Virus record (IMG/VR): IMGVR_UViG_3300002855_000236
Coordinates: 1-58,689 of that record
Source: a virus
Taxonomy: Duplodnaviria; Caudoviricetes
Reading direction: 5' to 3' (one strand)
Length of the DNA stretch: 58,689 nucleotides
Positions 1-58,689 of this stretch are shown piece after piece. The stretch's first letter is position 1. The number at the start of each line of letters is the position of its first letter. The notes beneath the pieces are model-generated. The model made no database searches. It was not told the origin of the DNA and saw only the letters and a program-made list of their open reading frames with translations. The position numbers were made by a program, and so were the translations under genes.

Positions 1-738
1 ATGCTCGGCACGGGCAGCGCCTTCGCCAAAGCCTTCCATAACAACAACGCGCTGATCACGGTAGGAGAACGCCGTCTGCTGCTCGACTGCGGGATTACCG
101 CGCCCAAAGCGCTTCACGAGCTCGGCTACGGCTTTAACGACCTGCACGCCGTGCTGATCACCCATATCCACGCCGACCATATCGGCGGCCTGGAAGAGTT
201 CGCTTTCCAGATGAAGTTCGTATACGGCCGCAAGCCGATTCTCTATATCGCCGAATCGCTCGTCCAACCGCTGTGGGAGTATTCGCTCCGAGGCGGGCTG
301 CAGCAGGACGAGAAGGAAACGCTGAACGACTTCTTCGAGGTTCGCCCGCTTCCGAGCGGCGTTCGCGCCGAGCTGATGCCCGGATTGGAAGTGGAACCCG
401 TACCGACGCGCCATATCCCGAACAAACCGAACTTCTCGATGCTGTTCAACGGCTTCTTTTTCTACACGGGGGATACCGTATTCGATGCCGACTTGCTCTC
501 GTCTCTCGTCGAGGACAGGGGCGTCCGGGTGATTTTCCACGATTGCCAGCTTCACCCTCCCGGCGCCGTGCACGCGTGCCTGCCCCAGTTACTGACGTTG
601 CCGGACTCCTTGCAGGAGAAAATCTATCTGATGCATTACGGGGACGATCAACCCGATTTCGTCGGGCGCTCCGGTAAAATGCGTTTCGTCGAGCAAGGCC
701 GAACGTACGAGGTCGAAAGGTTAACTTCCGGTGGATAA
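1..738 (+). CDS. Host MBL-fold metallo-hydrolase (RNase Z / phosphodiesterase-like); possibly 5'-truncated by the window
   Basis: LGTGSAF N-terminus, THIHADH metal motif, YTGDT and MHYGD motifs; host-like high GC. Confidence 0.85.
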   Translation: MLGTGSAFAKAFHNNNALITVGERRLLLDCGITAPKALHELGYGFNDLHAVLITHIHADHIGGLEEFAFQMKFVYGRKPILYIAESLVQPLWEYSLRGGLQQDEKETLNDFFEVRPLPSGVRAELMPGLEVEPVPTRHIPNKPNFSMLFNGFFFYTGDTVFDADLLSSLVEDRGVRVIFHDCQLHPPGAVHACLPQLLTLPDSLQEKIYLMHYGDDQPDFVGRSGKMRFVEQGRTYEVERLTSGG

Positions 739-781
739 TCCGGTATGATAGTGGGAGCCTCTTACGAAAGGGAGACGAACG

Positions 782-889
782 TTGCTTACCACTTTCATCG
801 TCGCCGGAATCATCGCCGTACTGCTGATCTGGATCGTGCTTTGGACGACCAAAAAAGCCTACTCCCGTAAATGGGATGAAGAAGAATAA
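782..889 (+). CDS. Small single-TM protein, 35 aa (MLTTFIVAGIIAVLLIWIVLWTTKKAYSRKWDEEE); not in ORF track
   Basis: AAAGGGAG RBS before TTG; TTAACT-17-TATGAT promoter at 721-749; hairpin downstream. Confidence 0.7.
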   Translation: MLTTFIVAGIIAVLLIWIVLWTTKKAYSRKWDEEE

Positions 890-891
890 GA

Positions 892-938
892 AAGAGGGCG
901 CCCTCTGCCGGCCATGGCAGCGAGGCGCCCTCTCTCTT
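892..938. terminator. Hairpin between convergent small genes, probably a bidirectional terminator
   Basis: AGAGGGCGCC...GGCGCCCTCT inverted repeat. Confidence 0.6.
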
Positions 939-1014
939 CTTCGGTTATTCTTCGGTAGCGCTTTCGATCGGTCGTACGGTTGAATGGATGAATGGATTTA
1001 GCGGATTTCTTCTT

Positions 1015-1191
1015 TTAACGCTTCTCCTCGTCGTCCCTTCGCCGGCTCCCAGGGGCGAACGCCGCCCAGGTGAATCTTTCGTCGTAGCGGGTAGAATCCC
1101 GCCGGACGAATCGGGCGACCGCGAAGAGTACGCCTCCGATCAATGCGGACAGCCCGACCAACCATACGAACAGCAACGCCGCGTCCCTCAT
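1015..1191 (-). CDS. Small membrane protein (58 aa, host)
   Basis: GGGAGG RBS before ATG 1191; N-terminal hydrophobic helix. Confidence 0.6.
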   Translation of the reverse strand: MRDAALLFVWLVGLSALIGGVLFAVARFVRRDSTRYDERFTWAAFAPGSRRRDDEEKR

Positions 1192-1327
1192 GCACAGGTC
1201 CTCCCGACCGCCGTATAATCGTTGATTACACCTATACGCGCCGACGGCTCGAAACATTCCGAATACCACGATTTTACGCGGCGAAAACGGTGTCCGAAAA
1301 AAATCGAAAACTTTTTCGGAAAACCTG

Positions 1328-1356
1328 TTGACTTATTCGCGCCCAGTTGATAAGAT
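1328..1356 (+). promoter_or_regulatory. SigA promoter of tRNA-Val
   Basis: TTGACT-17-TAAGAT with extended TG. Confidence 0.75.
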
Positions 1357-1400
1357 ATTACTTGTCGCCGCTAAGAAAAAGCAAAGAAAAGAAACAGCAT

Positions 1401-1476
1401 GATCTGATAGCTCAGCTGGGAGAGCACCATCTTGACAGGGTGGGGGTCACAGGTTCGATCCCTGTTCAGATCACCA
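1401..1476 (+). tRNA. tRNA-Val(GAC); probable prophage attachment site
   Basis: 76-nt cloverleaf, anticodon loop TTGACAG, GGTTCGATCC T-arm, CCA end. Confidence 0.97.
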
Positions 1477-1489
1477 TACTTAAGCGACC

Positions 1490-1523
1490 GAGAGCCTTAG
1501 AACCATAAGGGCTCTCTTTTTTT
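1490..1523 (+). terminator. Intrinsic terminator after tRNA
   Basis: GAGAGCC...GGCTCTC followed by a T tract. Confidence 0.8.
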
Positions 1524-1568
1524 ATGTCCATATCGTTCTCATCCTTAAAGCTATCGATTGAGCGCATC

Positions 1569-1626
1569 TGGTGCCGGATTGGTGCCCTTTATTCTACTAA
1601 AGCAAAGTTGGTGCCGATCTGGTGCC
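1569..1626 (+). repeat. Four TGGTGCC direct repeats in two pairs (11-bp spacing); probable integrase arm-type sites
   Basis: Copies at 1569, 1580, 1609 and 1620; same motif at 58658 and 58670. Confidence 0.8.
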
Positions 1627-1652
1627 AGAAATAAAAAAGAAGCACGGTAGCA

Positions 1653-1883
1653 TTACCCGCGCTTCTTTGCCTCTAGATATTCACTAAAGTCTTTCCCCTC
1701 ATACCATTCGAGGAACAACCTTTTTGATACTTTTATCTTAGTGCCGACACGTACAGTATGGAATTGGCCCGAGTCAACTAATTCATATGCCTGCCGCCTG
1801 CCACAATTCAAAATCATTTGAATATCTTTCACTTCTATAGAATCAGGTAGATTATCAAAATCAGTTCTTTCCATCCCGAACAT
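1653..1883 (-). CDS. xis: Excisionase-like HTH protein (start may be 1874)
   Basis: Small wHTH (IQMILNCGRRQAYELV...VRVGTKIKVSK) next to att. Confidence 0.7.
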   Translation of the reverse strand: MFGMERTDFDNLPDSIEVKDIQMILNCGRRQAYELVDSGQFHTVRVGTKIKVSKRLFLEWYEGKDFSEYLEAKKRG

Positions 1884-2340
1884 CCCCCTTCTCCTTTAAT
1901 ACTCCAACCCGAAGCATCCCGGCCAACCGCTCGATCGCCTTCCAACGGATCTTTGTGAAAGTCCCTTCGGCAATCCCGAGCTCGATCTGGTACACCTGGT
2001 AGTCGTAGACCTCTTCGTCTTGCATATATTTCAACCGGATTAGTTTTTGCTGTGGAAGCGGGAGACGACTTACGCAGCGCTCCACCTTCTCGATAAACAT
2101 CAACCGCATATTCGGCTCGTCGACGTTTCGAACCGCGATATTGGCCGTCGAATCACTTAGGCCGCCCGAGTGTCCGCCCTCCCTTAAAACATATGAGGCA
2201 GTGACCTTCGCCTCGATCTCCTCGAACTCGACATTACGGAAGTACCGGTACCGCTCAAAAACATCCTCGACTGCTTGTATGGTTAAATCGCGGTCGTACA
2301 CCGGTTTCCGAATATCGGGAAGATCAAAGCTCATTTGCAC
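1861..2340 (-). CDS. arpU: ArpU-family late transcription activator
   Basis: KVTASY, DSTANIAVRN, C-terminal sigma-region-4-like HTH; position at end of early operon. Confidence 0.85.
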   Translation of the reverse strand: MQMSFDLPDIRKPVYDRDLTIQAVEDVFERYRYFRNVEFEEIEAKVTASYVLREGGHSGGLSDSTANIAVRNVDEPNMRLMFIEKVERCVSRLPLPQQKLIRLKYMQDEEVYDYQVYQIELGIAEGTFTKIRWKAIERLAGMLRVGVLKEKGDVRDGKN

Positions 2341-2401
2341 GGTCCATCACCTCGCTTTGGATTAACTGGAGCGGGACACCGCGGCGCCCCGCCCCTCCTA
2401 C

Positions 2402-3055
2402 TTAGCCGATCCGCGGGAGATCGTCTTCTCCCTTGCCGGACTCAGCCCCGTCTTTGCTCTTCTCGACGTCATCAAGGCTCATCTGCTCGCCATCTTCCTC
2501 GCCAGCGCCTTCGTGCTGATCTCCAGCCTCTTCAGCGCCCGCAGCCACCTCTTCGATGGTCATCTGGTTCGTCTCTTTGAGCGACAATGCGAGGCGCTTG
2601 ACGTCCTCCATAATCGGCCCGTGGCGCTTGATGACCGCCGCATATGCCTCGATATCGTAAGGCAGGGATTTGAGCTTAGGACGGCCGTCGGTGGCCGTCT
2701 TAGCGTCGCCGTGCTTATCCGACGTAACGTCGATCGTGCTCAATTGGTGATCGAGGATGTAATGCTTCTGCGGGTCGGACATCTTGTCCCAATATTCCTT
2801 GTTGAGATAGAGGATATAGTCCTTGTCCATCGTAGTTCGCAGGTCTTCACCCAGAATCTTGATTTTCGCGAACATCGTTTTGCCCTTCGATTTCCATCCA
2901 TTGTGCTTGAACAAAATCAATGGTTCGGAGCAGTCGAGATTGCTGTGAAGTTTGGAGACAACATCCTCCAACAATTCATATACTTCCTCCGGCGCCTCGC
3001 TGTGGAACTTCGCTGGTTTCGGTTGCTTCGGTACTGCCGATTTTCTTCTTCCCAT
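2402..3055 (-). CDS. Phage metallopeptidase-like protein with degenerate metal motif and acidic tail
   Basis: ILDHQL (cf. HEL), YDIEAY..VIKRHG (cf. HDVEEF...RHG). Confidence 0.6.
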   Translation of the reverse strand: MGRRKSAVPKQPKPAKFHSEAPEEVYELLEDVVSKLHSNLDCSEPLILFKHNGWKSKGKTMFAKIKILGEDLRTTMDKDYILYLNKEYWDKMSDPQKHYILDHQLSTIDVTSDKHGDAKTATDGRPKLKSLPYDIEAYAAVIKRHGPIMEDVKRLALSLKETNQMTIEEVAAGAEEAGDQHEGAGEEDGEQMSLDDVEKSKDGAESGKGEDDLPRIG

Positions 3056-3111
3056 GGATAATTGCTCCTCTCGTTTACATTCCGATTTGTTTGCCTGCTG
3101 GTATTCAGAGA

Positions 3112-3369
3112 TTATTCATTCCAGCAAAGGATCTGCGGCCCGGTATACTTGAAGCTCGCAAGCCATTCCCCGAAGGTCATTTCGTCGTAACCGTGACCGT
3201 CTTCGCGCTCGAATTGTCCTTGCCGATCGTTCGGAACAACCTCTACGTCCGGTTCTTCTCCTGCCGGATACCAGTCCGTTCCTATGGCTTCGAGATGATG
3301 CTTTACGGCCTGTTCTTGCGTTTCTGCGACGATGTAATCATCGTTCACCTTAAAAATGCTGTATCCCAT
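3112..3369 (-). CDS. Hypothetical phage protein
   Basis: RBS GGAG; in operon. Confidence 0.7.
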   Translation of the reverse strand: MGYSIFKVNDDYIVAETQEQAVKHHLEAIGTDWYPAGEEPDVEVVPNDRQGQFEREDGHGYDEMTFGEWLASFKYTGPQILCWNE

Positions 3370-3413
3370 GTTATCAGCTCCATTATTGAATTCAGTATCC
3401 GCTCTCCTGCCGC

Positions 3414-3977
3414 TTAATTGACCTCGTTCTTTGCGACGTAGGCCGCGGCGATTTCTTCAAAAGTGAAGCCAAGACGCTGTTCACCGAGTGAATAGAAGAT
3501 CCATAGTCCGAGACGGAGTGCCGTCTTCTGGAAGAATGAATCTTTTTTCAACCCGACGGTTCCGACATGGTAAATGATTTCGGTGAATACTTTAGACGTC
3601 CCCCCCATTAACTCTTCATCTGGCCCAGGAGAATAAAGGTCTTTCGCCGGCAAATCGAGTTGCCGAGCGATCGATAAGAAGAAGTGCAGGCAATCGGCGT
3701 ACTTATTAAGGAGCGGGTTTTCGTTCCCACAGATCGGGCAGACTTCCGGCTCCTCAATCGTTCCGCAGCCGAGGCAATGCTTCAGCCGCGTCCGCGGCGC
3801 GCGGTCGTTGCTCCAGTGTTTGAATCCGCGCCACAGATTTGCGAGATATCCTATCTCGACTTGGAGCGCTAGGACCGTATTAGGAAGCAGGTCGACGCCT
3901 TCGAGGCCCTTTTCGACGATGATCCTAGCGTCTAGTTTCTTCTGCATTTCGTAGAGCTGTTCGAGTGTTATGGTCAA
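3414..3977 (-). CDS. Dimeric dUTPase-like protein with Zn-ribbon insert; catalytic acidic residues altered
   Basis: LALQVEIG..ANxWRGFKHWS, DCLHFFLSI, YxxKN; CxxC...CxxC insert. Confidence 0.8.
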   Translation of the reverse strand: MTITLEQLYEMQKKLDARIIVEKGLEGVDLLPNTVLALQVEIGYLANLWRGFKHWSNDRAPRTRLKHCLGCGTIEEPEVCPICGNENPLLNKYADCLHFFLSIARQLDLPAKDLYSPGPDEELMGGTSKVFTEIIYHVGTVGLKKDSFFQKTALRLGLWIFYSLGEQRLGFTFEEIAAAYVAKNEVN

Positions 3978-4133
3978 TGGAATCTCCCCTATTGCTTGGA
4001 CTTATTCAATTTCTTCGCAGCGTCTTTGCATGCTTTGTTGCAGAAATATTGTTTAGGTACTCTGTATCTATAAACGTCTGCTTGCAATGACGGCATGTAG
4101 AAACTTTGTAAGCAACAGCCACGCTATACCCTC

Positions 4134-4430
4134 CTAAAATGGCAATTTATCAATCTCTTGAAGTGAAAGCACGTGCCATACATACCTTCCGATCCGCACA
4201 GCCCCAACCACTTTGTCAATTTCCAAGTCGCTCGGGAGATTCAGGTTCCATCCTGTACCGACGCACAGAAACGGAACGTTTTCCTTCGACCATTCCGGAT
4301 GATGGACCAGGGCATAAATCATGACCTGTCCATCCTGATCGATTGCCGATACGATTTCCGATCGGCCTGGGAGTTCGAGATACTGAACTTTGTCGCTGGG
4401 TTCGACCGGGAATTTATGAAAGACTGGCAA
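4134..4430 (-). CDS. Hypothetical phage protein ending in DKLPF
   Basis: RBS AGGAGG; VGTGW and YVWHV motifs recur in phage proteins. Confidence 0.7.
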   Translation of the reverse strand: MPVFHKFPVEPSDKVQYLELPGRSEIVSAIDQDGQVMIYALVHHPEWSKENVPFLCVGTGWNLNLPSDLEIDKVVGAVRIGRYVWHVLSLQEIDKLPF

Positions 4431-4442
4431 GTTAATCGCCTC

Positions 4443-5090
4443 CTATAGAAGTGTTTGTTGAATTACTGAACGCGGTTGGAATGGAATCCATTGTTCGCCG
4501 TAACCTTCTAACCACTCCGCTTGCGTTTTTCTTCTGTTGTATTCGCCTCGAGGCAACCATGTAGTCGAGTCGCCACTAATGACATGAGCGTATGGCTCAA
4601 ACCATTCACGCCGCCACATACCTAGCAAGTGCAATCGCGCGGTAACAGGGCCGTTGTAGAGCAGTTCGTCCAGATAATGCCTTCGTGCCTCCGATTTCAT
4701 AGGCACCAGTCCCCCAAGTGCCAATCGCTGCTCCTGAAGCAATTCAATGCTGGCGCCAGGCTGATAAATAGGTATTGGCTTATACCCACGTCGGCGCATG
4801 TCCTTCAGGTACCACCCTGTTGCTTCTGCGTCACCGATCTCGTCATATTGAAGATATTCATCCTCTGAACGAGCAAAGCGATCAAGGTAATCACGGTAAC
4901 GATGATAAGCCATTGCGTCTGCACTGAATGTTCCAGGATCCCAAAGCACTTTGCGGCGGCTGAGATATCCAGACAACCAAGCGGGATACTTCCGGAGCAA
5001 CGTTGCGCTTAAAAGCCAATAGGGAACACGATCAGCCGCGGCAGCTATATGTTTCCGATTCACACCGGCAACATAGATGGTCCGATTCAT
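4443..5090 (-). CDS. TGT/DpdA-like (7-deazaguanine transglycosylase fold) protein
   Basis: DPGTFS (cf. DSGAFS), DEIGD, PIPIY, ALGGLV, HLLG and GDSTTW motifs in family order. Confidence 0.65.
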   Translation of the reverse strand: MNRTIYVAGVNRKHIAAAADRVPYWLLSATLLRKYPAWLSGYLSRRKVLWDPGTFSADAMAYHRYRDYLDRFARSEDEYLQYDEIGDAEATGWYLKDMRRRGYKPIPIYQPGASIELLQEQRLALGGLVPMKSEARRHYLDELLYNGPVTARLHLLGMWRREWFEPYAHVISGDSTTWLPRGEYNRRKTQAEWLEGYGEQWIPFQPRSVIQQTLL

Positions 5091-5305
5091 TACTCGCGAT
5101 CAGGATCAGCGTTATCAGTCAATATCTCATCAAGCTTTTGATGAATCATTTTCGAGTCGGTGTTTAAATGGCCAGCAACTTCCTTGGCCGCCTTCTCGTC
5201 CCCTTCCAATTTGAGCGCCATTTCATTCAATGCGTAATAAATGAGGGCATACTCAAGGGTTCCAAATTCGTATGATATCGGTCGGAAGTTTTCCTCGTCT
5301 GACAT
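5090..5305 (-). CDS. Hypothetical protein
   Basis: RBS GGAGAGG; translationally coupled. Confidence 0.65.
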   Translation of the reverse strand: MSDEENFRPISYEFGTLEYALIYYALNEMALKLEGDEKAAKEVAGHLNTDSKMIHQKLDEILTDNADPDRE

Positions 5306-5320
5306 GTTAACCTCTCCTCC

Positions 5321-7864
5321 TCATGTCGTTACTTCTTCGAGATCGAACAGCGTCGGCATCTCGACCTCCGACTCTGCAGCTTTTAAATACCCGACTCCGT
5401 CACGGAAATATTCGACGTTAAGCTCAATCCCGTACCCCTTACGCCCCATCTTGACCGCTTGCATAGGAACGGTCATCAGGCCACCGAACGGATCCAGAAC
5501 AACGTCGCCGGGGTTGCTGTACCGGTTAATGATCCGCTCGACGATATCGAGCTGGAGCGGGCAAACGTGCATTTGCTGGCGCCGTTGACTCTGCGTCGTA
5601 TTAAGGGTCCGCATCCGGTTAATGTCGTCCCATACTTCGTCTGTCCAGGAGCCGGGAGCGACAACCATAAACGACGCGGGCAGCTTGCCGTCCTTATCGA
5701 GCCTCTTCGCCATCTCGACGTGTTGGCGGTAGGAGTAGAAGGATCGGCGAGAGAACTTCCTGTACGCCGCCTGAAGCTTGCTGACGGGCAATGTCTCGAG
5801 CTCTTCCTTGGTGACCATCCGGTCCCCGGAGCTTCGCCAATAGGCGTGGGCGTCGATCTGCCATTGCGCCCGGGTGTATTCATCCTTCGTCTTGCCGACC
5901 GGCTCATCGGCGTATGCGCGGCTTGTGTCGCTCGGCAGCTTCCGGAACAGAAGGACGTATTCCGGGCACCCGACGCCCATTTTGCTGCCGTCCTTGCACT
6001 GCTGGCCCCACCCGAGGCGGTAGGTCTGGTTGTTCTCTCGAACGACGTCGGTGACGACCGTGATCATGCCGATATACTGGAATCCATGCTTACGGTAATG
6101 CTCGATGCACAGCGCGTGGAATGGCTCGATCGTCGGCATTCCGGTACCCGTCGCATTCCCGAATAGCACCCGGTCCTTTACATGGATCGCCGCCACCCTG
6201 CCGGGCTTGAGAAGCCGGAGGAGGTTAAGCGTCAAGTGGTCCATCTGATCGAAGAATCTCCCCGTATCCTCGTTATGCCCGAAATCGTTGTAGCTGGCCG
6301 AATACTCATAATGGTTACCGAACGGGATCGACGTATGGATCAGGCCGATGCTGTTATCCGGCATGCTGGCCGTCTCGAGCACGCAATCGTTATTCACTGC
6401 CGTCCAGTGCTCTCCTTGCAGTTTCACTCTCTCAACTCCGATCGTTCGGGCCAACTTGTCGATGACCGACGTCCCCGAAAGGCCGTATTTTTGGATAATC
6501 TCCGTCATCCGTTGAACCAGATATTTATGCTGCTCCCACTTCCGGAGGAGCTCCTCGAGGATTTGCCGCTCGCTCTCGGTGTAGATGATATCGATGATCA
6601 CCTGTTCCGACTGCAAGAAGCGATAAATCCGGTGAATCGCCTGAATGAAGTCATTGAATTGGTAGTCGATTCCGACGAATATCGCGCGATGACAATGCCG
6701 CTGGAAGTTGCATCCGGATCCGGACAACTCCTTTTTCGTCGCGAATCGTTTGATCCGGCCGTCGGAGAAGTCACGAACGCGCTGCTCCCGAAGGTCGAGG
6801 TCCTGGCTCCCATAAATGTCCACGACGTCTGGGATCTCGCGCTTAATCTCATGCCGCTCATCCTCGAGGTCATGCCACAGGATGAAGTGGGCTTCCGGGT
6901 CGGATTCGACGATCTCCGAAGCCTTCGCTACGCGGGCCTGAATGCTTTCCCGTTTCTCCCTCGCCGCCTCCTTCAGGCCGGCCGCGGCCTCCCGGATCAG
7001 AAGGAGTTGTCCGTCTCTTTCGACCCCGGCCTCTCTGTGGTCGACCTTCAGTTCGTGGTACCGAACATCGAGAGGCGGAAGGTCGTATCCCTCATCGGAA
7101 TATCCGAGATCGCTCGGCTTCGTAATGAATAGCGCCCAGGTCGACACCCACAACCAGAACTCATCTTCCTTGTGGGGGTAGAGCGTCAGGTTGTTCGCCT
7201 TCGTCGAATCCCGCTGGAAGAAGCGAGTCAACGCTTGCCCGGTGTCCATGACCTCGAGGAACCCCGCGTAGTGAATCAACTCCTTGAACTTGTTCGGGCT
7301 CGGCGTCGCCGTGCATACGAGCTTGTATGGGACGCCCTTGAACTTGTCGAGGAACGTCTGATAAGTCTTGCTCCCGAAGCTCCGGAGAACCGAAGCCTCG
7401 TCGAGAGAGCAGGCCGTGAAGTAGGTCGGATCGATATCGCCGTCTCTGATCCGCTCGTAATTGGTCAGAAGAATGTTGCCTGCCGCGGCGCGAACCTCGT
7501 CCATGTTCCTGATGTACTCCGGCGCAGGTAGCCCGAGAAGCTCCGTCGCATCGCGCTGGAACTCCAGCTTGACCCCGAGCGGTACCACGATCAGCGCTCG
7601 CCCGCCAATCCGCTCGATGATGATTCGGCTCCATTCAAGCTGCTGGAGTGTCTTACCGAGGCCGAATGCCGCGAAAATCGCTCGCCGGCCGCCGCGGACG
7701 CCCCATACAACGCTGTCTCGTTGATGCGGTTTAAGGACCGGATGCACGTCTTCCGGATCAATCGTGAAGCCTGATTCGGGAGCTGTGACGATCTTCGATT
7801 TAAGAAATGCAAGATAGGGATCGATTCCCTTCACCCCCAATGTAGAACCAAGTTGATAGAACAA
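5321..7864 (-). CDS. SF2/SNF2-like helicase fused to an N4/N6 DNA methyltransferase (start uncertain)
   Basis: GLGKT, LDEAS, TATPSPN and QAIHRIYRF helicase motifs; TSIPF, HVCPLQL and VLDPFGG MTase motifs. Confidence 0.85.
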   Translation of the reverse strand: MFYQLGSTLGVKGIDPYLAFLKSKIVTAPESGFTIDPEDVHPVLKPHQRDSVVWGVRGGRRAIFAAFGLGKTLQQLEWSRIIIERIGGRALIVVPLGVKLEFQRDATELLGLPAPEYIRNMDEVRAAAGNILLTNYERIRDGDIDPTYFTACSLDEASVLRSFGSKTYQTFLDKFKGVPYKLVCTATPSPNKFKELIHYAGFLEVMDTGQALTRFFQRDSTKANNLTLYPHKEDEFWLWVSTWALFITKPSDLGYSDEGYDLPPLDVRYHELKVDHREAGVERDGQLLLIREAAAGLKEAAREKRESIQARVAKASEIVESDPEAHFILWHDLEDERHEIKREIPDVVDIYGSQDLDLREQRVRDFSDGRIKRFATKKELSGSGCNFQRHCHRAIFVGIDYQFNDFIQAIHRIYRFLQSEQVIIDIIYTESERQILEELLRKWEQHKYLVQRMTEIIQKYGLSGTSVIDKLARTIGVERVKLQGEHWTAVNNDCVLETASMPDNSIGLIHTSIPFGNHYEYSASYNDFGHNEDTGRFFDQMDHLTLNLLRLLKPGRVAAIHVKDRVLFGNATGTGMPTIEPFHALCIEHYRKHGFQYIGMITVVTDVVRENNQTYRLGWGQQCKDGSKMGVGCPEYVLLFRKLPSDTSRAYADEPVGKTKDEYTRAQWQIDAHAYWRSSGDRMVTKEELETLPVSKLQAAYRKFSRRSFYSYRQHVEMAKRLDKDGKLPASFMVVAPGSWTDEVWDDINRMRTLNTTQSQRRQQMHVCPLQLDIVERIINRYSNPGDVVLDPFGGLMTVPMQAVKMGRKGYGIELNVEYFRDGVGYLKAAESEVEMPTLFDLEEVTT

Positions 7865-7882
7865 ATTCTTCGTTAAGCGACG

Positions 7883-8155
7883 TTAGACATTCCGTTTGTT
7901 CCAAGCAGCCGCCGCTTCTTCGCGACTGTCGTAGAGGTACACGCCCATCATTGCCCCGTCACATTCGTATTGGGCGATAGGGCAGCCGCTATTGGCTTCA
8001 TGCACGTGCTCTATCGTATACGACAAGCCCGACCAAGGATCTTTCTCGTATTCTTCGTCCCGCGAATTCCCTTCGCGGTCACTGATTCCGAAATCGGCTT
8101 CTCCACCGCAGAATGGGCAGGGTTTAAGGCTTTCTATGTTACTCATTGCCATCAT
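7883..8155 (-). CDS. Lar-family restriction alleviation-like protein
   Basis: LKPCPFCGG...AAAAWNKR. Confidence 0.75.
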   Translation of the reverse strand: MMAMSNIESLKPCPFCGGEADFGISDREGNSRDEEYEKDPWSGLSYTIEHVHEANSGCPIAQYECDGAMMGVYLYDSREEAAAAWNKRNV

Positions 8156-8181
8156 CCTCCTTCACAAAATGTGTCATCATC

Positions 8182-8433
8182 TCAATCTTCCCAGCCTGCA
8201 ATGTACGGGAACTCCTTGCAATCAGAAACGAGTTGGCGAAGTGTCATATCACCCGCATCTTCCCACTCCAGCGTCTTGTCGAGCGGGAAGTCGCTGACAG
8301 TGTAATCGACCCATTCTTTATCGTTTACATCCACTTCCGACCGATACCATTCTGCCAATTCCTCATTCGTTCCAAAACCTACGACAATTTCAGTCCTATC
8401 AGGTCCGATTGCTACCGCCCTTAATTCCTTCAT
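8182..8433 (-). CDS. Hypothetical phage protein
   Basis: RBS AAGGAGG. Confidence 0.7.
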   Translation of the reverse strand: MKELRAVAIGPDRTEIVVGFGTNEELAEWYRSEVDVNDKEWVDYTVSDFPLDKTLEWEDAGDMTLRQLVSDCKEFPYIAGWED

Positions 8434-8470
8434 ATAAATTCCTCCTTGGTTTATTTCGCATAATGGGTCT

Positions 8471-10432
8471 TTAATGGACCATCACCGGAAGCTCGTCGAT
8501 TATCGGTGCCACCCATACATCATTCCAACTCAGTTCGAACGATTCACCGACTTCCGCTTGAGCAGCGGCCAATAGAATCTCATTGCCCATCGCCTGCGCC
8601 GCCGGCGGCGGTACCGCGTTGCCGATGTACTCGCGGGCCTTGGCATCCGAACACCCTTCGAGCTGGAACGGCCGGCCGTCTGGCAGGTATTGTGGAAAGC
8701 CTTGGAGCATCGCGTTTTCGAACGTCGTCAGCGGCCGATGTACCGTGCCGTCAGGCGCGATGATCGTCCAAACGCCGCGGTCCTTGTCGGCCGGGAACGG
8801 TCGAGGGTCCGCGATCGCGCACGTCCCGGAGTGGATGTCTCCGGCGCCGACGACCGTCTTTCCGGGCTCGTCCCACGCTTGCACTCCGTAGGATCCAGAC
8901 CGCGGCGAGCATCCGAGCCGGACGTCGGCGACGAGTTGGGCTCCGCTCTGAACGTCCGTGACGCCCGTGATTGTTGCCGCAGCCTGGTCCATGGATTGCA
9001 TCCGATACTTGTCGGTATAGCGCTTAGGGATATCCGAGAGCCGAGGGTCACTGATTGATGCTTCAGAATTGCAAATCATCATCTTTCCGCGAATCGTCTT
9101 TGACGGTTTATCCCAATCCTGAACACCATTTCCGCCAGCGCGGTTGTAATTCCCTTTGTGGACCTCTCCCGGATTTCGGGGGTCGGATATTGCCAATGCC
9201 CCACTACCGAACCGCGTACCTGTGATACATGGTGCAGCCTCGTCGGAATGAACGACTCGGTAAACTCCCGGGTGACGGCCGTCCCGATCATTAAGCCGCG
9301 GGTCAGAGACGGATATCGCTCCGTTATTTGGCCGATGTGCGCCAGTGACCGTCGGCCCCGGCTCGTCATGCCGGCTTACCCGATAAATCGATTGGTGGGT
9401 TCCGCTGCCAAACCCGAAGCGTGGATCGGACACCGCCGTCGCCCCGTTGCTCCGGCCCGGCCCGGCCGAACCGGTAACGGTCCGGGAAGCCTCGCTCCAA
9501 TCCTCGACCGCGTAGGCGCCGCCGCGTGGCTCGTGAACGATGCGGTACTCCTCGAAAGGGACCGTCTGCAAGTCGCGCCAATCCCCTCCGGCCTTGATCA
9601 AAGCTAGTCGTACCCATGTCTTCCATTGGAGATTCGGAAGCCGGTGCATCGGGCCACCATTCTCCGTGTCTCCGGGCAGCGGAAGCGGTCCGATGACATC
9701 TCCGATCGTCCGAAGTTTCTTCTTCACCGGATAGTTCAGGAATACCGGAACCTGCGACTCCTGACGAGCCATGATCAAAAACCGCATCCGGTTCTGACCG
9801 AGCGCTCCGATCTCCCCGAGATTGTGATCCCCGCGCATGTTGATCGCATAACCGAACTTTTTCAGCATTCGCTTTATCTGCTGAAGCAAGCTCTTCCCAC
9901 GCGTCTGAATTCGCGGAACATTCTCGAGCTGGATAAACGCCGGCAAGCTTCCGCCATATTCGAGACATGCCCGGAGCACAAGATCGATGCCGCGGACGGT
10001 GAGCTGGTTGAGCGCCTGATACTTCTCCGACTGCGCCGACTTTTCCGGAAGGAGACCGGATAGTCCTTTGCACGGCGGCGAGGTGAAGAGAAAGTATGGG
10101 ACCTGATAGCGCATCGCGACCCACATGTCCCAAGGCGTTACCTCGCGCCATTCAGGCGGCGGCTCGTGACCGTGCCATGCGATGTATTGCTCGCGGGTAA
10201 AGAGGTCCATTACGACGGCCGTCTTCTCGCCGGTAATCTCGTCGTGGTACCGGGAGACGTTTGGGTCGGAATCGATCGAGCAGAGCTGCTTGAGCTTGTA
10301 GACCTTTCCGCCGTACTCAATCATCGATCGGTTGTATCCGACGGACGCGCCGCCCAAACCGCCGAATAGCACGACGTAGGGCTTGTAAACGCAGTTGTCG
10401 CCGTCGTCGAGGACCTTTAACGCGGCGCTCAC
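8471..10432 (-). CDS. DNA cytosine-5 methyltransferase with long repeated insert
   Basis: LFGGLGG, SPPCKG, ENVP, QNRxR and GNAVPP motifs. Confidence 0.9.
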   Translation of the reverse strand: MSAALKVLDDGDNCVYKPYVVLFGGLGGASVGYNRSMIEYGGKVYKLKQLCSIDSDPNVSRYHDEITGEKTAVVMDLFTREQYIAWHGHEPPPEWREVTPWDMWVAMRYQVPYFLFTSPPCKGLSGLLPEKSAQSEKYQALNQLTVRGIDLVLRACLEYGGSLPAFIQLENVPRIQTRGKSLLQQIKRMLKKFGYAINMRGDHNLGEIGALGQNRMRFLIMARQESQVPVFLNYPVKKKLRTIGDVIGPLPLPGDTENGGPMHRLPNLQWKTWVRLALIKAGGDWRDLQTVPFEEYRIVHEPRGGAYAVEDWSEASRTVTGSAGPGRSNGATAVSDPRFGFGSGTHQSIYRVSRHDEPGPTVTGAHRPNNGAISVSDPRLNDRDGRHPGVYRVVHSDEAAPCITGTRFGSGALAISDPRNPGEVHKGNYNRAGGNGVQDWDKPSKTIRGKMMICNSEASISDPRLSDIPKRYTDKYRMQSMDQAAATITGVTDVQSGAQLVADVRLGCSPRSGSYGVQAWDEPGKTVVGAGDIHSGTCAIADPRPFPADKDRGVWTIIAPDGTVHRPLTTFENAMLQGFPQYLPDGRPFQLEGCSDAKAREYIGNAVPPPAAQAMGNEILLAAAQAEVGESFELSWNDVWVAPIIDELPVMVH

Positions 10433-10803
10433 CGCGGCCCCTCCCCTCGGGGTTGGTCATCACTTTGAAGCCAATCCTCCGGGACTCTGTAAAACCCGCT
10501 AAGGTTAGAAGCTATGAGATAGACTTCAACTTCCTTACTGGATACAACAGCAAGCATTTCAGAACCATCCGGATTATAGCGGCTTTGTCCGTATTCGAGC
10601 GTGTTGGAGAGAACCATCCTTCTTTTCCCCACAACGATTCCGCTTAACATCTGAGGAGAAACTACCTCGTCAAGACGTTGCAGGACTATCTGATCCGTCT
10701 CATCTAGTTCCTTCTCGTACTCCGGAGAAAGCTTTTCATAGTCCACAAAGCTCCCGTTTTTACGATAATAGCGGTCGAATTGAACTTGATCCCCAAGCTT
10801 CAA
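10429..10803 (-). CDS. Hypothetical protein (start re-called at TTG 10803)
   Basis: Starts just after the dnaN stop; the upstream extension overlaps dnaN. Confidence 0.65.
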   Translation of the reverse strand: MKLGDQVQFDRYYRKNGSFVDYEKLSPEYEKELDETDQIVLQRLDEVVSPQMLSGIVVGKRRMVLSNTLEYGQSRYNPDGSEMLAVVSSKEVEVYLIASNLSGFYRVPEDWLQSDDQPRGEGPR

Positions 10804-10804
10804 G

Positions 10805-11926
10805 TTATCCCACCGTCCTATAAGGAAGAACAAGATGCAGCGCGTCCGGACCGTCAAACGGCTTGATGATGATCGGGCTCGTTGCGCCATTGAAGCCGAT
10901 GAACGTATCAGCAGTGTCAATGACCTTGAGCGCGTCGAGCATGTACTTGGAGTTGAACGAGACCTTAATTTCTTCACCCTTCAATAACTCCACGGACAAC
11001 TCTTCGACCGTTCGCCCGATCTGGGGGTTGGAGGATGTGATTTCAATGCCGCCTGTTTCCGTAGTCGTCAAGCGGACAATGTTCGTTTTTTCCTCTTTCG
11101 ACAAGGTATAGGCCCTCTCGATCGCACCTTCAAAGGATTTAGTGTCGATGACCAATTCCGTCTTGAAATAATCGGGAACGAGCTTCGAAGTATCCGGGAA
11201 TCTACCGTCCAGCGCCCGGGCGAAGAATTGAACATTTCCGGTCCGGAAGTGAAGTTGGCTGTCGGCGAAGGATATGTCAACCATGCCATTCTTGTCGGGC
11301 AAGAGTTTCGCGAGTTCGAGTAAGTCCTTTCCTGGGATGACGATATCGGGGAAGGAGGTAGATAGACCGGAATCTTTTGCCAACCAAGCCATACGATGTC
11401 GGTCGGTTGCAAGCGATCTAAATAATCCATCTTCCATCGACCATAAAGCGCCTGTTAAAATCGGCGTGCTCTCGTTGTCCGAGACCGCGAACGTGGTCGA
11501 CCGAATCAAATCTCTCAATTCGGCAGCAGGAAGAGAGAAGGAGGTCGATCCGTCGACGCTCGGAAGCCGCGGGAACTCCGTTGCATCCAAGCCCGACAAC
11601 TGAAGCTCGGTCCGGCCGGACTTAATGGTCGCCTGAAGGTCCTTGACCGAGATGAGCACTTCGTCCTTCGGAAGCTTCTTCACGATCTCGACGAAGAACT
11701 TCGCAGGCAGAACAATGCTGCCCGGCTGTTCCACGGCACCGATCGTCTCGATCGGAATGCGACTTTCAATCGTGATCGTCGTATCACTGGCCGTCAGCGT
11801 CACCGCGTCGGGCTGAGCGTCGATTTTGATCCCCGTCAGAATCGGAATGACCATCCGGCCGGAGACGGCCTTCGAAACGTGTTGAATGGCCGTATTCAGG
11901 TCGTTCTTATTAATCGTAAATTTCAT
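10805..11926 (-). CDS. dnaN: DNA polymerase III beta sliding clamp (phage copy)
   Basis: Full length 373 aa; PILTGIKI, ATDRHR, FPDTSKLVP, SFNSKYMLDAL, LVLPYR. Confidence 0.95.
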   Translation of the reverse strand: MKFTINKNDLNTAIQHVSKAVSGRMVIPILTGIKIDAQPDAVTLTASDTTITIESRIPIETIGAVEQPGSIVLPAKFFVEIVKKLPKDEVLISVKDLQATIKSGRTELQLSGLDATEFPRLPSVDGSTSFSLPAAELRDLIRSTTFAVSDNESTPILTGALWSMEDGLFRSLATDRHRMAWLAKDSGLSTSFPDIVIPGKDLLELAKLLPDKNGMVDISFADSQLHFRTGNVQFFARALDGRFPDTSKLVPDYFKTELVIDTKSFEGAIERAYTLSKEEKTNIVRLTTTETGGIEITSSNPQIGRTVEELSVELLKGEEIKVSFNSKYMLDALKVIDTADTFIGFNGATSPIIIKPFDGPDALHLVLPYRTVG

Positions 11927-12489
11927 TCGTCGCCCTTCCCTTCTAATATTGTTTGAACAACCTCGAGCTGATAAGGCAGATTGTCCAGCGTCGGCATCAG
12001 CTCGCGGTACAGGTAGACATTGAGAGCAATTCTAGCGATGATATAGGCGTCCGTGACGTTATGAGACTTGTGAGAATAGCCGAAATGCTTGAGTACGTCA
12101 GCCGCTACTGCCCTTTTGGCCGCTTCACCTTTAAGTCGCTTCTTGCTTCCTACCTCGCCGGTCCATCCGGTGTGTGCGACGAATTTCTTAACCGAATTAG
12201 GAGATGCCTCGTTAAAACTCATGCCCTTCCGAACAATCATCGTTCGAATTCCACCATGGATCATGCCCGCGGTTATGGCCTTCTGGGTGTCGAAAGGAGT
12301 ACCTTCGATAACAATCTCATCACCCGGTTTAAGAAGCCTGTACACATCATTTTCAAGGGAAACGAGTTGATCGATGGTTATTCCGCCTTTCCCCTTTTTG
12401 CCAACATCACGCTCTTCCAGAACATTCCCGTTTATATCAAGGGCCACGAAGCCCGTTACCGTTGCAGGGTCTATCCCGACAAATCGCAT
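11923..12489 (-). CDS. RuvC-like Holliday junction resolvase
   Basis: FVGIDP..TG, VIEG, VKKF, HNVTDAY. Confidence 0.8.
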   Translation of the reverse strand: MRFVGIDPATVTGFVALDINGNVLEERDVGKKGKGGITIDQLVSLENDVYRLLKPGDEIVIEGTPFDTQKAITAGMIHGGIRTMIVRKGMSFNEASPNSVKKFVAHTGWTGEVGSKKRLKGEAAKRAVAADVLKHFGYSHKSHNVTDAYIIARIALNVYLYRELMPTLDNLPYQLEVVQTILEGKGDE

Positions 12490-12491
12490 TT

Positions 12492-12722
12492 CTACTCCCC
12501 ACCCCTTTCGCTGATCCGAAGCTTAGACCAGGGGATGAGCGGAGCGATCTTCCAATAGGTCGACCTCTGCGCTTGTTCCGTCCCGATCCCTTGGCCGCGG
12601 AGGAATCGTAAGGTTTCGGTCCGGACATCTTCGAAATGGAACTGACAAAGCGGGACAAGAGCCCACGTTTGCCTTGCCTTGGCCGAACATCCCGGCATTT
12701 TGCATTGCGGAGAATCACTCAA
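12492..12722 (-). CDS. Small Zn-finger-like protein (start TTG 12722)
   Basis: CKMPGC...LCQFH; GAGG RBS. Confidence 0.6.
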   Translation of the reverse strand: MSDSPQCKMPGCSAKARQTWALVPLCQFHFEDVRTETLRFLRGQGIGTEQAQRSTYWKIAPLIPWSKLRISERGGE

Positions 12723-12972
12723 GGACCTCATCCTTTCCGATTCGCCCCTGTTCCTCGTAAAATGCCCGAAGGTACGGGAACTTGCGAGCGAAATCTCGTA
12801 TTCTGTAATTGGTAACATGTTCCGCAATCCGGTCGAAAGCCGATTCGTAAGCTGCCTTTGTATTAGGCGTGATGAGAGGATGTTCAATTTCCTCGGCTGC
12901 CTTTCTTAGCCGCACCAGAGCTTCCTCGTACTCCTTTTCCGTTTCGATTGGCTTTATTGGAGGTGCCGCCAT
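12715..12972 (-). CDS. Hypothetical protein
   Basis: ORF overlapping the dnaB 3' end; IKPIETEKEYEEAL helix. Confidence 0.6.
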   Translation of the reverse strand: MAAPPIKPIETEKEYEEALVRLRKAAEEIEHPLITPNTKAAYESAFDRIAEHVTNYRIRDFARKFPYLRAFYEEQGRIGKDEVLE

Positions 12973-14284
12973 CGTCCTTTACACCTGCCTTTAGATCGGT
13001 CTCGACGAACTTCTGATACCACCACTTGAATTCCAGTCGGAAACGATTCATCCCGATATTGCGCCCTTTAGCGAATATCGAATCGATGATCTTGCTGCTA
13101 TCGGGCAGTTGGTTTTCCGGATCGAACCACAGAAATTCGACGACGTCGGCATCCTGCTCGATGTTCCCCGATTCTTTCAAGTGCCGCATCTTCGGTTCGG
13201 AATCGTCGACAGCCCGATCAAGTTGGGAGAGCATAATGAAAACCAGTTTGAACCGGCGAGCGATATTCTTCGCCGACTTGGTGACCCGACCGATTGCCTG
13301 AGCTCGCATCTCGCCGCGCTTCTCCGGGATGTCCATGATCTGGAGGTAATCGACGATGACCGCAGCCACTTTCCCGAATTGCTTTTTGAACTGCTTTACC
13401 GTTGATCGAATCTGATCGATGGTAACCCCGGACGAATCCTGAACATAGATTTGGAGGTTCTCACACAGCTTGTAAGCGGCGTTGATTTTCTCCCATTCTT
13501 TGTCGGTGAACCCTTCCGGACCGCCATTGTTGATTAACTTGTTATAGTTAACCTCGGCGATCATCGAGACCATCCGGTCTATGACCTCGGTCTTGTCCAT
13601 CTCCTGCGACCAGAAAAGCACGGGTCCGGCATTCAGGTTGTTGCTAGCGATGCCATGCAGTAATTGCAAGGCCTTAGCTGTTTTGCCGACTCCCGGCCGT
13701 CCAGCGAGCACGTACAGCCAACCTCGCCATAACTGCGCCCAGTTGTCGTACTTCTCAAACCAACCGGTTTTCAGCTTCTCGGCTTTCGCCTTCTTCTTCT
13801 CGTAATACTCCGACCGCATCTCCCGGAAGCTCTGCATTTTGTTCGCCTGCTTCGGGCGAAGTTCGTCAATCAAGTCCTCCACGGCCGCAAAGTAGTCCAC
13901 GTCCGATTCGAATTCCTCGTTCGTCAGAGCGACAATCTTTTCTCCTACCACTCTCCCGCGCTGCCGCAGAGCCCTTGATCTGACGATGCCGGCGTAATAG
14001 GTGATGTTCGTGGCTGTCGGTACCGCGCCGGCCAACTGAGTGATATAGGCTATGTCAAAAGGGCGATCGAATCTCGCGAATTGGTCGTTGAGAGTTACTA
14101 GATCGATAGGCAAATCTCGTTCGTTCAGCCAGCGCATGACCTTGAATATGAGCTGATGCGTTTCGGTCGAAAAGTCTCGCGCTTCGAGGTCTGGAATCCT
14201 ATCTATGCTTTCGCTCTCAAGGAAGATGGAGCCTAAAACCGCCTGCTCAGCCTGTAAGCCGTGGGTTGCTGGATCTTGGATCAT
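12884..14284 (-). CDS. dnaB: Replicative DNA helicase (DnaB family)
   Basis: AEQAVLGS, GRPGVGKT, VDYLQ, LSQL, LKESGNIEQDAD. Confidence 0.95.
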   Translation of the reverse strand: MIQDPATHGLQAEQAVLGSIFLESESIDRIPDLEARDFSTETHQLIFKVMRWLNERDLPIDLVTLNDQFARFDRPFDIAYITQLAGAVPTATNITYYAGIVRSRALRQRGRVVGEKIVALTNEEFESDVDYFAAVEDLIDELRPKQANKMQSFREMRSEYYEKKKAKAEKLKTGWFEKYDNWAQLWRGWLYVLAGRPGVGKTAKALQLLHGIASNNLNAGPVLFWSQEMDKTEVIDRMVSMIAEVNYNKLINNGGPEGFTDKEWEKINAAYKLCENLQIYVQDSSGVTIDQIRSTVKQFKKQFGKVAAVIVDYLQIMDIPEKRGEMRAQAIGRVTKSAKNIARRFKLVFIMLSQLDRAVDDSEPKMRHLKESGNIEQDADVVEFLWFDPENQLPDSSKIIDSIFAKGRNIGMNRFRLEFKWWYQKFVETDLKAGVKDDGGTSNKANRNGKGVRGSSGAAKKGSRGN

Positions 14285-14579
14285 ATATGAATGCCTCCGG
14301 ATCTCCTCCCGCTGTTACCCACTCTTGATGGGCGATTTGCTTGTTGCGGAAGTAGACTTCCTGATCTACTTTCTCTTCGAGGTCAACGCGAGCAATATCC
14401 GCAATGCTAGGCGGGTATCGATTCGCCAATATATGCTCCCGAAGATTACCTTGAGCGACCATAAGCGGCACGTCCGCCAGCATCGCGATCCAAAGATCCG
14501 TCTGCTCTTCCGTCCATTCACGGTTCGGGTAAGCCGTGGAAATCAGCGCTATGATCTTCAACGTTTCCGTTTCCTTCAC
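14247..14579 (-). CDS. G39P-like helicase loader/inhibitor
   Basis: ISTAYP...W..ML...YPPSIADI; lies between initiator and helicase. Confidence 0.75.
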   Translation of the reverse strand: MKETETLKIIALISTAYPNREWTEEQTDLWIAMLADVPLMVAQGNLREHILANRYPPSIADIARVDLEEKVDQEVYFRNKQIAHQEWVTAGGDPEAFIYDPRSSNPRLTG

Positions 14580-15279
14580 GCCGCTGTGCCTCCTCCATCT
14601 TCCGTCTTAGGAGGTCCTTGGTTCGATCGGCCGCACTTTGCTGTACGATCGGCTTCCCGGACTCTGCCGTCTGGTTAAGGTAATTCTCGAAGTTCGTCGG
14701 ACGAAACAACGTCGACGGCCGCAGATACGCTTCCCATTTCGGGTCTCCCAACCATTGAGCGCACTTCACGTCAATTACGTGAAGAAAGTCGGCCAGCGTC
14801 CGCCCTTCCGCAAAACGCCCATTAATTAGAGCCTGCGTCGGCTTGGTCTTATGGCTGTAGCGCTTGCCGGCCTTGGCGTTGAGATGGTCGATTATTTCCT
14901 TGTACGGGACATCCTTGGGCATGTCCTCATCACCTTTCTGATTTTTTCCTTCTATTAGTAGCGCCGATTTCCAACTATCGAAATCCTTGTTGAAGCGAAG
15001 AACACGGGTCCGGTTTGGCTCATCCGAGACGACGATAACGACGTTGCGAGCAATGAGCATCGAAAGCTCCTTATCGATATGCTTTTTTGTCTTGTCCAAG
15101 GCCGAAGCGAGAAACGACAGGGACAAAGTCGCCTCCTTCCGCTTAAAACCGTAGGTGTATCGCCAAAGCTGATCGATAATCCCCCGCTGCGTCCCGTTCA
15201 AGCCGTGCCGGCCGATCTCTCCAAGGATCTGATGTGCAATCGGCGTGTACCCGTTTTCCTTCTGCGGACTTCTGGTCAT
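14518..15279 (-). CDS. Replication initiator (lambda O-like N-domain plus conserved phage C-domain)
   Basis: PQKENGYTPIA, RYTYGF, FNKDFDSW; YLRPSTLF..NFENYLNQ. Confidence 0.88.
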   Translation of the reverse strand: MTRSPQKENGYTPIAHQILGEIGRHGLNGTQRGIIDQLWRYTYGFKRKEATLSLSFLASALDKTKKHIDKELSMLIARNVVIVVSDEPNRTRVLRFNKDFDSWKSALLIEGKNQKGDEDMPKDVPYKEIIDHLNAKAGKRYSHKTKPTQALINGRFAEGRTLADFLHVIDVKCAQWLGDPKWEAYLRPSTLFRPTNFENYLNQTAESGKPIVQQSAADRTKDLLRRKMEEAQRREGNGNVEDHSADFHGLPEP

Positions 15280-15284
15280 TCACC

Positions 15285-16112
15285 TCACCCGCTCTTTGTT
15301 GCAATCTCCCGGTCCAGTTGCGTCTTGCAATATCGGCTAATGTCCATCAACAACTCCGCGCCGCCGAGATAAAGAGCAACTTCTTCAATTGCCTCTTTCG
15401 CGAATTCGTCTGGATCGGTTTTATCTTCGATTCGTCGCAACGATCCCTGGTACCAACGTCTAACCTCTCTAATCTCGTCCGCCGTAAGCTTGCGGCTCGT
15501 TTCAAAGGTCTGCGGTACCTCGACCGTGTAACCATTGACGAGGGCTTTCAACAGAATATCTGCACCAGTTTCCCCGATTGCATCGGGCTGGGTGTTGTTA
15601 AATGTAAAAGAGCGAACAAGTCTCAAATCCTCGAGGATCTCCTTCGGGTAATCTCGAACGAGCGTTGTTGTCTTATCAGAAAGAGCGATTATGGCGAAGT
15701 CAGAAATGTCAGCTTGACGCAATCTATCGATCGCCCCAGCCACTTCCCGAGGAACCGGAACCTTGGCCGCTTCCTTTGCCCGCGCTTCCCGAAGCTCCCG
15801 ATTAAGCTGAACGACATTGTCTTGAAGGCGATCGGCAGCGGCAACTGCTCGCCGATCATCAGCTTCTGCGATTTCTGCACGGCGTTTCGAAACCCGAACT
15901 TCGGCCTGAAGGTTCTTGAGTTGTTCATCCATTTCTAGAACGTCGACTTCTTCTAGATAGTCCGAATGGACGCTCCTGAATGCCAACTCCCCTTCGAGAA
16001 TATAGCGGAGCCCATTGCTTGCAGGTTTGCTTTCTACTATTAATAGAGTGCCTGCTTCAACGGTCCGGTCCGGGTAATTGAAGTCATCATTGACGCGCAT
16101 AACCTTCTTCAA
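15285..16112 (-). CDS. Hypothetical coiled-coil phage protein (start TTG 16112)
   Basis: AAGGAG RBS; ALVNGYTVE motif resembling DUF1642-type proteins. Confidence 0.65.
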   Translation of the reverse strand: MKKVMRVNDDFNYPDRTVEAGTLLIVESKPASNGLRYILEGELAFRSVHSDYLEEVDVLEMDEQLKNLQAEVRVSKRRAEIAEADDRRAVAAADRLQDNVVQLNRELREARAKEAAKVPVPREVAGAIDRLRQADISDFAIIALSDKTTTLVRDYPKEILEDLRLVRSFTFNNTQPDAIGETGADILLKALVNGYTVEVPQTFETSRKLTADEIREVRRWYQGSLRRIEDKTDPDEFAKEAIEEVALYLGGAELLMDISRYCKTQLDREIATKSG

Positions 16113-16732
16113 TTGGCATATCTCCTTTCGTATTTGTTGGCGGTCGGAAATGCGGTCGCGTATTCCGGTACCCACAGCGGCGCCGGAAACTTGCTCAGGT
16201 AGCCCAAGCGGTTCATCCACCGGTCTACCGGATCTTCGGAGTGCAATGCCATCAGGAGATCAAGAGTCGCCCGAACATCGTTCAGCGCTCTGTGAGCACC
16301 GTCCAGCACGATTCCATAACGCTCGCACATCGGCTCGAGCCTATGCGGATACGGATGCCGGTCCCGGCTGATCGTCATCGTGTCGAGAAAAGGATTGCTG
16401 AACGTCTTCCCGGCAAGCCGCATCATCGTCCAGTGAAGGAACTGAAGGTCGAAGACGGCGTTGTGGGCAACAAGGACCGCATCGCCCATGATCTGCCGCA
16501 GCACCTTGAAGGCGGTCAATTCATCCATTCCGACATCGACTTCGTCTTGCGTGATACCCGTTAATTCAGTAATCTTCGCTTCGATGACGATCGGCTGACG
16601 AACGATCGTGCTGAACTCATGAACGACCTTGCCGCCTTTTACGCGAATCGCCGCGAGCTCTATAACCCTATCGTTTTTGTGATCGAGGCCCGAAGTCTCG
16701 AAATCGTAGACGCAAATATCATCTAAAACCAA
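16109..16732 (-). CDS. DEDDh 3'-5' exonuclease (DnaQ/PolC epsilon-like)
   Basis: DFETSG, AHNAVFD, HRALND. Confidence 0.92.
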   Translation of the reverse strand: MVLDDICVYDFETSGLDHKNDRVIELAAIRVKGGKVVHEFSTIVRQPIVIEAKITELTGITQDEVDVGMDELTAFKVLRQIMGDAVLVAHNAVFDLQFLHWTMMRLAGKTFSNPFLDTMTISRDRHPYPHRLEPMCERYGIVLDGAHRALNDVRATLDLLMALHSEDPVDRWMNRLGYLSKFPAPLWVPEYATAFPTANKYERRYAN

Positions 16733-17482
16733 TCAGAACACCTCGATCGTGTAATGTTCGCCGCGCTTATACCCTCGCTCTCGGAGGGCCAGCCTAACGG
16801 CCGTCATAGCCTTGTCCGGCGTATTGTTGTTGGCCGACATGTGGGTCAGGAAGATGTGCTCTCCTTCCCCACGAACCAGCTCGGCGAGCGCCGCGGCCGC
16901 TGCATCGTTGGACATATGGCCGTTGTCGGACAGGATCCGGGATTTCAGGTAATCGTCGTAGGCGCCGGTCCGAAGCATCTCGACGTCGTGGTTGCACTCG
17001 AAGACGTAGATGTCGGAACGCTCCATTGCCCGGAACATCTCGGCATCGACGTGCCCGGTATCCATGAGCACCGTCGCCTTCTTGTCCTTGGTCTGGATCG
17101 TGTAGCCGAATGGCTCGAGCGCGTCATGGTGGACCGCGAACGGACTGACGAGCATGAACGACGGCCGAAGCGCGTCGAGAATGCGCGAATTGCTTGCCCG
17201 AATGATATGGCCGGAATCAAGGCGGTCGATCTGCTTCAACGTCCCCTCACTCGCATAGACCGGAATCCGGTACTTGTCGGCAAGGCTAATGCCCATGACA
17301 TGATCGCCGTGTTCGTGGGTCAGGAAGATCGCATCGATTTTCGAAGGGTCAATGTCGCGCTCGAGCATGATCTTCTCGATCTTGGTCTTCGGGAGGCCCG
17401 CATCGATTAAGATGCTGACCTCTCCGTTGCCGATCCAGACGCAGTTTCCCTTCGACCCGGACGCAAGGACCTTGACGATCAT
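16733..17482 (-). CDS. MBL-fold nuclease (YycJ/WalJ-like)
   Basis: ASGSKGN, THEHGDH, ECNHD, GHMSN. Confidence 0.88.
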   Translation of the reverse strand: MIVKVLASGSKGNCVWIGNGEVSILIDAGLPKTKIEKIMLERDIDPSKIDAIFLTHEHGDHVMGISLADKYRIPVYASEGTLKQIDRLDSGHIIRASNSRILDALRPSFMLVSPFAVHHDALEPFGYTIQTKDKKATVLMDTGHVDAEMFRAMERSDIYVFECNHDVEMLRTGAYDDYLKSRILSDNGHMSNDAAAAALAELVRGEGEHIFLTHMSANNNTPDKAMTAVRLALRERGYKRGEHYTIEVF

Positions 17483-18435
17483 TTAAGTCCCGGGAGGTCA
17501 TCCCCGCCTTCGGCAGCCCGGGCCACTCCCTCCATGTCCTCGAGATCTAGAGCGATCATTCCGAGAAGCTTGTCGATGTTCAGATCGGTCAACGGCTTCC
17601 CTTCGAGTTTCCGATCGATATATTTGTCGCGCTCTTCCTTTGTCGCGTATCCGAGCTTCTTCAGATTGGTAACGACTTGCTTCTTCTTCTCGGTAAGCGG
17701 ATCGGGCTGGTCCTCGTTCAAGGGCTTAATGCCCTCTTCGGCCTGCGCTGTACGCTGACGGGAAGCTTCCTTCTTTTCAGGCGTCTTCTGCGCCGGTTGT
17801 TGATTCAACGGGGCGGCCTCATTGGTAATGTCCTTGCGTTCGTAAGAGTCGATGCTCGCCGCTCCGGTTCCGCCATCCGCTTCATCTTCGCTAATTTCGA
17901 TTCCGAATTGCCCCTTGGCTGCGCGCTTCGTCGTCGTCTTCTTGAAGAAGTCGTTGTAATACTTCTTCCAGTTGGCCGAATTGGTCCCAGAAAGGTGATG
18001 CTCAACCTCTGCCGCTTCGATGAAGACCGTATACGGCCGGAAGCCTTTGCGGTAAGCGATCGAGTAGCAACCGAGCACCTTTCCACGAGGGAACTTGATC
18101 TTGTGCTCCCCAATGATCCAACGGCCCTCCTTATCGATGTAGGCTTCGAATTCGTCGTTTTCGTGAACCAATTGGGTGTCGATTCCCTCGTAGCCATCCA
18201 CCTTCTTGGCGAGGAAGAGAATACCCTCGACGGATACCTGGATGCTCATCTTGTTGCCGTAGACGATGCAGTAAATGTGATTCAGGAAGGGGTTCAATCC
18301 AGCCGCGGCGGCCGTGCGAACGAAGAGTCCGAATTGTGCTGCATTCGTCCCGACAGCGAGCGTCTGTTGCATGACCTCGAGTTCTGCCGGGGAGAAGTTT
18401 CCGACTTCTTGAAGTTGGTTGTTCGGGTTTGCCAT
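17479..18435 (-). CDS. RecT/Red-beta-like single-strand annealing protein
   Basis: GLNPF..HIY, VHENDEF, W......KTTTKRA. Confidence 0.82.
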   Translation of the reverse strand: MANPNNQLQEVGNFSPAELEVMQQTLAVGTNAAQFGLFVRTAAAAGLNPFLNHIYCIVYGNKMSIQVSVEGILFLAKKVDGYEGIDTQLVHENDEFEAYIDKEGRWIIGEHKIKFPRGKVLGCYSIAYRKGFRPYTVFIEAAEVEHHLSGTNSANWKKYYNDFFKKTTTKRAAKGQFGIEISEDEADGGTGAASIDSYERKDITNEAAPLNQQPAQKTPEKKEASRQRTAQAEEGIKPLNEDQPDPLTEKKKQVVTNLKKLGYATKEERDKYIDRKLEGKPLTDLNIDKLLGMIALDLEDMEGVARAAEGGDDLPGLK

Positions 18436-18438
18436 TGA

Positions 18439-18624
18439 TTAGTTGCCTCCAATCGGTTCGAGATGCTTGGCGAAGTATTCGCCGTTCTTGCGGATATGGT
18501 GATCGAACGCCGCGCCGGGCATGGAGATGATGATCTCGTTGTTGTCTTCGTGATACGGTGTAACCGTTTGGCCTTCGAAGAGCAGGTTGCCCGGGTCGGA
18601 TACCTTAACGCGATAATTTGCCAA
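18439..18624 (-). CDS. Hypothetical protein
   Basis: GGAGGG RBS; in operon. Confidence 0.6.
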   Translation of the reverse strand: MANYRVKVSDPGNLLFEGQTVTPYHEDNNEIIISMPGAAFDHHIRKNGEYFAKHLEPIGGN

Positions 18625-18626
18625 GG

Positions 18627-18932
18627 TCAGCCCTCCCCGTAAAAGATCGGCCGTACTTGCTGGCTTGCCATCGCGATCTGCTTCCGTTCCCTCCGGGACG
18701 GGAACTTGCCGTCGTAGAAGTTGGCGATCGAGGTCGCGACCGACGACAAGCCGAGCTGGCCGGGAACGTAACGGCGGCGCCGTTGGGAGCGAATAACCTG
18801 GCGAGCGAAGCGGCCGCCCTTGATCGGTTGCTTCTGCTTTTGCTTGCGGGAACGCCGCGTCTGGCGCTGAACGGGATTGCGGGCGGCATTACGAAGCCCG
18901 AGGAATGCAGAGATGCGAGCCAAGATGGACAT
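18627..18932 (-). CDS. Arg/Lys-rich hypothetical protein
   Basis: AGGAGG RBS. Confidence 0.6.
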   Translation of the reverse strand: MSILARISAFLGLRNAARNPVQRQTRRSRKQKQKQPIKGGRFARQVIRSQRRRRYVPGQLGLSSVATSIANFYDGKFPSRRERKQIAMASQQVRPIFYGEG

Positions 18933-18944
18933 TGATTAAACCTC

Positions 18945-19091
18945 CTAATTGAATTGAATTTGGGTGATAATGCCGGACAGAAAGAAAGTTCGATTGAGAT
19001 GGGCGATCAACTCTTCGTGCGTCATCGGATCGGCGTTCTCGTGTCCGTTCCGGAACCGCCAGTACATCTTTTTGCTCATGGAGTAGGTCAT
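18945..19091 (-). CDS. Small hypothetical protein, 48 aa (MTYSMSKKMYW...); not in ORF track
   Basis: ATGA overlap with upstream stop; GGAGG RBS. Confidence 0.6.
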   Translation of the reverse strand: MTYSMSKKMYWRFRNGHENADPMTHEELIAHLNRTFFLSGIITQIQFN

Positions 19092-20662
19092 TCGCTCGTA
19101 ACCTCCGATTCAATTGTGAAAGCTTGTCCGGGCACCGCTCGGCATACGATTGCTTGTCCCATCACCTTAACCGCGCCGGTGAAGCTCTCAGCGTTGTCGA
19201 GGAAAATCGGGGCTACGACGTTGTATTCCTTGGACAGGACTTCGATGAGTTCCATGCCGGCCGCGTACTGCTCGCCGCGGGATAGCTTCCGGTAAGGCTT
19301 GCGCTTGCTGTGGATCTCAAAGAATGGCTTCCGCTCTCCGTCTCCCTTGTTCTCCGTGAATAGCTGGAGGGTCAGAGTTTTGAATAAGCTCTGGACCTTC
19401 TCGGCCATAATCTCAGCTTCCTCGGCGAGGTAGGATTTGACCGCGTCGAGAATGAACACCGAATCTTTGAAGCTGGCTTCGATCCCCTTCTCCCTGGACC
19501 GCGCCTCTTCGACCGCTTGAACGAGTCGATCCTTGCCCTCGGAGGACTTGATCTGGTCGACGATCTGCTGGCGGGTATCCTGCAGGAGCCGGAGCTCGTC
19601 CGAGTCGTGATCAGGTAGAGGGATTTCAGAGAGCTGTGCGGTCAATTCTTCATGCCGCTTCACAGCCTCCTTGTACTGCGATGCAAGGTCGACACGCTCT
19701 TGAGTAACTCTGGCGATCTCCGCTTGATGGGCTTCGTTGGCTTTGGATAGCGCCTCTGCCTTCAACGGCTGACCGCACTGGGCGCACTCGCCCTCCGGCG
19801 GGTTCTCAATCAACGTTTGGATGCGTCCGCCGAGCGTCTTGTGATTCTCAGCCAGCGCGTTCGCCCGCAGTTTGACCGCGTCGCGTTCGGCGACCAATCG
19901 GCGCTCCAATTCTGCGTTTTTGAGGTCAACGGTTTGCTTGTCCGTCTGCGCCATGATCTTCTCGTCGATCGCAGCAAACTGCTTATTCAGATCGATCAAC
20001 TCTTCGGCCGTCAGCGGCTTCGCAAGATCCAATTGCTCTTGCAGGGTCCGCGTCCGCTCCTTAGCGGCGATCAACTCCTTGTCCTTCCGGGTCCGGTTGT
20101 CCCGGTGTTTGGCGTCCAAATCTTCGATCGATTGCTTCTTCAGCAGCTCGCCGAGCTTATTCGCAGCCAGGTTTGAAAGGTGTTCGAGAACCTCCTTCGC
20201 GGTCGGATTTTGCACGTTTTTGAGCAATAAACCGCGTTGTTCTTCCCATTTTTGCGAAAAAAAATAGCCCGGCGAAAACAGGGACAAAAATAGGTTTTTG
20301 TCGAACAGCGAATCGACGAACTCTTTATATGGCGTGGCCTTTGCCGGAACCTCGTTGATGAAATACTTCGTTTCCTTTCCCTCGATCCAGCGCTCGAGTA
20401 AAATGTCTTTCCTGTCGACCGAGAGCAGCAGGCCAACCTCGACTCGGTCGTATTCGTAATTCCGCGGCTCGGGCGACAGGTCCTTAATCAGGTTGTTGCC
20501 CAGCGGATCGGCGCCGTACAAGCACCAGGATACCGCCTCGCCGATCGTCGACTTCCCTTCGCCGTTCTGCCCGGTAATCCGGGTAACAGGGCCGAGTCGG
20601 ACCTTCAGGTCTCGATGGTTCTTGAAATTGTGGAGCCGGAGCTCCTTGAATTGGATGATCAT
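19088..20662 (-). CDS. SMC/Rad50-like ATPase
   Basis: GQNGEGKST, coiled coil with CAQC hook, LSRGE, FLDNAES. Confidence 0.9.
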   Translation of the reverse strand: MIIQFKELRLHNFKNHRDLKVRLGPVTRITGQNGEGKSTIGEAVSWCLYGADPLGNNLIKDLSPEPRNYEYDRVEVGLLLSVDRKDILLERWIEGKETKYFINEVPAKATPYKEFVDSLFDKNLFLSLFSPGYFFSQKWEEQRGLLLKNVQNPTAKEVLEHLSNLAANKLGELLKKQSIEDLDAKHRDNRTRKDKELIAAKERTRTLQEQLDLAKPLTAEELIDLNKQFAAIDEKIMAQTDKQTVDLKNAELERRLVAERDAVKLRANALAENHKTLGGRIQTLIENPPEGECAQCGQPLKAEALSKANEAHQAEIARVTQERVDLASQYKEAVKRHEELTAQLSEIPLPDHDSDELRLLQDTRQQIVDQIKSSEGKDRLVQAVEEARSREKGIEASFKDSVFILDAVKSYLAEEAEIMAEKVQSLFKTLTLQLFTENKGDGERKPFFEIHSKRKPYRKLSRGEQYAAGMELIEVLSKEYNVVAPIFLDNAESFTGAVKVMGQAIVCRAVPGQAFTIESEVTSE

Positions 20663-20681
20663 TGCACCCTCCTGTTAGGGA

Positions 20682-20798
20682 TTAATCTTGGCAATCCTCG
20701 CAGTACCTCGGAAACCCCTCGGGTTCACCTTCCTCGATATAAGCGCCGCAGCAATTGCAGAGCGTTCCGTCGAGCATCATTTCTGCTATATCTCCCAT
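20682..20798 (-). CDS. Small Zn-ribbon protein, 38 aa (MGDIAEMMLDGTLCNCCG...CEDC); not in ORF track
   Basis: GAGGAG RBS; two CxxC. Confidence 0.7.
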   Translation of the reverse strand: MGDIAEMMLDGTLCNCCGAYIEEGEPEGFPRYCEDCQD

Positions 20799-21017
20799 GA
20801 ACTCCTCACTCCTAATCGATCGAAATGTCGTCGTCGAGCGAAGTCCAATAGGTCTCGCCCATGCTGTCGGTGACTCGAACGTCTACCCCATGCTCGTCTT
20901 CCTTCGCATCGATAATCGTAATCTTCCGAGTAACAGTTCCCGTCTGGCCGACCAGATCTGGTCTCGGCTTCGATGCTCTGCCATGCCTCTCACCTCGCTT
21001 TCGCTGGAATCGTATGC

Positions 21018-21155
21018 TTAAATCAGCGTCCGGAGGACCGGATGGGCGTTCTCGATTACTGCCATTTGGTGGGCGATGATCATGCGGGCGTCGCCGTCGG
21101 TCTCGTTGAGCCATTGCTCGTAAAGCGAAATGTAGAGTTCAGCGTCAAAGGCCAT
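21018..21155 (-). CDS. Small hypothetical protein, 45 aa (MAFDAELYISLYEQW...); not in ORF track
   Basis: Overlaps upstream stop; AAAGGA RBS. Confidence 0.55.
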   Translation of the reverse strand: MAFDAELYISLYEQWLNETDGDARMIIAHQMAVIENAHPVLRTLI

Positions 21156-21456
21156 CGATGCTCATTCCTTTCTCCGCGAGCTTCTTGTCCCGCCATACCG
21201 CGAACGGGATATCCCGGATCCACGGCTGATTCAGCGTGACGTAATCGCTGTGATAAAAGGTCGCCAAGCGGTCGATCATGTGCGCCACGCTGCCTGCATC
21301 GGATTCCGCGAGCACCGCGTCGGTCATCCGACGGATAGTCTCTTGTGCCTTTGCATCGGCCACCATGCGGGCGGCTTCTCGGCCCTTGATGACTCCGGTT
21401 GCGTAGACCGGGCCGGACTTGAGGCCGGCTTCTGCGAGCATTTCAGCGAATTGCAT
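21145..21456 (-). CDS. Hypothetical protein (start ATG 21456)
   Basis: TAATG coupling; AGGTG RBS. Confidence 0.65.
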   Translation of the reverse strand: MQFAEMLAEAGLKSGPVYATGVIKGREAARMVADAKAQETIRRMTDAVLAESDAGSVAHMIDRLATFYHSDYVTLNQPWIRDIPFAVWRDKKLAEKGMSIDGL

Positions 21457-21842
21457 TAGGTTGCACCTACCTTTGCGTAATTCTCCAGAAGATAATCCGG
21501 CATATTCCAAGCATCAATCCAGTGCAGCCCTTCCTCGAAACGAAATTCAGGCGTATCACGATAAGATCGAGCTAAGCCAAACTTCATCTTGTACTCTTTC
21601 CACAGCCTGTTCACCGCTTTGCGCCGATTCACGGATAAACCGGAATCTCTCGCCAACTCCGCCCATTTCCCAATGTGCGATTTGCCTTTCGCCTGAAGCC
21701 TGTTCTGATCTTGCTGGGTACAGATGACGCGAAATTGAAGGCGTTTGTTTTCGTTTTGCGATTGAAGCAGCTCTATTTCCGCCTTCTTAACACGATCGCG
21801 CAGAGATTCAATCTCCGCCGATGTCAATAACTGTGCCTGCAT
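21456..21842 (-). CDS. ORF6C-domain (antirepressor-type) protein
   Basis: [22 protein letters not shown]. Confidence 0.7.
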
Positions 21843-22710
21843 TTCGCTTCCCCTCCTCGAAGATTGGAATTTGCAAGAACGCCATCCATTCTTTGCGGTT
21901 CTTCGCTATGGTGTCATCGAGCGACTGCCAGAACCTCTCTGCCACTTCTTGGGCTTCGCGCTGATCGCGGATCGACATGAAGTGCATAAACGCCGCTGAC
22001 AAATCAACGTCTACGTAGGCTCGAGTTTTATTCAGCGCTTCCTTCATCTTGCGAAGATCGTATTGCTTCTTCTCCAGCGCGGAATTTCGCTCAAGTAGCT
22101 CGTCCTGCAGTTTGCGGAGTGACTGCCCCAATTCGACGTTCTCTTTGCTCAACTGCTGCAATCGGGCTTCATCTTCGGGATAGCGGCCTTTATTTCGCTT
22201 CAGCTCATTGATCTGCGAAAGAAGCTTGTCCTGCTGTTCCGAATGCTGATTTACCGCCAATTGGCGGGCTGCTTCGGATTGCTCTGCGCGGAGTTCGGCA
22301 TCCTTCAATGCCTGCTTTACTTCTCGGAGTTCTTTTACCGTCATGTTCGCCGGCTTCTTCGACTTTCCCGTGGAAGGGATCTCGTGCTCCTGCTCGAGAA
22401 ATTCGGAGCGATCGACGGATTCAGGAAGGGAAAGCATCTCGAACAACTTACCAACCGGCAATTCGCTCGACGTCGCGCGATTCCCAAACTGCTCAAATGT
22501 CTGAATCAACTTACGAGCTGTTTGCGGAACAATATCCACTGTCTGAAGCCACGGTTCCCATTGCCCATGTGAAAGATCGTTTTCCTTCACGTGTTTCAAA
22601 CGCCTACCAATTTCAAACAGCGACTGACCTGCGACTTGCTTGAAGCTGTTGATCTCGGCCGTGATGACTGTAAGATCAGTCGATAATGTCAGTTGGCTCA
22701 TGCTCAACAT
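21808..22710 (-). CDS. DUF3102-like DNA-binding coiled-coil protein
   Basis: [18 protein letters not shown]; MTVKELRE. Confidence 0.75.
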
Positions 22711-22715
22711 CCTTC

Positions 22716-22946
22716 TTAATCAAGATATCCAGCAGCCCGCAACATTTGTTCGTGCGGAATCTCGAGTGAATCCGCCAATTGTTTCAATGTCTCTGGACGC
22801 GGAGTCTTTCTCTTCCCGTTTTCAATCCTTGATATCTGGGCAGTGCTAATTCCTGATTTCTCCGAAAGTTGAACTAAGTTCATATCCCTTTTAACTCTCA
22901 GATCTTTGATGAAAGAACCCAAATCCACTTTCGTCAACTCAACCAT
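22716..22946 (-). CDS. Cro-like XRE HTH regulator
   Basis: XRE HTH; first gene of early operon, divergent from repressor. Confidence 0.85.
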
Positions 22947-22964
22947 TCAGCAACCTCCCCTCTT

Positions 22965-23113
22965 TTTCCCTCAGGGTAATTTACCTCGTGGGAAAAATAT
23001 AGCACAGTATTTCCCCTCTGGTAAATTCTATTAAATCGTCGTATTTGCCGATATTTCGTCGAATTTCCCCTCTGGCAAACTGTTTACTCTCTTTTTCTTT
23101 ACCACACGGTAAA
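22965..23113. promoter_or_regulatory. Lysis/lysogeny switch: five 16-bp operators TTT(A/C)CC-N4-GG(T/G/C)AA(A/T) overlapping divergent promoters
   Basis: Sites at 22965, 22980, 23010, 23064 and 23098 (last has perfectly palindromic arms, TTTACCacacGGTAAA). Confidence 0.85.
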
Positions 23114-23164
23114 TTTAGTGTATATTATTGAATTGAACTGAAGTGGTAAAAAATAATTTACGAG

Positions 23165-23683
23165 GTGTTTGAATTGACGGATAGTTTCGGATCGTTTCTT
23201 AAGGGGCTTCGCGATAACAAAGGGCTTACCTTAAAACAAGCATCAGATACTTCGGGCGTTAGTATCGCTCAGTTGTCTCGATTAGAGAATGGCCTGAGAG
23301 ATAAACCTCAACCAGATACATTAAAAAAATTAGCTTTCACATATGGCACTTCATTTCAGGAACTTATGGTTAAAGCAGGTCATGTAACAAGGGAAGACTG
23401 GCTTAATATGGGCATTCCAGATTTAGAGGATAAAGATTCGGAGGTTTGGGAATATGATAGAATTTTCTTAAGGGAGAATAAAGCTGATTACGACAAAAAA
23501 ATCCCCGCCACATTAGAGAATGAGCCGGAGATTAATCCATTTATGATATTTGATTTGGTTGATAAGTATTCGGACGATGAGATTATTGAGAAATTTCATC
23601 ACCAGGATGAAGATGGTGCACTGGATGAGAATAAAATTAGGATGCATCTTCAACATGTTCGGTTTCTAAAATCTCAGAAGTAA
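23165..23683 (+). CDS. CI-like repressor (XRE HTH; no S24 autocleavage domain evident)
   Basis: N-terminal HTH with IAQLSRLENG, similar to Cro [10 protein letters not shown]. Confidence 0.85.
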   Translation: MFELTDSFGSFLKGLRDNKGLTLKQASDTSGVSIAQLSRLENGLRDKPQPDTLKKLAFTYGTSFQELMVKAGHVTREDWLNMGIPDLEDKDSEVWEYDRIFLRENKADYDKKIPATLENEPEINPFMIFDLVDKYSDDEIIEKFHHQDEDGALDENKIRMHLQHVRFLKSQK

Positions 23684-23916
23684 CCTTAATTTCCCCTGCT
23701 TTTATTTGTTCGTAAACAAGCAGGTCGAATCCGTTAGCTTCGTAAACCTTGTCCCATCTTATTATCATCCTATTTATAGCGTTCAACTCCCTGATATGTT
23801 TTTGTAGAAAAGCTTACCGCTTTCAGGTGTTCTGATTATATCATGAAACACGAACAATATACGAACACTTTTGCATAAAATTTTCCGACAACAATCGACA
23901 AAGAAAGGAGTACATT

Positions 23917-24144
23917 ATGGCGTTCCTGCTCGGGGAATGCCTGCTGCTTGATCGGTTAACAGATAAGAAAATGAAACCCGCAGAATTTGCACGGCGTATG
24001 GAGTGTTCGCGTTCTTACGTATCTGGTCTGATTGCCGGAACGGAAAAAATGTCGCTTGAATTCGCCATTAACGCTTCGCAAGTTCTGGAGTGCAGAGTGA
24101 CCGATCTATATGTTCTCATACCTTCACGCAGCAGGAAAGGGTAG
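23917..24144 (+). CDS. Small XRE HTH protein
   Basis: AAGGAG RBS; HTH; LECRVTDLY. Confidence 0.75.
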   Translation: MAFLLGECLLLDRLTDKKMKPAEFARRMECSRSYVSGLIAGTEKMSLEFAINASQVLECRVTDLYVLIPSRSRKG

Positions 24145-24236
24145 ATTCATTGCCCTCCCTCGAGCTAATTGTTCAGCTATGACTTATCAAATTCGTTCTC
24201 ATTTTTATCGTAATGTATTACCTTTCTAAAGTGATG

Positions 24237-24272
24237 AAAAAGGCAACCGCGAATGCTCCACGGTTGCCTTTT
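24237..24272. terminator. Bidirectional terminator
   Basis: AAAAGGCAACCG...CGGTTGCCTTTT. Confidence 0.75.
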
Positions 24273-24282
24273 GGCTTTATTT

Positions 24283-25335
24283 TTATTTATTCAGACTGTT
24301 AGAAGCTTTAATTTGCTTATCAAATTCATACATAACCATATTAAAATCATTTTTCCATTTCTCCATTGCACGAGATAGTATTTTTTTCTCATTGTCGGAC
24401 TCCAGATTAAGGCTTGCAATTTCATTATAGGCCTTCATTTGCTTGTTATATTCATAACGTACCATATTAAAATCGTTCCCCCACTCCGAGAACGCATTAG
24501 TAAGTATCGTTTCTACATCGTCATTTTGTACTGTTATTGTTATCATTTGTTCAAATGCCTCAGTTTGTTTATTTACTTCGTACTTTTGCATTCTGTAATC
24601 GTCTTCCCACTTCTCTTTTGCATTTTCTTTAATTTTATTCTTTACTTCTTGAACATCTAACTCCGAAATTACATTCCTTAGATTTTTTACCTCATCCTTG
24701 TTATCAATCAGAGAATTCGATTCTATTGACTCCTCTAGATTCTTTGGTACAAATTCGTACATTTCACAAAGACTATCGTATATTTGTTTGGCTCTTTTTC
24801 TGTCGTCCAGATTAATGTACCTTGCTAATTGCCCGAAATCTTCTTTGCTTTTTTTCTTTATTCCCACCAAATTTTCAGTAATCTTGTTCGATATAGAAGT
24901 TCGGGTCAGACTGGTTGTCATATCATCAAGATAAAGCTGCGCAGAACTTAAAGACTCATGCCCATACTGCTTATCAATTCTCAAGTTGTTTTTTTCAATG
25001 TCCGACAATTCCCGTTTAGCAACAGTCTCTCCACCCAATTCTATATACAATGACGATACAGCATCAAAGTTTTCCTTTTCCATAAATCCAAGTATTTCAT
25101 TAAATTTATCCGCATCTTCAGACTTGTAGTTCTTTAATATTATGCGCATGCTCTCAGCAGATCTCTTTCCATTATCTTCAAATGGGTTGTACTGCAGTAA
25201 GTAGTGTTTTGTCTCAAGCATCATCACTTTTCTGTCAGAATCAAAGTAAGTATTTTTACTCTCTTGGCTCCCACCAGAACATCCAGTGATCAAAATCGCC
25301 AGCATCACAATTAATATCAAGCGTAAATACTTCAA
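24283..25335 (-). CDS. Lipoprotein with three C-terminal W..D(Y/F).M..YE..KQ repeats
   Basis: Signal peptide with LITGC lipobox; AT-rich cassette. Confidence 0.8.
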   Translation of the reverse strand: MKYLRLILIVMLAILITGCSGGSQESKNTYFDSDRKVMMLETKHYLLQYNPFEDNGKRSAESMRIILKNYKSEDADKFNEILGFMEKENFDAVSSLYIELGGETVAKRELSDIEKNNLRIDKQYGHESLSSAQLYLDDMTTSLTRTSISNKITENLVGIKKKSKEDFGQLARYINLDDRKRAKQIYDSLCEMYEFVPKNLEESIESNSLIDNKDEVKNLRNVISELDVQEVKNKIKENAKEKWEDDYRMQKYEVNKQTEAFEQMITITVQNDDVETILTNAFSEWGNDFNMVRYEYNKQMKAYNEIASLNLESDNEKKILSRAMEKWKNDFNMVMYEFDKQIKASNSLNK

Positions 25336-25410
25336 AAAATCAGCCCCTCTTTTATTTTCCAGTATTTACTTTTACATTTTGTGTCGAAATTCCTCCCTAA
25401 AATGAAAAAA

Positions 25411-25439
25411 AGCCCGAGAGCCGAAGCCCCCGGACTGAT
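25411..25439 (-). terminator. UUCG-loop terminator, copy 1 of a 29-bp direct repeat
   Basis: 27/29 identical to 26767-26795; T tract on minus strand. Confidence 0.8.
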
Positions 25440-25633
25440 TGAATTAGAATGGTTGGCCATTGTTCACAATAGGATCTTACGGAAATCAAAAGCCTAATAG
25501 CATATGCCACGCGTACTTACCATGCAAAAAGAATTTATCGTTTATGTACTCTTTAAATTTCTATGATTCGACAATTTATGTAAATCTATAGTAGAATGTT
25601 GACGTGTCGGTAAATCTCTGCGAGGTGTGTTCA

Positions 25634-26512
25634 ATGTCAATTAATTCATTACAATCAACTATCAATCGCTTGCAAGGCGAAATCGCTGATCTATACAAGA
25701 AAATAAGCAATGAAAAGAAAAAAGAAGCTGATGCAACGACCAAAATCATAAGGGCGCAGCAATCAATTGCAAAATCAAGCTCACAAGCCACAATTAGAAG
25801 TAAGCTCTCTGAAATAGATCGCAACAACAACGACGTGGCGCGATCGAGCAAAAATCAAGCGGACTTACAGAGAAAAGTGGCTGATAAAAGCAAGGATTTG
25901 ATTCGATACCAGCAGCAACTATCAAAAGCAATTGAAACTGAAAATAAAAAGCAGCTAGAAGCACAGAGGAATATGGAACAAAGACTACTCGCTTCCCAAC
26001 AAGATTTGGCCAAGGAACTTGAGGATCAAAAGGGGCTGATTCGCGAAGGCGGATTGGTCTCTTCAAGACTGGCATCCACTGCATCTGCAGAGGATTATGC
26101 AGAACCAGAATATGATGTTTTTATTTCGCATGCCAGTGAAGATAAAGACGACTTCGTTCGTCCTCTCGCTGAAGAACTTGTAGGGATTGGCGTTAAAGTT
26201 TGGTACGACGAACATTCAATGCGATGGGGCGATAGCTTAAGACAATCGATCGACAAGGGTTTGGCAAATTCCAGGTTTGGGATCATTGTAATATCAACTC
26301 ACTTCGTTAACAAACCTTGGCCAGCTTATGAATTGGACGGTTTGATTGCAAGAGAAATTGAAGGGGGAAAGGTTGTACTACCCATTTGGCATAAAGTTTC
26401 TAAGAGCGAAGTTATGAAGTTTAGTCCGACGATGGCTAATAAGATTGCTTTGAACTCTTCGATTGATGAGATAAGTGATATTGCCAAGCAATTAAAGGAA
26501 ATGCTACAGTAG
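25634..26512 (+). CDS. Coiled-coil plus TIR-domain protein (TirS/TcpC-like, probable NADase)
   Basis: YDVFISHASEDK, VWYDE, WPAYELDGL (catalytic Glu position), VLPIWH; GAGGTG RBS at ATG 25634. Confidence 0.9.
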   Translation: MSINSLQSTINRLQGEIADLYKKISNEKKKEADATTKIIRAQQSIAKSSSQATIRSKLSEIDRNNNDVARSSKNQADLQRKVADKSKDLIRYQQQLSKAIETENKKQLEAQRNMEQRLLASQQDLAKELEDQKGLIREGGLVSSRLASTASAEDYAEPEYDVFISHASEDKDDFVRPLAEELVGIGVKVWYDEHSMRWGDSLRQSIDKGLANSRFGIIVISTHFVNKPWPAYELDGLIAREIEGGKVVLPIWHKVSKSEVMKFSPTMANKIALNSSIDEISDIAKQLKEMLQ

Positions 26513-26725
26513 CTTCTTCTTGTGGAGTAAATCTAGGATTATATAGTAATCCAACCCATTTCCGAACGAGGATTGAACAATTCCACTAGACTCTGCCTCC
26601 GAAACAGCATCTTTGGCCCATTGCGGTACTTTGTTCATAGCGACTAATGAAATAAGTGACTTTAACTGATACTTCAATTCGATCATTTCTGTTTCTAACT
26701 TTTTAATTCGTTCATTTGCATCCAT
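26504..26725 (-). CDS. Small protein resembling an endolysin C-terminal domain
   Basis: GAGGTG RBS; coiled coil then VPQWAKDAV..A...GIV...DYY..LDLLHKK. Confidence 0.55.
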   Translation of the reverse strand: MDANERIKKLETEMIELKYQLKSLISLVAMNKVPQWAKDAVSEAESSGIVQSSFGNGLDYYIILDLLHKKKLL

Positions 26726-26766
26726 ACTTATCACCTCATCTATTAATGGCAATCGTACGACAAAAT

Positions 26767-26795
26767 AGCCCGAGAGCCGAAGCTCCCGGGCTGAT
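26767..26795 (-). terminator. Lysis-operon terminator, copy 2 of the repeat
   Basis: AGCCCGGGAGC-TTCG-GCTCTCGGGCT followed by ATTTT. Confidence 0.8.
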
Positions 26796-26803
26796 CGTCA
26801 TGC

Positions 26804-27604
26804 TTATTTTCCATGTCCCTGAACCCGAAGCGACACGGCCAGAGATCGCCAGAAATCCAGCGTGCCGGTCGGATCGTTGATCTTCTTGAGTACGGACTCG
26901 CCGAACTCGGAGATGAACCACTTCGGCGCGGGGATCATCTGCGTCAGGTCTTCCACCTTTTTCGTCAGCGCCGTTACCGCGCTCGTTAGAGATTTTACTT
27001 CCTCGCGCATCTTCTCGAATGCTTGAGCCTCATCTTTGGTCATCGGAACATCCTCCTCGTTTTTAATCGGCTTCGTGAATATCCAATACTGCCTTGCCTC
27101 TTTCCGAAATACCGACTCGTCCACCTTGATCTTGCCGTCGCCCTTACCGCGATCAACGAGACCGTCGGCAGGATATTTATAGGTGTGGTTAGGATCGTGA
27201 ACGTCGATCCATTTGCCGCCAATCCCGACCAAGAGAACGTAGTGCCCACCGCCCGTCAGATGCCCCGGAGCCATAGACGCAATAACGAGCGCCCCAGCGA
27301 AGAGCGCCCGTTTAACCTCATCCCAATTCCCTGACTGCTTGCAGTCAAGGCCATACGCTTTGTCTTGGGCGATGCTGCGGAAGTACCCCCAATCCGTACC
27401 GCTGTTGTCGGTTCGGAAGCCCTTGTCGAGCGCATATTTAGCCGTCTCAGGCGGTAATATCGCTAGGCCGCAGAATGAACTTGCCACCATCGCAAAAGAC
27501 GTCGGCCCGCATGCAGAAGTGGCAATCGTTTGCTTCGGGTCGTTACGCCTGGTATAAGGCATGTTGGCCCAACGCGGATCCTTCTGGCTGTAATAGACGG
27601 TCAC
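26804..27604 (-). CDS. Endolysin, C39-like cysteine peptidase (start GTG 27604)
   Basis: YYSQKDPRW, ACGPTS (Cys), GHYV (His), HDPN; follows holin. Confidence 0.85.
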   Translation of the reverse strand: MTVYYSQKDPRWANMPYTRRNDPKQTIATSACGPTSFAMVASSFCGLAILPPETAKYALDKGFRTDNSGTDWGYFRSIAQDKAYGLDCKQSGNWDEVKRALFAGALVIASMAPGHLTGGGHYVLLVGIGGKWIDVHDPNHTYKYPADGLVDRGKGDGKIKVDESVFRKEARQYWIFTKPIKNEEDVPMTKDEAQAFEKMREEVKSLTSAVTALTKKVEDLTQMIPAPKWFISEFGESVLKKINDPTGTLDFWRSLAVSLRVQGHGK

Positions 27605-27606
27605 GC

Positions 27607-27828
27607 TTACCCCTCCCTCTTTTTGACGTACTGATAAGCACCGCTGGCCGTCAGCCCGACGATCGAGATAAGCGTGATCGCCTCTCTGACCGGACCCGGT
27701 ACCAGAACGAATATGGCGGCAAAGAAAAGAGCGGCGACATGTGTCCACCGCTCCGAAAGGCCGAATCCTTTGACCACGCCGACGTAAGCCGCAACGAGCG
27801 CGGCTAGCTGAAGGATCTCGTTATCCAC
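27607..27828 (-). CDS. Holin
   Basis: Small multi-TM protein with GLTASGAY motif. Confidence 0.8.
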   Translation of the reverse strand: MDNEILQLAALVAAYVGVVKGFGLSERWTHVAALFFAAIFVLVPGPVREAITLISIVGLTASGAYQYVKKREG

Positions 27829-28155
27829 CTACCCTCCGACTCCTCTCCATAGGAAGGCGATAGCGCCGCCGATGACGCCGGTGACGACTGCTGCAATAAC
27901 CGTCCGCCAAATCCATTTAATATCTCCCGAGTTATCCTCGACCCTCTTGTTAACTTCGTCTATCCGGTGATGCGCCGCTCTCGCCCTCTGGTCGGCCTCG
28001 CGGGCGATGTCGTCCGACTGGTCCAACTTCTCGACGAGCCGATTCACGTTGGCCGTAAGTTCGCTCGTCGTCCGAATGTTAGATTCCTGTAACGCCTCCA
28101 TCCGGCCCATGCGGGATGATATGTCATGTAGTGCTCTCGTTTCGACTTCGCTCAG
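27829..28155 (-). CDS. XhlA-like lysis protein (probable CTG start at 28155)
   Basis: AHHRIDE, KWIWRTV, C-terminal TM; AGGGAGG RBS. Confidence 0.75.
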   Translation of the reverse strand: MSEVETRALHDISSRMGRMEALQESNIRTTSELTANVNRLVEKLDQSDDIAREADQRARAAHHRIDEVNKRVEDNSGDIKWIWRTVIAAVVTGVIGGAIAFLWRGVGG

Positions 28156-28191
28156 TTGCTCCGCCTCCCTTCAAAATATAAAAAGCCCCGC

Positions 28192-28338
28192 TTATGCTGC
28201 GGAGCCTTCGAACGCCTGGCCTGTAATCGTCTGGTATTGCTGCGCGGTGATCTTTCCCGCAATGACAAACTTGCCAACTGCGGCATCGTCGTACCGTCCG
28301 GCGTCGTAATGTCGCTTAACCGTTGAGTACCAGTCCAA
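28192..28338 (-). CDS. XkdX-family protein, 48 aa; not in ORF track
   Basis: MDWYSTVKRHY...FV..GKIT..QY..ITG. Confidence 0.85.
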   Translation of the reverse strand: MDWYSTVKRHYDAGRYDDAAVGKFVIAGKITAQQYQTITGQAFEGSAA

Positions 28339-28611
28339 CTAAATCACCTCCGCTTCAACTAGCGCGAGAAGCAGCGCTGCTTGTTCGGCTTCCGACTGCT
28401 CTAACCGGCGCTCCGTATCGTCTAGCCGAATTTGCGTATCGACGAGTTCGAGGGCGAGCATAGCCGACTCATTTTCGAGTTGCGTGATTCGGTCAGGTTC
28501 GCTTGGAGGACCAGCCTGAATTGATTCCTTAATATAAAGACCAGTATCTTGATCTTCTGTTATTCGATAGGGGATGCCGTTTTCTTCAACTTCACTAATA
28601 ATTACCGTCAT
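28339..28611 (-). CDS. Tail fibre-associated protein (XkdW-like)
   Basis: Between fibre and XkdX; C-terminal coiled coil. Confidence 0.6.
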   Translation of the reverse strand: MTVIISEVEENGIPYRITEDQDTGLYIKESIQAGPPSEPDRITQLENESAMLALELVDTQIRLDDTERRLEQSEAEQAALLLALVEAEVI

Positions 28612-28628
28612 ATTGTGCCCCCTTGATT

Positions 28629-30191
28629 TTATGGTGTGCCTAATAATAGCGCGTAATCTGCAATGCAGGTTATTGGATTATTAATAGATTTCAGAGCCTC
28701 TATTTTTAGTTGATTGTAGAAGTAAATAGGTTCGATGGCTGGAGTTATACCGACAGGATGACCGAGATAAATGTGAGTAGTAGACGAACCTGCGTTAAAG
28801 AACTCATAGGTCGCCTCCTCTGATTTTCCGTCAATCGTAACTCTTAGCTTAACTGTTGTTGTATACGAAGTACTCATTTGCAAATAAAGACCCTCTAACC
28901 GCCCTGGAACACCTGATATAGTCACAACTTCGTTCCATACAGGATTATTATTAGATATATTAGGTACGGAAAAGTTTACACGTCTCGTTTTTCCGACAGT
29001 AATATTACCGCCCACGATCTTCCACCCCGCTCCGTCATAGAACTCGAGTTGCCCCGCATTAATCCGTAACTGTCCATCTCCCCACAAGCGGTACCACGGC
29101 GTCCAAACTCCGCTGTATCTAGCTCGATATAATAGACCGACATTGAGCGACGGGGCTTGGGCATACGGGATTGCAAATTGTGTAATCTGCCCCGATCCGT
29201 TTTTAGATCCGTATTCAAAGTTAAAAACGTGAAAATAATTCGCTCCTCCAGGCCCGTTTGCAGCAGACCCAAGAAGTAATGTCGGCCCCGTTCCTGGTTG
29301 CGTGTTAGCTTCGGCATTCCAGTCCAAGACTCCATTTGTGCCGGAAGCGCCGAACTTGGCCTGGATCGTGTCAAGACGAGCAATATCATCACTTGCCACA
29401 GGCGCGGCAACTTTCGCCCGGCCAGCGCTGTCCCGAATGACGAGTCGGCTGGCAGTCGCGGCCGAAGTTGCACCGTGAGCATCCGTTAAGGCCGCATGCG
29501 TTGTAACTGAGCCGGACGCACCAGACGCAGCGTCCATCGCCGCCTTGACCGCCTTTGGCGTAGCCGCCCGGTCTTCCGCGGTGCTATTGGTCGCGCTGGA
29601 GAGTTGAACCTTGCCTTTAGTCGTCAGCGTGGCGTCGGGGATGTCGGCGTGTTCCAATGCCTCGAATAGTTCCGTGATTGCCCCTGCCGCCGTCTTTGCC
29701 GTCGTGGGTACCGTGCTCATGTCACCGACGTCTGAGGCGAGAGCGTAGATGCCGCTCGCGACGCTGGCCGTAATGTTCGCTGCGTTGGCAGTCAGAATTT
29801 CGACTTCGAGCTGTTTATTGACTACGTCCGGACCGCCTGTCGCCGGAATGTATTCTGCGCCGGCTCCAGCGTTTCCATAGCAATACAGGATTTCCCCCTC
29901 GTCCGGATCCTGCGCGAACACGCCGATCTCCCGGAAGTAAAATCCCACCGTTACGTCTTGATTAGACAAGACGGCACCGACGATCGCTTTGCCTCCTGGC
30001 TGGGTCCTCAGCTTGTTCAGCGGAAGCGACATCTTCGGCGAAATCAATCCGGGAAGTGTCGGAATCGACTGACCGCCGAGATTGCCGTCGCCGACGCCGA
30101 TCCGGTTGAAGTGGAGCGCTACGCCGGTAAGTGCTTTTGCCTGCAAAGCCCGCCCCTTGTTCGTTATGAGCAAACCGCCGAATGCGGCCAT
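28629..30191 (-). CDS. Tail fibre protein
   Basis: ITNKG..L.AKA and REIGVFA N-domain; KGKVQLSSATNS..AATPKAVK fibre repeat; AT-rich tip. Confidence 0.88.
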   Translation of the reverse strand: MAAFGGLLITNKGRALQAKALTGVALHFNRIGVGDGNLGGQSIPTLPGLISPKMSLPLNKLRTQPGGKAIVGAVLSNQDVTVGFYFREIGVFAQDPDEGEILYCYGNAGAGAEYIPATGGPDVVNKQLEVEILTANAANITASVASGIYALASDVGDMSTVPTTAKTAAGAITELFEALEHADIPDATLTTKGKVQLSSATNSTAEDRAATPKAVKAAMDAASGASGSVTTHAALTDAHGATSAATASRLVIRDSAGRAKVAAPVASDDIARLDTIQAKFGASGTNGVLDWNAEANTQPGTGPTLLLGSAANGPGGANYFHVFNFEYGSKNGSGQITQFAIPYAQAPSLNVGLLYRARYSGVWTPWYRLWGDGQLRINAGQLEFYDGAGWKIVGGNITVGKTRRVNFSVPNISNNNPVWNEVVTISGVPGRLEGLYLQMSTSYTTTVKLRVTIDGKSEEATYEFFNAGSSTTHIYLGHPVGITPAIEPIYFYNQLKIEALKSINNPITCIADYALLLGTP

Positions 30192-30755
30192 CTATACCAC
30201 CTGCTTTATCTTCAAAGTGTCGGTCATGTTCAATACGCATCCGAAATAGAGGTTCATCGATTTGGACGACTCGATGATCACGGATTCGAGGTGCGATCGC
30301 ACGTTCTTGACCGTGTTCAGCGCCGCGATAAACTCCTGAGCGAGGTCAGTCGTGACCGCTGTGTTGCTCGTGATGACCCGGAAGGTGTACGGATCGCCGT
30401 CAAACTGCCACCACTCCTCGACGCGCCCGGAACCAAACAACGTCGAGATCAGCTCTTCGACGGCCGAAGGAGTGCCCTTCCGGCGATGCCACGCGAAGCT
30501 GTTCTTCACGAGTTCACGCCGCTGCTCCAGCGGAAGCGATGGATCATAAAAGTCGACGTGGAATTGCCATGCGAGCTCGTCCGTTTCTTCATCGGTCGAC
30601 TCGTCCATCCGGTCGAAATATGAGAGTTTACGAATTGAAGCCGTAATCTGCTGAAGCTCGGAGTCGATCGCCTGCGCGGCAGCCGCTACGTTTGGGTCGC
30701 TCCGAAGGTTTGGTGGTAAGATATCTAAGAGACTGACCGTATCAAGATTAATCAT
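30192..30755 (-). CDS. P2 gpI-like baseplate protein
   Basis: LAWQFHVD, HRRKGT, VEEWW, KNVRSHL. Confidence 0.88.
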   Translation of the reverse strand: MINLDTVSLLDILPPNLRSDPNVAAAAQAIDSELQQITASIRKLSYFDRMDESTDEETDELAWQFHVDFYDPSLPLEQRRELVKNSFAWHRRKGTPSAVEELISTLFGSGRVEEWWQFDGDPYTFRVITSNTAVTTDLAQEFIAALNTVKNVRSHLESVIIESSKSMNLYFGCVLNMTDTLKIKQVV

Positions 30756-31875
30756 CGACCAGCCCTCCATAGGTCACCGCGGGAACGCCCGCGACCGCGA
30801 TCTCCGTCTTATCTACCTCGGCATAGACCGGGCTGACCGGCATGACCCGATATGCCCCAGCCATCGTTACGCGCCGAATAAGCTCGGACGGGTTTACGTC
30901 GCGTCCAAGCTTGGACTTTTGCCAGAGGGTGTAGTCTGCCGTAGCCTGCGTCACCGCCGCTTGAATGGCGGTCACATCCGAGGCGCGATCGCGGCTGATA
31001 TAGTACGTGAACTGGACGGAAATCGACTGAGTTGTCGGTGCGGCTACCGTCACCAAGTCCGTAAGAGGGCGTGTCTGCTTGTCGTCGCACGCCTCAAATA
31101 CTGCATCCAGCACATCCTGCGTCGGGATCTCGCCGCCGCGAAGCAGCGGAACGATCAAGACCTCACCCGGGTCCGGCGATGTTACCGACACGTCGACAAT
31201 GGCCGAACTCGCCCGCTTTGCAGCATTGCGATATCCGTCCTCCGGTCCGGCCGTCGACAATGATTCCGACGCCGTCCGGATCCGCTCACGATAATCGGGG
31301 TCGGCTTCCTCGTCTGCCCCGCCTGAGCTGGACGTTAGGTTAACCGCGGTTGAGACGAAAGCGATAGGGTCGACGATCTGGTTGATTTGACCGGGCAGGT
31401 ACCCGTTACCTACTGCACCGGTCTCAGTGCATGCAGCGGTCGCATCGATTGTCAGGCCTCCGGGCGGAATTTCGACCGTCTCGGTTGTCGCGAAGTAAAG
31501 CTTAGGATCCGTAGCCGTAGCCGTCCTGGTACCGGCCGGAATGGTGATCGCCGATAACTGAGGCGCAGACAAGGTATAACGAATAGTCGTTATTGCCGCA
31601 GACGACTCTAGCCGGTTCGTCTCCGTAAAAACCCCCATGTGATCGAGGACGCCGCCTCTCGCGTAACGTAAAAGCCCTTGCTTTCGCGTATCGTTCATGA
31701 GTGCTTTCTGCTGCACCAGTAACGCCGCGATCGAATGCAAAAAGAGCCGAATCGGATCAGCAGGCGCAAGCGCCCTTCCGGTCAGCCCCTCGTAAACTGT
31801 GATCATATTGTTTAGCGTCGACATTACGTCGTCATCGACAAAATTGATTTCAGGCAAATCAACCAACGCCGTCAT
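30748..31875 (-). CDS. Baseplate J-like wedge protein
   Basis: GAVGNG, GGADEE.D..YRERI, RPLTD.V. Confidence 0.92.
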   Translation of the reverse strand: MTALVDLPEINFVDDDVMSTLNNMITVYEGLTGRALAPADPIRLFLHSIAALLVQQKALMNDTRKQGLLRYARGGVLDHMGVFTETNRLESSAAITTIRYTLSAPQLSAITIPAGTRTATATDPKLYFATTETVEIPPGGLTIDATAACTETGAVGNGYLPGQINQIVDPIAFVSTAVNLTSSSGGADEEADPDYRERIRTASESLSTAGPEDGYRNAAKRASSAIVDVSVTSPDPGEVLIVPLLRGGEIPTQDVLDAVFEACDDKQTRPLTDLVTVAAPTTQSISVQFTYYISRDRASDVTAIQAAVTQATADYTLWQKSKLGRDVNPSELIRRVTMAGAYRVMPVSPVYAEVDKTEIAVAGVPAVTYGGLVDD

Positions 31876-32201
31876 TCATCCTCCTCCCCTCTCACTCGGA
31901 TCAGTACCGTGGGCACAAGACACCCATCTTGATGGCCCGTTTCGTAGCTGACCGATATCACCTCGACGCGCGGCTCGTAAGTTTGGATGGCATTGACCAC
32001 TGATGCCGTTAGCCTCGCCTGTGCATACTCGAGCGGTCCATCAATTACCGTCCCGTCAACTCCGAAATCACGGGCTAAAGGAACCGTACCGGCAATGGTC
32101 GTGATGATCGTCCGAACGTTCTGGATTATTTCGTCCATTCCGCTTGCTCCGAAGTCGATGCCGTCGCTATCGGTGCTGACTGTGAATTCCACGCCTATCA
32201 C
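31872..32201 (-). CDS. gpW/gp25-like baseplate protein
   Basis: GTVPLARDFG, YEPRV. Confidence 0.85.
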   Translation of the reverse strand: MIGVEFTVSTDSDGIDFGASGMDEIIQNVRTIITTIAGTVPLARDFGVDGTVIDGPLEYAQARLTASVVNAIQTYEPRVEVISVSYETGHQDGCLVPTVLIRVRGEEDE

Positions 32202-32204
32202 CCC

Positions 32205-32594
32205 TTACAAATAAGCCTTTAGCGTAACGTCCGCCGATCCTACTAGGACCTTTCCCCGGTTGTCGACACGGTCCCAGCTTTCCTTGACCGAATCGATGTA
32301 CCACTTATTCACGCCTACCGCCGCGTTACCGATGATTAGCGTCTCTGCTTGTCCTGATCTGGCCATGCGTAAAAGCACGGCTATTTCTCGGCGAGGGACG
32401 ACTCCGAATCGTATGTCGAATTGCATTGTAAAACTGATCGAGTCTTGCCCCTCTCCCAAAAATTCGCTCTTGGGATGACGCAAGTGAATATCGTGTACCG
32501 CCCACCTCGCCGAATTAGATCGGGAGAAATTATCGAAAGTGCGAATCTCCTTATCGCTCACTTTGAATGTGACGGGTCCAAATGTGCCGATCAT
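32205..32594 (-). CDS. P2 gpU-like tail protein
   Basis: MIGTFG..F, RWAVH, EFLG. Confidence 0.8.
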   Translation of the reverse strand: MIGTFGPVTFKVSDKEIRTFDNFSRSNSARWAVHDIHLRHPKSEFLGEGQDSISFTMQFDIRFGVVPRREIAVLLRMARSGQAETLIIGNAAVGVNKWYIDSVKESWDRVDNRGKVLVGSADVTLKAYL

Positions 32595-32854
32595 GGTCCC
32601 ACCTGCCCCAGACAAAATCCGGACTCCAATCCGGTACCCAAGAACAGGCAGAGCACCGTGGCGCCTACCTCCGGAATCTTATAGGTGACCACATGCTCGG
32701 GATCATCGTATTTGAGAGGCGGGACGATCACCGGAAGCCAATTGGATACCATGCCGTCACGGTCCTCCATGACGATTCTGACTGCCGCTTCTCCTTCATT
32801 CCGGTCGGATACGATTCCAGTCCGAATAAGATTCGATGTTATGCTCATCATCAA
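32591..32854 (-). CDS. gpV-like spike, OB-fold only (87 aa)
   Basis: IRTGIVS, SNWLPV, P.VG..VLCLF...GFCLG. Confidence 0.75.
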   Translation of the reverse strand: MMMSITSNLIRTGIVSDRNEGEAAVRIVMEDRDGMVSNWLPVIVPPLKYDDPEHVVTYKIPEVGATVLCLFLGTGLESGFCLGQVGP

Positions 32855-33870
32855 TAATTCAGCACCTTTCGAACGCTGACTCCCGTCTCGTAGCCGCCGC
32901 TGCCCACCGAATGATCAGCCGTTTCAACGAGATACTTGCCGTCAAACTTTCCGAATCCAGCCAGCTCGATAGTCACTCCCTGGACAAGCGATACGTCACC
33001 GAGAAGCTTCAGGTTGGCCCGATTCGCTTCCTTGTTTTTAGCCCTTAGAGCGTTCCGGGCATATCGGATCGCCTCGGCAACGGACTCCACGCGCTCACTG
33101 ATCTTCAGGACCGGCCCCCGCGTCCTGCCCGGAACGCTGTAAGAACCTTTGAAAGTCTGTTTTTCTTTTTGGGTTGAATGGTAGTAAGTTAACTCGCACG
33201 ATCGATACGATGCACCGACTACCGAATGATCAATCGTAAATGACTTAACGTCGCTCTCCCCATACCGAATCATCCTCACCGGTGACTGCTTTTCGAGCTG
33301 CGCATCGTCGAAAAACACCAACATGCCGTTAGCAACTTTGATCATCGCCCCTTCTTTCTCGGCTAGGCCGGCGAGAAAGGCGATGTCCGATTGCTGAGTC
33401 TGGTCGATCCGATCATACTTAACGTCCGGTACCTGAAATAAAAGCTTCAGCCCCGCTTGTTTGGCGATCGTCCCGGCAATCTGCCGAAGGGTCAACTTCT
33501 CCCAAGCTTTCGTTTTCTCTTCGTTCTTAATGCCAGACGAGTAAGGAAGCGAAGAAGAATTGAATGACACGGTGTTCGGTGGTCCGCCGAATGACACCTC
33601 ATCAACCTCGAAGGAGCCGCACGGCAAAGCATACCTCGTGCCGGGTTTGTCCCAGTTGTGAAGGATGATCGACGCTTTGATCTTGTCACCCGGAGACGGC
33701 ATCCACGGATCGCGCCAACGGCCGTCACGATCGGACAGCGTTACCCTGAGATCATCCGCTTTACCTGTTCCGTGATCCGCGAATGAAAACTGAGTCAAAA
33801 AAGGCGCGATATCTTGGGAGATATTCGCGCCTTCGTAAATGAGTTCGATTTCGGTCCTGCGGGTCTTCAT
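32851..33870 (-). CDS. Late control D / baseplate hub
   Basis: ADDL...L.D, Q..QSDIAFL, GFGKFDGKY. Confidence 0.88.
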   Translation of the reverse strand: MKTRRTEIELIYEGANISQDIAPFLTQFSFADHGTGKADDLRVTLSDRDGRWRDPWMPSPGDKIKASIILHNWDKPGTRYALPCGSFEVDEVSFGGPPNTVSFNSSSLPYSSGIKNEEKTKAWEKLTLRQIAGTIAKQAGLKLLFQVPDVKYDRIDQTQQSDIAFLAGLAEKEGAMIKVANGMLVFFDDAQLEKQSPVRMIRYGESDVKSFTIDHSVVGASYRSCELTYYHSTQKEKQTFKGSYSVPGRTRGPVLKISERVESVAEAIRYARNALRAKNKEANRANLKLLGDVSLVQGVTIELAGFGKFDGKYLVETADHSVGSGGYETGVSVRKVLNY

Positions 33871-34070
33871 GGCAGCCTCCAAGGCGGCAGAGTGGACGAG
33901 GTTTCAGGTGGTAGCTCGGGAATCGATAGGACCTCTCCGGCACCGAAAATGGTGATGTGAGCATGTTCCGGGTTAGCCCTTATCAAGCTGCCCGTATTAT
34001 TCTCGCTCCCATAAACTTTGAATGCGATCGAATCCCACATATCCCCTTGAATCGTCGTATAGTTACTCAC
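33867..34070 (-). CDS. P2 gpX-like tail protein
   Basis: YTTIQGDMWDSIA...ANP...LPPW. Confidence 0.88.
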   Translation of the reverse strand: MSNYTTIQGDMWDSIAFKVYGSENNTGSLIRANPEHAHITIFGAGEVLSIPELPPETSSTLPPWRLP

Positions 34071-37000
34071 TGAAACCAAGCCTCCTTGCCTGCCTCATCT
34101 TGTTCTCCCACCAGCGCTCGAGCCTTTCCTCTGAGGCTCGTAAGGCCTGATCTACTTGGCTGCGAACATCCGGTCCGCCGCCACCTGGAATTGTGATCTG
34201 CGGTGCAAAGGTAAAGCTAGAATCACCGGTGCTGTGTCCCATCAAGCGATTCGCGGAATCCAACAAGTCATGTGATCGCGGTCTATCGTTGAGTGGAATA
34301 GCCATTTCCGGCCCCTTCTCTCCGAAGATCGACGGCCCTCGAGAGATGCCACCCTCCCCAAATTTCGGGAGCATGTCTGACCATGAAACAGTCGGCGATC
34401 CTGTTGTGGGTATTTTAGGCATGCTCCAATCACGAAACGGATTAGAAGTTCCAGATGGAACCGGTAGGCCACTCTCACTGTACAACACCTCGACATTGAT
34501 GATTTTGTTGTCCGGTAGAAGCAGCATTTCGTCGTTTAGTTTCGCAACTGCCTCCAGCGCTTTATTGAATCGCTCTTTTTCCTCGCCGGTGAGTTCGTTA
34601 AACTTCTTCGCCTGATCTTCCAATTTCCCGCCGAGATCCATTTCAATAAGATCTTTCTGTGCCTTATAGAGTTCGTCATAGCTACTGAGGGCAGTATTGA
34701 GCTCCCCGTCAGTTGTCACAAGACTATTTACAGATTTGCGCCACTCCTCGGACAGATCGTAGGCTACTCCATCGATCAGGCCGACATGACTGAACGAGCG
34801 CCCCACTACACTCCCTATCTGATTTGCACGATCCAATAGATCGGCTATTTGAGTGGTCCACACTTCACTCATCCGATCCACATCGGATACCATAAGACGA
34901 TTTAGTTCGTTCTCCAACTCACGAAAGTCAACCGATGCTGATAAATACTGTTCCTTGTCGGCCGTAAGGTCTGCCATTTTTCCTCGAGCTTTAACTATCT
35001 CCTGCTCAAGCTTCTCCTTATTGCCAATACTGTTTGCAACGTCCTGCTCTCGCCGCAATTTTGCAGATTCAAGATCGGCTTTGGCGGCTCGCTCTGCTAA
35101 ATCAACAGTTTCGCGACGCAGCCCGTTTTCAACATCCATTTGAGAAATGATATCTGGATGCATGGATTGCAACAGCCCCGTTACCTCAGCGAGACGTTCC
35201 TGTGCAACAACGAGCTCCTCGGCTGGCATCACGCCACTATTTATTGAATCGCTTAGAGTTCTAAACTCTTCAGCGAGTACGCTTGTACGCTCGGATTTAT
35301 CCGCTACAAATTCATATTGCTTAGCGGACTCCCTAAGAGCATCACCCATATGGATAACTTCTTGACGTGCTTTTTCTTGATGTCGCTTGTAGAAGTAAAC
35401 ACCACCGGCCAACAATCCAACACCGGCGATCGCCAAACCAATCGGATTAGCAAGTAACCCTAGAGCGGAGGTGAATAGCCCCGCTGAACGAGTAGCACCC
35501 GCAACACCGCCGGCAGCTTCACCACCTGCCCGGCCAATACTGGCGAGCGTCCGGATCGTACCCGAAACGCCCTTGCCGATCTTCATTCCGGGAACTGCGA
35601 GTGCTCCCGCAGCAAGTACGCTCGTCGCTCCATTGAACGAAAACGCCTCTTTTACCATGCCCTTGATGATACGAGCAATGGTCTTCCCAATCTCGGACGC
35701 AATCCGCGAGAACTGAGCTTTGCCCTTGCTCGCCCACCATACAGACATCGGCTCGCCGATCAGTTTGTCCCAGGCGATCGTAAACTTGCCGAAACCGTCA
35801 GCATAGTTCCAGTCGACGCTCTGGGTCATCGACTTCCAACGTTTTTCAAAAGACTCAACTGCACCAGGTAGTTTCTTTGTCAAGCCGTCAGCAACCGCCC
35901 GAATGGCTGGAGCCATCTTCTCGCCGAGGCTGATCTTCGCCGCTTCAACAGCCGATTTGAAGAGCACCATGGAACCAGAGAACGAGTCCAACTGGGTATT
36001 TGCGATTTGTTCCGCTACACCGCCGCTGTTCTCGAGTTCTCCCGTGAACTCGCGCAGCTTATCGGCCCCGGTGTCCATCAGCGTTAACATGGACGATGCC
36101 GCATACTGGCCGGCCATCGTTTTGATCGCCGCTATACGCTGCGCCTCACCCATATCCTTCGTGCCTTTGGTCACCGCCTCGACGATATCCGCTAGGCTCT
36201 TGATCGACCCGTCTGCGTTGACGACTTGGATGCCGAGTTTCTTCATCAGCTTCGCGGCGCCGCCTGTCGGCGCGGCCATACGTGCTATGATCGACCTCAA
36301 GCCGGTACCGGCCATGGATGCCTGAATACCTGCGTTACCGAGGATGCCGGCGGCTGCCGCCGTCTCTTCGAGCGAAATACCGGCGGCTTTAGATTGAGGA
36401 GCGACGTATTTCATCGTTTCCCCGATCATACCCATCGTGACGTTTGAAGACGTAAATGCCTTGGTCAGTACATCGGCAACCCGCCCAGTCTCGCTCGCCT
36501 GAATGCCGAAGCCTTGAAGGATGTTCGAGGTAATGTCCGCCGTCTCACCGAGTTCAAGCTTTCCGGCAGCCGCGGCATTTAATAGGCCAGGCATCGCGGC
36601 GAGGATGTCATTGGTCTTATATCCGGCCATCGCGAGAAACGCCATACCTTCGCCGGCTTGCTTGCCCGTGAACTGAGTGGTTGCATTAAGTTGTTTGGCT
36701 TGAGCAGTAAGAGCCGCAAGCTCATCCGTTGTTGCGCCGGATAAAGCCTTGACGTTTTGCATCTCTTGCTCGAACTCGGCGTACGTTTGAACAAGATCCT
36801 TCCCCACGTTGTAGACTTTTTGCAAGGCGTAGATGCCCCCGACCAAGGCAACAGCCCGCTTGATAGCGCCACCAAGTTTATTGGCAGCAGCTTCGGTCGC
36901 CCCGAATGCACTGCGGGTACGGCTCAAATCTTCGCGGATAGGCCGGGTTGTATCCGCCGTCCCACGGGCTCGACTCAACTCATTGAGACGACGTTGAAGG

Positions 37001-37104
37001 TCCTTAAAATCACCCGAGGCGGTATTGAAGGTGCGCGAAAAATTGGATTCCAGTTCAGCCCCTAGCCTAAAGGCAATGTCAAACTGCTTACCCAGGTTTA
37101 TCAC
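34063..37104 (-). CDS. Tape measure protein (TP901-type core)
   Basis: 1013 aa helical; LAMAG, ADVLT, ETMKYVAP, AGTGLR. Confidence 0.92.
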   Translation of the reverse strand: MINLGKQFDIAFRLGAELESNFSRTFNTASGDFKDLQRRLNELSRARGTADTTRPIREDLSRTRSAFGATEAAANKLGGAIKRAVALVGGIYALQKVYNVGKDLVQTYAEFEQEMQNVKALSGATTDELAALTAQAKQLNATTQFTGKQAGEGMAFLAMAGYKTNDILAAMPGLLNAAAAGKLELGETADITSNILQGFGIQASETGRVADVLTKAFTSSNVTMGMIGETMKYVAPQSKAAGISLEETAAAAGILGNAGIQASMAGTGLRSIIARMAAPTGGAAKLMKKLGIQVVNADGSIKSLADIVEAVTKGTKDMGEAQRIAAIKTMAGQYAASSMLTLMDTGADKLREFTGELENSGGVAEQIANTQLDSFSGSMVLFKSAVEAAKISLGEKMAPAIRAVADGLTKKLPGAVESFEKRWKSMTQSVDWNYADGFGKFTIAWDKLIGEPMSVWWASKGKAQFSRIASEIGKTIARIIKGMVKEAFSFNGATSVLAAGALAVPGMKIGKGVSGTIRTLASIGRAGGEAAGGVAGATRSAGLFTSALGLLANPIGLAIAGVGLLAGGVYFYKRHQEKARQEVIHMGDALRESAKQYEFVADKSERTSVLAEEFRTLSDSINSGVMPAEELVVAQERLAEVTGLLQSMHPDIISQMDVENGLRRETVDLAERAAKADLESAKLRREQDVANSIGNKEKLEQEIVKARGKMADLTADKEQYLSASVDFRELENELNRLMVSDVDRMSEVWTTQIADLLDRANQIGSVVGRSFSHVGLIDGVAYDLSEEWRKSVNSLVTTDGELNTALSSYDELYKAQKDLIEMDLGGKLEDQAKKFNELTGEEKERFNKALEAVAKLNDEMLLLPDNKIINVEVLYSESGLPVPSGTSNPFRDWSMPKIPTTGSPTVSWSDMLPKFGEGGISRGPSIFGEKGPEMAIPLNDRPRSHDLLDSANRLMGHSTGDSSFTFAPQITIPGGGGPDVRSQVDQALRASEERLERWWENKMRQARRLGFSE

Positions 37105-37267
37105 GCCCCTTCAAATCAGAAATTGCCTTTTGCCAAACAAAAAGCTCCCTTAACGGGAGCTCGAGCCAAAACGGAATCGGAGTATGAGTAATGATGGATA
37201 GTGACGAAACGATCCTCATAAGATCCGTTACTTTCGTCAGTTCTCCGAGTCCGCTTCGAGAAAAAAA
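37088..37267 (-). other. Programmed -1 frameshift (T TTT TTT C) and gpE'/gpT-like extension
   Basis: -1 frame open to TAA 37088, encoding ...HTPIPFWLELPLRELFVW... Confidence 0.8.
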
Positions 37268-37536
37268 TTCTGCACCTTCAAGGTGATTTGAGTGAAATCC
37301 GGCACAGAGAGTCCGAGGAAGAATTCTACCGGGAGCTTCGCAGCCCGAGCTGCGATGTAGACCTGAAACTCCTTGGAAAACTCTTTAACGGAGATCGCTT
37401 GATTTGCTCCATTCACCAGAAACTGACGTTCCGCATTGATAATGTCAGAACCGGTCAAGGCATTGAAATCAAGCGAAATTTCCGTATGTGTCTTTCCATC
37501 GAATTCATGGCTTCTCTTCAATCTCACGCTTTGCAT
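37237..37536 (-). CDS. Tail assembly chaperone
   Basis: Between tube and tape measure; LDF..LTG.D...AE; ends at slippery site. Confidence 0.82.
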   Translation of the reverse strand: MQSVRLKRSHEFDGKTHTEISLDFNALTGSDIINAERQFLVNGANQAISVKEFSKEFQVYIAARAAKLPVEFFLGLSVPDFTQITLKVQNFFLEADSEN

Positions 37537-37540
37537 GTGA

Positions 37541-38059
37541 TCACATCCCCAACTGCGTACGGAGTTTGGCCAAATGATCCACTCCGTCAATTACGCATTT
37601 GTAATTGAACTTATCGATTTCGATAAGGATCTTGCCGTCGATTTCCACCTTGAGATACGTGACCTCGAGCTCGGACACGCTGTCGGTTTTTGCTCCGACG
37701 TCGAGTTTGCCCAAGTCCATTTTTTTCGGCATGGTCTTGACGGTCACCTTAAAACCTTGCGACCCAATTGCGCTAGTGCTTGCATCGAAAACTTGCTGAA
37801 CCGCCCGGAAGTCAAGGGTTTGAGCCACCGGAGACAGCAATTTGATAGCTTCAGGTGCCACATTGCTCCAGTTGAGTTGGACAACCATGCTCCCAAAATT
37901 CCCGATTGTCGGGATTTCGACTTCACCGGCGATTCCCGATCCCTTGACGGTATCCGTTAGGTATTCAAGGGACGGCAGTGTAACGTCAGCCACGCCCAAG
38001 AAGGTAGATGCGTTAAGGTAAACCGAGTAGTTGATAAGGTTTTGCGGGATCGATTTCAT
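37541..38059 (-). CDS. Tail tube protein (P2 FII-like)
   Basis: GVADVTLP, GIAGE, EIDKFN..IDGVD. Confidence 0.9.
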   Translation of the reverse strand: MKSIPQNLINYSVYLNASTFLGVADVTLPSLEYLTDTVKGSGIAGEVEIPTIGNFGSMVVQLNWSNVAPEAIKLLSPVAQTLDFRAVQQVFDASTSAIGSQGFKVTVKTMPKKMDLGKLDVGAKTDSVSELEVTYLKVEIDGKILIEIDKFNYKCVIDGVDHLAKLRTQLGM

Positions 38060-38073
38060 TCCTTATCCCTCCT

Positions 38074-39510
38074 TTAACCGAAGATCGCGCTCATGTATTG
38101 AGCGTCGTACTCGGTGATAAATTCGATTTCTTCTGCCGGCGAAGGCGGCGTCTGATACACGTGGAAGCGGACTTTCCCGTCCGCGAGGCTTTCCTCCGAA
38201 TTCTCTTCGGCGAGGAAAGCGACTCGGCCGCCAAGGATTACGCCTTGCGCAGTCAGCCCGTTGAGCCAAATGTTAAGCGAGTCGACCACGGCTTCCGTCA
38301 ATCGACGAGTGATCGGGCCATCCACGCGTTCCCAATAACTCAAGATGATCTGGTTGTTAATCCAGTTCATCATGCGTCGAACCGGAATGAAGCTATCCTT
38401 CGGAACAGTGTTTTTCGGATAAATACCCGTCCTATTCCCCCACGCCTTCCAACCGCCGATAAAGTTGAGCGCCGTCACAATACCCCCGCCGTTAAGAACT
38501 TGTGCGGTATCGGGGCCCAGAAACAGCGGTGAACCGTCTGCCAATACTGCACCATCAGCGACAAACTTCTGATTGGATGGAGATACAAACGGGATATTGC
38601 CGTTGGCGATGTCCGTCCGCCCGATCGCGCCGGCCAGGTGGGTAGACGTACGATAGGTCCTGCCTTTATAGGTGAGCAACGGATAGGTATTAATTTGCAA
38701 CGACGACTCGTATCCGTTGTCCTCTTTCCACGCGGCGACATCGGTATACTTTTCCGAAGGGTCCAAATCGGTGATTGCCATAGCCTGAAACAATCCATTG
38801 ATCGATTCGGCTTTCGCCGTCATTACAGCGGCCACGGTAGGGTTATGCGAAAATCCGGGAGCCAGGATCAATCCCGGTACCTGCTGGAAGCGCGGGAAGA
38901 CCTGATTGATCAACTCCATGCCGGTTGGCTGGTCGTTGACGATGCCGCCGATGATGTCGTCCGCATCGACTGCCGCAGGGTTGAGCTTGTCGTACGCCAC
39001 CGAGAGCGACGTCGCTGCCGCTGCTGCACCGCCCGAGACGATGTTGATGACGAGGTTTCCGTCCTTGTCGTATGCGAGTTCGTAATCCGTGTTGAGCACG
39101 TACGTAGTCTCGCCGTCAGCCGACTTGACGGCGACAGAAGGCAAGAGAATGCCTTGGACCTTGATCGATGCGCTTCCGGATGATACTGCGTGCGGAGCCG
39201 CGGCGACCGACGATTTATGCGTTGCCGGATCGAGCACATTGATTAGCACGACCGGCCCTAAGCCGTAAAGCACAAATTGTGAATAGATAAATTCGCTGAG
39301 TGTATACGAGCTAAAGTCGTTCGAGAAACCGAATGCGGCGATTGCCTCGCCGTAAGAATTGCAAAGCACCGGCTCGTTGATCGGTGCCGTCGAACGCTTG
39401 GACAGGTTAACGGGCGCCGTCCCAAAGACAACGGGCATCGCGGACAACCTCACGGGCGGAGGTACTGCAGCTGGAACTTCGTTTACAAAAACACCATGTC
39501 TGTAAGTCAT
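38074..39510 (-). CDS. Tail sheath protein
   Basis: YRHGV, GTAPVN, APGFS, SPSN, WGNRT, PPSPAEEI. Confidence 0.93.
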   Translation of the reverse strand: MTYRHGVFVNEVPAAVPPPVRLSAMPVVFGTAPVNLSKRSTAPINEPVLCNSYGEAIAAFGFSNDFSSYTLSEFIYSQFVLYGLGPVVLINVLDPATHKSSVAAAPHAVSSGSASIKVQGILLPSVAVKSADGETTYVLNTDYELAYDKDGNLVINIVSGGAAAAATSLSVAYDKLNPAAVDADDIIGGIVNDQPTGMELINQVFPRFQQVPGLILAPGFSHNPTVAAVMTAKAESINGLFQAMAITDLDPSEKYTDVAAWKEDNGYESSLQINTYPLLTYKGRTYRTSTHLAGAIGRTDIANGNIPFVSPSNQKFVADGAVLADGSPLFLGPDTAQVLNGGGIVTALNFIGGWKAWGNRTGIYPKNTVPKDSFIPVRRMMNWINNQIILSYWERVDGPITRRLTEAVVDSLNIWLNGLTAQGVILGGRVAFLAEENSEESLADGKVRFHVYQTPPSPAEEIEFITEYDAQYMSAIFG

Positions 39511-39512
39511 TT

Positions 39513-39797
39513 TTACACCGTCCCTCCCATGATCTCTTGCACGGCGGTTTGCTCCGCTGTCCCTACTGTTGCAGCGCGGGCCTTAGCCTCGCTCAACTGA
39601 GACACCGGGACTATCAGCCGGCCGAGCTTCGGATATTCTTCTTTCAACGCCTCGACCCGCTCTGGCAGTCCGCCTCGAAATGTCGTGTACTGCGCGAGCC
39701 TTCCTCGCGAGAGCGATGGGCCAATGTAGATCAACGTCTCGCTTAATTGGGGCTTCGCGGGCGCCTTGCTCTTCGGTCTCGTTCTTGCTTCATCCAT
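39513..39797 (-). CDS. Hypothetical neck-region protein
   Basis: IYIGPS motif; directly before sheath. Confidence 0.7.
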   Translation of the reverse strand: MDEARTRPKSKAPAKPQLSETLIYIGPSLSRGRLAQYTTFRGGLPERVEALKEEYPKLGRLIVPVSQLSEAKARAATVGTAEQTAVQEIMGGTV

Positions 39798-40293
39798 GCA
39801 AAAAATCTCCTTTCAATTGAGGCATAATCGTCTGGACTACCCAAAGCGTCTGAGCTCGCCCCACCCATAACGGATAAGGTTGTTCCTCCGGAATATCCCA
39901 TTCATACGGCTTTTCGATCGTAAATCGGTTGTCGATAACGCGCTGAATAAAAAGCGCCTGACGAACAAACTCCATGAGATTGAGAAGGTCATAGGCTCCG
40001 TCCGGATGCTCTTTCCCGTCGACCTCCGTCGCCTCGCTGTAAACGCCAAATGAGAGCTCAATCCTCACCTGCGATTCATCAGCCGTGTCTTTCCCGTTAA
40101 CGATACGGGCGGCGATATACGGAAAGTCGATCTTCTCCTCTTCGCCCCCACGCTTCCGATCCTTAAACGGGAGCCACCAGTCGTAAACTTCCGGCTTGCG
40201 GAAGGTGTTCGATTTGCCCTGCGCTGCCGCGTACTGATCTACTGCATCTCGCAGAAACGAGCAAAGCGACATAAGTAACATCTCTGCGGTCAC
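39790..40293 (-). CDS. Probable tail terminator/neck protein
   Basis: FPYI, QPYPLW; synteny. Confidence 0.6.
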   Translation of the reverse strand: MTAEMLLMSLCSFLRDAVDQYAAAQGKSNTFRKPEVYDWWLPFKDRKRGGEEEKIDFPYIAARIVNGKDTADESQVRIELSFGVYSEATEVDGKEHPDGAYDLLNLMEFVRQALFIQRVIDNRFTIEKPYEWDIPEEQPYPLWVGRAQTLWVVQTIMPQLKGDFLHG

Positions 40294-40862
40294 GTCGTTT
40301 TCAACCTCCCTAGCACCCGATTCATTTCATGATCCAACCGCTTTTCCATCCGCTTCCTCGCTTCGTCCTGAAGGTGATCGGCGACCCCCGGCTCATTGAG
40401 CATGACGGGGACGGCCGGACCGTAAAGCTGGTCGATTGGTAAACGAGATTTTCCAGACCGCCGGAATACACCGACTGCGCCGTTACCCATCCGAGCCACA
40501 AACGCCCCGGGAATCGGCTTGCCGCCGCTCTTTTTGACGGATGCCTTCAGCACCTTCGGCTTCCGTGTCTCTGGATTTGCCGGTCGTGTCTTAAAGTGGA
40601 TGAGGGGGATATTTCGCCCCCTCGAAGAAAGAATGAGTTGCAGTCGAGCCGGGTCAGCTTTCGTTATTCGAATGTTTCCGCGGCTTATGACGTCCTTGTG
40701 CTTGACGTCATACGACTTGCGAACGATCTTGGAGGCTTCGGTTTTGAGTCCTTGACCGACACGATTGAGCGTTGCCGCGAACGCCTTCGGAACGTTATCC
40801 TGCACGAACGAGATGCCGATCGTCGCCCGCTTTAACTGCTTCGCATCAACCGATAGCCTCAT
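40290..40862 (-). CDS. Lambda gpZ-like tail completion protein
   Basis: AFVA.M..G..GVF.R..RLPI..LYGP.VP.M. Confidence 0.8.
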   Translation of the reverse strand: MRLSVDAKQLKRATIGISFVQDNVPKAFAATLNRVGQGLKTEASKIVRKSYDVKHKDVISRGNIRITKADPARLQLILSSRGRNIPLIHFKTRPANPETRKPKVLKASVKKSGGKPIPGAFVARMGNGAVGVFRRSGKSRLPIDQLYGPAVPVMLNEPGVADHLQDEARKRMEKRLDHEMNRVLGRLKTT

Positions 40863-41197
40863 ATGTCATTCGCCTCGATCGTAACGATGTAGATGCCCGA
40901 TGACTCCACCGACGACTTGACGATGTGGATCTTACCGTCAAACCGCAGAACCTCCCCTTCAAGCGGCCGAGCGCCAAACTCCTCGGCCGAAACGTAAAAG
41001 GTGATTGTCTCTCGGAAGATTCCGTCCGGATCCATGTTGACCACACCTGTTGAACGCAAAAAGGGACGATTTGTGATCGCGTCGTTTTCCACGACAACCA
41101 CGAATTCGTCCCCGTCAATAGTATGCGGTTCGCCGTGCTCTTCGAAATTGATGAAAACGCCGCGGATATCGGCCGCAACATAATCCTTGAAACTCAT
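40859..41197 (-). CDS. Head-tail joining protein (FII-like)
   Basis: MSFKD....DI..VF.N; synteny. Confidence 0.65.
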   Translation of the reverse strand: MSFKDYVAADIRGVFINFEEHGEPHTIDGDEFVVVVENDAITNRPFLRSTGVVNMDPDGIFRETITFYVSAEEFGARPLEGEVLRFDGKIHIVKSSVESSGIYIVTIEANDI

Positions 41198-41538
41198 TCC
41201 CCAACACCAGGAATACTAGTGCTCGGGCCGCCTCCATCATCAGGATTTCCAAGAGATTTGTTGTACTCCTCCAGCCCCTTCAGCGCAGCCGCTTTGCCTT
41301 TAATTTCTTGCCCATCCGGAAGCCGATAGAGCCCGCGGGAAACTTCCTCGAGACCTTCAGGAAGATCGTTCCCTTTTTCTCCACGTACTTCAACCGGGTC
41401 CGGATTCACCGCCCATTCCGCGACCCCTTTTTTGACGAGGTCGCGCTCATCCTCTTCCGAGATACCAAGCACGAGCTGGCCCGGTAGAAACAGTGCATTT
41501 CCCGTGTCTACTCTGCCGTAAATAACGCGTACCGCCAT
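41194..41538 (-). CDS. Hypothetical head-associated protein
   Basis: Follows capsid gene; GGAGGG RBS. Confidence 0.6.
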   Translation of the reverse strand: MAVRVIYGRVDTGNALFLPGQLVLGISEEDERDLVKKGVAEWAVNPDPVEVRGEKGNDLPEGLEEVSRGLYRLPDGQEIKGKAAALKGLEEYNKSLGNPDDGGGPSTSIPGVGE

Positions 41539-41550
41539 TTCAATCCCTCC

Positions 41551-42597
41551 TTAAAGAACTTGGGCTACAAGCCAGCCATCAATGTCGATCGGGACCGGAA
41601 CCGGACGCGAAGTGAGACGGATCATGCGAGCATCCGCATTTTGATCGGCCCACGATTTAGGTACGCGAGACCCCTCGAACGTATGGAACTGACCGTCCGA
41701 TTCCATTTGGGTAACCGCGCCATAATCAAATCCGCCGAGGTTTTTTCGAGCCATAATAACCGTGTCATTGGGAATGAACGGCTGCTCGGTCCCGGAGTCA
41801 TCGATGAACCAATCGTCATACGTGTAAAGCTCGAGGCCGAGACCCGGCAATTTCCCGCAATACGTCAAAGCTTCGTTTACGACGCTTGGATGCATAAGGG
41901 CCAGAGTTGCGTTCTGTTGATCGAGGATTTTGTTAATGTACTCGTCTTTCCGGAACTCCGTCCAGGCGCCGCGGCCGAAAACGACAAAAGTCGGAGCCTC
42001 GCCGGTCAATCGAATAACCTGAAGTCTCCAATCCTCCAGATTTTTGTATTTGTCCGAAGTCGACTGATTCCAGCGAGCCCCAGACGTAAGAGTGATCTTG
42101 TTCGTAAAGCCGAAATCGATTTCGTCTTCGACGAATTCCGAATCCAACTTGTCGATGAATCCCTTAACAACGATCGGCTTGCCGAGAAGAAGTTCCCGCG
42201 CCATCCATTCGATTCGGCGAGAGATCATGTCGTCGAGTTCGCTCAAGTCGTTACCGAGCAATTCCGCCTGCCGTTGTGCTGGGGTGCGCTGGCTATAAAG
42301 ATTCTCGCCAATCCCACGCGTTACCAAATCATCAACCGTCAGCACGCGTTGAGGCGCAATCTTCGGAGCCGTATAGTTCTTGGTTTTGAATCCATCGCGA
42401 GCCACGGTGATGCCACCGACTCGTTTTGCAACAAAGGGAGCCATCGGACGTTTCCCTTTCTTGTAATCAAAAAGCACGGTCTCCGTCACGTGGGTTTTAA
42501 CCCCGGGGAAGAACGTGCTTGTGAAGAACTTACGCAGCGGGAGCATTTTGCGAACCGCCTGCAACATCGTAATTGTTTTGTAAAGGTCCAGGTTCAT
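41551..42597 (-). CDS. Major capsid protein (lambda gpE family)
   Basis: FFP, MAPFV, RRIEWM, SRPVP. Confidence 0.92.
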   Translation of the reverse strand: MNLDLYKTITMLQAVRKMLPLRKFFTSTFFPGVKTHVTETVLFDYKKGKRPMAPFVAKRVGGITVARDGFKTKNYTAPKIAPQRVLTVDDLVTRGIGENLYSQRTPAQRQAELLGNDLSELDDMISRRIEWMARELLLGKPIVVKGFIDKLDSEFVEDEIDFGFTNKITLTSGARWNQSTSDKYKNLEDWRLQVIRLTGEAPTFVVFGRGAWTEFRKDEYINKILDQQNATLALMHPSVVNEALTYCGKLPGLGLELYTYDDWFIDDSGTEQPFIPNDTVIMARKNLGGFDYGAVTQMESDGQFHTFEGSRVPKSWADQNADARMIRLTSRPVPVPIDIDGWLVAQVL

Positions 42598-42611
42598 TGA
42601 TTTTATTCCCC

Positions 42612-43001
42612 CTATTCAGCGTCGTACGGCTGGACATCTTTCAGGAAAATGCCCAGTTCGCGAAGTTTAGTTTCGTGCTTGGTGGCCGTATCGGTACCGC
42701 CGAAAACAAGCGCTTTGCGGTTAAACGAACCGGAAGAATACGCAGAACTTACAGCATCAGAAGCGGAAGTGTCGACCGTATCGGTCAAGATGCAATCCGC
42801 CTTCTCGCTGCCGTCGCTCTTGGAGCTATCAACTGCAACGGCCTTGCCGGTTGCGGAGATAATTCCGAGCACCGTGCCGCGGGCGAGCACGCCCTGCCCG
42901 GATTTCAAGATTACGCCCTTTACATCAACCGGATGCGTTGTATCGGCAAAAAGGTTGTCTGGCGTCGTACTGCCAAAATTTCCGTTGAACAGGTTTCCCA
43001 C
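42612..43001 (-). CDS. Head decoration protein (gpD-like)
   Basis: GQG.L.RGTVLG, DGSE, G.FN..AL. Confidence 0.82.
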   Translation of the reverse strand: MGNLFNGNFGSTTPDNLFADTTHPVDVKGVILKSGQGVLARGTVLGIISATGKAVAVDSSKSDGSEKADCILTDTVDTSASDAVSSAYSSGSFNRKALVFGGTDTATKHETKLRELGIFLKDVQPYDAE

Positions 43002-43003
43002 GA

Positions 43004-44113
43004 TTACTTCGCCTCCGTTCTGCCGCTGTTCGCCGCGGCGGCGATAAGATCGATCGATGCGGCTTCGTCGGCGGCCGCTTGTTGTTGCTCGGCCGTCATC
43101 TCGCCCGGTTTGACTTGCTTCGCTGGATCGAGTTCTTCTTCGCGAGCATTCAGATGCTTGAGGCCCTTGCCGGCGTCGGCCTTCAACGCTTGAAACGCGA
43201 GGGCTTCGGCCGTAATCGGCTCCGAATACTTCGCCTTGGTGACAAGATCATCCGCGATCGTATTCGCGATTTCATCGATCGATTTGATTCGATTCCGCTC
43301 TTGCTCGGCCCCGATGTTCAGAACAGCCTTATAAAGATCCGGGTGCTGGGCTTGCAGTTCATTCACATCCATTGTCTTTTGTTCCTCCTCCGATTGTTGC
43401 TGTTCTCCTTCATTTTCCAAGCTATTGACAGCTTGACCGGCCTGCGGAATTAACGCAGATAGATCAAGACCTTCAACCTTGTTCCCCTTGAGCGCTGCCG
43501 TGACCAGTATGTCGCGGATCTTTTCCTCAACCTGCGGCGGTATCTCTCCGCTAATGCTGTTTGTTGCAGAGAGCAATGCATTCTCTTCGTCAAACAAGAT
43601 CCCATCCGCAAATCCAAGTCCAACCGCCTGCTGCGCGTTCATCCAAGTCGTTTTATTCATCAGTTCGAGCAGTTCCTCGGTTGCCTTCCCAGTCCGCAAA
43701 CGATAAGCGTTCGTGATTGCGACATCCGTTCCACGCAACATTTCCGTATTGCTCGAATGATCGTTCTTGTCGCCTGCCGTCCAAGTGGATGCATTGTGGA
43801 TCATGAGTTGGGCCGTTGGGGACATCAGGATTTCATCTGCGGCCATCAAGAAGAAAGAAGCAGCACTAGCGGCAACGCCCGTCACCTTCGCCTTCACTTT
43901 GCCGGCATATTCTTTCAAGATGGTGTAAACCTCAGACCCCGCAGTAACAGAACCACCGGGAGAGTTGATGTAGAGTTCAACCTCTTCTCCGCGCGCATCG
44001 TCCAGGTCTTTGGATAGTCGCGTTGCACTGATAGCTGGAACACCCAGCCAATCGTACAACCATGCGCTTCCATCTCCGATAACCGGACCGTTAAGTTTAA
44101 TCTTCTTCGGCAC
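43004..44113 (-). CDS. ClpP-type prohead protease with scaffold tail
   Basis: INSPGG, AASAAS, MIHNA, GFAD. Confidence 0.92.
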   Translation of the reverse strand: MPKKIKLNGPVIGDGSAWLYDWLGVPAISATRLSKDLDDARGEEVELYINSPGGSVTAGSEVYTILKEYAGKVKAKVTGVAASAASFFLMAADEILMSPTAQLMIHNASTWTAGDKNDHSSNTEMLRGTDVAITNAYRLRTGKATEELLELMNKTTWMNAQQAVGLGFADGILFDEENALLSATNSISGEIPPQVEEKIRDILVTAALKGNKVEGLDLSALIPQAGQAVNSLENEGEQQQSEEEQKTMDVNELQAQHPDLYKAVLNIGAEQERNRIKSIDEIANTIADDLVTKAKYSEPITAEALAFQALKADAGKGLKHLNAREEELDPAKQVKPGEMTAEQQQAAADEAASIDLIAAAANSGRTEAK

Positions 44114-45725
44114 CTTCCTTTTTCACCCCCTTCCCGGGCGCGACTACTGCTGCGGTATCCGGTGAAATACCGGCCGCCTCCATCGCCTCGCGCTCCACTT
44201 TTTGTCGCTGGATATTGCTCCAGAAATCGCTACCGTTGCTCTCCAAAGCCTCACGCTCTCTCGTAGACGAGCCGTTAGCGATTCGCAAGTTGGCCGCGGT
44301 TGCTTCCTTAACCGGATCGAGTTGCCCCGGAGCCGGACCGGTCCATTCCGCCGCGCACCATGCCCGCCGGATTGCAGGGTCATTAAAAAAGCCCGGAGCG
44401 CGAATGCGCCCGAGCGCGACAGCCTCGGATAACCATTCTTCAAAGACCGGTTGGCAAAACTCCTTCGCCGTCCACTGCCGGCGCACACGGAACATTTTCC
44501 ATGCTTCCAACAGGGCAGCACGCGACGCCGAATAACTCGACTGGAAACTCTTCAACAGAAGCTCGTAAGGGATCTCGACGGCTGCTCCCACATAGCGGCA
44601 GAGGGAACTGACGAATGGATCGAATTGCGCGTTCGGACGCCCTGGGTTGGCGATCTCAACAGATTCGTTCTCGCCGAGGACATTGATCGCGCCCGGCCCC
44701 ATCTCGTAGAGGTTTGGGTCGTTGGGCTCGACCTGCTTATCTCCCGGGATCATCTCCCCAAACGGGTTTTCCGTTGTCGGGCCAGCCGTCTTGACGAACA
44801 CCGTGAACATCCCACTGATGACCGCCGCCATCAGTTCAGCTTCGGTATAGCGTGTAAGCTGCTTGATCGTCTCAATCACCGGTGCCAAGATTGGCACGCC
44901 GCGCCGCTGCTCCGCGCGCTCGAGCTCCATCAAATGCAGCACGTTCGGTCGACCTGTCGTCCGGCCGTATGCTTCGATTCGCTTCCATTCTCGCATTTGC
45001 GTCCCCGTGTATCCGGTTTCGATCGGATAAGAGTTGCTGACGTGGTAGGCAACAAGTGCCCCGGATCCGTCAATTTCAACACCCGAAATGATTCGATTTC
45101 CGTTCGGTGCCTTACCCTCGACCCCATCCCCGAGCACACCTGAAGCCATTGGCGTACTGATGCGATCGGCTTCGATGACGTGGAGCCGGAGCCCATAGGG
45201 CATCCATGGCGTTACTTGGTCCCGCTTGAATATCGCGAACGCATCGCCATTCATCAGCATTCCGAGGAAGGCGACCGTCTGTTGAGTGTAAAAGTCACTC
45301 ATACGGAGGGCGTCCGAGTGTTTGGACTCCGACCAGAGTTCGAATTCTTCTTCGACCTTTTCCCGCCAGCGGTCCGCTTCCTCTTCGGACAACCCAAGTC
45401 GTTCAGCGTTGATTCTTGATTTCAGCCGCAATCCCGGGCCGATGACGTTCGTCTTCGCCGTCTTCAGGGCAGCCGCGCCGACCGGTCCGTTCATATACAA
45501 ATCGCGGGACCGGGAACGCAGCGTTTCGAGGTTGCGGTCGATATCGTCTTTTGGGCTAAAAGCATTCGCCAGCCATCCACGCATACTCTTCTTTTGATGC
45601 GAGGCGCCGCCCTGCTCATAGCCGTTTATCACCTGCGTTACTCCGCGCGCGGCTGCACGGCGCATTCCGATTTCCGGAGCAAAATACGAAATAGTTCGAT
45701 CAATGAGATTTATCTTAATCACCAC
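44097..45725 (-). CDS. Portal protein (lambda family)
   Basis: LRSRSRDL, QRRGVP, SYSASRAAL, LDPVKE. Confidence 0.94.
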   Translation of the reverse strand: MVIKINLIDRTISYFAPEIGMRRAAARGVTQVINGYEQGGASHQKKSMRGWLANAFSPKDDIDRNLETLRSRSRDLYMNGPVGAAALKTAKTNVIGPGLRLKSRINAERLGLSEEEADRWREKVEEEFELWSESKHSDALRMSDFYTQQTVAFLGMLMNGDAFAIFKRDQVTPWMPYGLRLHVIEADRISTPMASGVLGDGVEGKAPNGNRIISGVEIDGSGALVAYHVSNSYPIETGYTGTQMREWKRIEAYGRTTGRPNVLHLMELERAEQRRGVPILAPVIETIKQLTRYTEAELMAAVISGMFTVFVKTAGPTTENPFGEMIPGDKQVEPNDPNLYEMGPGAINVLGENESVEIANPGRPNAQFDPFVSSLCRYVGAAVEIPYELLLKSFQSSYSASRAALLEAWKMFRVRRQWTAKEFCQPVFEEWLSEAVALGRIRAPGFFNDPAIRRAWCAAEWTGPAPGQLDPVKEATAANLRIANGSSTREREALESNGSDFWSNIQRQKVEREAMEAAGISPDTAAVVAPGKGVKKEGAEED

Positions 45726-45740
45726 CTTCCAGTCGATTCA

Positions 45741-45977
45741 TTAGAAGTCGCGAGGAATAACGCCGAACATACGGTTCCGGCCGCGGCCGGCCTCCTTCGC
45801 TTCTTCGACCGCTATCTCTTTTTCGAGATACTTGATCATATTTGCGATTTCCGAGAGATTTGCGCGCGTCAGGTTACGGCCAGCGATCGCGTAGCTCTGC
45901 GCACCGCCCAAGATCGACGCTTCGCACTCGATGTACTTGGTGAGTCGCTCACGGAGCGTTTCGAGTCTGGTTGCCAT
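45741..45977 (-). CDS. gpW-like head completion protein
   Basis: QSY.IAGR.LTRANL; between terminase and portal. Confidence 0.8.
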   Translation of the reverse strand: MATRLETLRERLTKYIECEASILGGAQSYAIAGRNLTRANLSEIANMIKYLEKEIAVEEAKEAGRGRNRMFGVIPRDF

Positions 45978-47840
45978 TTACACTTCCACCCCCTTGTTTA
46001 CCTTCCCGCGGCGTTTGGCAACAGGTTTCTTGATTGGCACCGAGTTGCTTCCCGCGCCTTCTGCTTCTTCGCGCATCCGCTGGAGTGTCGCGAGCGTCGG
46101 TTCCCCGCCCATGATCTCGAGCGCGGCCGTGGCGTAATTCCGGCAGTCGAGTGCTTCATTTCGGGATCCGGCGATCCTCAGTTCCCAATGATAAACGGCC
46201 CGCCCCTTCACCATGCGTCTCACACGATGCTCAGAAGTTATCTGGTGGAAATAGTCCTCCTCGTATCCGGCGTCCTGCTTCATAGGGAAATGGCAATAGC
46301 CCGGCTTGTCCTCGAAACGGACGGCCAGGCGCGATGATAGAGTATCCTTACCGACGTCGACCCCGATGATAAACAGCCAAGCGCCCTCGTCGTTCCGCTT
46401 TTTAGGGCGGGTAATAAACGGGATGCCCGAGCCGCCTCTGCCTTTGATCGCCCATACTCGTCGCGCCTCTCTCTTCTTGCATGCGGTATAAACCTCTTTC
46501 GTATTATGGCCGCCGGAGTCGACGCACGTCGTCATCACCTGCAACTGCTGACCGTCAGCTCGTCGGAAAGTGTTGGTGATGACCTGCGTATCTAGCATTT
46601 CCCATACGTAATTCTGGCCCGGGTCGCCCATGATGACGCCGTATCGGACACCCCATGACTTCGCATCAGGCCCCCATCCGACGACCTCGTACTCGAGCCG
46701 GTTACCTTGGACGTCTACGCCACACGTGAGCAGCAGGACGTCGTTCGGCACCTCGGCGGCGTATTGCTCCCGGCGCTTTATCAAGTCGTCGGCATCGACG
46801 CCCGTCCCCTTCTCTTCCCACGTTTCCCCCAGAGACGTATTAATCCAGACCTTCAGCTTCTCGGGGCCGCCACGCTCGGCCGTTACGAAATCTTCGACGA
46901 TCTCATTCCAACGTTTCCAAGGGCTCGCGAGCTCGTTCAGGTGAAAACCTCGAACCTTCTTATTCTGCACGCGGGCTACCCATTCACCGGTGCCCGATTT
47001 CCATTCGCGCTCGCTATGCATAGCACCGCAATACTTGCAGGCCATGGAAACAGCAGTACATTTCCTTCGTTCTTTGTCATACTCGAATTTCACTTGGGGC
47101 CAAGACAGCGGTTGTCGTTCCGCGCAACTGGGGCAAGGAAGGCACCATTGTTCTTGGCTACTTTCCTCGTAATACTCATCAATACTGGATGAACCTTTGA
47201 TCGTCGGCGTGCTCGCCAGGATTCGTTTTCTATTCCAGAATGTTGTTGTTCGCTTGGTTGCAAGTTCGACCGGATCGCCTTCTGTTCCGGCAGATACCGG
47301 AAAACGATCAACCTCATCTGCAATCAGTATCCTGATTGGACGACTCGCCAACGAAGCAGGCGAGTTTGCACCTGCCAAAGTAACATGTCCACCAGGGAAT
47401 GTTTTGTGAAGCAGTGTATTTCCGCCGTCACGGGATTTAGTCCGTATTCGCTCATTAAGTGCTGGCGTATCACGAATCATCGGTGAGAGTCGATCTTTCG
47501 AATAGGCCTCTGCCATATCGAGCGTCGGCTGCAGAAACATTACCGGCGCAGGATCCTGATGGACATGGAAACCGAGGATATTCGACAGTATCGCCGTTTT
47601 CCCGATTTGTGCGCTCGTCTTGAAAATTGCGGTGTCTGTTTCTGGGTCGCAGATAGCATCCATCATCTCACGCTGGTACGGCGCCCTGTCTGTCCGCCAT
47701 CTACCGGGCTCCGATGAGTCTTCCGGCGATAACCTGCGATATTCGTCAGCCCATCCGGAAACTTTTAGGACCGGCGGCGGAGCGACGACTGCTGCGAGAC
47801 TTCGGAAAAGTTGAATCGTTCGGGCTTTAGGTTTGCCCAT
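45978..47840 (-). CDS. Terminase large subunit (lambda gpA family)
   Basis: SAQIGKT, DEVDR, STPT, CPSC, GVDVQ, DSGG, NEALD. Confidence 0.96.
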   Translation of the reverse strand: MGKPKARTIQLFRSLAAVVAPPPVLKVSGWADEYRRLSPEDSSEPGRWRTDRAPYQREMMDAICDPETDTAIFKTSAQIGKTAILSNILGFHVHQDPAPVMFLQPTLDMAEAYSKDRLSPMIRDTPALNERIRTKSRDGGNTLLHKTFPGGHVTLAGANSPASLASRPIRILIADEVDRFPVSAGTEGDPVELATKRTTTFWNRKRILASTPTIKGSSSIDEYYEESSQEQWCLPCPSCAERQPLSWPQVKFEYDKERRKCTAVSMACKYCGAMHSEREWKSGTGEWVARVQNKKVRGFHLNELASPWKRWNEIVEDFVTAERGGPEKLKVWINTSLGETWEEKGTGVDADDLIKRREQYAAEVPNDVLLLTCGVDVQGNRLEYEVVGWGPDAKSWGVRYGVIMGDPGQNYVWEMLDTQVITNTFRRADGQQLQVMTTCVDSGGHNTKEVYTACKKREARRVWAIKGRGGSGIPFITRPKKRNDEGAWLFIIGVDVGKDTLSSRLAVRFEDKPGYCHFPMKQDAGYEEDYFHQITSEHRVRRMVKGRAVYHWELRIAGSRNEALDCRNYATAALEIMGGEPTLATLQRMREEAEGAGSNSVPIKKPVAKRRGKVNKGVEV

Positions 47841-48366
47841 CTATATCAACCCCTGCTTCTGCTCCTTCCCGGAAAAGCTCCGGATCGTAATCGGCGAGTT
47901 CTGCCAAAGCTTCATGCAAATCCTTGGTCAATTGAGCCTTGATGATGTTTATGTCGTCGATACCGGCTATCTGCGGTGAAAGTTTAGTCGGAATGGAAAG
48001 GATCTTCTGCCGGAATGCGGTGATCATGTCCGACATGACAGCCTCGACGTCTTCCGCAGAGTGCAATTCACCACGCAACTGCGATAGTTGAAGCGCAGCT
48101 CGTTCCGTCTTAATCCGTTCATGTTCCGTCTTATGGTCGATATACCTCGGCTTCGAGTCTTCCTTGCCTCCCGCAGCGTGCTCTACGTAGGCCTGAATCG
48201 CCTCTCCAAGGATGTATTTTCCGCGACTGACTTGAGTCAGCACGTTATCCGTAGTCAATTGACGTATCCAGCGAGGTGTTTTTCCGATAATTTGGGCCAA
48301 TTCGCCGCCCATGACTTCCATATCGCTCAAAAGAGGCTTCGCTTCCGCTTTTTTTCTTGCCATCAC
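47827..48366 (-). CDS. Terminase small subunit (Nu1-like)
   Basis: N-terminal wHTH (LAQIIGKTPRWIRQL) plus coiled coil. Confidence 0.88.
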   Translation of the reverse strand: MMARKKAEAKPLLSDMEVMGGELAQIIGKTPRWIRQLTTDNVLTQVSRGKYILGEAIQAYVEHAAGGKEDSKPRYIDHKTEHERIKTERAALQLSQLRGELHSAEDVEAVMSDMITAFRQKILSIPTKLSPQIAGIDDINIIKAQLTKDLHEALAELADYDPELFREGAEAGVDIDGQT

Positions 48367-48504
48367 CTCACCTCAACTTCCGCTTTTCGGAATTTAACTG
48401 TAATAAAAATATTTACACATCATTTGAAGCGATCTTTGGGCCGGATTCACGTTTCACGAAAAATGAGGAAGAGGAAGCGATTTTTCGACTTTGTGTCTAG
48501 CCGC

Positions 48505-48555
48505 TTTTTGGGCTCTCTTGTACCCGCAGGCACCCGAAGTGCCGGAAGGACCCGT
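48505..48555 (-). other. Probable cos site (lambda-like cosQ plus cosN)
   Basis: Minus strand ACGGGTCCTTCCGG...GCGGGTACAAGAGAGCCC resembles lambda ACGGGTCCTTTCCGG...; upstream of terS. Confidence 0.65.
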
Positions 48556-48815
48556 CAGACGCCCGGAATCGACCATTTCCGACACGATACCCCGCTGTCT
48601 GGTACTCCAATACCCCAAAACGCTTAGAACACCATTTATGGGCGCGACAGATGCATTTCCGCATTCCTGCCCTACCGACCCTACCATTCAATTGCCTGTT
48701 GTCCACTCGTCAGCGCCCGCGAGAGCCGCGCCGCGCAAAGAATTGAATCTCTGTACCTCTGACGGAGAACGCTGCTCATAACGTATGCCATAGAGTTCAG
48801 CGCTTCGATCTTGTA

Positions 48816-49010
48816 TCAAGGGGGCATTGCACAATGCTGGGATACAAGGACAACCGAATCTCCCTCAACCCTGTATTGGCTGACCGTGTCTTCTTCCTGC
48901 GTAAAGAGAAGGATGTTCATTCGGCCCTCTGAATTAAGCCAGGCCCTTACGCGATAATCGATAAACCCATTGCCCACGTTTTGGATGAGGAGTTGCTCTA
49001 ACGTGCTCAT
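48816..49010 (-). CDS. Hypothetical protein
   Basis: ATGA-coupled ORF. Confidence 0.5.
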   Translation of the reverse strand: MSTLEQLLIQNVGNGFIDYRVRAWLNSEGRMNILLFTQEEDTVSQYRVEGDSVVLVSQHCAMPP

Positions 49011-49249
49011 GATCCATCAACGATGCCTTTTGCCCATGTTGCCATAGCTACCCGAGTGATGTTTCCTTCGGAGATATTAGCCCTTCCCCCTTTGACCACT
49101 CTATACCTGAAACAGTCGTTTTCAGCTTGAGACGAATAAAGCTTAAAATCTGCTCCCTGTCCTATGATCTGCCTTTCCTGATAAGAGCGTCCCGTCTTTC
49201 CGTTATGGTACGTCTTGCCCACTTCGATCTCTTCTTTCTTCATGCCCAT
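49007..49249 (-). CDS. Hypothetical phage protein
   Basis: GGAGG RBS; IEVGKTY...TWAK. Confidence 0.65.
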   Translation of the reverse strand: MGMKKEEIEVGKTYHNGKTGRSYQERQIIGQGADFKLYSSQAENDCFRYRVVKGGRANISEGNITRVAMATWAKGIVDGS

Positions 49250-49323
49250 TACCTCCGTAGTATGAATTAACTGCATATAAAAAAAGCCGCTCTCTTGAAC
49301 GACTTTTTCTCGCAATCTCTGAC

Positions 49324-49491
49324 CATATATATAGATCTTATCTTTAAAGTTATCTTTAAATATCTTTCTTAGTCCCCTAAATGGGGGACACCTCCGTCCC
49401 CTAATTGGGGGACACCCCGTCCCCTAAATGGGGGACACCCCCCGTCCCCTAAATGGGGGACACCCTAACCGTCCCCTAAATGGGGGACACC
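49324..49491. repeat. Five 21-bp palindromic repeats GTCCCCTAA(A/T)TGGGGGACACC plus AT-rich TATCTTT repeats; origin-like
   Basis: Copies at 49372, 49396, 49419, 49444 and 49471; AT tract 49324-49371. Confidence 0.85.
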
Positions 49492-49576
49492 CCCTCGAAA
49501 ATGGAGCTCTTTATCAGCAGGGAAGATATGCGTAAAAGTGCAAATATAAATCAATGAAAAAGGCGCCTTCAGGCGC

Positions 49577-49813
49577 CTATACAGCAGTTAAGTAATTAAT
49601 TCCCTTGCCTGATATCCTTACTGCCAATGTTGTGTTGTTCTGGGCTACACTCTTCAAAAAATCATAGTCAATCAAGAAGTAATAGTCCAATACGCTACTG
49701 CCAATATGGGACAGATCGATCGTTACAACAGCTCGACCATGCATGTGAGCTTCATAGACCGTTTTCAAGATCTTTGATCTTTTTTCGTTTAAGACAAGTT
49801 CATCCAACATCAA
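49577..49813 (-). CDS. Small wHTH-like protein with own promoter and terminator
   Basis: TTGGCG-17-TATGAT upstream; ISGKGINY; hairpin at 49557-49578. Confidence 0.6.
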   Translation of the reverse strand: MMLDELVLNEKRSKILKTVYEAHMHGRAVVTIDLSHIGSSVLDYYFLIDYDFLKSVAQNNTTLAVRISGKGINYLTAV

Positions 49814-49890
49814 ATATCACCCCCATCGACATCATACATCAACTTCCATAATTCGCCAATGTATTTTAGGGACGCCGGAACCATCGGGCC

Positions 49891-50241
49891 TTACCAAGGA
49901 ATTTCTTCGAACGACTGGCTTTTAGCTACCGCGCCGATGATGTCCGCGATCTGGAATTGTTCGCCTTCGACGGTGAACGTTCTCGAATAAGGATCGACTC
50001 TATCGACGACGCCGATCACCGCCAAATCTTCATATTTATGATAAAGCTGAAATTCGGCCGTCACCCTCATCCCCAGTGACTCCATGAGCACGCGCATGAT
50101 CTGCTCTTTTTCCTGCTCGTCCAGCACCGGCCGCTCGCCGCGGAATTTGTCTCGATGATGGAAATGCGACTGCAACGCCGAATCGTGTTCCGGAATTATG
50201 AACTTCGATTTCCAACGCTCGTTGCCACCCAGATTAAACAT
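49891..50241 (-). CDS. YolD-like protein (start ATG 50241)
   Basis: RWKSK.IIPEH, RPVLDEQE; GAGGGTG RBS. Confidence 0.85.
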   Translation of the reverse strand: MFNLGGNERWKSKFIIPEHDSALQSHFHHRDKFRGERPVLDEQEKEQIMRVLMESLGMRVTAEFQLYHKYEDLAVIGVVDRVDPYSRTFTVEGEQFQIADIIGAVAKSQSFEEIPW

Positions 50242-50282
50242 AACAGGATCACCCTCAAATAATTTGGTGTTCCCATTATACG

Positions 50283-50296
50283 CGAACACTCGTTCT
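50283..50296. promoter_or_regulatory. LexA (DinR) SOS box at yolD promoter
   Basis: CGAACACTCGTTCT matches GAAC-N4-GTTC; adjacent minus-strand TATAAT. Confidence 0.8.
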
Positions 50297-50321
50297 TATA
50301 TCCAATCTTATTTTTCGATAC

Positions 50322-51185
50322 ATCGAAGCCTTCAACCGGCGCATAGCCAGAAACACGTATCAGGTGTTCCCCTTTGCGCGACTGCCTCCCAGTTGGCCCG
50401 GTTGAAGGCTTCGATCTATGAGCGGGCGAGGAGGCCCGCTCTCTTCAAACACGGCCATTTGCTGACGCAGGCCGCAAGCGCTGCCGATCCAGACCTTATC
50501 GCTTGGCATCAACGCGTAAAGGTCTCCTTCGTACCCGTCGGCTTTCCCCGCCGGAGGTCCATGCCATCGAAGGATGTTGGGGAGGTCTGGAGTGTCAAAA
50601 TTGAGGAATAAGCAGTGTTTACCGGACCAGGGTTCCGACCCCTGTCGCATACCAGAACGCCCCTAACGGACGTGGCGGGATTCGAACCCGCTCTCTCGTG
50701 TCTATTCCCACCCAGTGGGCAATCCGGCATATGGAGCGGACGGCGGGATTCGAACCCGACGTAATCGGCTTGGAAGGCCGAGGCATTGCCTTTATGCTAC
50801 GTCCGCATAGTGGTCGGCGCCGAACACCTTGGAGTTGCCGCCGACCTACTTGACTCTTTGTGCGTCGCTCATCTTTTCCGCCCTTAACTCCCTCCTATGG
50901 GAAGGGTAGGTTTGACTTAGAGCCTTGGACTTTTGCACGCACGATATTGTTTGTGGGCCGCGGGCCACTCTCCCGCGGATGGCAATCCTCAAAATGCCGC
51001 TTGTTTGACGCGATCTCTACGTTCCGTCTCTCTTCCGGCACCCACGACAATACATTGACGATTTACATAAGAGCTCGGAAAACCGCCGTCGGAGCTTTCA
51101 CCGCAATAGAAAAAGCCGACCTATTGGCCGGCTCGATCGACGAGGCGTTCACGCCCCGCGGTGTCCTCTGTGCGATTTCCTGATG
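50322..51185 (-). ncRNA. Candidate large structured ncRNA or ncRNA array containing tRNA-Gly
   Basis: No credible ORF; consecutive long stems; tRNA-shaped modules; upstream extended -10. Confidence 0.55.
50732..50806 (-). tRNA. tRNA-Gly(TCC) with 1-nt T-stem bulge
   Basis: GCGGACG/CGTCCGC acceptor, CTTCCAA anticodon loop, TTCGAAT T-loop, TCCA end. Confidence 0.88.
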
Positions 51186-51190
51186 ATATA

Positions 51191-51199
51191 AATATACCA
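51191..51199 (-). promoter_or_regulatory. Extended -10 (TGGTATATT) without a good -35; probable activator-dependent late promoter
   Basis: Faces ncRNA region and packaging genes; hairpin plus T tract at 51110-51133. Confidence 0.5.
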
Positions 51200-51262
51200 T
51201 GGTCCAAGTCCAATAACACATAATACGATTTCAAAATTCACTCATAATTACCGCACGAAGAA

Positions 51263-52366
51263 TCAAGATGTAGTGACCAATAATTGGAATACATAATTCC
51301 CCACTACACCTGCTATTACACTAGTAACAAAACTGATAATAAATTTCCAAAGCCCCTTATTAGATTCTCTTTTAATAGATTCTTTATATTTTAATGACTC
51401 CTCTGTTAAACACAAAAAGGAGGATTGTATTTGTATATCATCTATCATGAGATCGAATATTACACCGATAAAAATCGCTATTGTTGCTGAGGCAATCAGA
51501 ACAACAGTGATAAATTGATTAAAACTCAACCATTCACCCGCAGCAATATATTGTGAAATGAAATTTACTTTATCATCTAATGAAGACGATGAGGAAATTC
51601 CATCATTAACTTTGCTCAAAGAATAATCCGCAAATTTACTAGTAGTGAGTATACATCCAACAATCGATATCAATAAAAACAATATACCTCCGAAAATAGA
51701 TACACTATTTTTATATTTTGACAATAAACTGATAAATGTCCTTTTAGACTCATCCATACAACTTTTAACTTGGAGAGTCAATAACGAGTCAATGTCATTC
51801 CCCCATGATCTAGCGGTGTGATTAATTATATGCATAATCCGTCCTGGTTCATTTTTAAATCTGATGATATTCCTTTTGTCGTTAAGAAACGACATTTTAT
51901 TATTTGAGTAATGATCAGAAATAATTATTAACTCTATTTCTTGTTTCTCAGGGAATTCTCTGTCAGCGAATTTGACTAAGTATGACCAATAAACATTGAT
52001 ACTGGTGGAAATAACTTTACGCAACTCATTGTATGTTTTAAATTCTTCAAGGGAGCTCATTGTAACTGAAGAATCATCATCGTAAGAAATTTTAACAGTA
52101 AATTGAACTAGTTCTGCTACATTCTGTTGTTTTATTCTCTGTTCCAATAAATGATAAATGTTAATGATATCATTTTTATGTATCTCAAATGACCCATAAA
52201 AACTTCGGGAAAGTTCTTGCGGCTTTCCAAGTAAACTTGATATAAAATCTTTAAATCCCTCCTGATTAAGAGGAAGACTTACAAACCCTTGCTTTACTGA
52301 AGCATCTGGTTCAATGTCAATAATGATATTTTGATGACTTGTTTTTTGAATCGTCAAATTAATCAC
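51263..52366 (-). CDS. AT-rich membrane protein (soluble N-domain plus ~3 TM), unknown function
   Basis: AAGGTGA RBS; hydrophobic C-terminal helices; low GC. Confidence 0.75.
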   Translation of the reverse strand: MINLTIQKTSHQNIIIDIEPDASVKQGFVSLPLNQEGFKDFISSLLGKPQELSRSFYGSFEIHKNDIINIYHLLEQRIKQQNVAELVQFTVKISYDDDSSVTMSSLEEFKTYNELRKVISTSINVYWSYLVKFADREFPEKQEIELIIISDHYSNNKMSFLNDKRNIIRFKNEPGRIMHIINHTARSWGNDIDSLLTLQVKSCMDESKRTFISLLSKYKNSVSIFGGILFLLISIVGCILTTSKFADYSLSKVNDGISSSSSLDDKVNFISQYIAAGEWLSFNQFITVVLIASATIAIFIGVIFDLMIDDIQIQSSFLCLTEESLKYKESIKRESNKGLWKFIISFVTSVIAGVVGNYVFQLLVTTS

Positions 52367-52463
52367 CTTTTCGATTTATTAATACATTTCCACCCATAAT
52401 AATCCATCACCTTCCAATCGTAAAGATAATAATTACATATCATATCGATATTCATGTTATGAG

Positions 52464-53330
52464 TTATATATAGAAGAAATCAACAAACTCCGGTGACCTA
52501 AGAATTCCAGCCCGAGTCCAATTCCTAAACCGCACTTTCACATTAATTTTCGGTTCCACGAATACAAATTCGCGATCCTCACTGATAGCGATTTTTTTTG
52601 CAATTTGATAAAATGCTCTCTTATGGTCCGACGGTACCGCAAGCTCGATAATCCCAACCGGTCGCCCCCGATACGTCGCTAGCCATCCGAATTGGTCCTT
52701 TCGGTATCCCGCAATCTGAACGACATCGTAATTGTAGTTAATGATCTTGATCCAGTTGGCATCGCGCCGTCCGGTATAGCGGCTTGTCTGCTTCTTTGCG
52801 ACGATTCCCTCGAGCTTCTTTTGCTGGATGACATCAAACAGAGCGACACCAGTCCCAGGGACGCTCAAGATGGGAGAGAAGAACTGATTTGGCGTCAGCA
52901 CTTCCCGAAGGATCCGCTTGCGCTCCGTGAGTGGCAGCGCCCGCAGATCGCGCCCGCGGTACCGCAAAATATCGAATGCGTAAAAGTGGACCGGCTGCCG
53001 TATCATCGCCTGCCGGATCGCCAGCGGCTTTCGAGTCGAAAATCGTTGCTGGATGAGCTCAAAATCGATCGTTCCGGTATCTGGATCGATGCAAGCGACC
53101 TCGCCGTCCAGAACGACGTCGGAGGTATCCTCGATCGGCACGTCGTGCAGCTCGGGGTATTGCCGCGTGACGTCGTTATTATGACGAGTAAAAAGACGGA
53201 CCTGCCCGGCCTCCATGGAGAGGATGAGACGGTGTCCGTCGATCTTGGGTTCGTATAGGTACCGCTCATCGTCGAACGGTTGCTCTCGCTTTTCCAAAAG
53301 CATCGGCTCGAGGAACATCCCGTACACCAC
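52464..53330 (-). CDS. ATP-dependent DNA ligase (minimal LigB/LigD-ligase type)
   Basis: EPKIDGHR, LDGEV, FDIL, EGIVAK, WIKI. Confidence 0.92.
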   Translation of the reverse strand: MVYGMFLEPMLLEKREQPFDDERYLYEPKIDGHRLILSMEAGQVRLFTRHNNDVTRQYPELHDVPIEDTSDVVLDGEVACIDPDTGTIDFELIQQRFSTRKPLAIRQAMIRQPVHFYAFDILRYRGRDLRALPLTERKRILREVLTPNQFFSPILSVPGTGVALFDVIQQKKLEGIVAKKQTSRYTGRRDANWIKIINYNYDVVQIAGYRKDQFGWLATYRGRPVGIIELAVPSDHKRAFYQIAKKIAISEDREFVFVEPKINVKVRFRNWTRAGILRSPEFVDFFYI

Positions 53331-53412
53331 CAGTATATCTAAGTTGATATACCGATTGTATCATTAGGAAGTAGGCGGTGATGCCGGTAAATAATCCCGA
53401 GAGTCAGCAAAG

Positions 53413-53625
53413 TTATCGAGCTCTTTCCTCTGAGCCAACATCATTGAAAAACCTGATGCAGTATAAGGCGCAAATTCCAACAATGACATAAATAATTCGA
53501 GACATAACAGAATCTTGACCTCCGAAAATCCCCGCAACTAAATCGTACTCAAATAAACCGATCAATAGCCAGTTCAGACCCCCAATGATTAATAAACTGA
53601 GTGCTACGATGTTCAATGTCTTCAC
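53413..53625 (-). CDS. DUF378 (YuzA-like) small membrane protein (start GTG 53625)
   Basis: IIGGLNWLLIGLF.YDLVA.IFG...SRIIY.IVG. Confidence 0.85.
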   Translation of the reverse strand: MKTLNIVALSLLIIGGLNWLLIGLFEYDLVAGIFGGQDSVMSRIIYVIVGICALYCIRFFNDVGSEERAR

Positions 53626-53777
53626 ACTGCATTCTCCGTTCCAATTTTTTAGGAACAGTATCCCGCAAAACTTTTTTTTTATGCTCAATGGGCATTTTTT
53701 ATCATTGCATAAGAGAAACTGGGAATACGGCATAATACAATTCGAGTTGTAAATAAAAACAGAAATGAGGCTGTTCA

Positions 53778-54296
53778 ATGGGGATTCTTAGTGGTAATCC
53801 AAAAGATGAGCCAATGCATTATGGAGAGATATCAAGTGTTTGGAGCGCATCGACGATTGCAAAAGGGGCTGTATCATTTTATCAAGCCTATCATAACCAC
53901 GCTGGTGATAAAGATCTAAAGAAACTTCTTGATGACTACATTGACCAAGCAAAACAAGAAATAAAGGAATTGGATGAAGTACTTAATGCTAATGGCATTG
54001 CTCCAGCTCCGATGATGGCCGATAGACCTCGAGTTAACCTCGAGGACATACCCGTTGGTGCGCGTTTATCTGATCAAGATATAGCTGCAGCCATATCGGT
54101 AGACACAGCAACAGGGTTAGTCGCTTGTACTCAATCCATGTCAATGTGTATTCGGGAAGATATCGGCGCTTTGTTTGCTAAGCACATAGCAGCAAAAACG
54201 GCACTTGGCGGTAAAACGCTAAGGATGCTTAAGGATAAAGGTTGGCTGATCCCTCCTCCTTTGCAAATTAAACGTCCTGAAACAGTTCAGGTATAA
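53778..54296 (+). CDS. DUF3231-like ferritin-fold (spore-associated) protein
   Basis: MGILSGNPKDEPMHYGE, HAGDKDL, REDIG, KGWLIPPP. Confidence 0.82.
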   Translation: MGILSGNPKDEPMHYGEISSVWSASTIAKGAVSFYQAYHNHAGDKDLKKLLDDYIDQAKQEIKELDEVLNANGIAPAPMMADRPRVNLEDIPVGARLSDQDIAAAISVDTATGLVACTQSMSMCIREDIGALFAKHIAAKTALGGKTLRMLKDKGWLIPPPLQIKRPETVQV

Positions 54297-54361
54297 CGTT
54301 TACAAATACTGGTTTAAATGATATGATCGAAACAGAAATCCGGAAGCACCGGTATAAAAGG

Positions 54362-54389
54362 AGTCTCGGCTATTGCTGGGACTTTTTTT
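54362..54389. terminator. Intrinsic terminator
   Basis: AGTCTCGGC-TATT-GCTGGGACT followed by a T tract. Confidence 0.75.
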
Positions 54390-54538
54390 ATTTTTCAACG
54401 AGCATCTATGTAAAGGCCAGCCATGCACGGCCAACATTGTCGTAATTACACGAAAATCCGACCCGCGCATTGGCGGAACGGATTAACCTAAAAATAACGT
54501 TATCTACTTATTAGGAAAAATACGACAAAAATCGTATT

Positions 54539-54859
54539 CTATGGTTCGTCCTTCTTTGTTTCCTTCGATCCTATTAAATAACCGACTATTGTAGTAATTA
54601 TCGGTGTAATAATCGTCCACATCTCTTTTATCCCAAATGTATCCGATCTCCAATTACTTGGCATTAAAGTGTACACTAGGGCGATAAATAAAATGACAAC
54701 AGCAATCAAACCAACGATATAAAGTCTAACATTTTCACTGGAACCAAAGAACCTACCTAGGACTCCTAATTGAGCTTTGTGGAATTCTGTTTTTGCATTT
54801 TCAGTGATTATTTTGCTTGCAAGCCTGTGGTCGGTAGGGAGATCATAAAATTTATTCAT
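54539..54859 (-). CDS. 2-TM membrane protein
   Basis: LGVLGRFFGS then two hydrophobic helices; overlaps upstream gene. Confidence 0.75.
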   Translation of the reverse strand: MNKFYDLPTDHRLASKIITENAKTEFHKAQLGVLGRFFGSSENVRLYIVGLIAVVILFIALVYTLMPSNWRSDTFGIKEMWTIITPIITTIVGYLIGSKETKKDEP

Positions 54860-55223
54860 TATTTATTTCCCTCCCCGAATAAATTGTCAGATTCATAAAC
54901 CATTGGTCGTTTCTATCAGGGAAATATTCAACAGAGTATTGAATTTCAAGAGACTTTTTAGCGAATTCGCCAAGTAAGAGTGCTTCTTTAGTGCCGAATC
55001 TTCCGCTTCTATAATTGACAAACCTAATTAAGAGTTTTGTTTCATCGACTAGTTGTAGTTGCGTGTAATTACTATCCTCATCATTTGGATCTTTTATTAA
55101 TACAAAATCTAAATGCATTGGATCTTGATCATCAGAAAGCGTCACTTCTATAGGTTCTCCGTTATAAGCGGCAATTGTACCAGCGTATATAACGTCCTTC
55201 CCTCCCGATGTGATTTTAATCAA
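54852..55223 (-). CDS. Beta-rich hypothetical protein (DUF6864-like by recollection; start TTG 55223)
   Basis: AAGGGGGG RBS; alternating beta-strand pattern. Confidence 0.6.
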   Translation of the reverse strand: MIKITSGGKDVIYAGTIAAYNGEPIEVTLSDDQDPMHLDFVLIKDPNDEDSNYTQLQLVDETKLLIRFVNYRSGRFGTKEALLLGEFAKKSLEIQYSVEYFPDRNDQWFMNLTIYSGREINNE

Positions 55224-55336
55224 ATCGGCCCCCCCTTTTTTATCATTTCCATATATCGACAAAAAAAGCTTACTCCAGAAGGAATAAGCTCGTCAATATC
55301 TCTTTTAACTGCTAGTTAGCCCGACAAGTTGATGTA

Positions 55337-56107
55337 TCACAGTATACCCATCGAATGTTTATAAAAATTAATTGTGTTATTTATCTTTGAGCGAACAGAC
55401 CAATTATCTACTGTCTTCCCGTGACGAGCAAATGAATCACTGATAAACAAAATATAATCGTCATGGTTTACCCTAAGATTAATATTTTGGGGCCAATTAA
55501 GAACATATTCCTTTTGAATTTTTCCGGACTTCTTCGGAACCTCATACTCTGTAAAGTAATATGATTCTATGTCTTCTTTTTGGAAATCAATGTTTCTGGC
55601 AACGTATTTTCTGTAATGGTCAATACAAATCGGATCTATAATAACTCCTGACCATTCCTGCACCTTTTCCATTTCATATGCTTTTACAATCGCACTTCCG
55701 AAAACATTCGAGTTTTTTGAATCATCCGCAAAATATAACTCACCAAAAGTCATTGTTCCTCGAAGTGGAAAACCTTGGTTAAACGCTTTAAGCAATATTG
55801 CATTTGCAACAATCATCAATTGTACGCAGTCATCTGGGGATGCATTCGGAGTCCAAAGAACAATGCTATCCGATAAACTAATTGATTGCACATTGAGTTG
55901 TTGAAAGATAAATTCAACGTCACCTTCGTTAAACTGATCGTCATTTAAAAGGGACTTAACTAATGATTCCTTTGTATCACTCAGTATTGAACTCATCAAT
56001 TGAATAAACGGAATTAATTCATCTTCGTTATTATTTTTCATTATTTGTCTAAATCCAAGGATGTCCAGAAAGACCACAAAAGTTTCGTGTCTATTAATTT
56101 TCGACAC
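55337..56107 (-). CDS. Class III nucleotidyl cyclase-like protein (start GTG 56107)
   Basis: FLDILGF and LSDSIV (two metal Asp), LRG...GEL, FG.AIVKAYEME; GGAGG RBS. Confidence 0.7.
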   Translation of the reverse strand: MSKINRHETFVVFLDILGFRQIMKNNNEDELIPFIQLMSSILSDTKESLVKSLLNDDQFNEGDVEFIFQQLNVQSISLSDSIVLWTPNASPDDCVQLMIVANAILLKAFNQGFPLRGTMTFGELYFADDSKNSNVFGSAIVKAYEMEKVQEWSGVIIDPICIDHYRKYVARNIDFQKEDIESYYFTEYEVPKKSGKIQKEYVLNWPQNINLRVNHDDYILFISDSFARHGKTVDNWSVRSKINNTINFYKHSMGIL

Positions 56108-56140
56108 ATGGAACCCTCCACTAAAAGATTTCATATCAAT

Positions 56141-56168
56141 TTTCGACATATAAATGAACAAATCCTTC
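56141..56168 (-). promoter_or_regulatory. SigH-like promoter of the cyclase-like gene
   Basis: GAAGGATTT-12-GTCGAAA versus consensus RNAGGAWWW-11/12-RNNGAAT. Confidence 0.5.
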
Positions 56169-56447
56169 CACAACACAAAAAAGAGCAGGAGGGATAACTC
56201 TGTTTAATCCTACACACATCTCGAAAAAAAATCCCCAAGTATTCGCTGTGGAACGAACCTCTGCCGTCCGAAGCGTTCGAGCGAGCTTTTTCTATTTACA
56301 AAGAGCATCTATGTAAAGCGGCCGTGCACCGGGCCATCGACCGATTGCCGTGCTTGGCGACCGTTAAGCGGATTCCGCGACCGTCCCGGCCGTAGCCGGT
56401 AGGTTTCGGCCTCCTCCGCTGGAGGCCCAAGGCGCGTCATACGCTCG

Positions 56448-56651
56448 TCAGGCGGTTTCAATCTCTCCGTCGCCGGCGATTCCGAACAAGAGTCGTTCGG
56501 CTTCCAGAAGATCACGGTTTGGAAGCAAGTTCAGGCTATGCAGCGCCTCTCCCATTTCATCCGTCCAGGCTTTATTCAACGCGGAAGCCGCTTCAGCGAG
56601 AAGGCGAACTGCGCGGGTTTGCTGTTCGTTCAAAATCACTTTGTTCGACAT
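56448..56651 (-). CDS. Hypothetical protein
   Basis: AAGGGGG RBS before ATG 56651. Confidence 0.55.
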   Translation of the reverse strand: MSNKVILNEQQTRAVRLLAEAASALNKAWTDEMGEALHSLNLLPNRDLLEAERLLFGIAGDGEIETA

Positions 56652-56720
56652 TTGGTTTCCCCCTTGTTCGTTACGTCCGTACATTGGTATACTTGAAGCA
56701 ATTCCGAGGAGGCGATAACG

Positions 56721-56864
56721 TTGGTTCCTAAAATCATTGAATATACGGTCAAAGGCAACGTTCTAACCCCGCTGGTTTACGTAGACCTGAACAAGTTGAT
56801 CGAGTCTTACGATTCCTATATGCTTAACGTTAAGCAAGTTCGGCGGGGGAAGAGAAGGGCCTAA
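56721..56864 (+). CDS. Small protein, 47 aa (MVPKIIEYTVKG...RRGKRRA); not in ORF track
   Basis: GAGGAGG RBS, upstream TGGTATACT, downstream hairpin. Confidence 0.6.
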   Translation: MVPKIIEYTVKGNVLTPLVYVDLNKLIESYDSYMLNVKQVRRGKRRA

Positions 56865-56886
56865 CTTCGACCCTTCCCCTCTTGCC

Positions 56887-57096
56887 TTACTTACTGCGTT
56901 TTCCCTTCATCCGGAGGTAGAGGTCGTAGGCTCTTTCCTCCCCCAACGTTAGGCCGAACTTCTCAAGGATCTCGGCTTCGCGTTTCTTGAACTCCTCCTT
57001 GGTGATCCGTCCCAGCGCCAACTGGTCGCGGGTCACTCTTAGGAGGTGTTCTCGTTTCTGGAGCTTTTCGAATGCTGCGATTACCAACTTGTCCAT
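56887..57096 (-). CDS. Hypothetical helical protein
   Basis: Purine-rich RBS before ATG 57096. Confidence 0.6.
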   Translation of the reverse strand: MDKLVIAAFEKLQKREHLLRVTRDQLALGRITKEEFKKREAEILEKFGLTLGEERAYDLYLRMKGKRSK

Positions 57097-57253
57097 TTTC
57101 CCTTTCCCTCCCTTCGGAAGTCGTATGTTTGACTTCCTGTACATAATATATCATTTTCAATATAAACGGTCAATACATTTCGATAATAAATATTTGCTTT
57201 TCTGTACTTTTTATTCTATTATTTGTTTATCAAGTACCGAAAGGGGTAATATC

Positions 57254-57463
57254 ATGGGTTTTTCATACAAGCCACTATTTAGATTAATGTTAGAGCGGGA
57301 CATGAAGAAAACAGACCTCAGAGAAGCGCCCTTCGGCTTCGGTCCGTCTACGATCGCGAAGTTCGATAAAGGTGAAAATGTGTCAATGGATGTTCTGGAT
57401 AAACTCTGCACATTCTTCAAAGTTCAACCCAATGACATTATTGAACATAAGGCTGGTGATTAA
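57254..57463 (+). CDS. Cro/C1-type HTH regulator upstream of integrase
   Basis: SYKPL..L...MKKTDL..TIAK..KGE.VS..VLDKLC....QPNDIIE. Confidence 0.85.
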   Translation: MGFSYKPLFRLMLERDMKKTDLREAPFGFGPSTIAKFDKGENVSMDVLDKLCTFFKVQPNDIIEHKAGD

Positions 57464-57465
57464 TT

Positions 57466-58689
57466 GTGACCGTTATTAAGGATAAGACACTTAAGACTAA
57501 TCCTTGGTATTTCGTAATTGAAACCGGCGAAGGTAAGGACAGAAAGAGAATAAAGCGCAGGGGATTTAAGCGAAAGCAGGATGCGGAAGAAGCTGAGAGA
57601 ACACTTCGAAGTGAACTCAAGCTGGGGCTGAACATAGATGCTTCCAAAACAGTATACCGCGATTACATGGCCGATTATCTAAAAGACAAAAAAACGCGTG
57701 TTAAGGGGCGAACCCTTGATACTTATGAAAGCATGGTTAACAATCATATTTTGCCTGTGCGGAAAAATAGCGATGGGAAAGATGTGGGCTTAGGTGACCT
57801 GACCTTGGCTGAAATTACTCCTAGACATATTCAGAATCTTTATAATCACCTCCAAGAATCAGGATCTCTATCTGGAGAGAATATCCAAAAGGTTCATACA
57901 CTTATCAATGAGTCATTGGAGAAGGCGGCTGGCTGGGACATGATAATTAAAAACCCCGCTGCCGTTGTTGATCGCCCGAAAGCAGAAACTAAAGAAATGC
58001 TCTATTGGAATGAAGAAGAATCCCACAAATTTTTAGAGGCAGCTAAAACGGATCGATATTACCACGCCTTTCTTTTGGCATTAACCACTGGAATGAGGCA
58101 AGGTGAAATACTCGGATTAAGCTGGGCCGACGTCGATACTAAACGCAGGACCATATCTGTAAGACAAACTCTGGATCATTATGGCAAGCAGATTGATCAA
58201 GGCACAAAGACGATTTCAGGTATGCGTTCGATCGGTATCGACAAAACAACCGCGGCAGAACTGGACGCCCTAAAGCATCGTTTTAATGAAGAGAGAATGG
58301 CAAACAAAGATATTTACAATGAAAAGTTCCAACTCGTCATAAGCACTAAACTAGGCTCTCCATTGTCCCCGAGGAATCTTAATCGATCCTTTGAAAGGAT
58401 AGTCAATAAGATCAATGATGCTATTGCTGAAGGTGAAGACAAACTAAAGAAGATCAGATTCCATGATCTTCGTCATACTCATGTTGTTATGCTCCTGAAG
58501 TTGAGGGAGAACAACAAAAGGATCGCTGAGCGCATGGGATGGTCAAGCGTTAAGATGTTAGATCGCTATTCGCACATAACAGCTCATATGCAACAGGAAA
58601 CTGCTGACGCTTTCGGGGAAATGTTCTTCTCGAAACAGGAGGAAACGGAGGGGAAATTGGTGCCGAAATTGGTGCCGGAAGCTAAATAA
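57466..58689 (+). CDS. int: Tyrosine integrase with N-terminal arm-binding domain
   Basis: RRGFKRK, TGMRQGE, FHDLRHTH, MGWSS, RYSH. Confidence 0.96.
   Translation: MTVIKDKTLKTNPWYFVIETGEGKDRKRIKRRGFKRKQDAEEAERTLRSELKLGLNIDASKTVYRDYMADYLKDKKTRVKGRTLDTYESMVNNHILPVRKNSDGKDVGLGDLTLAEITPRHIQNLYNHLQESGSLSGENIQKVHTLINESLEKAAGWDMIIKNPAAVVDRPKAETKEMLYWNEEESHKFLEAAKTDRYYHAFLLALTTGMRQGEILGLSWADVDTKRRTISVRQTLDHYGKQIDQGTKTISGMRSIGIDKTTAAELDALKHRFNEERMANKDIYNEKFQLVISTKLGSPLSPRNLNRSFERIVNKINDAIAEGEDKLKKIRFHDLRHTHVVMLLKLRENNKRIAERMGWSSVKMLDRYSHITAHMQQETADAFGEMFFSKQEETEGKLVPKLVPEAK
58658..58676 (+). repeat. Two TGGTGCC arm-type repeats within the integrase 3' end
   Basis: Encode KLVPKLVP; same motif as 1569-1626. 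Confidence 0.8.

What the first reader, a model, noticed from the sequence alone, without database searches (positions are those of the whole stretch)
50620..50728. tRNA mimic whose anticodon arm is replaced by a domain with a second T-loop
Seen on the minus strand, 3 nt after the tRNA-Gly CCA: acceptor stem GCCGGAT/GTCCGGT plus A, D-like arm CCCAC-TGG-GTGGG, and T-like arm CAGGG-GTCGGAA-CCCTG. Where the anticodon arm should be there is a perfect T-arm GCGGG-TTCGAAT-CCCGC (50675-50691) and a hairpin ACGTCC-GTTA-GGGGCGT. There is no anticodon and no encoded CCA. Inference: a non-decoding tRNA mimic (cf. tmRNA TLD, bacterial Y RNAs) with two elbow-like surfaces.
Basis: partly seen in the sequence, partly recalled or inferred. 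Interest (0 to 1): 0.72.

Follow-up and report, generated by a model that had tools for sequence, protein, structure and literature searches.

The report
Orphan tRNA-shaped insert beside phage tRNA-Gly
A 109-base stretch just after a prophage's glycine tRNA gene can fold into a tRNA-like outline built around a copied tRNA arm, but it is an insert seen only in this phage, so it is either a small non-decoding tRNA look-alike of the kind phages T4 and T5 carry or recombination debris.

Summary
ARAGORN and Rfam do not call the stretch. Its fold is no better than shuffles (z -1.28), and a loose version of the same outline turns up about 1.75 times per shuffled window. What is not chance: it abuts a tRNA, its centre is an exact 16-nt copy of the neighbouring T arm, and its closing stem pairs the two ends of a ~112-nt insert.

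The five homologous tRNA-Gly prophage loci I found all lack the insert. In G213 the shared flank follows the tRNA's CCA directly. No homologue appeared in any collection searched, so covariation cannot be tested.

The surrounding ~970 nt is a mosaic of swappable non-coding RNA modules ahead of the packaging genes. The prophage with the closest terminase carries, at the same place, a member of a large family of anticodon-less tRNA look-alikes that includes phage T5 RNA1. This scan had already noted that family on other DNA. The insert fails that family's model.

Best reading (0.42): a lineage-specific, non-decoding tRNA-shaped RNA cassette processed along with the tRNA. Main rival (0.35): inert tRNA-derived debris. 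"Two elbows" is unsupported.

The parts
50620..50728 (-). The 109-nt tRNA-shaped element (the finding). With the TAT before it, it forms a ~112-nt insert relative to related prophages.
   Evidence: Sequence; fold; indel boundaries; only self-match with its own covariance model R1 (142.9 bits).
50722..50728 (-). 5' strand of the 7-bp closing (acceptor-like) stem. It pairs with 50621-50627; 50620 is an unpaired A.
   Evidence: 7 pairs, 2 of them G-U. The stem joins the two ends of the insert.
50707..50719 (-). D-like hairpin: 5 bp with a 3-nt loop (not a canonical D loop).
50675..50691 (-). Inner perfect T arm GCGGG-TTCGAAT-CCCGC. With its flanks (50700-50667) this is the only part with significant likeness to tRNAs.
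   Evidence: 16-nt exact repeat of the tRNA-Gly T arm. 28 of 34 identical to the host tRNA-Asp 3' part. Local score 38 against a null maximum of 25 over 198 tRNAs.
50657..50673 (-). 6-bp hairpin that uses the tRNA-3'-strand-like ACGTCC. It sits where a class II variable arm would sit.
   Evidence: Model R1 aligns end to end with the T4 class II tRNA-Leu and tRNA-Ser (19.6 and 16.2 bits).
50628..50644 (-). Outer T-like hairpin CAGGG-GTCGGAA-CCCTG, abutting the 3' strand of the closing stem.
   Evidence: No significant likeness to any tRNA (part 63-109: score 20 against a null mean of 19.2).
50732..50806 (-). Phage-type tRNA-Gly(UCC) with encoded CCA, 3 nt upstream of the element.
   Evidence: Homologues in G309, G001, G240 (= L146), G213 and G300.
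51090..51225 (-). Module P: promoter-like site (51212-51183) plus intrinsic terminator (51134-51113). A widespread conserved element at the head of the non-coding region.
   Evidence: 74-97% identical copies in many Paenibacillaceae genomes.
50950..51047 (-). Module A: a weak tRNA-like element (closing stem, TG linker, CCGG..CGG arm, 7-bp/7-nt hairpin abutting the 3' strand), conserved in G309 and G213.
   Evidence: Family model R2 gives 13.8 bits, E 0.007 in 2 kb. Hairpin stems change on both sides between window, G309 and G213 (alignment, sequence).
50317..50619 (-). Downstream non-coding modules D1 (50619-50561), D2 (50515-50447) and D3 (50442-50317). D3 is a ~95-nt motif with a covarying outer stem.
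   Evidence: No Rfam match.

Best explanation
The 109 nt are a discrete, lineage-specific RNA cassette. It is a non-decoding, tRNA-shaped module, built partly from a copied tRNA T arm and 3' strand. It has been inserted directly behind a phage tRNA-Gly, within a ~970-nt mosaic of small RNA modules that precedes the packaging genes.

Inferred mechanism (none of it shown):
1. Transcription from the promoter-like site at 51212-51183 reads through the terminator at 51134-51113 and runs through module A, tRNA-Gly, this element and modules D1-D3 towards the YolD-like gene and terS/terL.
2. The closing stem stacked on the abutting hairpin gives a tRNA-like acceptor/T helix.
3. RNase P cuts at the element's 5' end, which also trims the tRNA-Gly trailer to 3 nt. 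RNase Z or a similar activity cuts after the unpaired A.
4. This releases a stable ~109-nt RNA. It works in the way plant mitochondrial t-elements and the stable RNAs next to T4 and T5 tRNAs do.

Whether the released RNA has a job of its own is open.
For: Shown:
(1) The element starts 3 nt after the CCA of a bona fide tRNA on the same strand.
(2) It is a precise indel. In G213 the tRNA's CCA is followed at once by the sequence that in the window follows the element. G309 and G240 also lack it, while flanks on both sides align.
(3) Its 7-bp closing stem pairs the insert's own two ends. My rough estimate of the chance of that is under 1 in 100.
(4) All 28 predicted pairs are standard or G-U.
(5) The region is modular. 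Modules P, A, B, tRNA, D1, D2 and D3 are each shared with different subsets of Cohnella/Paenibacillus prophages.
(6) Module A is itself weakly tRNA-like and conserved.
(7) The prophage with the closest TerL (62%, G003) carries a 121-nt anticodon-less tRNA look-alike 3.2 kb upstream of TerL. The element here lies 2.8 kb upstream.
Of 118 unique members, 104 have 7 of 7 closing pairs, with 85 different stem sequences. T5 RNA1 scores 32.2 bits on the family model.
(9) 4 of 118 family members have an internal canonical T-arm hairpin in their variable core, against 0.225 expected; 1 of 1000 shuffles reached 4.
(10) T4 and T5 records annotate 106-144-nt stable RNAs of unknown function directly beside tRNAs.

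Inferred: transcription, processing and stability.
Against: No homologue was found anywhere I searched.
- BLAST over 54 genomes of the genus of G309 found only the 34-nt tRNA-like centre.
- Its own model R1 over the same 54 genomes gave a best E of 0.15.
- R1 over 43 held sources found only itself.
- 50,697 phage records matched only T-arm pieces, at most 35% coverage.
- Exact patterns found nothing: 2 scans of viral contigs and 1 of metagenomes.
- The 401-genome Paenibacillaceae BLAST that included the element listed no match over it among the 150 rows shown; 296 further rows were not shown.

Other points against:
- All 5 homologous tRNA-Gly loci lack it.
- The fold is not better than shuffles (z -1.28) and is not recovered when 556 nt are folded together.
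- The same loose outline arises 1.75 times per shuffled window.
- The outer loops lack the tRNA elbow consensus.
- The outer 5' and 3' parts have no tRNA likeness.
- It fails the T5-RNA1-like family model.
- No promoter was predicted between the terminator and the tRNA.
Confidence: 0.42

Rival explanations
1. Inert debris. The insert is a chimeric leftover of recombination among tRNA or tRNA-like genes, for example illegitimate exchange at the shared T-loop sequence. It is too young to have decayed and has no selected role. Its stems are partly inherited from a tRNA fragment and partly chance in G+C-rich sequence.
For: - Only the centre (50700-50667) resembles tRNAs. It matches the variable loop, T arm and 3' acceptor strand of tRNA-Asp (28 of 34) and the neighbouring tRNA-Gly T arm (16 of 16, then CGTCCG after a 2-nt indel).
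- It is absent from all 5 homologous loci and from every collection searched.
- Fold z is -1.28, and the outline is common in shuffles.
- The spacer behind this tRNA varies widely in length between relatives, from a few tens of bases in G240 to about 160 in the window.
Against: - The insert's two ends pair over 7 bp, and a hairpin abuts the 3' strand in tRNA register, which random debris need not do.
- No helix carries a mismatch.
- Phage genomes keep little junk, and the neighbouring modules are conserved RNAs.
Confidence: 0.35
2. Integration scar or small mobile element. Either it is a displaced tRNA 3' end (an att remnant) left by an integrase-driven element that once sat in the phage's tRNA-Gly, or it is a MITE-like element with terminal inverted repeats.
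For: - There is a direct repeat of the tRNA 3' portion 68 nt downstream on the same strand.
- The ends of the insert are inverted repeats.
- The insertion point is exactly at a tRNA 3' end.
Against: - The repeated tRNA fragment is not followed by the tRNA's native flank, which instead follows the whole insert.
- The only integrase found among the 36 larger reading frames I scanned against Pfam lies about 7 kb away at the window's end.
- No second copy of the element occurs in the window, in 54 genomes of the genus of G309, or among the rows shown for 401 family genomes. A mobile repeat should recur.
Confidence: 0.1
3. An aberrant decoding class II tRNA. The inner TTCGAAT loop would serve as an anticodon loop (anticodon CGA, serine) and the next hairpin as the long variable arm.
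For: - The loop has T at the second position and A at the sixth, as anticodon loops do.
- The element's own model R1 aligns end to end with the T4 class II tRNA-Leu and tRNA-Ser (19.6 and 16.2 bits).
Against: - There are 15 and 12 extra bases where tRNAs have about 1 each.
- ARAGORN gave no call even with relaxed thresholds or intron search, and there was no Rfam tRNA match at E<=10.
- The loop and stem are an exact copy of a T arm.
Confidence: 0.03
4. No RNA-level meaning at all. It is plain spacer whose stems are chance, or part of a protein-coding frame (the 73-codon ORF 50730-50509 on the minus strand).
For: Shuffles fold as well. The descriptor finds 1.75 such outlines per shuffled window. 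An ATG-initiated ORF does span the stretch.
Against: - The exact T-arm copy and the position next to a tRNA are not chance.
- The ORF has no PHROG family.
- The ORF runs on into modules that differ between relatives by indels not divisible by three.
Confidence: 0.1

Closest known systems
T5 RNA1-type anticodon-less tRNA look-alikes. T5 gene rna1 is annotated 'tRNA-like stable RNA with unknown functions'. The family was recovered here from G003, Leuconostoc, Weissella and Listeria phages and at least 120 viral contigs.
   Same: - Phage-borne and 109-160 nt long.
- 7-bp closing stem followed by TG, then a hairpin.
- A large non-tRNA core where the anticodon arm should be.
- A hairpin with a 7-nt loop abutting the 3' strand; none of the members I read continues into CCA after the closing stem.
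- Sits beside tRNAs and upstream of packaging genes.
- 4 of 118 members also hold an internal T arm.
   Different: The family has an invariant D arm (GGCGGAATAGGTAGACGC) and T arm (AAGGTGCAAATCCTT). The element has neither. The family model R2 gives no match to it at E<=10 in 2 kb with filters off. Its local likeness to the two shells is no better than shuffles (400 and 661 of 2000 shuffles score as well).
Phage T4 species 1 and species 2 RNAs (rnaC, rnaD)
   Same: Small stable RNAs of 139 and 119 nt of unknown function, encoded head to tail directly after a tRNA. rnaD starts 1 nt after tRNA-Arg in the T4 record. rnaC has a T-arm-like hairpin near its 3' end (R1 positions 37-54, 12 bits).
   Different: No sequence likeness. 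Their tRNA-like processing is recalled from older literature that I did not read here. They sit in a lytic phage's tRNA cluster, not in a late-operon leader of a temperate phage.
Plant mitochondrial t-elements (Forner et al. 2007, PMC1920247; abstract read)
   Same: tRNA-like structures inside longer transcripts that do not decode. They are proposed as cut signals for RNase P and RNase Z, defining RNA ends. This is the mechanism I infer here.
   Different: Different kingdom and no homology. Processing has not been tested for the element.
tmRNA tRNA-like domain and bacterial Y RNA-like YrlA
   Same: Non-decoding RNAs that keep a T arm and an acceptor-like helix.
   Different: - tmRNA: no ARAGORN call. 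Permuted-tmRNA model 11.1 bits against a 47-bit cut-off. I did not look for a tag reading frame or pseudoknots.
- YrlA (topology recalled): the ends lie in the stem opposite the acceptor, whereas here the ends form the acceptor-like stem. No YrlA match at E<=10.
Theta (minimal HDV-like) ribozymes next to phage tRNAs (Kienbeck et al. 2024, PMC10879173; passages read)
   Same: A small structured RNA directly associated with a phage tRNA, proposed to process the tRNA 3' trailer.
   Different: No HDV-family Rfam match. A loose search for the nested double pseudoknot in the 130 nt after the tRNA found 0 arrangements.

Membership tests
tRNA (Rfam RF00005; ARAGORN) | Cloverleaf with an anticodon arm, scoring at or above the 29-bit gathering score, or an ARAGORN call | tested here: not met
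   No match at gathering or at E<=10. ARAGORN gave no call, including with -i and relaxed -ps80/-ps70.
tRNA (Rfam RF00005; ARAGORN) | Canonical D loop and T loop able to form the elbow | tested here: not met
   The D-like loop is 3 nt and the outer T-like loop is GUCGGAA. Only the inner hairpin has TTCGAAT. The consensus itself is recalled.
tmRNA (standard or permuted) | tRNA-like domain plus tag reading frame and pseudoknots; a model score over the cut-off | tested here: not met
   ARAGORN found no tmRNA on the window. The only relaxed-threshold (-ps80) tmRNA call lay on the opposite strand and spanned more than the scanned stretch. RF04321 scored 11.1 bits against a 47-bit cut-off, E 5.7.
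T5 RNA1-type anticodon-less tRNA look-alikes (model R2, built here) | 7-bp closing stem, TG linker, and a hairpin abutting the 3' strand | tested here: met
   compared with alignments A5 and A6.
T5 RNA1-type anticodon-less tRNA look-alikes (model R2, built here) | Invariant D arm GGCGGAATAGGTAGACGC and T arm AAGGTGCAAATCCTT; a significant score on the family model | tested here: not met
   R2 with filters off over 49500-51500 gave no match at 50620-50728 at E<=10. As positive controls, T5 RNA1 scored 32.2 bits and the G003 member 89.5 bits. Local alignment to the shells was no better than shuffles: 400 and 661 of 2000.
YrlA / bacterial Y RNA | Permuted topology with the RNA ends in the Ro-binding stem; an Rsr/Ro60 gene nearby | tested here: not met
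   The ends form the acceptor-like stem. No Rfam YrlA match. No Ro-like Pfam family among the 36 ORFs scanned; not all ORFs were scanned.
HDV-like theta ribozyme | Nested double pseudoknot (P1, P2, P3 in the required order) starting at the tRNA trailer | tested here: not met
   0 arrangements by a loose descriptor. No HDV-family match.
tRNA-gene integration scar (att remnant) | Direct repeat of the 3' part of the tRNA gene downstream of the intact gene | tested here: met
   16-nt exact repeat 68 nt downstream; 0 of 100 shuffles with two matches.
tRNA-gene integration scar (att remnant) | The displaced copy is followed by the tRNA's native flank; an integrase or element lies between the repeats | tested here: not met
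   The native flank (as in G213) follows the whole insert, not the repeat. Nothing but 46 nt lies between tRNA and repeat.
t-element-like processing signal | Cleavage by RNase P and RNase Z at the ends of the tRNA-like fold within a longer transcript | not testable with these tools
   No sequencing run was listed for this DNA. This needs RNA end mapping or in vitro assays.

The most novel reading that the evidence does not exclude
The element is a working two-T-loop decoy. It would be a stable, processed RNA whose tRNA-like frame displays a second, perfect T arm. That arm would let it occupy a factor that reads the tRNA elbow or T arm, for example a tRNA-cleaving defence nuclease, RNase P, the CCA-adding enzyme or a T-box leader. 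It would protect or regulate the phage's own tRNA-Gly during late infection. The enrichment of internal T arms in the variable cores of T5-RNA1-like RNAs (4 of 118 against 0.225 expected) would then mark a recurrent design.
Probability: 0.08. Interest if true: 0.7.

Novelty: new variant of a known kind. Interest (0 to 1): 0.36.

Why it matters
If it is real, it adds a sequence-unrelated example to the poorly understood stable tRNA look-alikes that phages keep beside their tRNAs (T4 species 1 and 2, T5 RNA1), and one with a second T arm inside. That could point to what these RNAs bind.

The context may matter more than the element. A ~970-nt leader ahead of the packaging genes is assembled from exchangeable RNA modules: a conserved promoter/terminator unit, a weak tRNA-like module, a tRNA, this insert, and a ~95-nt motif with a covarying stem and no Rfam family. 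This offers a tractable system for asking how temperate phages of Paenibacillaceae use and shuffle small RNAs.

If it is debris, it is an ordinary by-product of recombination at tRNA genes.

Tried and rejected
- Sequencing runs: none was listed for window 49300-52400, and no RNA holder was listed. There is therefore no expression data.
- Close relatives of the phage:
  - The search for related loci with the 367-aa ORF and with the YolD-like ORF found none in viral contigs.
  - TerL as a single protein gave 4 distant viral loci without tRNAs and none in genome contigs.
  - Only a TerL alignment gave loci: 80, of which 1 (L009) had a tRNA-Gly(UCC); 5 others carried some other tRNA.
- Exact-pattern scans for the element: 0 hits in viral contigs and in metagenomes.
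- Other pattern scans: the tRNA-Gly D-arm pattern gave 0 in viral contigs. The D2 pattern gave 1 viral locus, the same prophage as G240, and 0 in metagenomes.
- Theta/HDV-like ribozyme: rejected.
- Known large phage RNAs (ROOL, GOLLD) for the whole leader: no Rfam match at E<=10 over 50100-51350. The 556-nt fold had z = -0.30.
- Membership in the T5-RNA1-like family: rejected.
- Derivation of the outer shell from any of 198 Paenibacillaceae or prophage tRNAs: no score above the null.
- Protein-coding reading of the stretch: rejected.
- The earlier-findings look-up for this genome was empty.
Full report
**What the window is.** The window is a complete IMG/VR provirus record of 58,689 bases. It is a temperate tailed phage of a Firmicute type. 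It encodes a small terminase (47827-48366), a gpA-type large terminase (45978-47840), a lambda-type portal, a ClpP-like protease, capsid protein E, sheath, baseplate J and fibres, all on the minus strand. Replication genes lie further left. An integrase lies at 57466-58689. The nearest named large terminase is that of Paenibacillus phage Lily, at 51%. The non-coding region around the finding is 78% identical over 470 nt to a prophage in genome G309. The genus of G309 also contains G005, whose record is titled Cohnella sp.. I infer that the host is a Cohnella-like member of Paenibacillaceae.

**The observation.** On the minus strand, tRNA-Gly(UCC) with an encoded CCA lies at 50806-50732 (ARAGORN; Rfam tRNA 60.8 bits). 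After three bases (TAT) come the 109 nt at 50728-50620.
- a 7-bp closing stem (2 G-U pairs) plus an unpaired A;
- a 5-bp hairpin with a 3-nt loop, two bases after the 5' strand;
- a perfect T arm at 50691-50675;
- a 6-bp hairpin at 50673-50657;
- a 5-bp hairpin with the 7-nt loop GUCGGAA, abutting the 3' strand.

There is no anticodon arm and no CCA. The standard detectors are silent. ARAGORN makes no call, even with intron search and lowered thresholds. Rfam gives nothing at gathering and nothing meaningful at E<=10; the best is the permuted-tmRNA model at 11.1 bits against a 47-bit cut-off.

**Is it more than chance?** By energy, no. The fold is -45.7 kcal/mol against -41.2 for shuffles, z = -1.28, and 24 of 200 shuffles fold as well. 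In a 556-nt fold the cloverleaf is not recovered. A deliberately loose descriptor of the outline hits 4 places in the real window. These are tRNA-Val, two overlapping registers of this element, and one other site. It hits a mean of 1.75 places per dinucleotide shuffle of the window (40 shuffles). Three things are not chance:
- The 16-mer GGGTTCGAATCCCGCC occurs exactly twice in the window, in the T arm of tRNA-Gly and in the centre of the element. None of 100 shuffles gave two matches. After a 2-nt indel the next six bases (CGTCCG) also repeat the tRNA's 3' acceptor strand.
- The element starts 3 nt after a tRNA.
- It is a clean insert whose two ends pair with each other (see below).

**What the pieces resemble.** I compared the element with 198 distinct tRNA sequences taken from all loci held at that point. 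Only positions 29-62 (50700-50667) score above the null: 38 against a null maximum of 25. These positions equal the variable loop, T arm and 3' acceptor strand of the hosts' tRNA-Asp (28 of 34) and of phage-type tRNA-Gly. The 5' part (1-37) and the 3' part (63-109) score at or below the null. The 'outer shell' is therefore tRNA-shaped but not recognisably tRNA-derived. Its loops (3 nt; GUCGGAA) do not fit the D-loop and T-loop consensus that makes the tRNA elbow (consensus recalled). The element's own covariance model (R1) aligns end to end with the class II tRNA-Leu and tRNA-Ser of T4 (19.6 and 16.2 bits). This shows that the inner T arm and the following hairpin sit where an anticodon arm and a long variable arm would sit. 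However, 15 and 12 extra bases flank them.

**Relatives.** Close relatives of this phage are rare.
- Neighbouring-gene searches and the single-protein TerL search gave nothing useful.
- A TerL alignment retrieved 80 prophage loci from species-representative genomes. One of them (L009, Paenibacillus campinasensis) has a phage-type tRNA-Gly(UCC); 5 others carry some other tRNA.
- BLAST of the non-coding region in 401 Paenibacillaceae genomes then found five homologous tRNA-Gly loci in all: G309, G001 (= L009), G240 (also present in IMG/VR as L146), G213 and G300.

None of these five loci has the element.
- In G309 the match runs from window 51200 to 50731 and stops at the tRNA's last base. Homology resumes downstream.
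- In G213 the tRNA's CCA is followed at once by ACACGCTTATTCC..., which matches the AACACTGCTTATTCC... that in the window follows the element.

So TAT plus the 109 nt is a ~112-nt insertion (or, less simply, a shared deletion) placed exactly at the tRNA's 3' end. The closing stem pairs the insert's own termini.

**Direct searches for the element itself.**
- BLAST in the 54 genomes of the genus of G309 found only the 34-nt tRNA-like centre.
- Model R1 in the same 54 genomes gave a best E of 0.15 per genome, which is noise.
- R1 over 43 held sources found only itself.
- BLAST against 50,697 phage records found only T-arm pieces, at most 35% coverage.
- Three exact-pattern scans found nothing.

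These are samples and exact patterns, so the result is 'not found in those searched', not 'absent'.

**Context.** The element lies in about 970 nt without a convincing gene (50290-51262; G+C about 57%).
- Upstream is a 367-codon ORF with 31% G+C and no family.
- It is followed by a promoter-like site (51212-51183) and a terminator (51134-51113).
- Downstream is a promoter-like site (50304-50275) for a YolD-like gene, then four 23-27-nt repeats (49374-49492), then terS and terL.

A BLAST map against all fetched loci shows that the region is a mosaic. Each module below is shared with a different subset of prophages:

| Module | Window coordinates | Shared with |
|---|---|---|
| P | 51225-51090 | many genomes, 74-97% identity |
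| A | 51128-50952 | G309, G213, partly G050 |
| B | 50952-50810 | G309 only |
| tRNA-Gly | 50806-50732 | G309, G001, G240, G213, G300 |
| D1 | 50619-50561 | G213 |
| D2 | 50515-50447 | G309, G240, G074, G017 |
| D3 | 50442-50317 | G354 (88%), G239, G399, G003, G275, G309, G240 |

- The indels between relatives are not multiples of three, so these modules are non-coding.
- D3 has a 14-bp outer stem whose sequence changes on both strands between genomes, and a conserved core.
- Module A is itself weakly tRNA-like: 13.8 bits on the family model described below. The stem of its abutting hairpin changes on both sides between the window and G309/G213.

**A family that bears on the reading.** In G003, the prophage with the closest TerL (62%), a 121-nt RNA lies right after its D3 copy and 3.2 kb upstream of TerL. 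It has a perfect 7-bp closing stem, a TG linker, a class II-type D arm, 66 unrelated bases, and a 6-bp T arm abutting the 3' strand. ARAGORN and Rfam do not call it.
- Its D arm and T arm recur unchanged in Leuconostoc, Weissella and Listeria phages and in Paenibacillaceae genomes, with different closing stems.
- Of 118 unique members, 104 have 7 of 7 closing pairs, 9 have 6, 4 have 5 and 1 has 2. There are 85 different 5' strands.
- ARAGORN called none of the 30 members I tested, and Rfam assigned no family to any of the 20 I tested. In L194 the 3' end of a ROOL RNA lies directly upstream.
- A model of 40 members (R2) scores T5 RNA1 at 32.2 bits, E 7.6e-7. T5 RNA1 is annotated 'tRNA-like stable RNA with unknown functions' and lies next to RNAI, RNAIII and tRNA-His.
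- T4 likewise has rnaD and rnaC directly after tRNA-Arg.
- Earlier reports of this scan had already noted this family and its link to T5 RNA1 on other DNA. I treated that as a lead and tested it here.
- Four of the 118 members have an internal canonical T-arm hairpin in their variable core, against 0.225 expected. One of 1000 shuffles reached 4.

**Is the element a member?** No. R2 with filters off over 49500-51500 gives no match to 50620-50728 at E<=10. Local alignment to the family's two shells is no better than shuffles (400 and 661 of 2000 score as well), and likeness to module A is marginal (165 of 2000). It shares the architecture and the genomic place, not the sequence.

**Explanation.** I commit, at 0.42, to a discrete, lineage-specific, non-decoding tRNA-shaped cassette that is co-transcribed with tRNA-Gly and released by the tRNA-processing enzymes. 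RNase P would cut at 50728, leaving a 3-nt trailer on the tRNA. An RNase Z-like cut would follow the unpaired A. This is how plant mitochondrial t-elements are proposed to work (Forner et al. 2007, abstract read).
- Shown: the position, the exact indel, the pairing of the insert's ends, the intact helices, the modular context, and the precedent of similar RNAs.
- Inferred: transcription, processing, stability and any role.

The main rival (0.35) is that it is young recombination debris built around a tRNA 3' fragment. The lack of any homologue, the weak fold statistics and the non-canonical loops fit that equally well. The other readings are less likely, for the reasons given with each rival:
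- att scar or MITE-like element: 0.10;
- no RNA-level meaning, or coding: 0.10;
- aberrant tRNA-Ser(CGA): 0.03.

I also tested and rejected a theta (HDV-like) ribozyme, which is known next to gut-phage tRNAs (Kienbeck et al. 2024, passages read).

**Limits.**
- No RNA data could be had.
- Genome searches covered samples of species representatives.
- In one search only 150 of 446 matches were listed.
- The shortened calibration makes E-values from R1 and R2 rough.
- The 4-of-118 count rests on members selected by an exact pattern.
- Literature on T4 species 1 and 2 RNA processing, on RNase P and RNase Z substrate rules, and on YrlA topology is recalled, not read here.
- I read no supplementary files.

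Noticed in passing
window 50317-50442 (minus strand): Module D3 is a ~95-nt conserved RNA motif. It has a 14-bp outer stem whose sequence differs on both strands between genomes (window, G354, G239, G399, G003, G240, and a variant form in G309 and G275) and a conserved core. It has no Rfam match. It sits in prophage leaders, and in G003 it lies directly before the tRNA look-alike.
   Followed up: partly
window 51090-51225 (minus strand): Module P holds a promoter-like site and an intrinsic terminator. Copies 74-97% identical occur in many Paenibacillaceae genomes, some with two copies (G209, G028), with or without the tRNA-Gly behind it. It may be a late-operon promoter with an antitermination site or a short RNA gene.
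   Followed up: partly
window 50950-51047 (minus strand): Module A is a weak tRNA-like fold (13.8 bits on the T5-RNA1-like family model). Its abutting 7-bp hairpin changes on both sides between the window and G309/G213. In G213 it ends about 9 nt before the tRNA-Gly.
   Followed up: partly
L038:2665-2785 (= L090:1354-1474 minus); L186, L187, L188; L189 onwards: A large family of anticodon-less tRNA look-alikes with an invariant class II-type D arm and T arm, a freely covarying 7-bp closing stem and a hypervariable 55-100-nt core. It occurs in at least 120 viral contigs and includes T5 RNA1. ARAGORN and Rfam do not call it. Four of 118 cores hold a canonical T arm. Earlier reports of this scan noted the family on other DNA.
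   Followed up: partly
window 51263-52366 (minus strand): A 367-codon ORF with 31% G+C in a 50-58% G+C phage. It has no Pfam family and only a faint PHROG hit. It lies between an ATP-dependent DNA ligase gene and the RNA-module region and looks like a recently acquired accessory gene.
   Followed up: no
window 49374-49492: Four tandem 23-27-nt repeats (core CCCCTAAATGGGGGACACC) about 1 kb upstream of terS. G003 and G074 have different iterated repeats at the matching place. They may be terminase or regulator binding sites.
   Followed up: no
window 1-738 (+), 1401-1476 (+), 25604-26512 (+): An Apyc1-family (anti-Pycsar) metallo-beta-lactamase-fold gene at the left edge, a tRNA-Val(GAC) beside it, and a TIR-domain gene on the opposite strand between the lysis and replication modules.
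   Followed up: no
L194:1-130: The 3' end of a ROOL RNA (41.7 bits, cut off by the locus end) lies directly upstream of a member of the tRNA look-alike family.
   Followed up: no

Follow-up and report, generated by a model that had tools for sequence, protein, structure and literature searches.

A modular, covarying non-coding RNA locus with a conserved leader at the head of the late region of a Paenibacillus-type prophage

Late-gene control in Gram-positive temperate phages has so far been described as an activator acting together with a promoter (the Ltr, ArpU and RinA families). In phage lambda, the late region has the arrangement PR'-6S RNA-tR', with Q. Processive antitermination leaders are represented by the put RNA of HK022 and the EAR RNA of B. 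subtilis. LoaP-dependent leaders are also processive antitermination elements (PMC12691694). The zipper-type attenuator of pLS20 has an upstream segment which pairs with the terminator, leading to an antiterminator (bioRxiv 10.1101/2025.11.24.689506). ArpU-family proteins activate late operons by binding to direct repeats upstream of the terS promoter, and the replication module ends with ltr genes (PMC3753634). The large RNAs GOLLD and ROOL are often observed near tRNAs and in prophages, and ROOL is about 580 nt in length (PMC5737381).

The window, which is the whole stretch of 58,689 nucleotides analyzed here, comes from a provirus record, a prophage of Paenibacillus type. Positions 50317-51199 constitute a non-coding stretch on the minus strand with no supported ORF. 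The first-pass annotation had described this gap as a structured RNA locus without a credible ORF. None of the seven ORFs in the gap matched PHROG and the frame is broken in the closest relative by indels of 1, 2 and 5 nt; hidden protein genes were thus rejected. The GC content is 53-60%, against 30-32% in the neighbouring gene, so that the gap is GC-rich as described. Its location at the head of the late region and its association with a tRNA, which lies inside the locus, were also borne out. The extended -10, the hairpin with a T tract and the 18-bp stem lie where they had been placed, on the minus strand. The features are as follows.

51187..51262, minus strand: late promoter region, with the extended -10 TGGTATATT at 51199-51191, tandem TTGGAC, and two ATTATG(A/T)G direct repeats upstream.
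51071..51185, minus strand: M1 leader RNA, 115 nt with four helices, downstream of the extended -10; match to covariance model (CM) R1 with 101.9 bits.
50945..51052, minus strand: domain A, a multi-hairpin module with three copies only (the window, L185 and L189); z -2.53.
50860..50942, minus strand: domain B, a sequence-conserved module, near-identical in L185; z -1.51.
50812..50846, minus strand: hairpin immediately 5' of the tRNA, present in L185 with some changes; z -3.45.
50732..50806, minus strand: tRNA-Gly with anticodon UCC and encoded CCA (ARAGORN; Rfam RF00005).
50620..50728, minus strand: tRNA 3'-half relic, with an exact 17-nt T-arm copy at 50674-50690 and an acceptor-like 3' strand.
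50446..50600, minus strand: M3 RNA module, with the long-range helix CCAGACCU/AAGGUCUGG, CCCC/GGGG and two hairpins, one internal and one terminal, the latter leading into U-rich sequence.
50420..50441, minus strand: 8-bp hairpin with a CCUCCU loop; z -3.93.
50317..50420, minus strand: M2 RNA module, a closing helix of 16-18 bp around a conserved three-helix core.
1861..2340, minus strand: arpU-family late-activator gene, 159 aa (NCBIfam TIGR01637, E 1.3e-19, 70.7 bits against a cut-off of 43.1).

The cmscan of positions 50000-51500 against Rfam 15 (4227 models, E up to 10) returned only the tRNA and three chance matches of 14.7-16.8 bits. M1, M2, M3 and the other modules except the tRNA are without a match in Rfam 15, and no matches were obtained for the loci of relatives either. 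As the first-pass annotation had it, the locus is assignable to no Rfam family apart from tRNA. Retron, 6S, Y-RNA, riboswitch and T-box identities were rejected due to the lack of Rfam matches. The Pfam scan of the large ORFs of the window revealed no reverse transcriptase gene. No paper in the literature search describes these motifs, with the supplement of PMC5737381 (all 224 motifs) outside the comparison.

M1 consists, from the 5' side, of the outer helix P0, P1a, a 5-nt bulge AAAGC and P1 (CACCGC/GCGGUG), followed by the P2 hairpin (51157-51142, loop UGAA) and P3. P3 is a terminator-like hairpin with a U tract at 51134-51110, GAGCCGGCC-AAUA-GGUCGGCUU. The terminator scan found the same hairpin, an intrinsic terminator by its form, at 51134-51113 with nine pairs (six of them G-C), followed by TTTCTATT. 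A conserved GCGGUGAAAGCUCC is located at 51104-51091. The promoter and the hairpin with a T tract reported earlier are real, but they had been taken as separate elements, and both belong to the larger conserved M1. The z-score of the minimum free energy (MFE) of the M1 leader is -3.68 (200 shuffles). A K-turn in the AAAGC bulge was considered and rejected, as the sequence departs from the tandem G-A rule.

By BLAST, 32 of 401 Paenibacillaceae genomes carry M1; in the order sample of 151 genomes, CM R1 detects it in 33. Among the genomes searched, all M1 matches fall within Paenibacillaceae. The loci examined contain 55 matches, 53 of which are distinct. In the alignment of these 53 copies (A10), 89.9% of cells are paired, against 73.2% after shuffling (0/500) and 36-44% after sliding, and compensatory change is observed at 26 of the 32 pairs; A10 was fitted to the structure of the model, which inflates the pairing figures. 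In A7, where 18 sequences were aligned without fitting to the structure, pairing reaches 81.1% of cells, compared with 76.9% after shuffling. Per helix, this MAFFT alignment gives 96.7% for P1, 98.1% for P2, 87.2% for P3, and only 54% for P0. Single-sequence folds show the same architecture in most of 27 sequences, and RNAalifold on a plain MAFFT alignment of these 27 recovered P2 alone. Cognate P0 duplexes are more stable than non-cognate ones (-15.6 vs. -10.7 kcal/mol) and rank first in 7 of 20 cases, lending P0 moderate support.

The U tract is variable. At least five U residues occur in the 8 nt after P3 in 38 of the 53 copies. The 15 copies without it include all eight tail-only loci, none of which has a U tract of that kind. 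Termination is therefore not the universal core function of M1. The 3' strands of P0 and P1 lie downstream of the P3 U tract, and thus the full M1 fold needs read-through. No alternative pairing which gives a classical attenuator was found in M1. The M1 copies in L181 and L183 lack the 3' half and are short forms that end at the terminator.

M2 and M3 show the same kind of conservation. For M2 (9 sequences, 33 pairs, 19 of them compensatory), 93.5% of pairs are formed, against 76% after shuffling (0/500) and 36-49% after sliding. The junction closed by the 18-bp stem has a z-score of -6.38 (200 shuffles), and its inverted-repeat arms, 50318-50339 and 50398-50419, are 22 nt long and 95% complementary. 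CM R2, built for M2, matches 3 of 151 family genomes. An origin of M2 from MITE-type inverted repeats was rejected, since the arms differ from copy to copy. For M3 (6 sequences, 26 pairs, 7 compensatory), 95.5% is paired against 32-51% after sliding; the multi-stem domain of the first-pass annotation has a z-score of -1.0 (200 shuffles). The hairpin with the CCUCCU loop upstream of M2 is also present in L180, and a similar hairpin with a T run behind it occurs in L210 and L213. In domain A, one hairpin changes from CCGCGGG/CCCGCGG to UCAUGGG/CCUAUGA and UCAUGGG/CCCAUGA in the other copies. Domain B was found nowhere beyond L185 and carries no information on covariation.

Folding energy gives a mixed picture. 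Each segment was compared with 200 shuffles, and the whole stretch with 20 shuffles per strand. The description of the gap as closed helical domains is supported by z-scores for some segments, but domain B, the tRNA-shaped module and the multi-stem domain are weak. The fold of the whole 901 nt is equally stable on either strand (z -3.4 and -3.5; 20 shuffles each). Judged from the alignments, the decisive support is comparative: the pairs of M1, M2, M3 and one domain A hairpin are kept via compensatory changes, and the covariation among homologues that had been proposed as a check is present in these four. The G-U pairs of M1 and M2 would be A-C on the opposite strand. The minus strand, on which the late genes are read, is thereby fixed for this non-coding locus.

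These compensatory changes bear on two other readings. It is very improbable that the stretch is non-functional debris, left by a tRNA integration long ago and by the decay of DNA between mobile cassettes. Covariation refutes this for M1, M2 and M3, and the domain A hairpin is also maintained by compensatory changes. The mosaic flanks with a GC jump and the tRNA relic are what such debris would leave, and the debris reading is applicable only to the tRNA-shaped segment, possibly together with domain B. In that segment, the exact 17-nt T-arm repeat sits 68 nt past the tRNA. What had been annotated as a tRNA-shaped module at 50620-50728 obtained no tRNA call from ARAGORN or Rfam, is missing in L185 and is not significantly stable (z -1.28). 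It is an unconserved relic, probably non-functional.

Equally hard to sustain is a role at the DNA level, in which single strands would form hairpins or proteins would bind during replication, packaging or recombination. In M2 and P0, the arms vary yet stay complementary, unlike protein sites or transposon ends, and the elements are always co-oriented with the conserved -10 and the late genes. The window has a conserved cos-like region elsewhere, at 48367-48671. On the other side, the long M2 inverted repeat and the palindromes could extrude in DNA, single-stranded DNA also tolerates G-T wobble, and M1 is near the att/int end in many prophages.

In other genomes, the modules are variously combined. 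M1 alone is observed in most loci; M1 with M2, M1 with M3, M1 with tRNA-Gly, M2 alone and M3 alone are also observed. M3 directly follows tRNA-Gly in L189 and L199. M2 and M3 occur without M1 in L090, L210, L213 and L216. The mini-island L236, adjoining comEC, is composed only of int, M1 and M2. The whole array is present in only one other genome (L185/L241), in the same order and with 81% column identity. L185 lacks two segments, the 105-nt tRNA relic and a 30-nt hairpin, and the remainder is undisturbed.

Such combinations indicate a mosaic and not the one large RNA that had been suggested. One ~870-nt structured RNA that folds as a unit, in the manner of GOLLD and ROOL, would suit the prophage and tRNA neighbourhood, which those two RNAs share (PMC5737381), and the array preserved in L185/L241. 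We give this reading very little credence. Every module is self-closed, conserved long-range pairing between modules was not seen, the losses in L185 leave the rest intact, and no Rfam model matched.

In the cultured-phage collection, 41 records match the tRNA part only and none covers at least 80% of the query. In IMG/VR, neither the YolD protein nor a 34-nt tRNA pattern gave matches, and the sole match to a 19-nt stem pattern (L004), inside a coding region, was rejected as chance. TerL as a single protein gave no matches against genome contigs; against viral contigs, it gave four loci with 41-47% identity that lack a tRNA and do not resemble the gap. The family BLAST with a tRNA-containing query matched 328 of 401 genomes, being swamped by host tRNA-Gly genes.

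Upstream of M1 lies the predicted late promoter. Aligning this region from 51 M1 copies shows that the -10 is conserved, as is TRTATCAT, the predicted first stretch of the transcript, and that the sequence further upstream varies. Direct repeats upstream of M1 are locus-specific, such as TGGCAG x3 in L285 and GTCCG x3 in L286. In the window, the tandem TTGGAC and the two ATTATG(A/T)G repeats were spotted by eye, and these repeats are possible ArpU sites.

M1 either follows arpU directly or, in prophages whose attachment site separates them, stands at the other end, as it does in the window. In the five unsplit loci tested (L277, L281, L284, L285 and L286), the ORF immediately upstream of M1 is of the ArpU family in all five (E 1e-20 to 1e-25). 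The corresponding ORF of phage contig L014 encodes a sigma-70 region 4/LuxR-type protein. In the int-proximal prophage loci, none of seven tested ORFs directly upstream of M1 is of the ArpU family. This is expected in the proposed model because attP splits them, and adjacency is not universal. The arpU gene of the window is on the same strand as M1, 49 kb downstream, and closes the early/replication module. As the last gene of the early operon and the final minus-strand gene, it comes after the genes for dUTPase and the metallopeptidase and adjoins tRNA-Val at the left end of the prophage. In three of five other genomes (G002, G004 and G213), arpU is 51-56 kb downstream of M1 on the same strand. 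In the remnant G307, it is 2.8 kb after the array and adjoins tRNA-Val. M1 stands at prophage ends because the attachment site separates arpU from its predicted target. This link between arpU and M1, which accounts for the position of M1, was absent from the first-pass annotation.

M1 heads late operons of three terminase types as well as tail-only clusters. Terminase genes are co-oriented and within 7 kb downstream of M1 in 8 of 21 oriented loci, of the gpA type in the window, L249, L250, L252 and L253, and of the TerL_ATPase type in L238, L246 and L251. Further M1 loci have Terminase_3 (L285) and TerL_ATPase (L286). The head genes of the window are lambda-type (gpA terminase, lambda portal, gpD and gpE). 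In eight syntenic chromosomal loci (L277-L284), M1 is ~255 nt before genes of 138, 440, 156 and 140 aa. Pfam identified these as tail-terminator, sheath, tube and XkdN in L277 and L284, and the remaining loci were matched to the tail cluster by gene lengths. L239 has a truncated M1 that is convergent with tail-fibre genes. Among 80 genome loci with gpA-type TerL and 5-kb upstream flanks, M1 was found in only two; thus, many related phages do without M1. Between M1 and terS, the window has an SOS-type promoter (yolD), a terminator-like site at 49578-49561 after a 78-aa gene, and five tandem palindromic repeats. The terS promoter may therefore lie nearer to terS.

It is likely that M1 couples a late promoter dependent on ArpU to a structured leader that acts in cis, behind which optional RNA cassettes are co-transcribed and matured around the tRNA. 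ArpU would be produced from the last gene of the early operon. Once the genome is excised and circular, arpU would come to lie upstream of M1, with attP, int and cargo genes in between. The protein would activate the promoter composed of the locus-specific direct repeats and the conserved extended -10, and the first ~115 nt of the transcript would adopt the four-helix M1 fold. M1 would most likely work in cis, affecting either the transcription complex or the RNA itself. Because most copies hold the terminator-like hairpin, M1 could be a checkpoint; passage through it would make late transcription productive, by attenuation or processive antitermination. Alternatively or in addition, M1 may serve as a base-paired 5' end which stabilizes the long late RNA. 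The optional cassettes behind M1 would be domains A and B, tRNA-Gly(UCC), the dead tRNA fragment, M3 and M2. A simple scan found no sigma-A-like promoter between M1 and the tRNA. The cassettes would therefore be co-transcribed with the leader and freed as small RNAs by tRNA-processing enzymes. The earlier suggestion of a processed array made late in infection is compatible with these findings.

The tRNA-Gly was confirmed by ARAGORN and by RF00005, with 60.8 bits at 50735-50806, where the gathering score is 29. Its sequence identity is 74% with tRNA-Gly genes of the host and 79-81% with the copies in other prophages. M1 is followed by tRNA-Gly(tcc) in 5 of 26 oriented loci. The share of GGA among Gly codons is 22% for the late genes and 25% for the early ones, compared with 40% for the low-GC cargo genes (n = 70 Gly codons). 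Codon supplementation by the tRNA was dropped, as the codon counts are not decisive.

The cassettes allow a second reading, which goes back to the first-pass annotation and to which we assign a minor chance. The tRNA, M2, M3, A, B and perhaps the short P3-ended M1 would be trans-acting RNAs directed at host or competitor functions, for example by replacing or decoying tRNAs hit by anticodon nucleases or by titrating RNA-sensing defences, and M1 would be mainly a promoter. In relatives, the zone between M1 and terS holds accessory genes. An ATP-dependent ligase is near M1 in 6 of 21 loci, and Acb2/Tad1 (L252), YolD (L238 and the window), an acyltransferase (L245) and YjcQ (L249) are observed. 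The M2 and M3 copies without M1 resemble stand-alone RNA genes, and the L236 mini-island and the short M1 forms also fit. However, M2 and M3 lack a consistent defence or counter-defence partner, chromosomal tail-only clusters devoid of cassettes are headed by M1 too, tRNA-Gly(UCC) is not known to be a nuclease target, and Gly codon use has no strong signal.

A bolder reading is speculative and rather improbable. M1 would be a new class of cis-acting RNA that makes host RNA polymerase terminator-resistant, alone or with the sigma-like ArpU, at the start of late operons of phages and tailocins. The protected leader would be a landing pad for novel anti-defence small RNAs of the phage (M2, M3, A and B), which tRNA-processing enzymes would mature.

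A conserved, covarying leader between promoter and structural genes points to a second, RNA-based layer which controls or protects the late transcript, a layer undescribed in the literature searched. The leader is common to phages with three terminase types and to domesticated tail-only clusters. Three new RNA motifs (M1, M2 and M3) are available with alignments, and the locus is a concrete system for how phage leaders express tRNA genes and small RNAs.

Among known systems, the Ltr/ArpU late (terS) promoter regions (PMC3753634; PMC3152322) are similar to the locus in that an ArpU-family gene closes the early/replication module, candidate activator-binding direct repeats are upstream, and the operon behind the promoter serves packaging, morphogenesis and lysis. 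It differs in the ~115-nt fold downstream of the -10, as the available text of PMC3753634 describes no conserved structured leader. In many prophages, attP, int and cargo genes part arpU from the promoter, and the role of ArpU here is predicted. GOLLD and ROOL (PMC5737381) share the prophage location and tRNA neighbourhood, but no covariance model matches, and the locus is modular with ~100-150 nt per module instead of one conserved architecture. The pLS20 attenuator, as described in the available part of its report, shares a long structured leader, an intrinsic terminator, a large operon of a Gram-positive mobile element and internal long-range complementarity. In contrast to its zipper, the 5' strands of M1 pair beyond the terminator, and P3 is intact in MFE and consensus folds. 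The tRNA-Gly(UCC) is standard with encoded CCA, like other phage tRNA genes, but it is promoter-less inside a structured leader and recurs as a unit with M1.

The lambda PR'-6S-tR' region is similar in having a promoter, an intrinsic-terminator-like hairpin at about +95 and a position at the head of the late operon, together with a second -10-like hexamer at the transcription start and lambda-type head genes. Unlike lambda, no Q-like gene was found, the regulator is of the ArpU type, and the sequence after the terminator of M1 is conserved and pairs to the 5' end. M1 resembles the put, EAR and LoaP leaders as a conserved folded RNA right after the promoter of a very long mobile-element operon, with terminator-like hairpins downstream. 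It has no Rfam match and contains four helices with a terminator-like hairpin inside the fold; thus, the likeness is one of position and conservation only. If the terminator-resistance reading of M1 is true, the put RNA of HK022 would have a Gram-positive counterpart.

Most genes of the window, a 58.7-kb provirus record in IMG/VR, are on the minus strand. The late module combines lambda-type head genes with P2-type tail genes. The closest TerL relatives are 70-72% identical, and the closest with names are from Paenibacillaceae. The layout is as follows.

1-738: Apyc1-like metallo-beta-lactamase gene
1401-1476: tRNA-Val(GAC)
22710 to 1861: early operon (RecT, replication protein O, DnaB, sliding clamp, methylases, dUTPase, metallopeptidase)
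1861-2340: arpU, last early gene (TIGR01637, 70.7 bits, cut-off 43.1)
down to 26804: tail-fibre and lysis genes, late module
45978-47840: terL, gpA-type, late module
47827-48366: terS, late module
57466-58689: tyrosine integrase, ending exactly at the right window edge

Positions 1-1476, with the Apyc1-like gene and tRNA-Val, look like host flank and attachment site, not phage genes. The non-coding sequence immediately upstream of terS (48367-48671) is kept in at least 10 other TerL loci (e.g., L014, L102, L104, L105, L107, and L133) and is probably the cos region of the lambda-type packaging module. A gene for a TIR-domain protein (25604-26512, plus strand) is located between the lysis genes and a repressor-like HTH gene, on the strand opposite to the late genes.

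Between yolD and the gene at 51263, the gene-free gap (50317-51199, minus strand) contains the following features.

51199-51191, minus: extended -10, TGGTATATT
51185-51071, minus: leader RNA, M1
51134-51110, minus: hairpin with T tract
50945-51052, minus: domain A
50860-50942, minus: domain B
50732-50806, minus: tRNA-Gly(UCC)
50620-50728, minus: "tRNA-shaped" segment
50600-50446, minus: M3
50420-50317, minus: M2, including the 18-bp-stem junction
50318-50339 and 50398-50419: arms of a 22-nt inverted repeat, 95% complementary

The extended -10, T-tract hairpin, tRNA-Gly, and stem were found where the first-pass annotation had placed them on the minus strand. Its statement that the gap has no credible ORF agrees with the absence of a PHROG match in all seven ORFs filling it. 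GC content is 53-60% in the gap versus 30-32% in the next upstream gene. In the 51263-53330 region, a gene with 30% GC is inserted between M1 and a gene for an ATP-dependent DNA ligase; its 367-aa product is of membrane type and has no family match. Homologous ligases recur close to M1, at most a few kb away, in 6 of 21 loci. The proposal that the gap is tiled with folded domains has uneven thermodynamic support: the z score of the whole 901 nt is similar for the two strands (minus, -3.4; plus, -3.5), and those of modules range from -6.4 for the 18-bp-stem junction to -1.0 for the multi-stem domain. With E values allowed up to 10, Rfam 15 recognized the tRNA and nothing else in the gap. M1, M2, and M3 are absent from Rfam 15, and their copies in 11 relative loci (gathering threshold) and in 11 others (E up to 0.5) also matched no family in it. 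The interest of the gap is justified.

Nothing beyond the tRNA was matched in cultured phages, by scans for exact patterns, or in loci with a distantly related TerL. A TerL alignment search provided 80 metagenome loci and 80 genome loci, which were compared with the window by blastn/nhmmer. Two separate islands of similarity were observed. The promoter/hairpin end matches two Paenibacillus prophages (L104 and L105) and a phage contig (L014), and the 18-bp-stem junction matches a Bacillaceae MAG prophage (L090), whose closing stem is wholly different in sequence with complementarity kept. The promoter/hairpin island is present in 32 of 401 Paenibacillaceae genomes (E <= 0.01), and nhmmer comparison of the window with the flanks of those hits showed the remaining parts scattered over different genomes. 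The whole array is seen in L185, at 81% column identity with short indels (1, 2, and 5 nt); the tRNA-shaped segment and the CUCCUC hairpin are missing there.

Module combinations in other relative loci
L175, L014: M1 and tRNA-Gly
L189: M1, domain A, tRNA-Gly, and M3
L190: M1 and M3
L180, L182, L193: M1 and M2
L090, L210, L213, L216: M2 or M3 alone

tRNA-Gly(tcc) is downstream of M1 in 5 of 26 oriented loci. Such separate distribution in varying combinations is the main argument against the single large RNA first proposed for the gap, a picture that the comparison does not bear out.

Single-sequence folds gave one architecture for M1 in most of 27 sequences. The outer helix P0 pairs the first RNA nucleotides with a tail ~100 nt downstream. 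Inside it are P1a, a 5-nt bulge (AAAGC), P1 (CACCGC/GCGGUG), and a three-way junction with P2 (6 bp, UGNA loop) and P3, which is the T-tract hairpin. In a plain MAFFT alignment of 18 sequences, 81.1% of cells are paired, against 76.9% when shuffled (0/500) and 35-46% when slid. The paired fraction is 96.7% in P1, 98.1% in P2, and 87.2% in P3, and only 54% in P0 because its internal loops vary in length. RNAalifold on the 27 sequences recovered P2 alone, with compensatory change in 5 of 6 pairs. The covariance model of M1 (R1) found 55 matches among the loci collected. The R1-derived alignment is fitted to the structure and hence leans towards it; there, 53 distinct sequences show 89.9% paired cells (73.2% shuffled, 0/500; 36-44% slid), compensatory changes in 26 of 32 pairs, and covariation in 9 of 9 P0 pairs. 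Conservation is highest at CACC and GGUGA. R1 matched 33 of 151 genomes in an order-level sample and 6 of 151 in a class-level sample. All six of the latter and every listed match of the former are genomes of the family sample; thus, among the genomes searched, M1 was seen in Paenibacillaceae alone.

M2 is rare (3 of 151 family genomes with its model, R2). Nine sequences support 33 predicted pairs, 19 of them compensatory, with 10 covarying pairs in the 16-bp closing helix; 93.5% of cells are paired, versus 76.3% shuffled (0/500) and 36-49% slid. For M3, six sequences give 26 pairs, 7 compensatory, and 95.5% paired cells versus 91.1% shuffled and 32-51% slid. M3 is immediately 3' of tRNA-Gly in two relatives. 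Domain A has three copies, in which one hairpin is preserved via three or four double changes. Domain B has just two copies, nearly identical, and thus no structural evidence.

The tRNA-shaped segment contains an exact 17-nt repeat of the tRNA T arm. It received no tRNA call, is missing in L185, and is of ordinary fold stability; we rejected it as a tRNA and read it as a probable dead tRNA fragment. In L090, directly after the M2 copy, a ~120-nt sequence (1656-1780) resembles a tRNA in its acceptor stem, D arm, and T arm and has no ARAGORN call; an HNH-AP2 endonuclease gene is just upstream and direct repeats of CTACGTTAGGTACAGT are downstream. Codon counts indicated no distinct need for tRNA-Gly(UCC). 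A simple scan found no sigma-A-type promoter between M1 and the tRNA, so the tRNA and the cassettes would depend on, and be expressed from, the M1 promoter.

In 20 loci of 10 kb plus the window, M1 adjoins a tyrosine integrase, serine recombinase, or tRNA-Val(GAC) in many cases. Variable accessory genes follow it (ATP-dependent ligase, YolD, Acb2/Tad1, acyltransferase, and YjcQ), and terminase genes of two different types are less than 7 kb downstream in 8 of these 21 loci. tRNA-Val(gac) is near M1 in L237, L241, L243, L247, and L248, with an Apyc1-like gene beside it also in L243. In L247 (G028:C1:725052-738241), three M1 copies fall within 7 kb, and among them are tRNA-Val(gac), a fragment of an integrase, an ISL3 transposase, and host-like genes. 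The arrangement looks like elements that integrated in tandem, or have decayed, at a single attachment site.

Eighteen more loci were chosen for weaker R1 matches at syntenic chromosomal positions. Judged by ORF lengths, eight of them (L277-L284) follow a common layout: ImmA/XRE-like genes (Pfam, L277 only), a 164-193-aa ORF, M1, ORFs of 138, 440, 156, and 140 aa, and a tape-measure-sized ORF. The four ORFs are tail-terminator, sheath, tube, and XkdN-chaperone genes (Pfam; L277 and L284 only). This layout is a tail-only, PBSX-like cluster. In L272-L276, L288, and L289, two M1-like copies surround a 606-616-aa gene (DUF4127 in L275, the single locus scanned) upstream of sheath- and tube-sized genes. 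M1 precedes a Terminase_3 phage module in L285 and a TerL_ATPase module in L286.

In all five unsplit loci tested, the ORF directly upstream of M1 belongs to the ArpU family (TIGR01637; E 1e-20 to 1e-25). Its counterpart in the phage contig L014 encodes a sigma-70-region-4/LuxR-type protein. According to PMC3753634, ArpU-family proteins activate late operons of Gram-positive phages and bind direct repeats upstream of the terS promoter, and ltr genes end the replication module. Since arpU is the last early gene of the window, arpU and M1 are at the two ends of the integrated prophage, and excision would make them neighbours across attP, int, and cargo. This prediction was checked in five other genomes. 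In three (G002, G004, and G213), arpU shares strand and contig with M1 and lies 51-56 kb downstream of it; in a remnant (G307) it is 2.8 kb past the array, adjoining tRNA-Val; in G001 the contig ends before any arpU position downstream of M1. Among 51 aligned M1 copies, conservation covers the -10 (TAnnAT, in most cases with TG) and the bases transcribed first. Further upstream, the sequence is locus-specific with direct repeats, such as TGGCAG (three in L285) and GTCCG (three in L286).

P3 and its U tract resemble an intrinsic terminator ~95 nt after the start. At least five U in the 8 nt after P3 are found in only 38 of 53 copies, and in none of the eight tail-only loci. Because P1 and P0 have their 3' strands past the U tract, the full fold requires read-through. 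We prefer to read M1 as a cis-acting leader that would control passage or processivity of late transcription, or shield the 5' end of the late RNA. Against this, M1 is within 5 kb upstream of gpA-TerL in just 2 of 80 genome loci, the copies in L181 and L183 lack the 3' half, and in the window a LexA-type yolD promoter, a terminator-like site, and five palindromic repeats intervene between M1 and terS.

The yolD promoter (TTGGAT-N-TATAAT, 50305-50275, minus) includes a perfect match to the Bacillus-type LexA (Cheo) box, GAAC-N4-GTTC, at 50295-50284. Both are kept in L185 and L182. This suggests SOS control of yolD, which directly follows M2. A block of five ~25-nt repeats in tandem occupies 49385-49500 (minus), and every repeat has the palindrome GTCCCC-N6-GGGGAC. 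The block is flanked by the terminator-like site (49578-49561) that follows a 78-aa gene and by an AT-rich stretch, resembling a promoter, ahead of a 102-aa gene. With no homologue seen in the other loci compared, it might be an array that binds a regulator, or the promoter region that actually feeds terS.

As a cis-acting leader, M1 may be likened to put, EAR, and LoaP leaders and to lambda PR'-tR'. The zipper-type attenuator of pLS20, as described in bioRxiv 10.1101/2025.11.24.689506, has an antiterminator pairing, whereas no such alternative pairing was found in M1. No description of M1, M2, or M3 was found in the literature searched, the supplementary motif list of PMC5737381 excepted. As a kind, the element is already known: phages have late promoter regions with leaders, and they carry tRNA and small RNA genes. 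What appears new is this particular leader family, its link with ArpU and tailocin clusters, and the array of cassettes.
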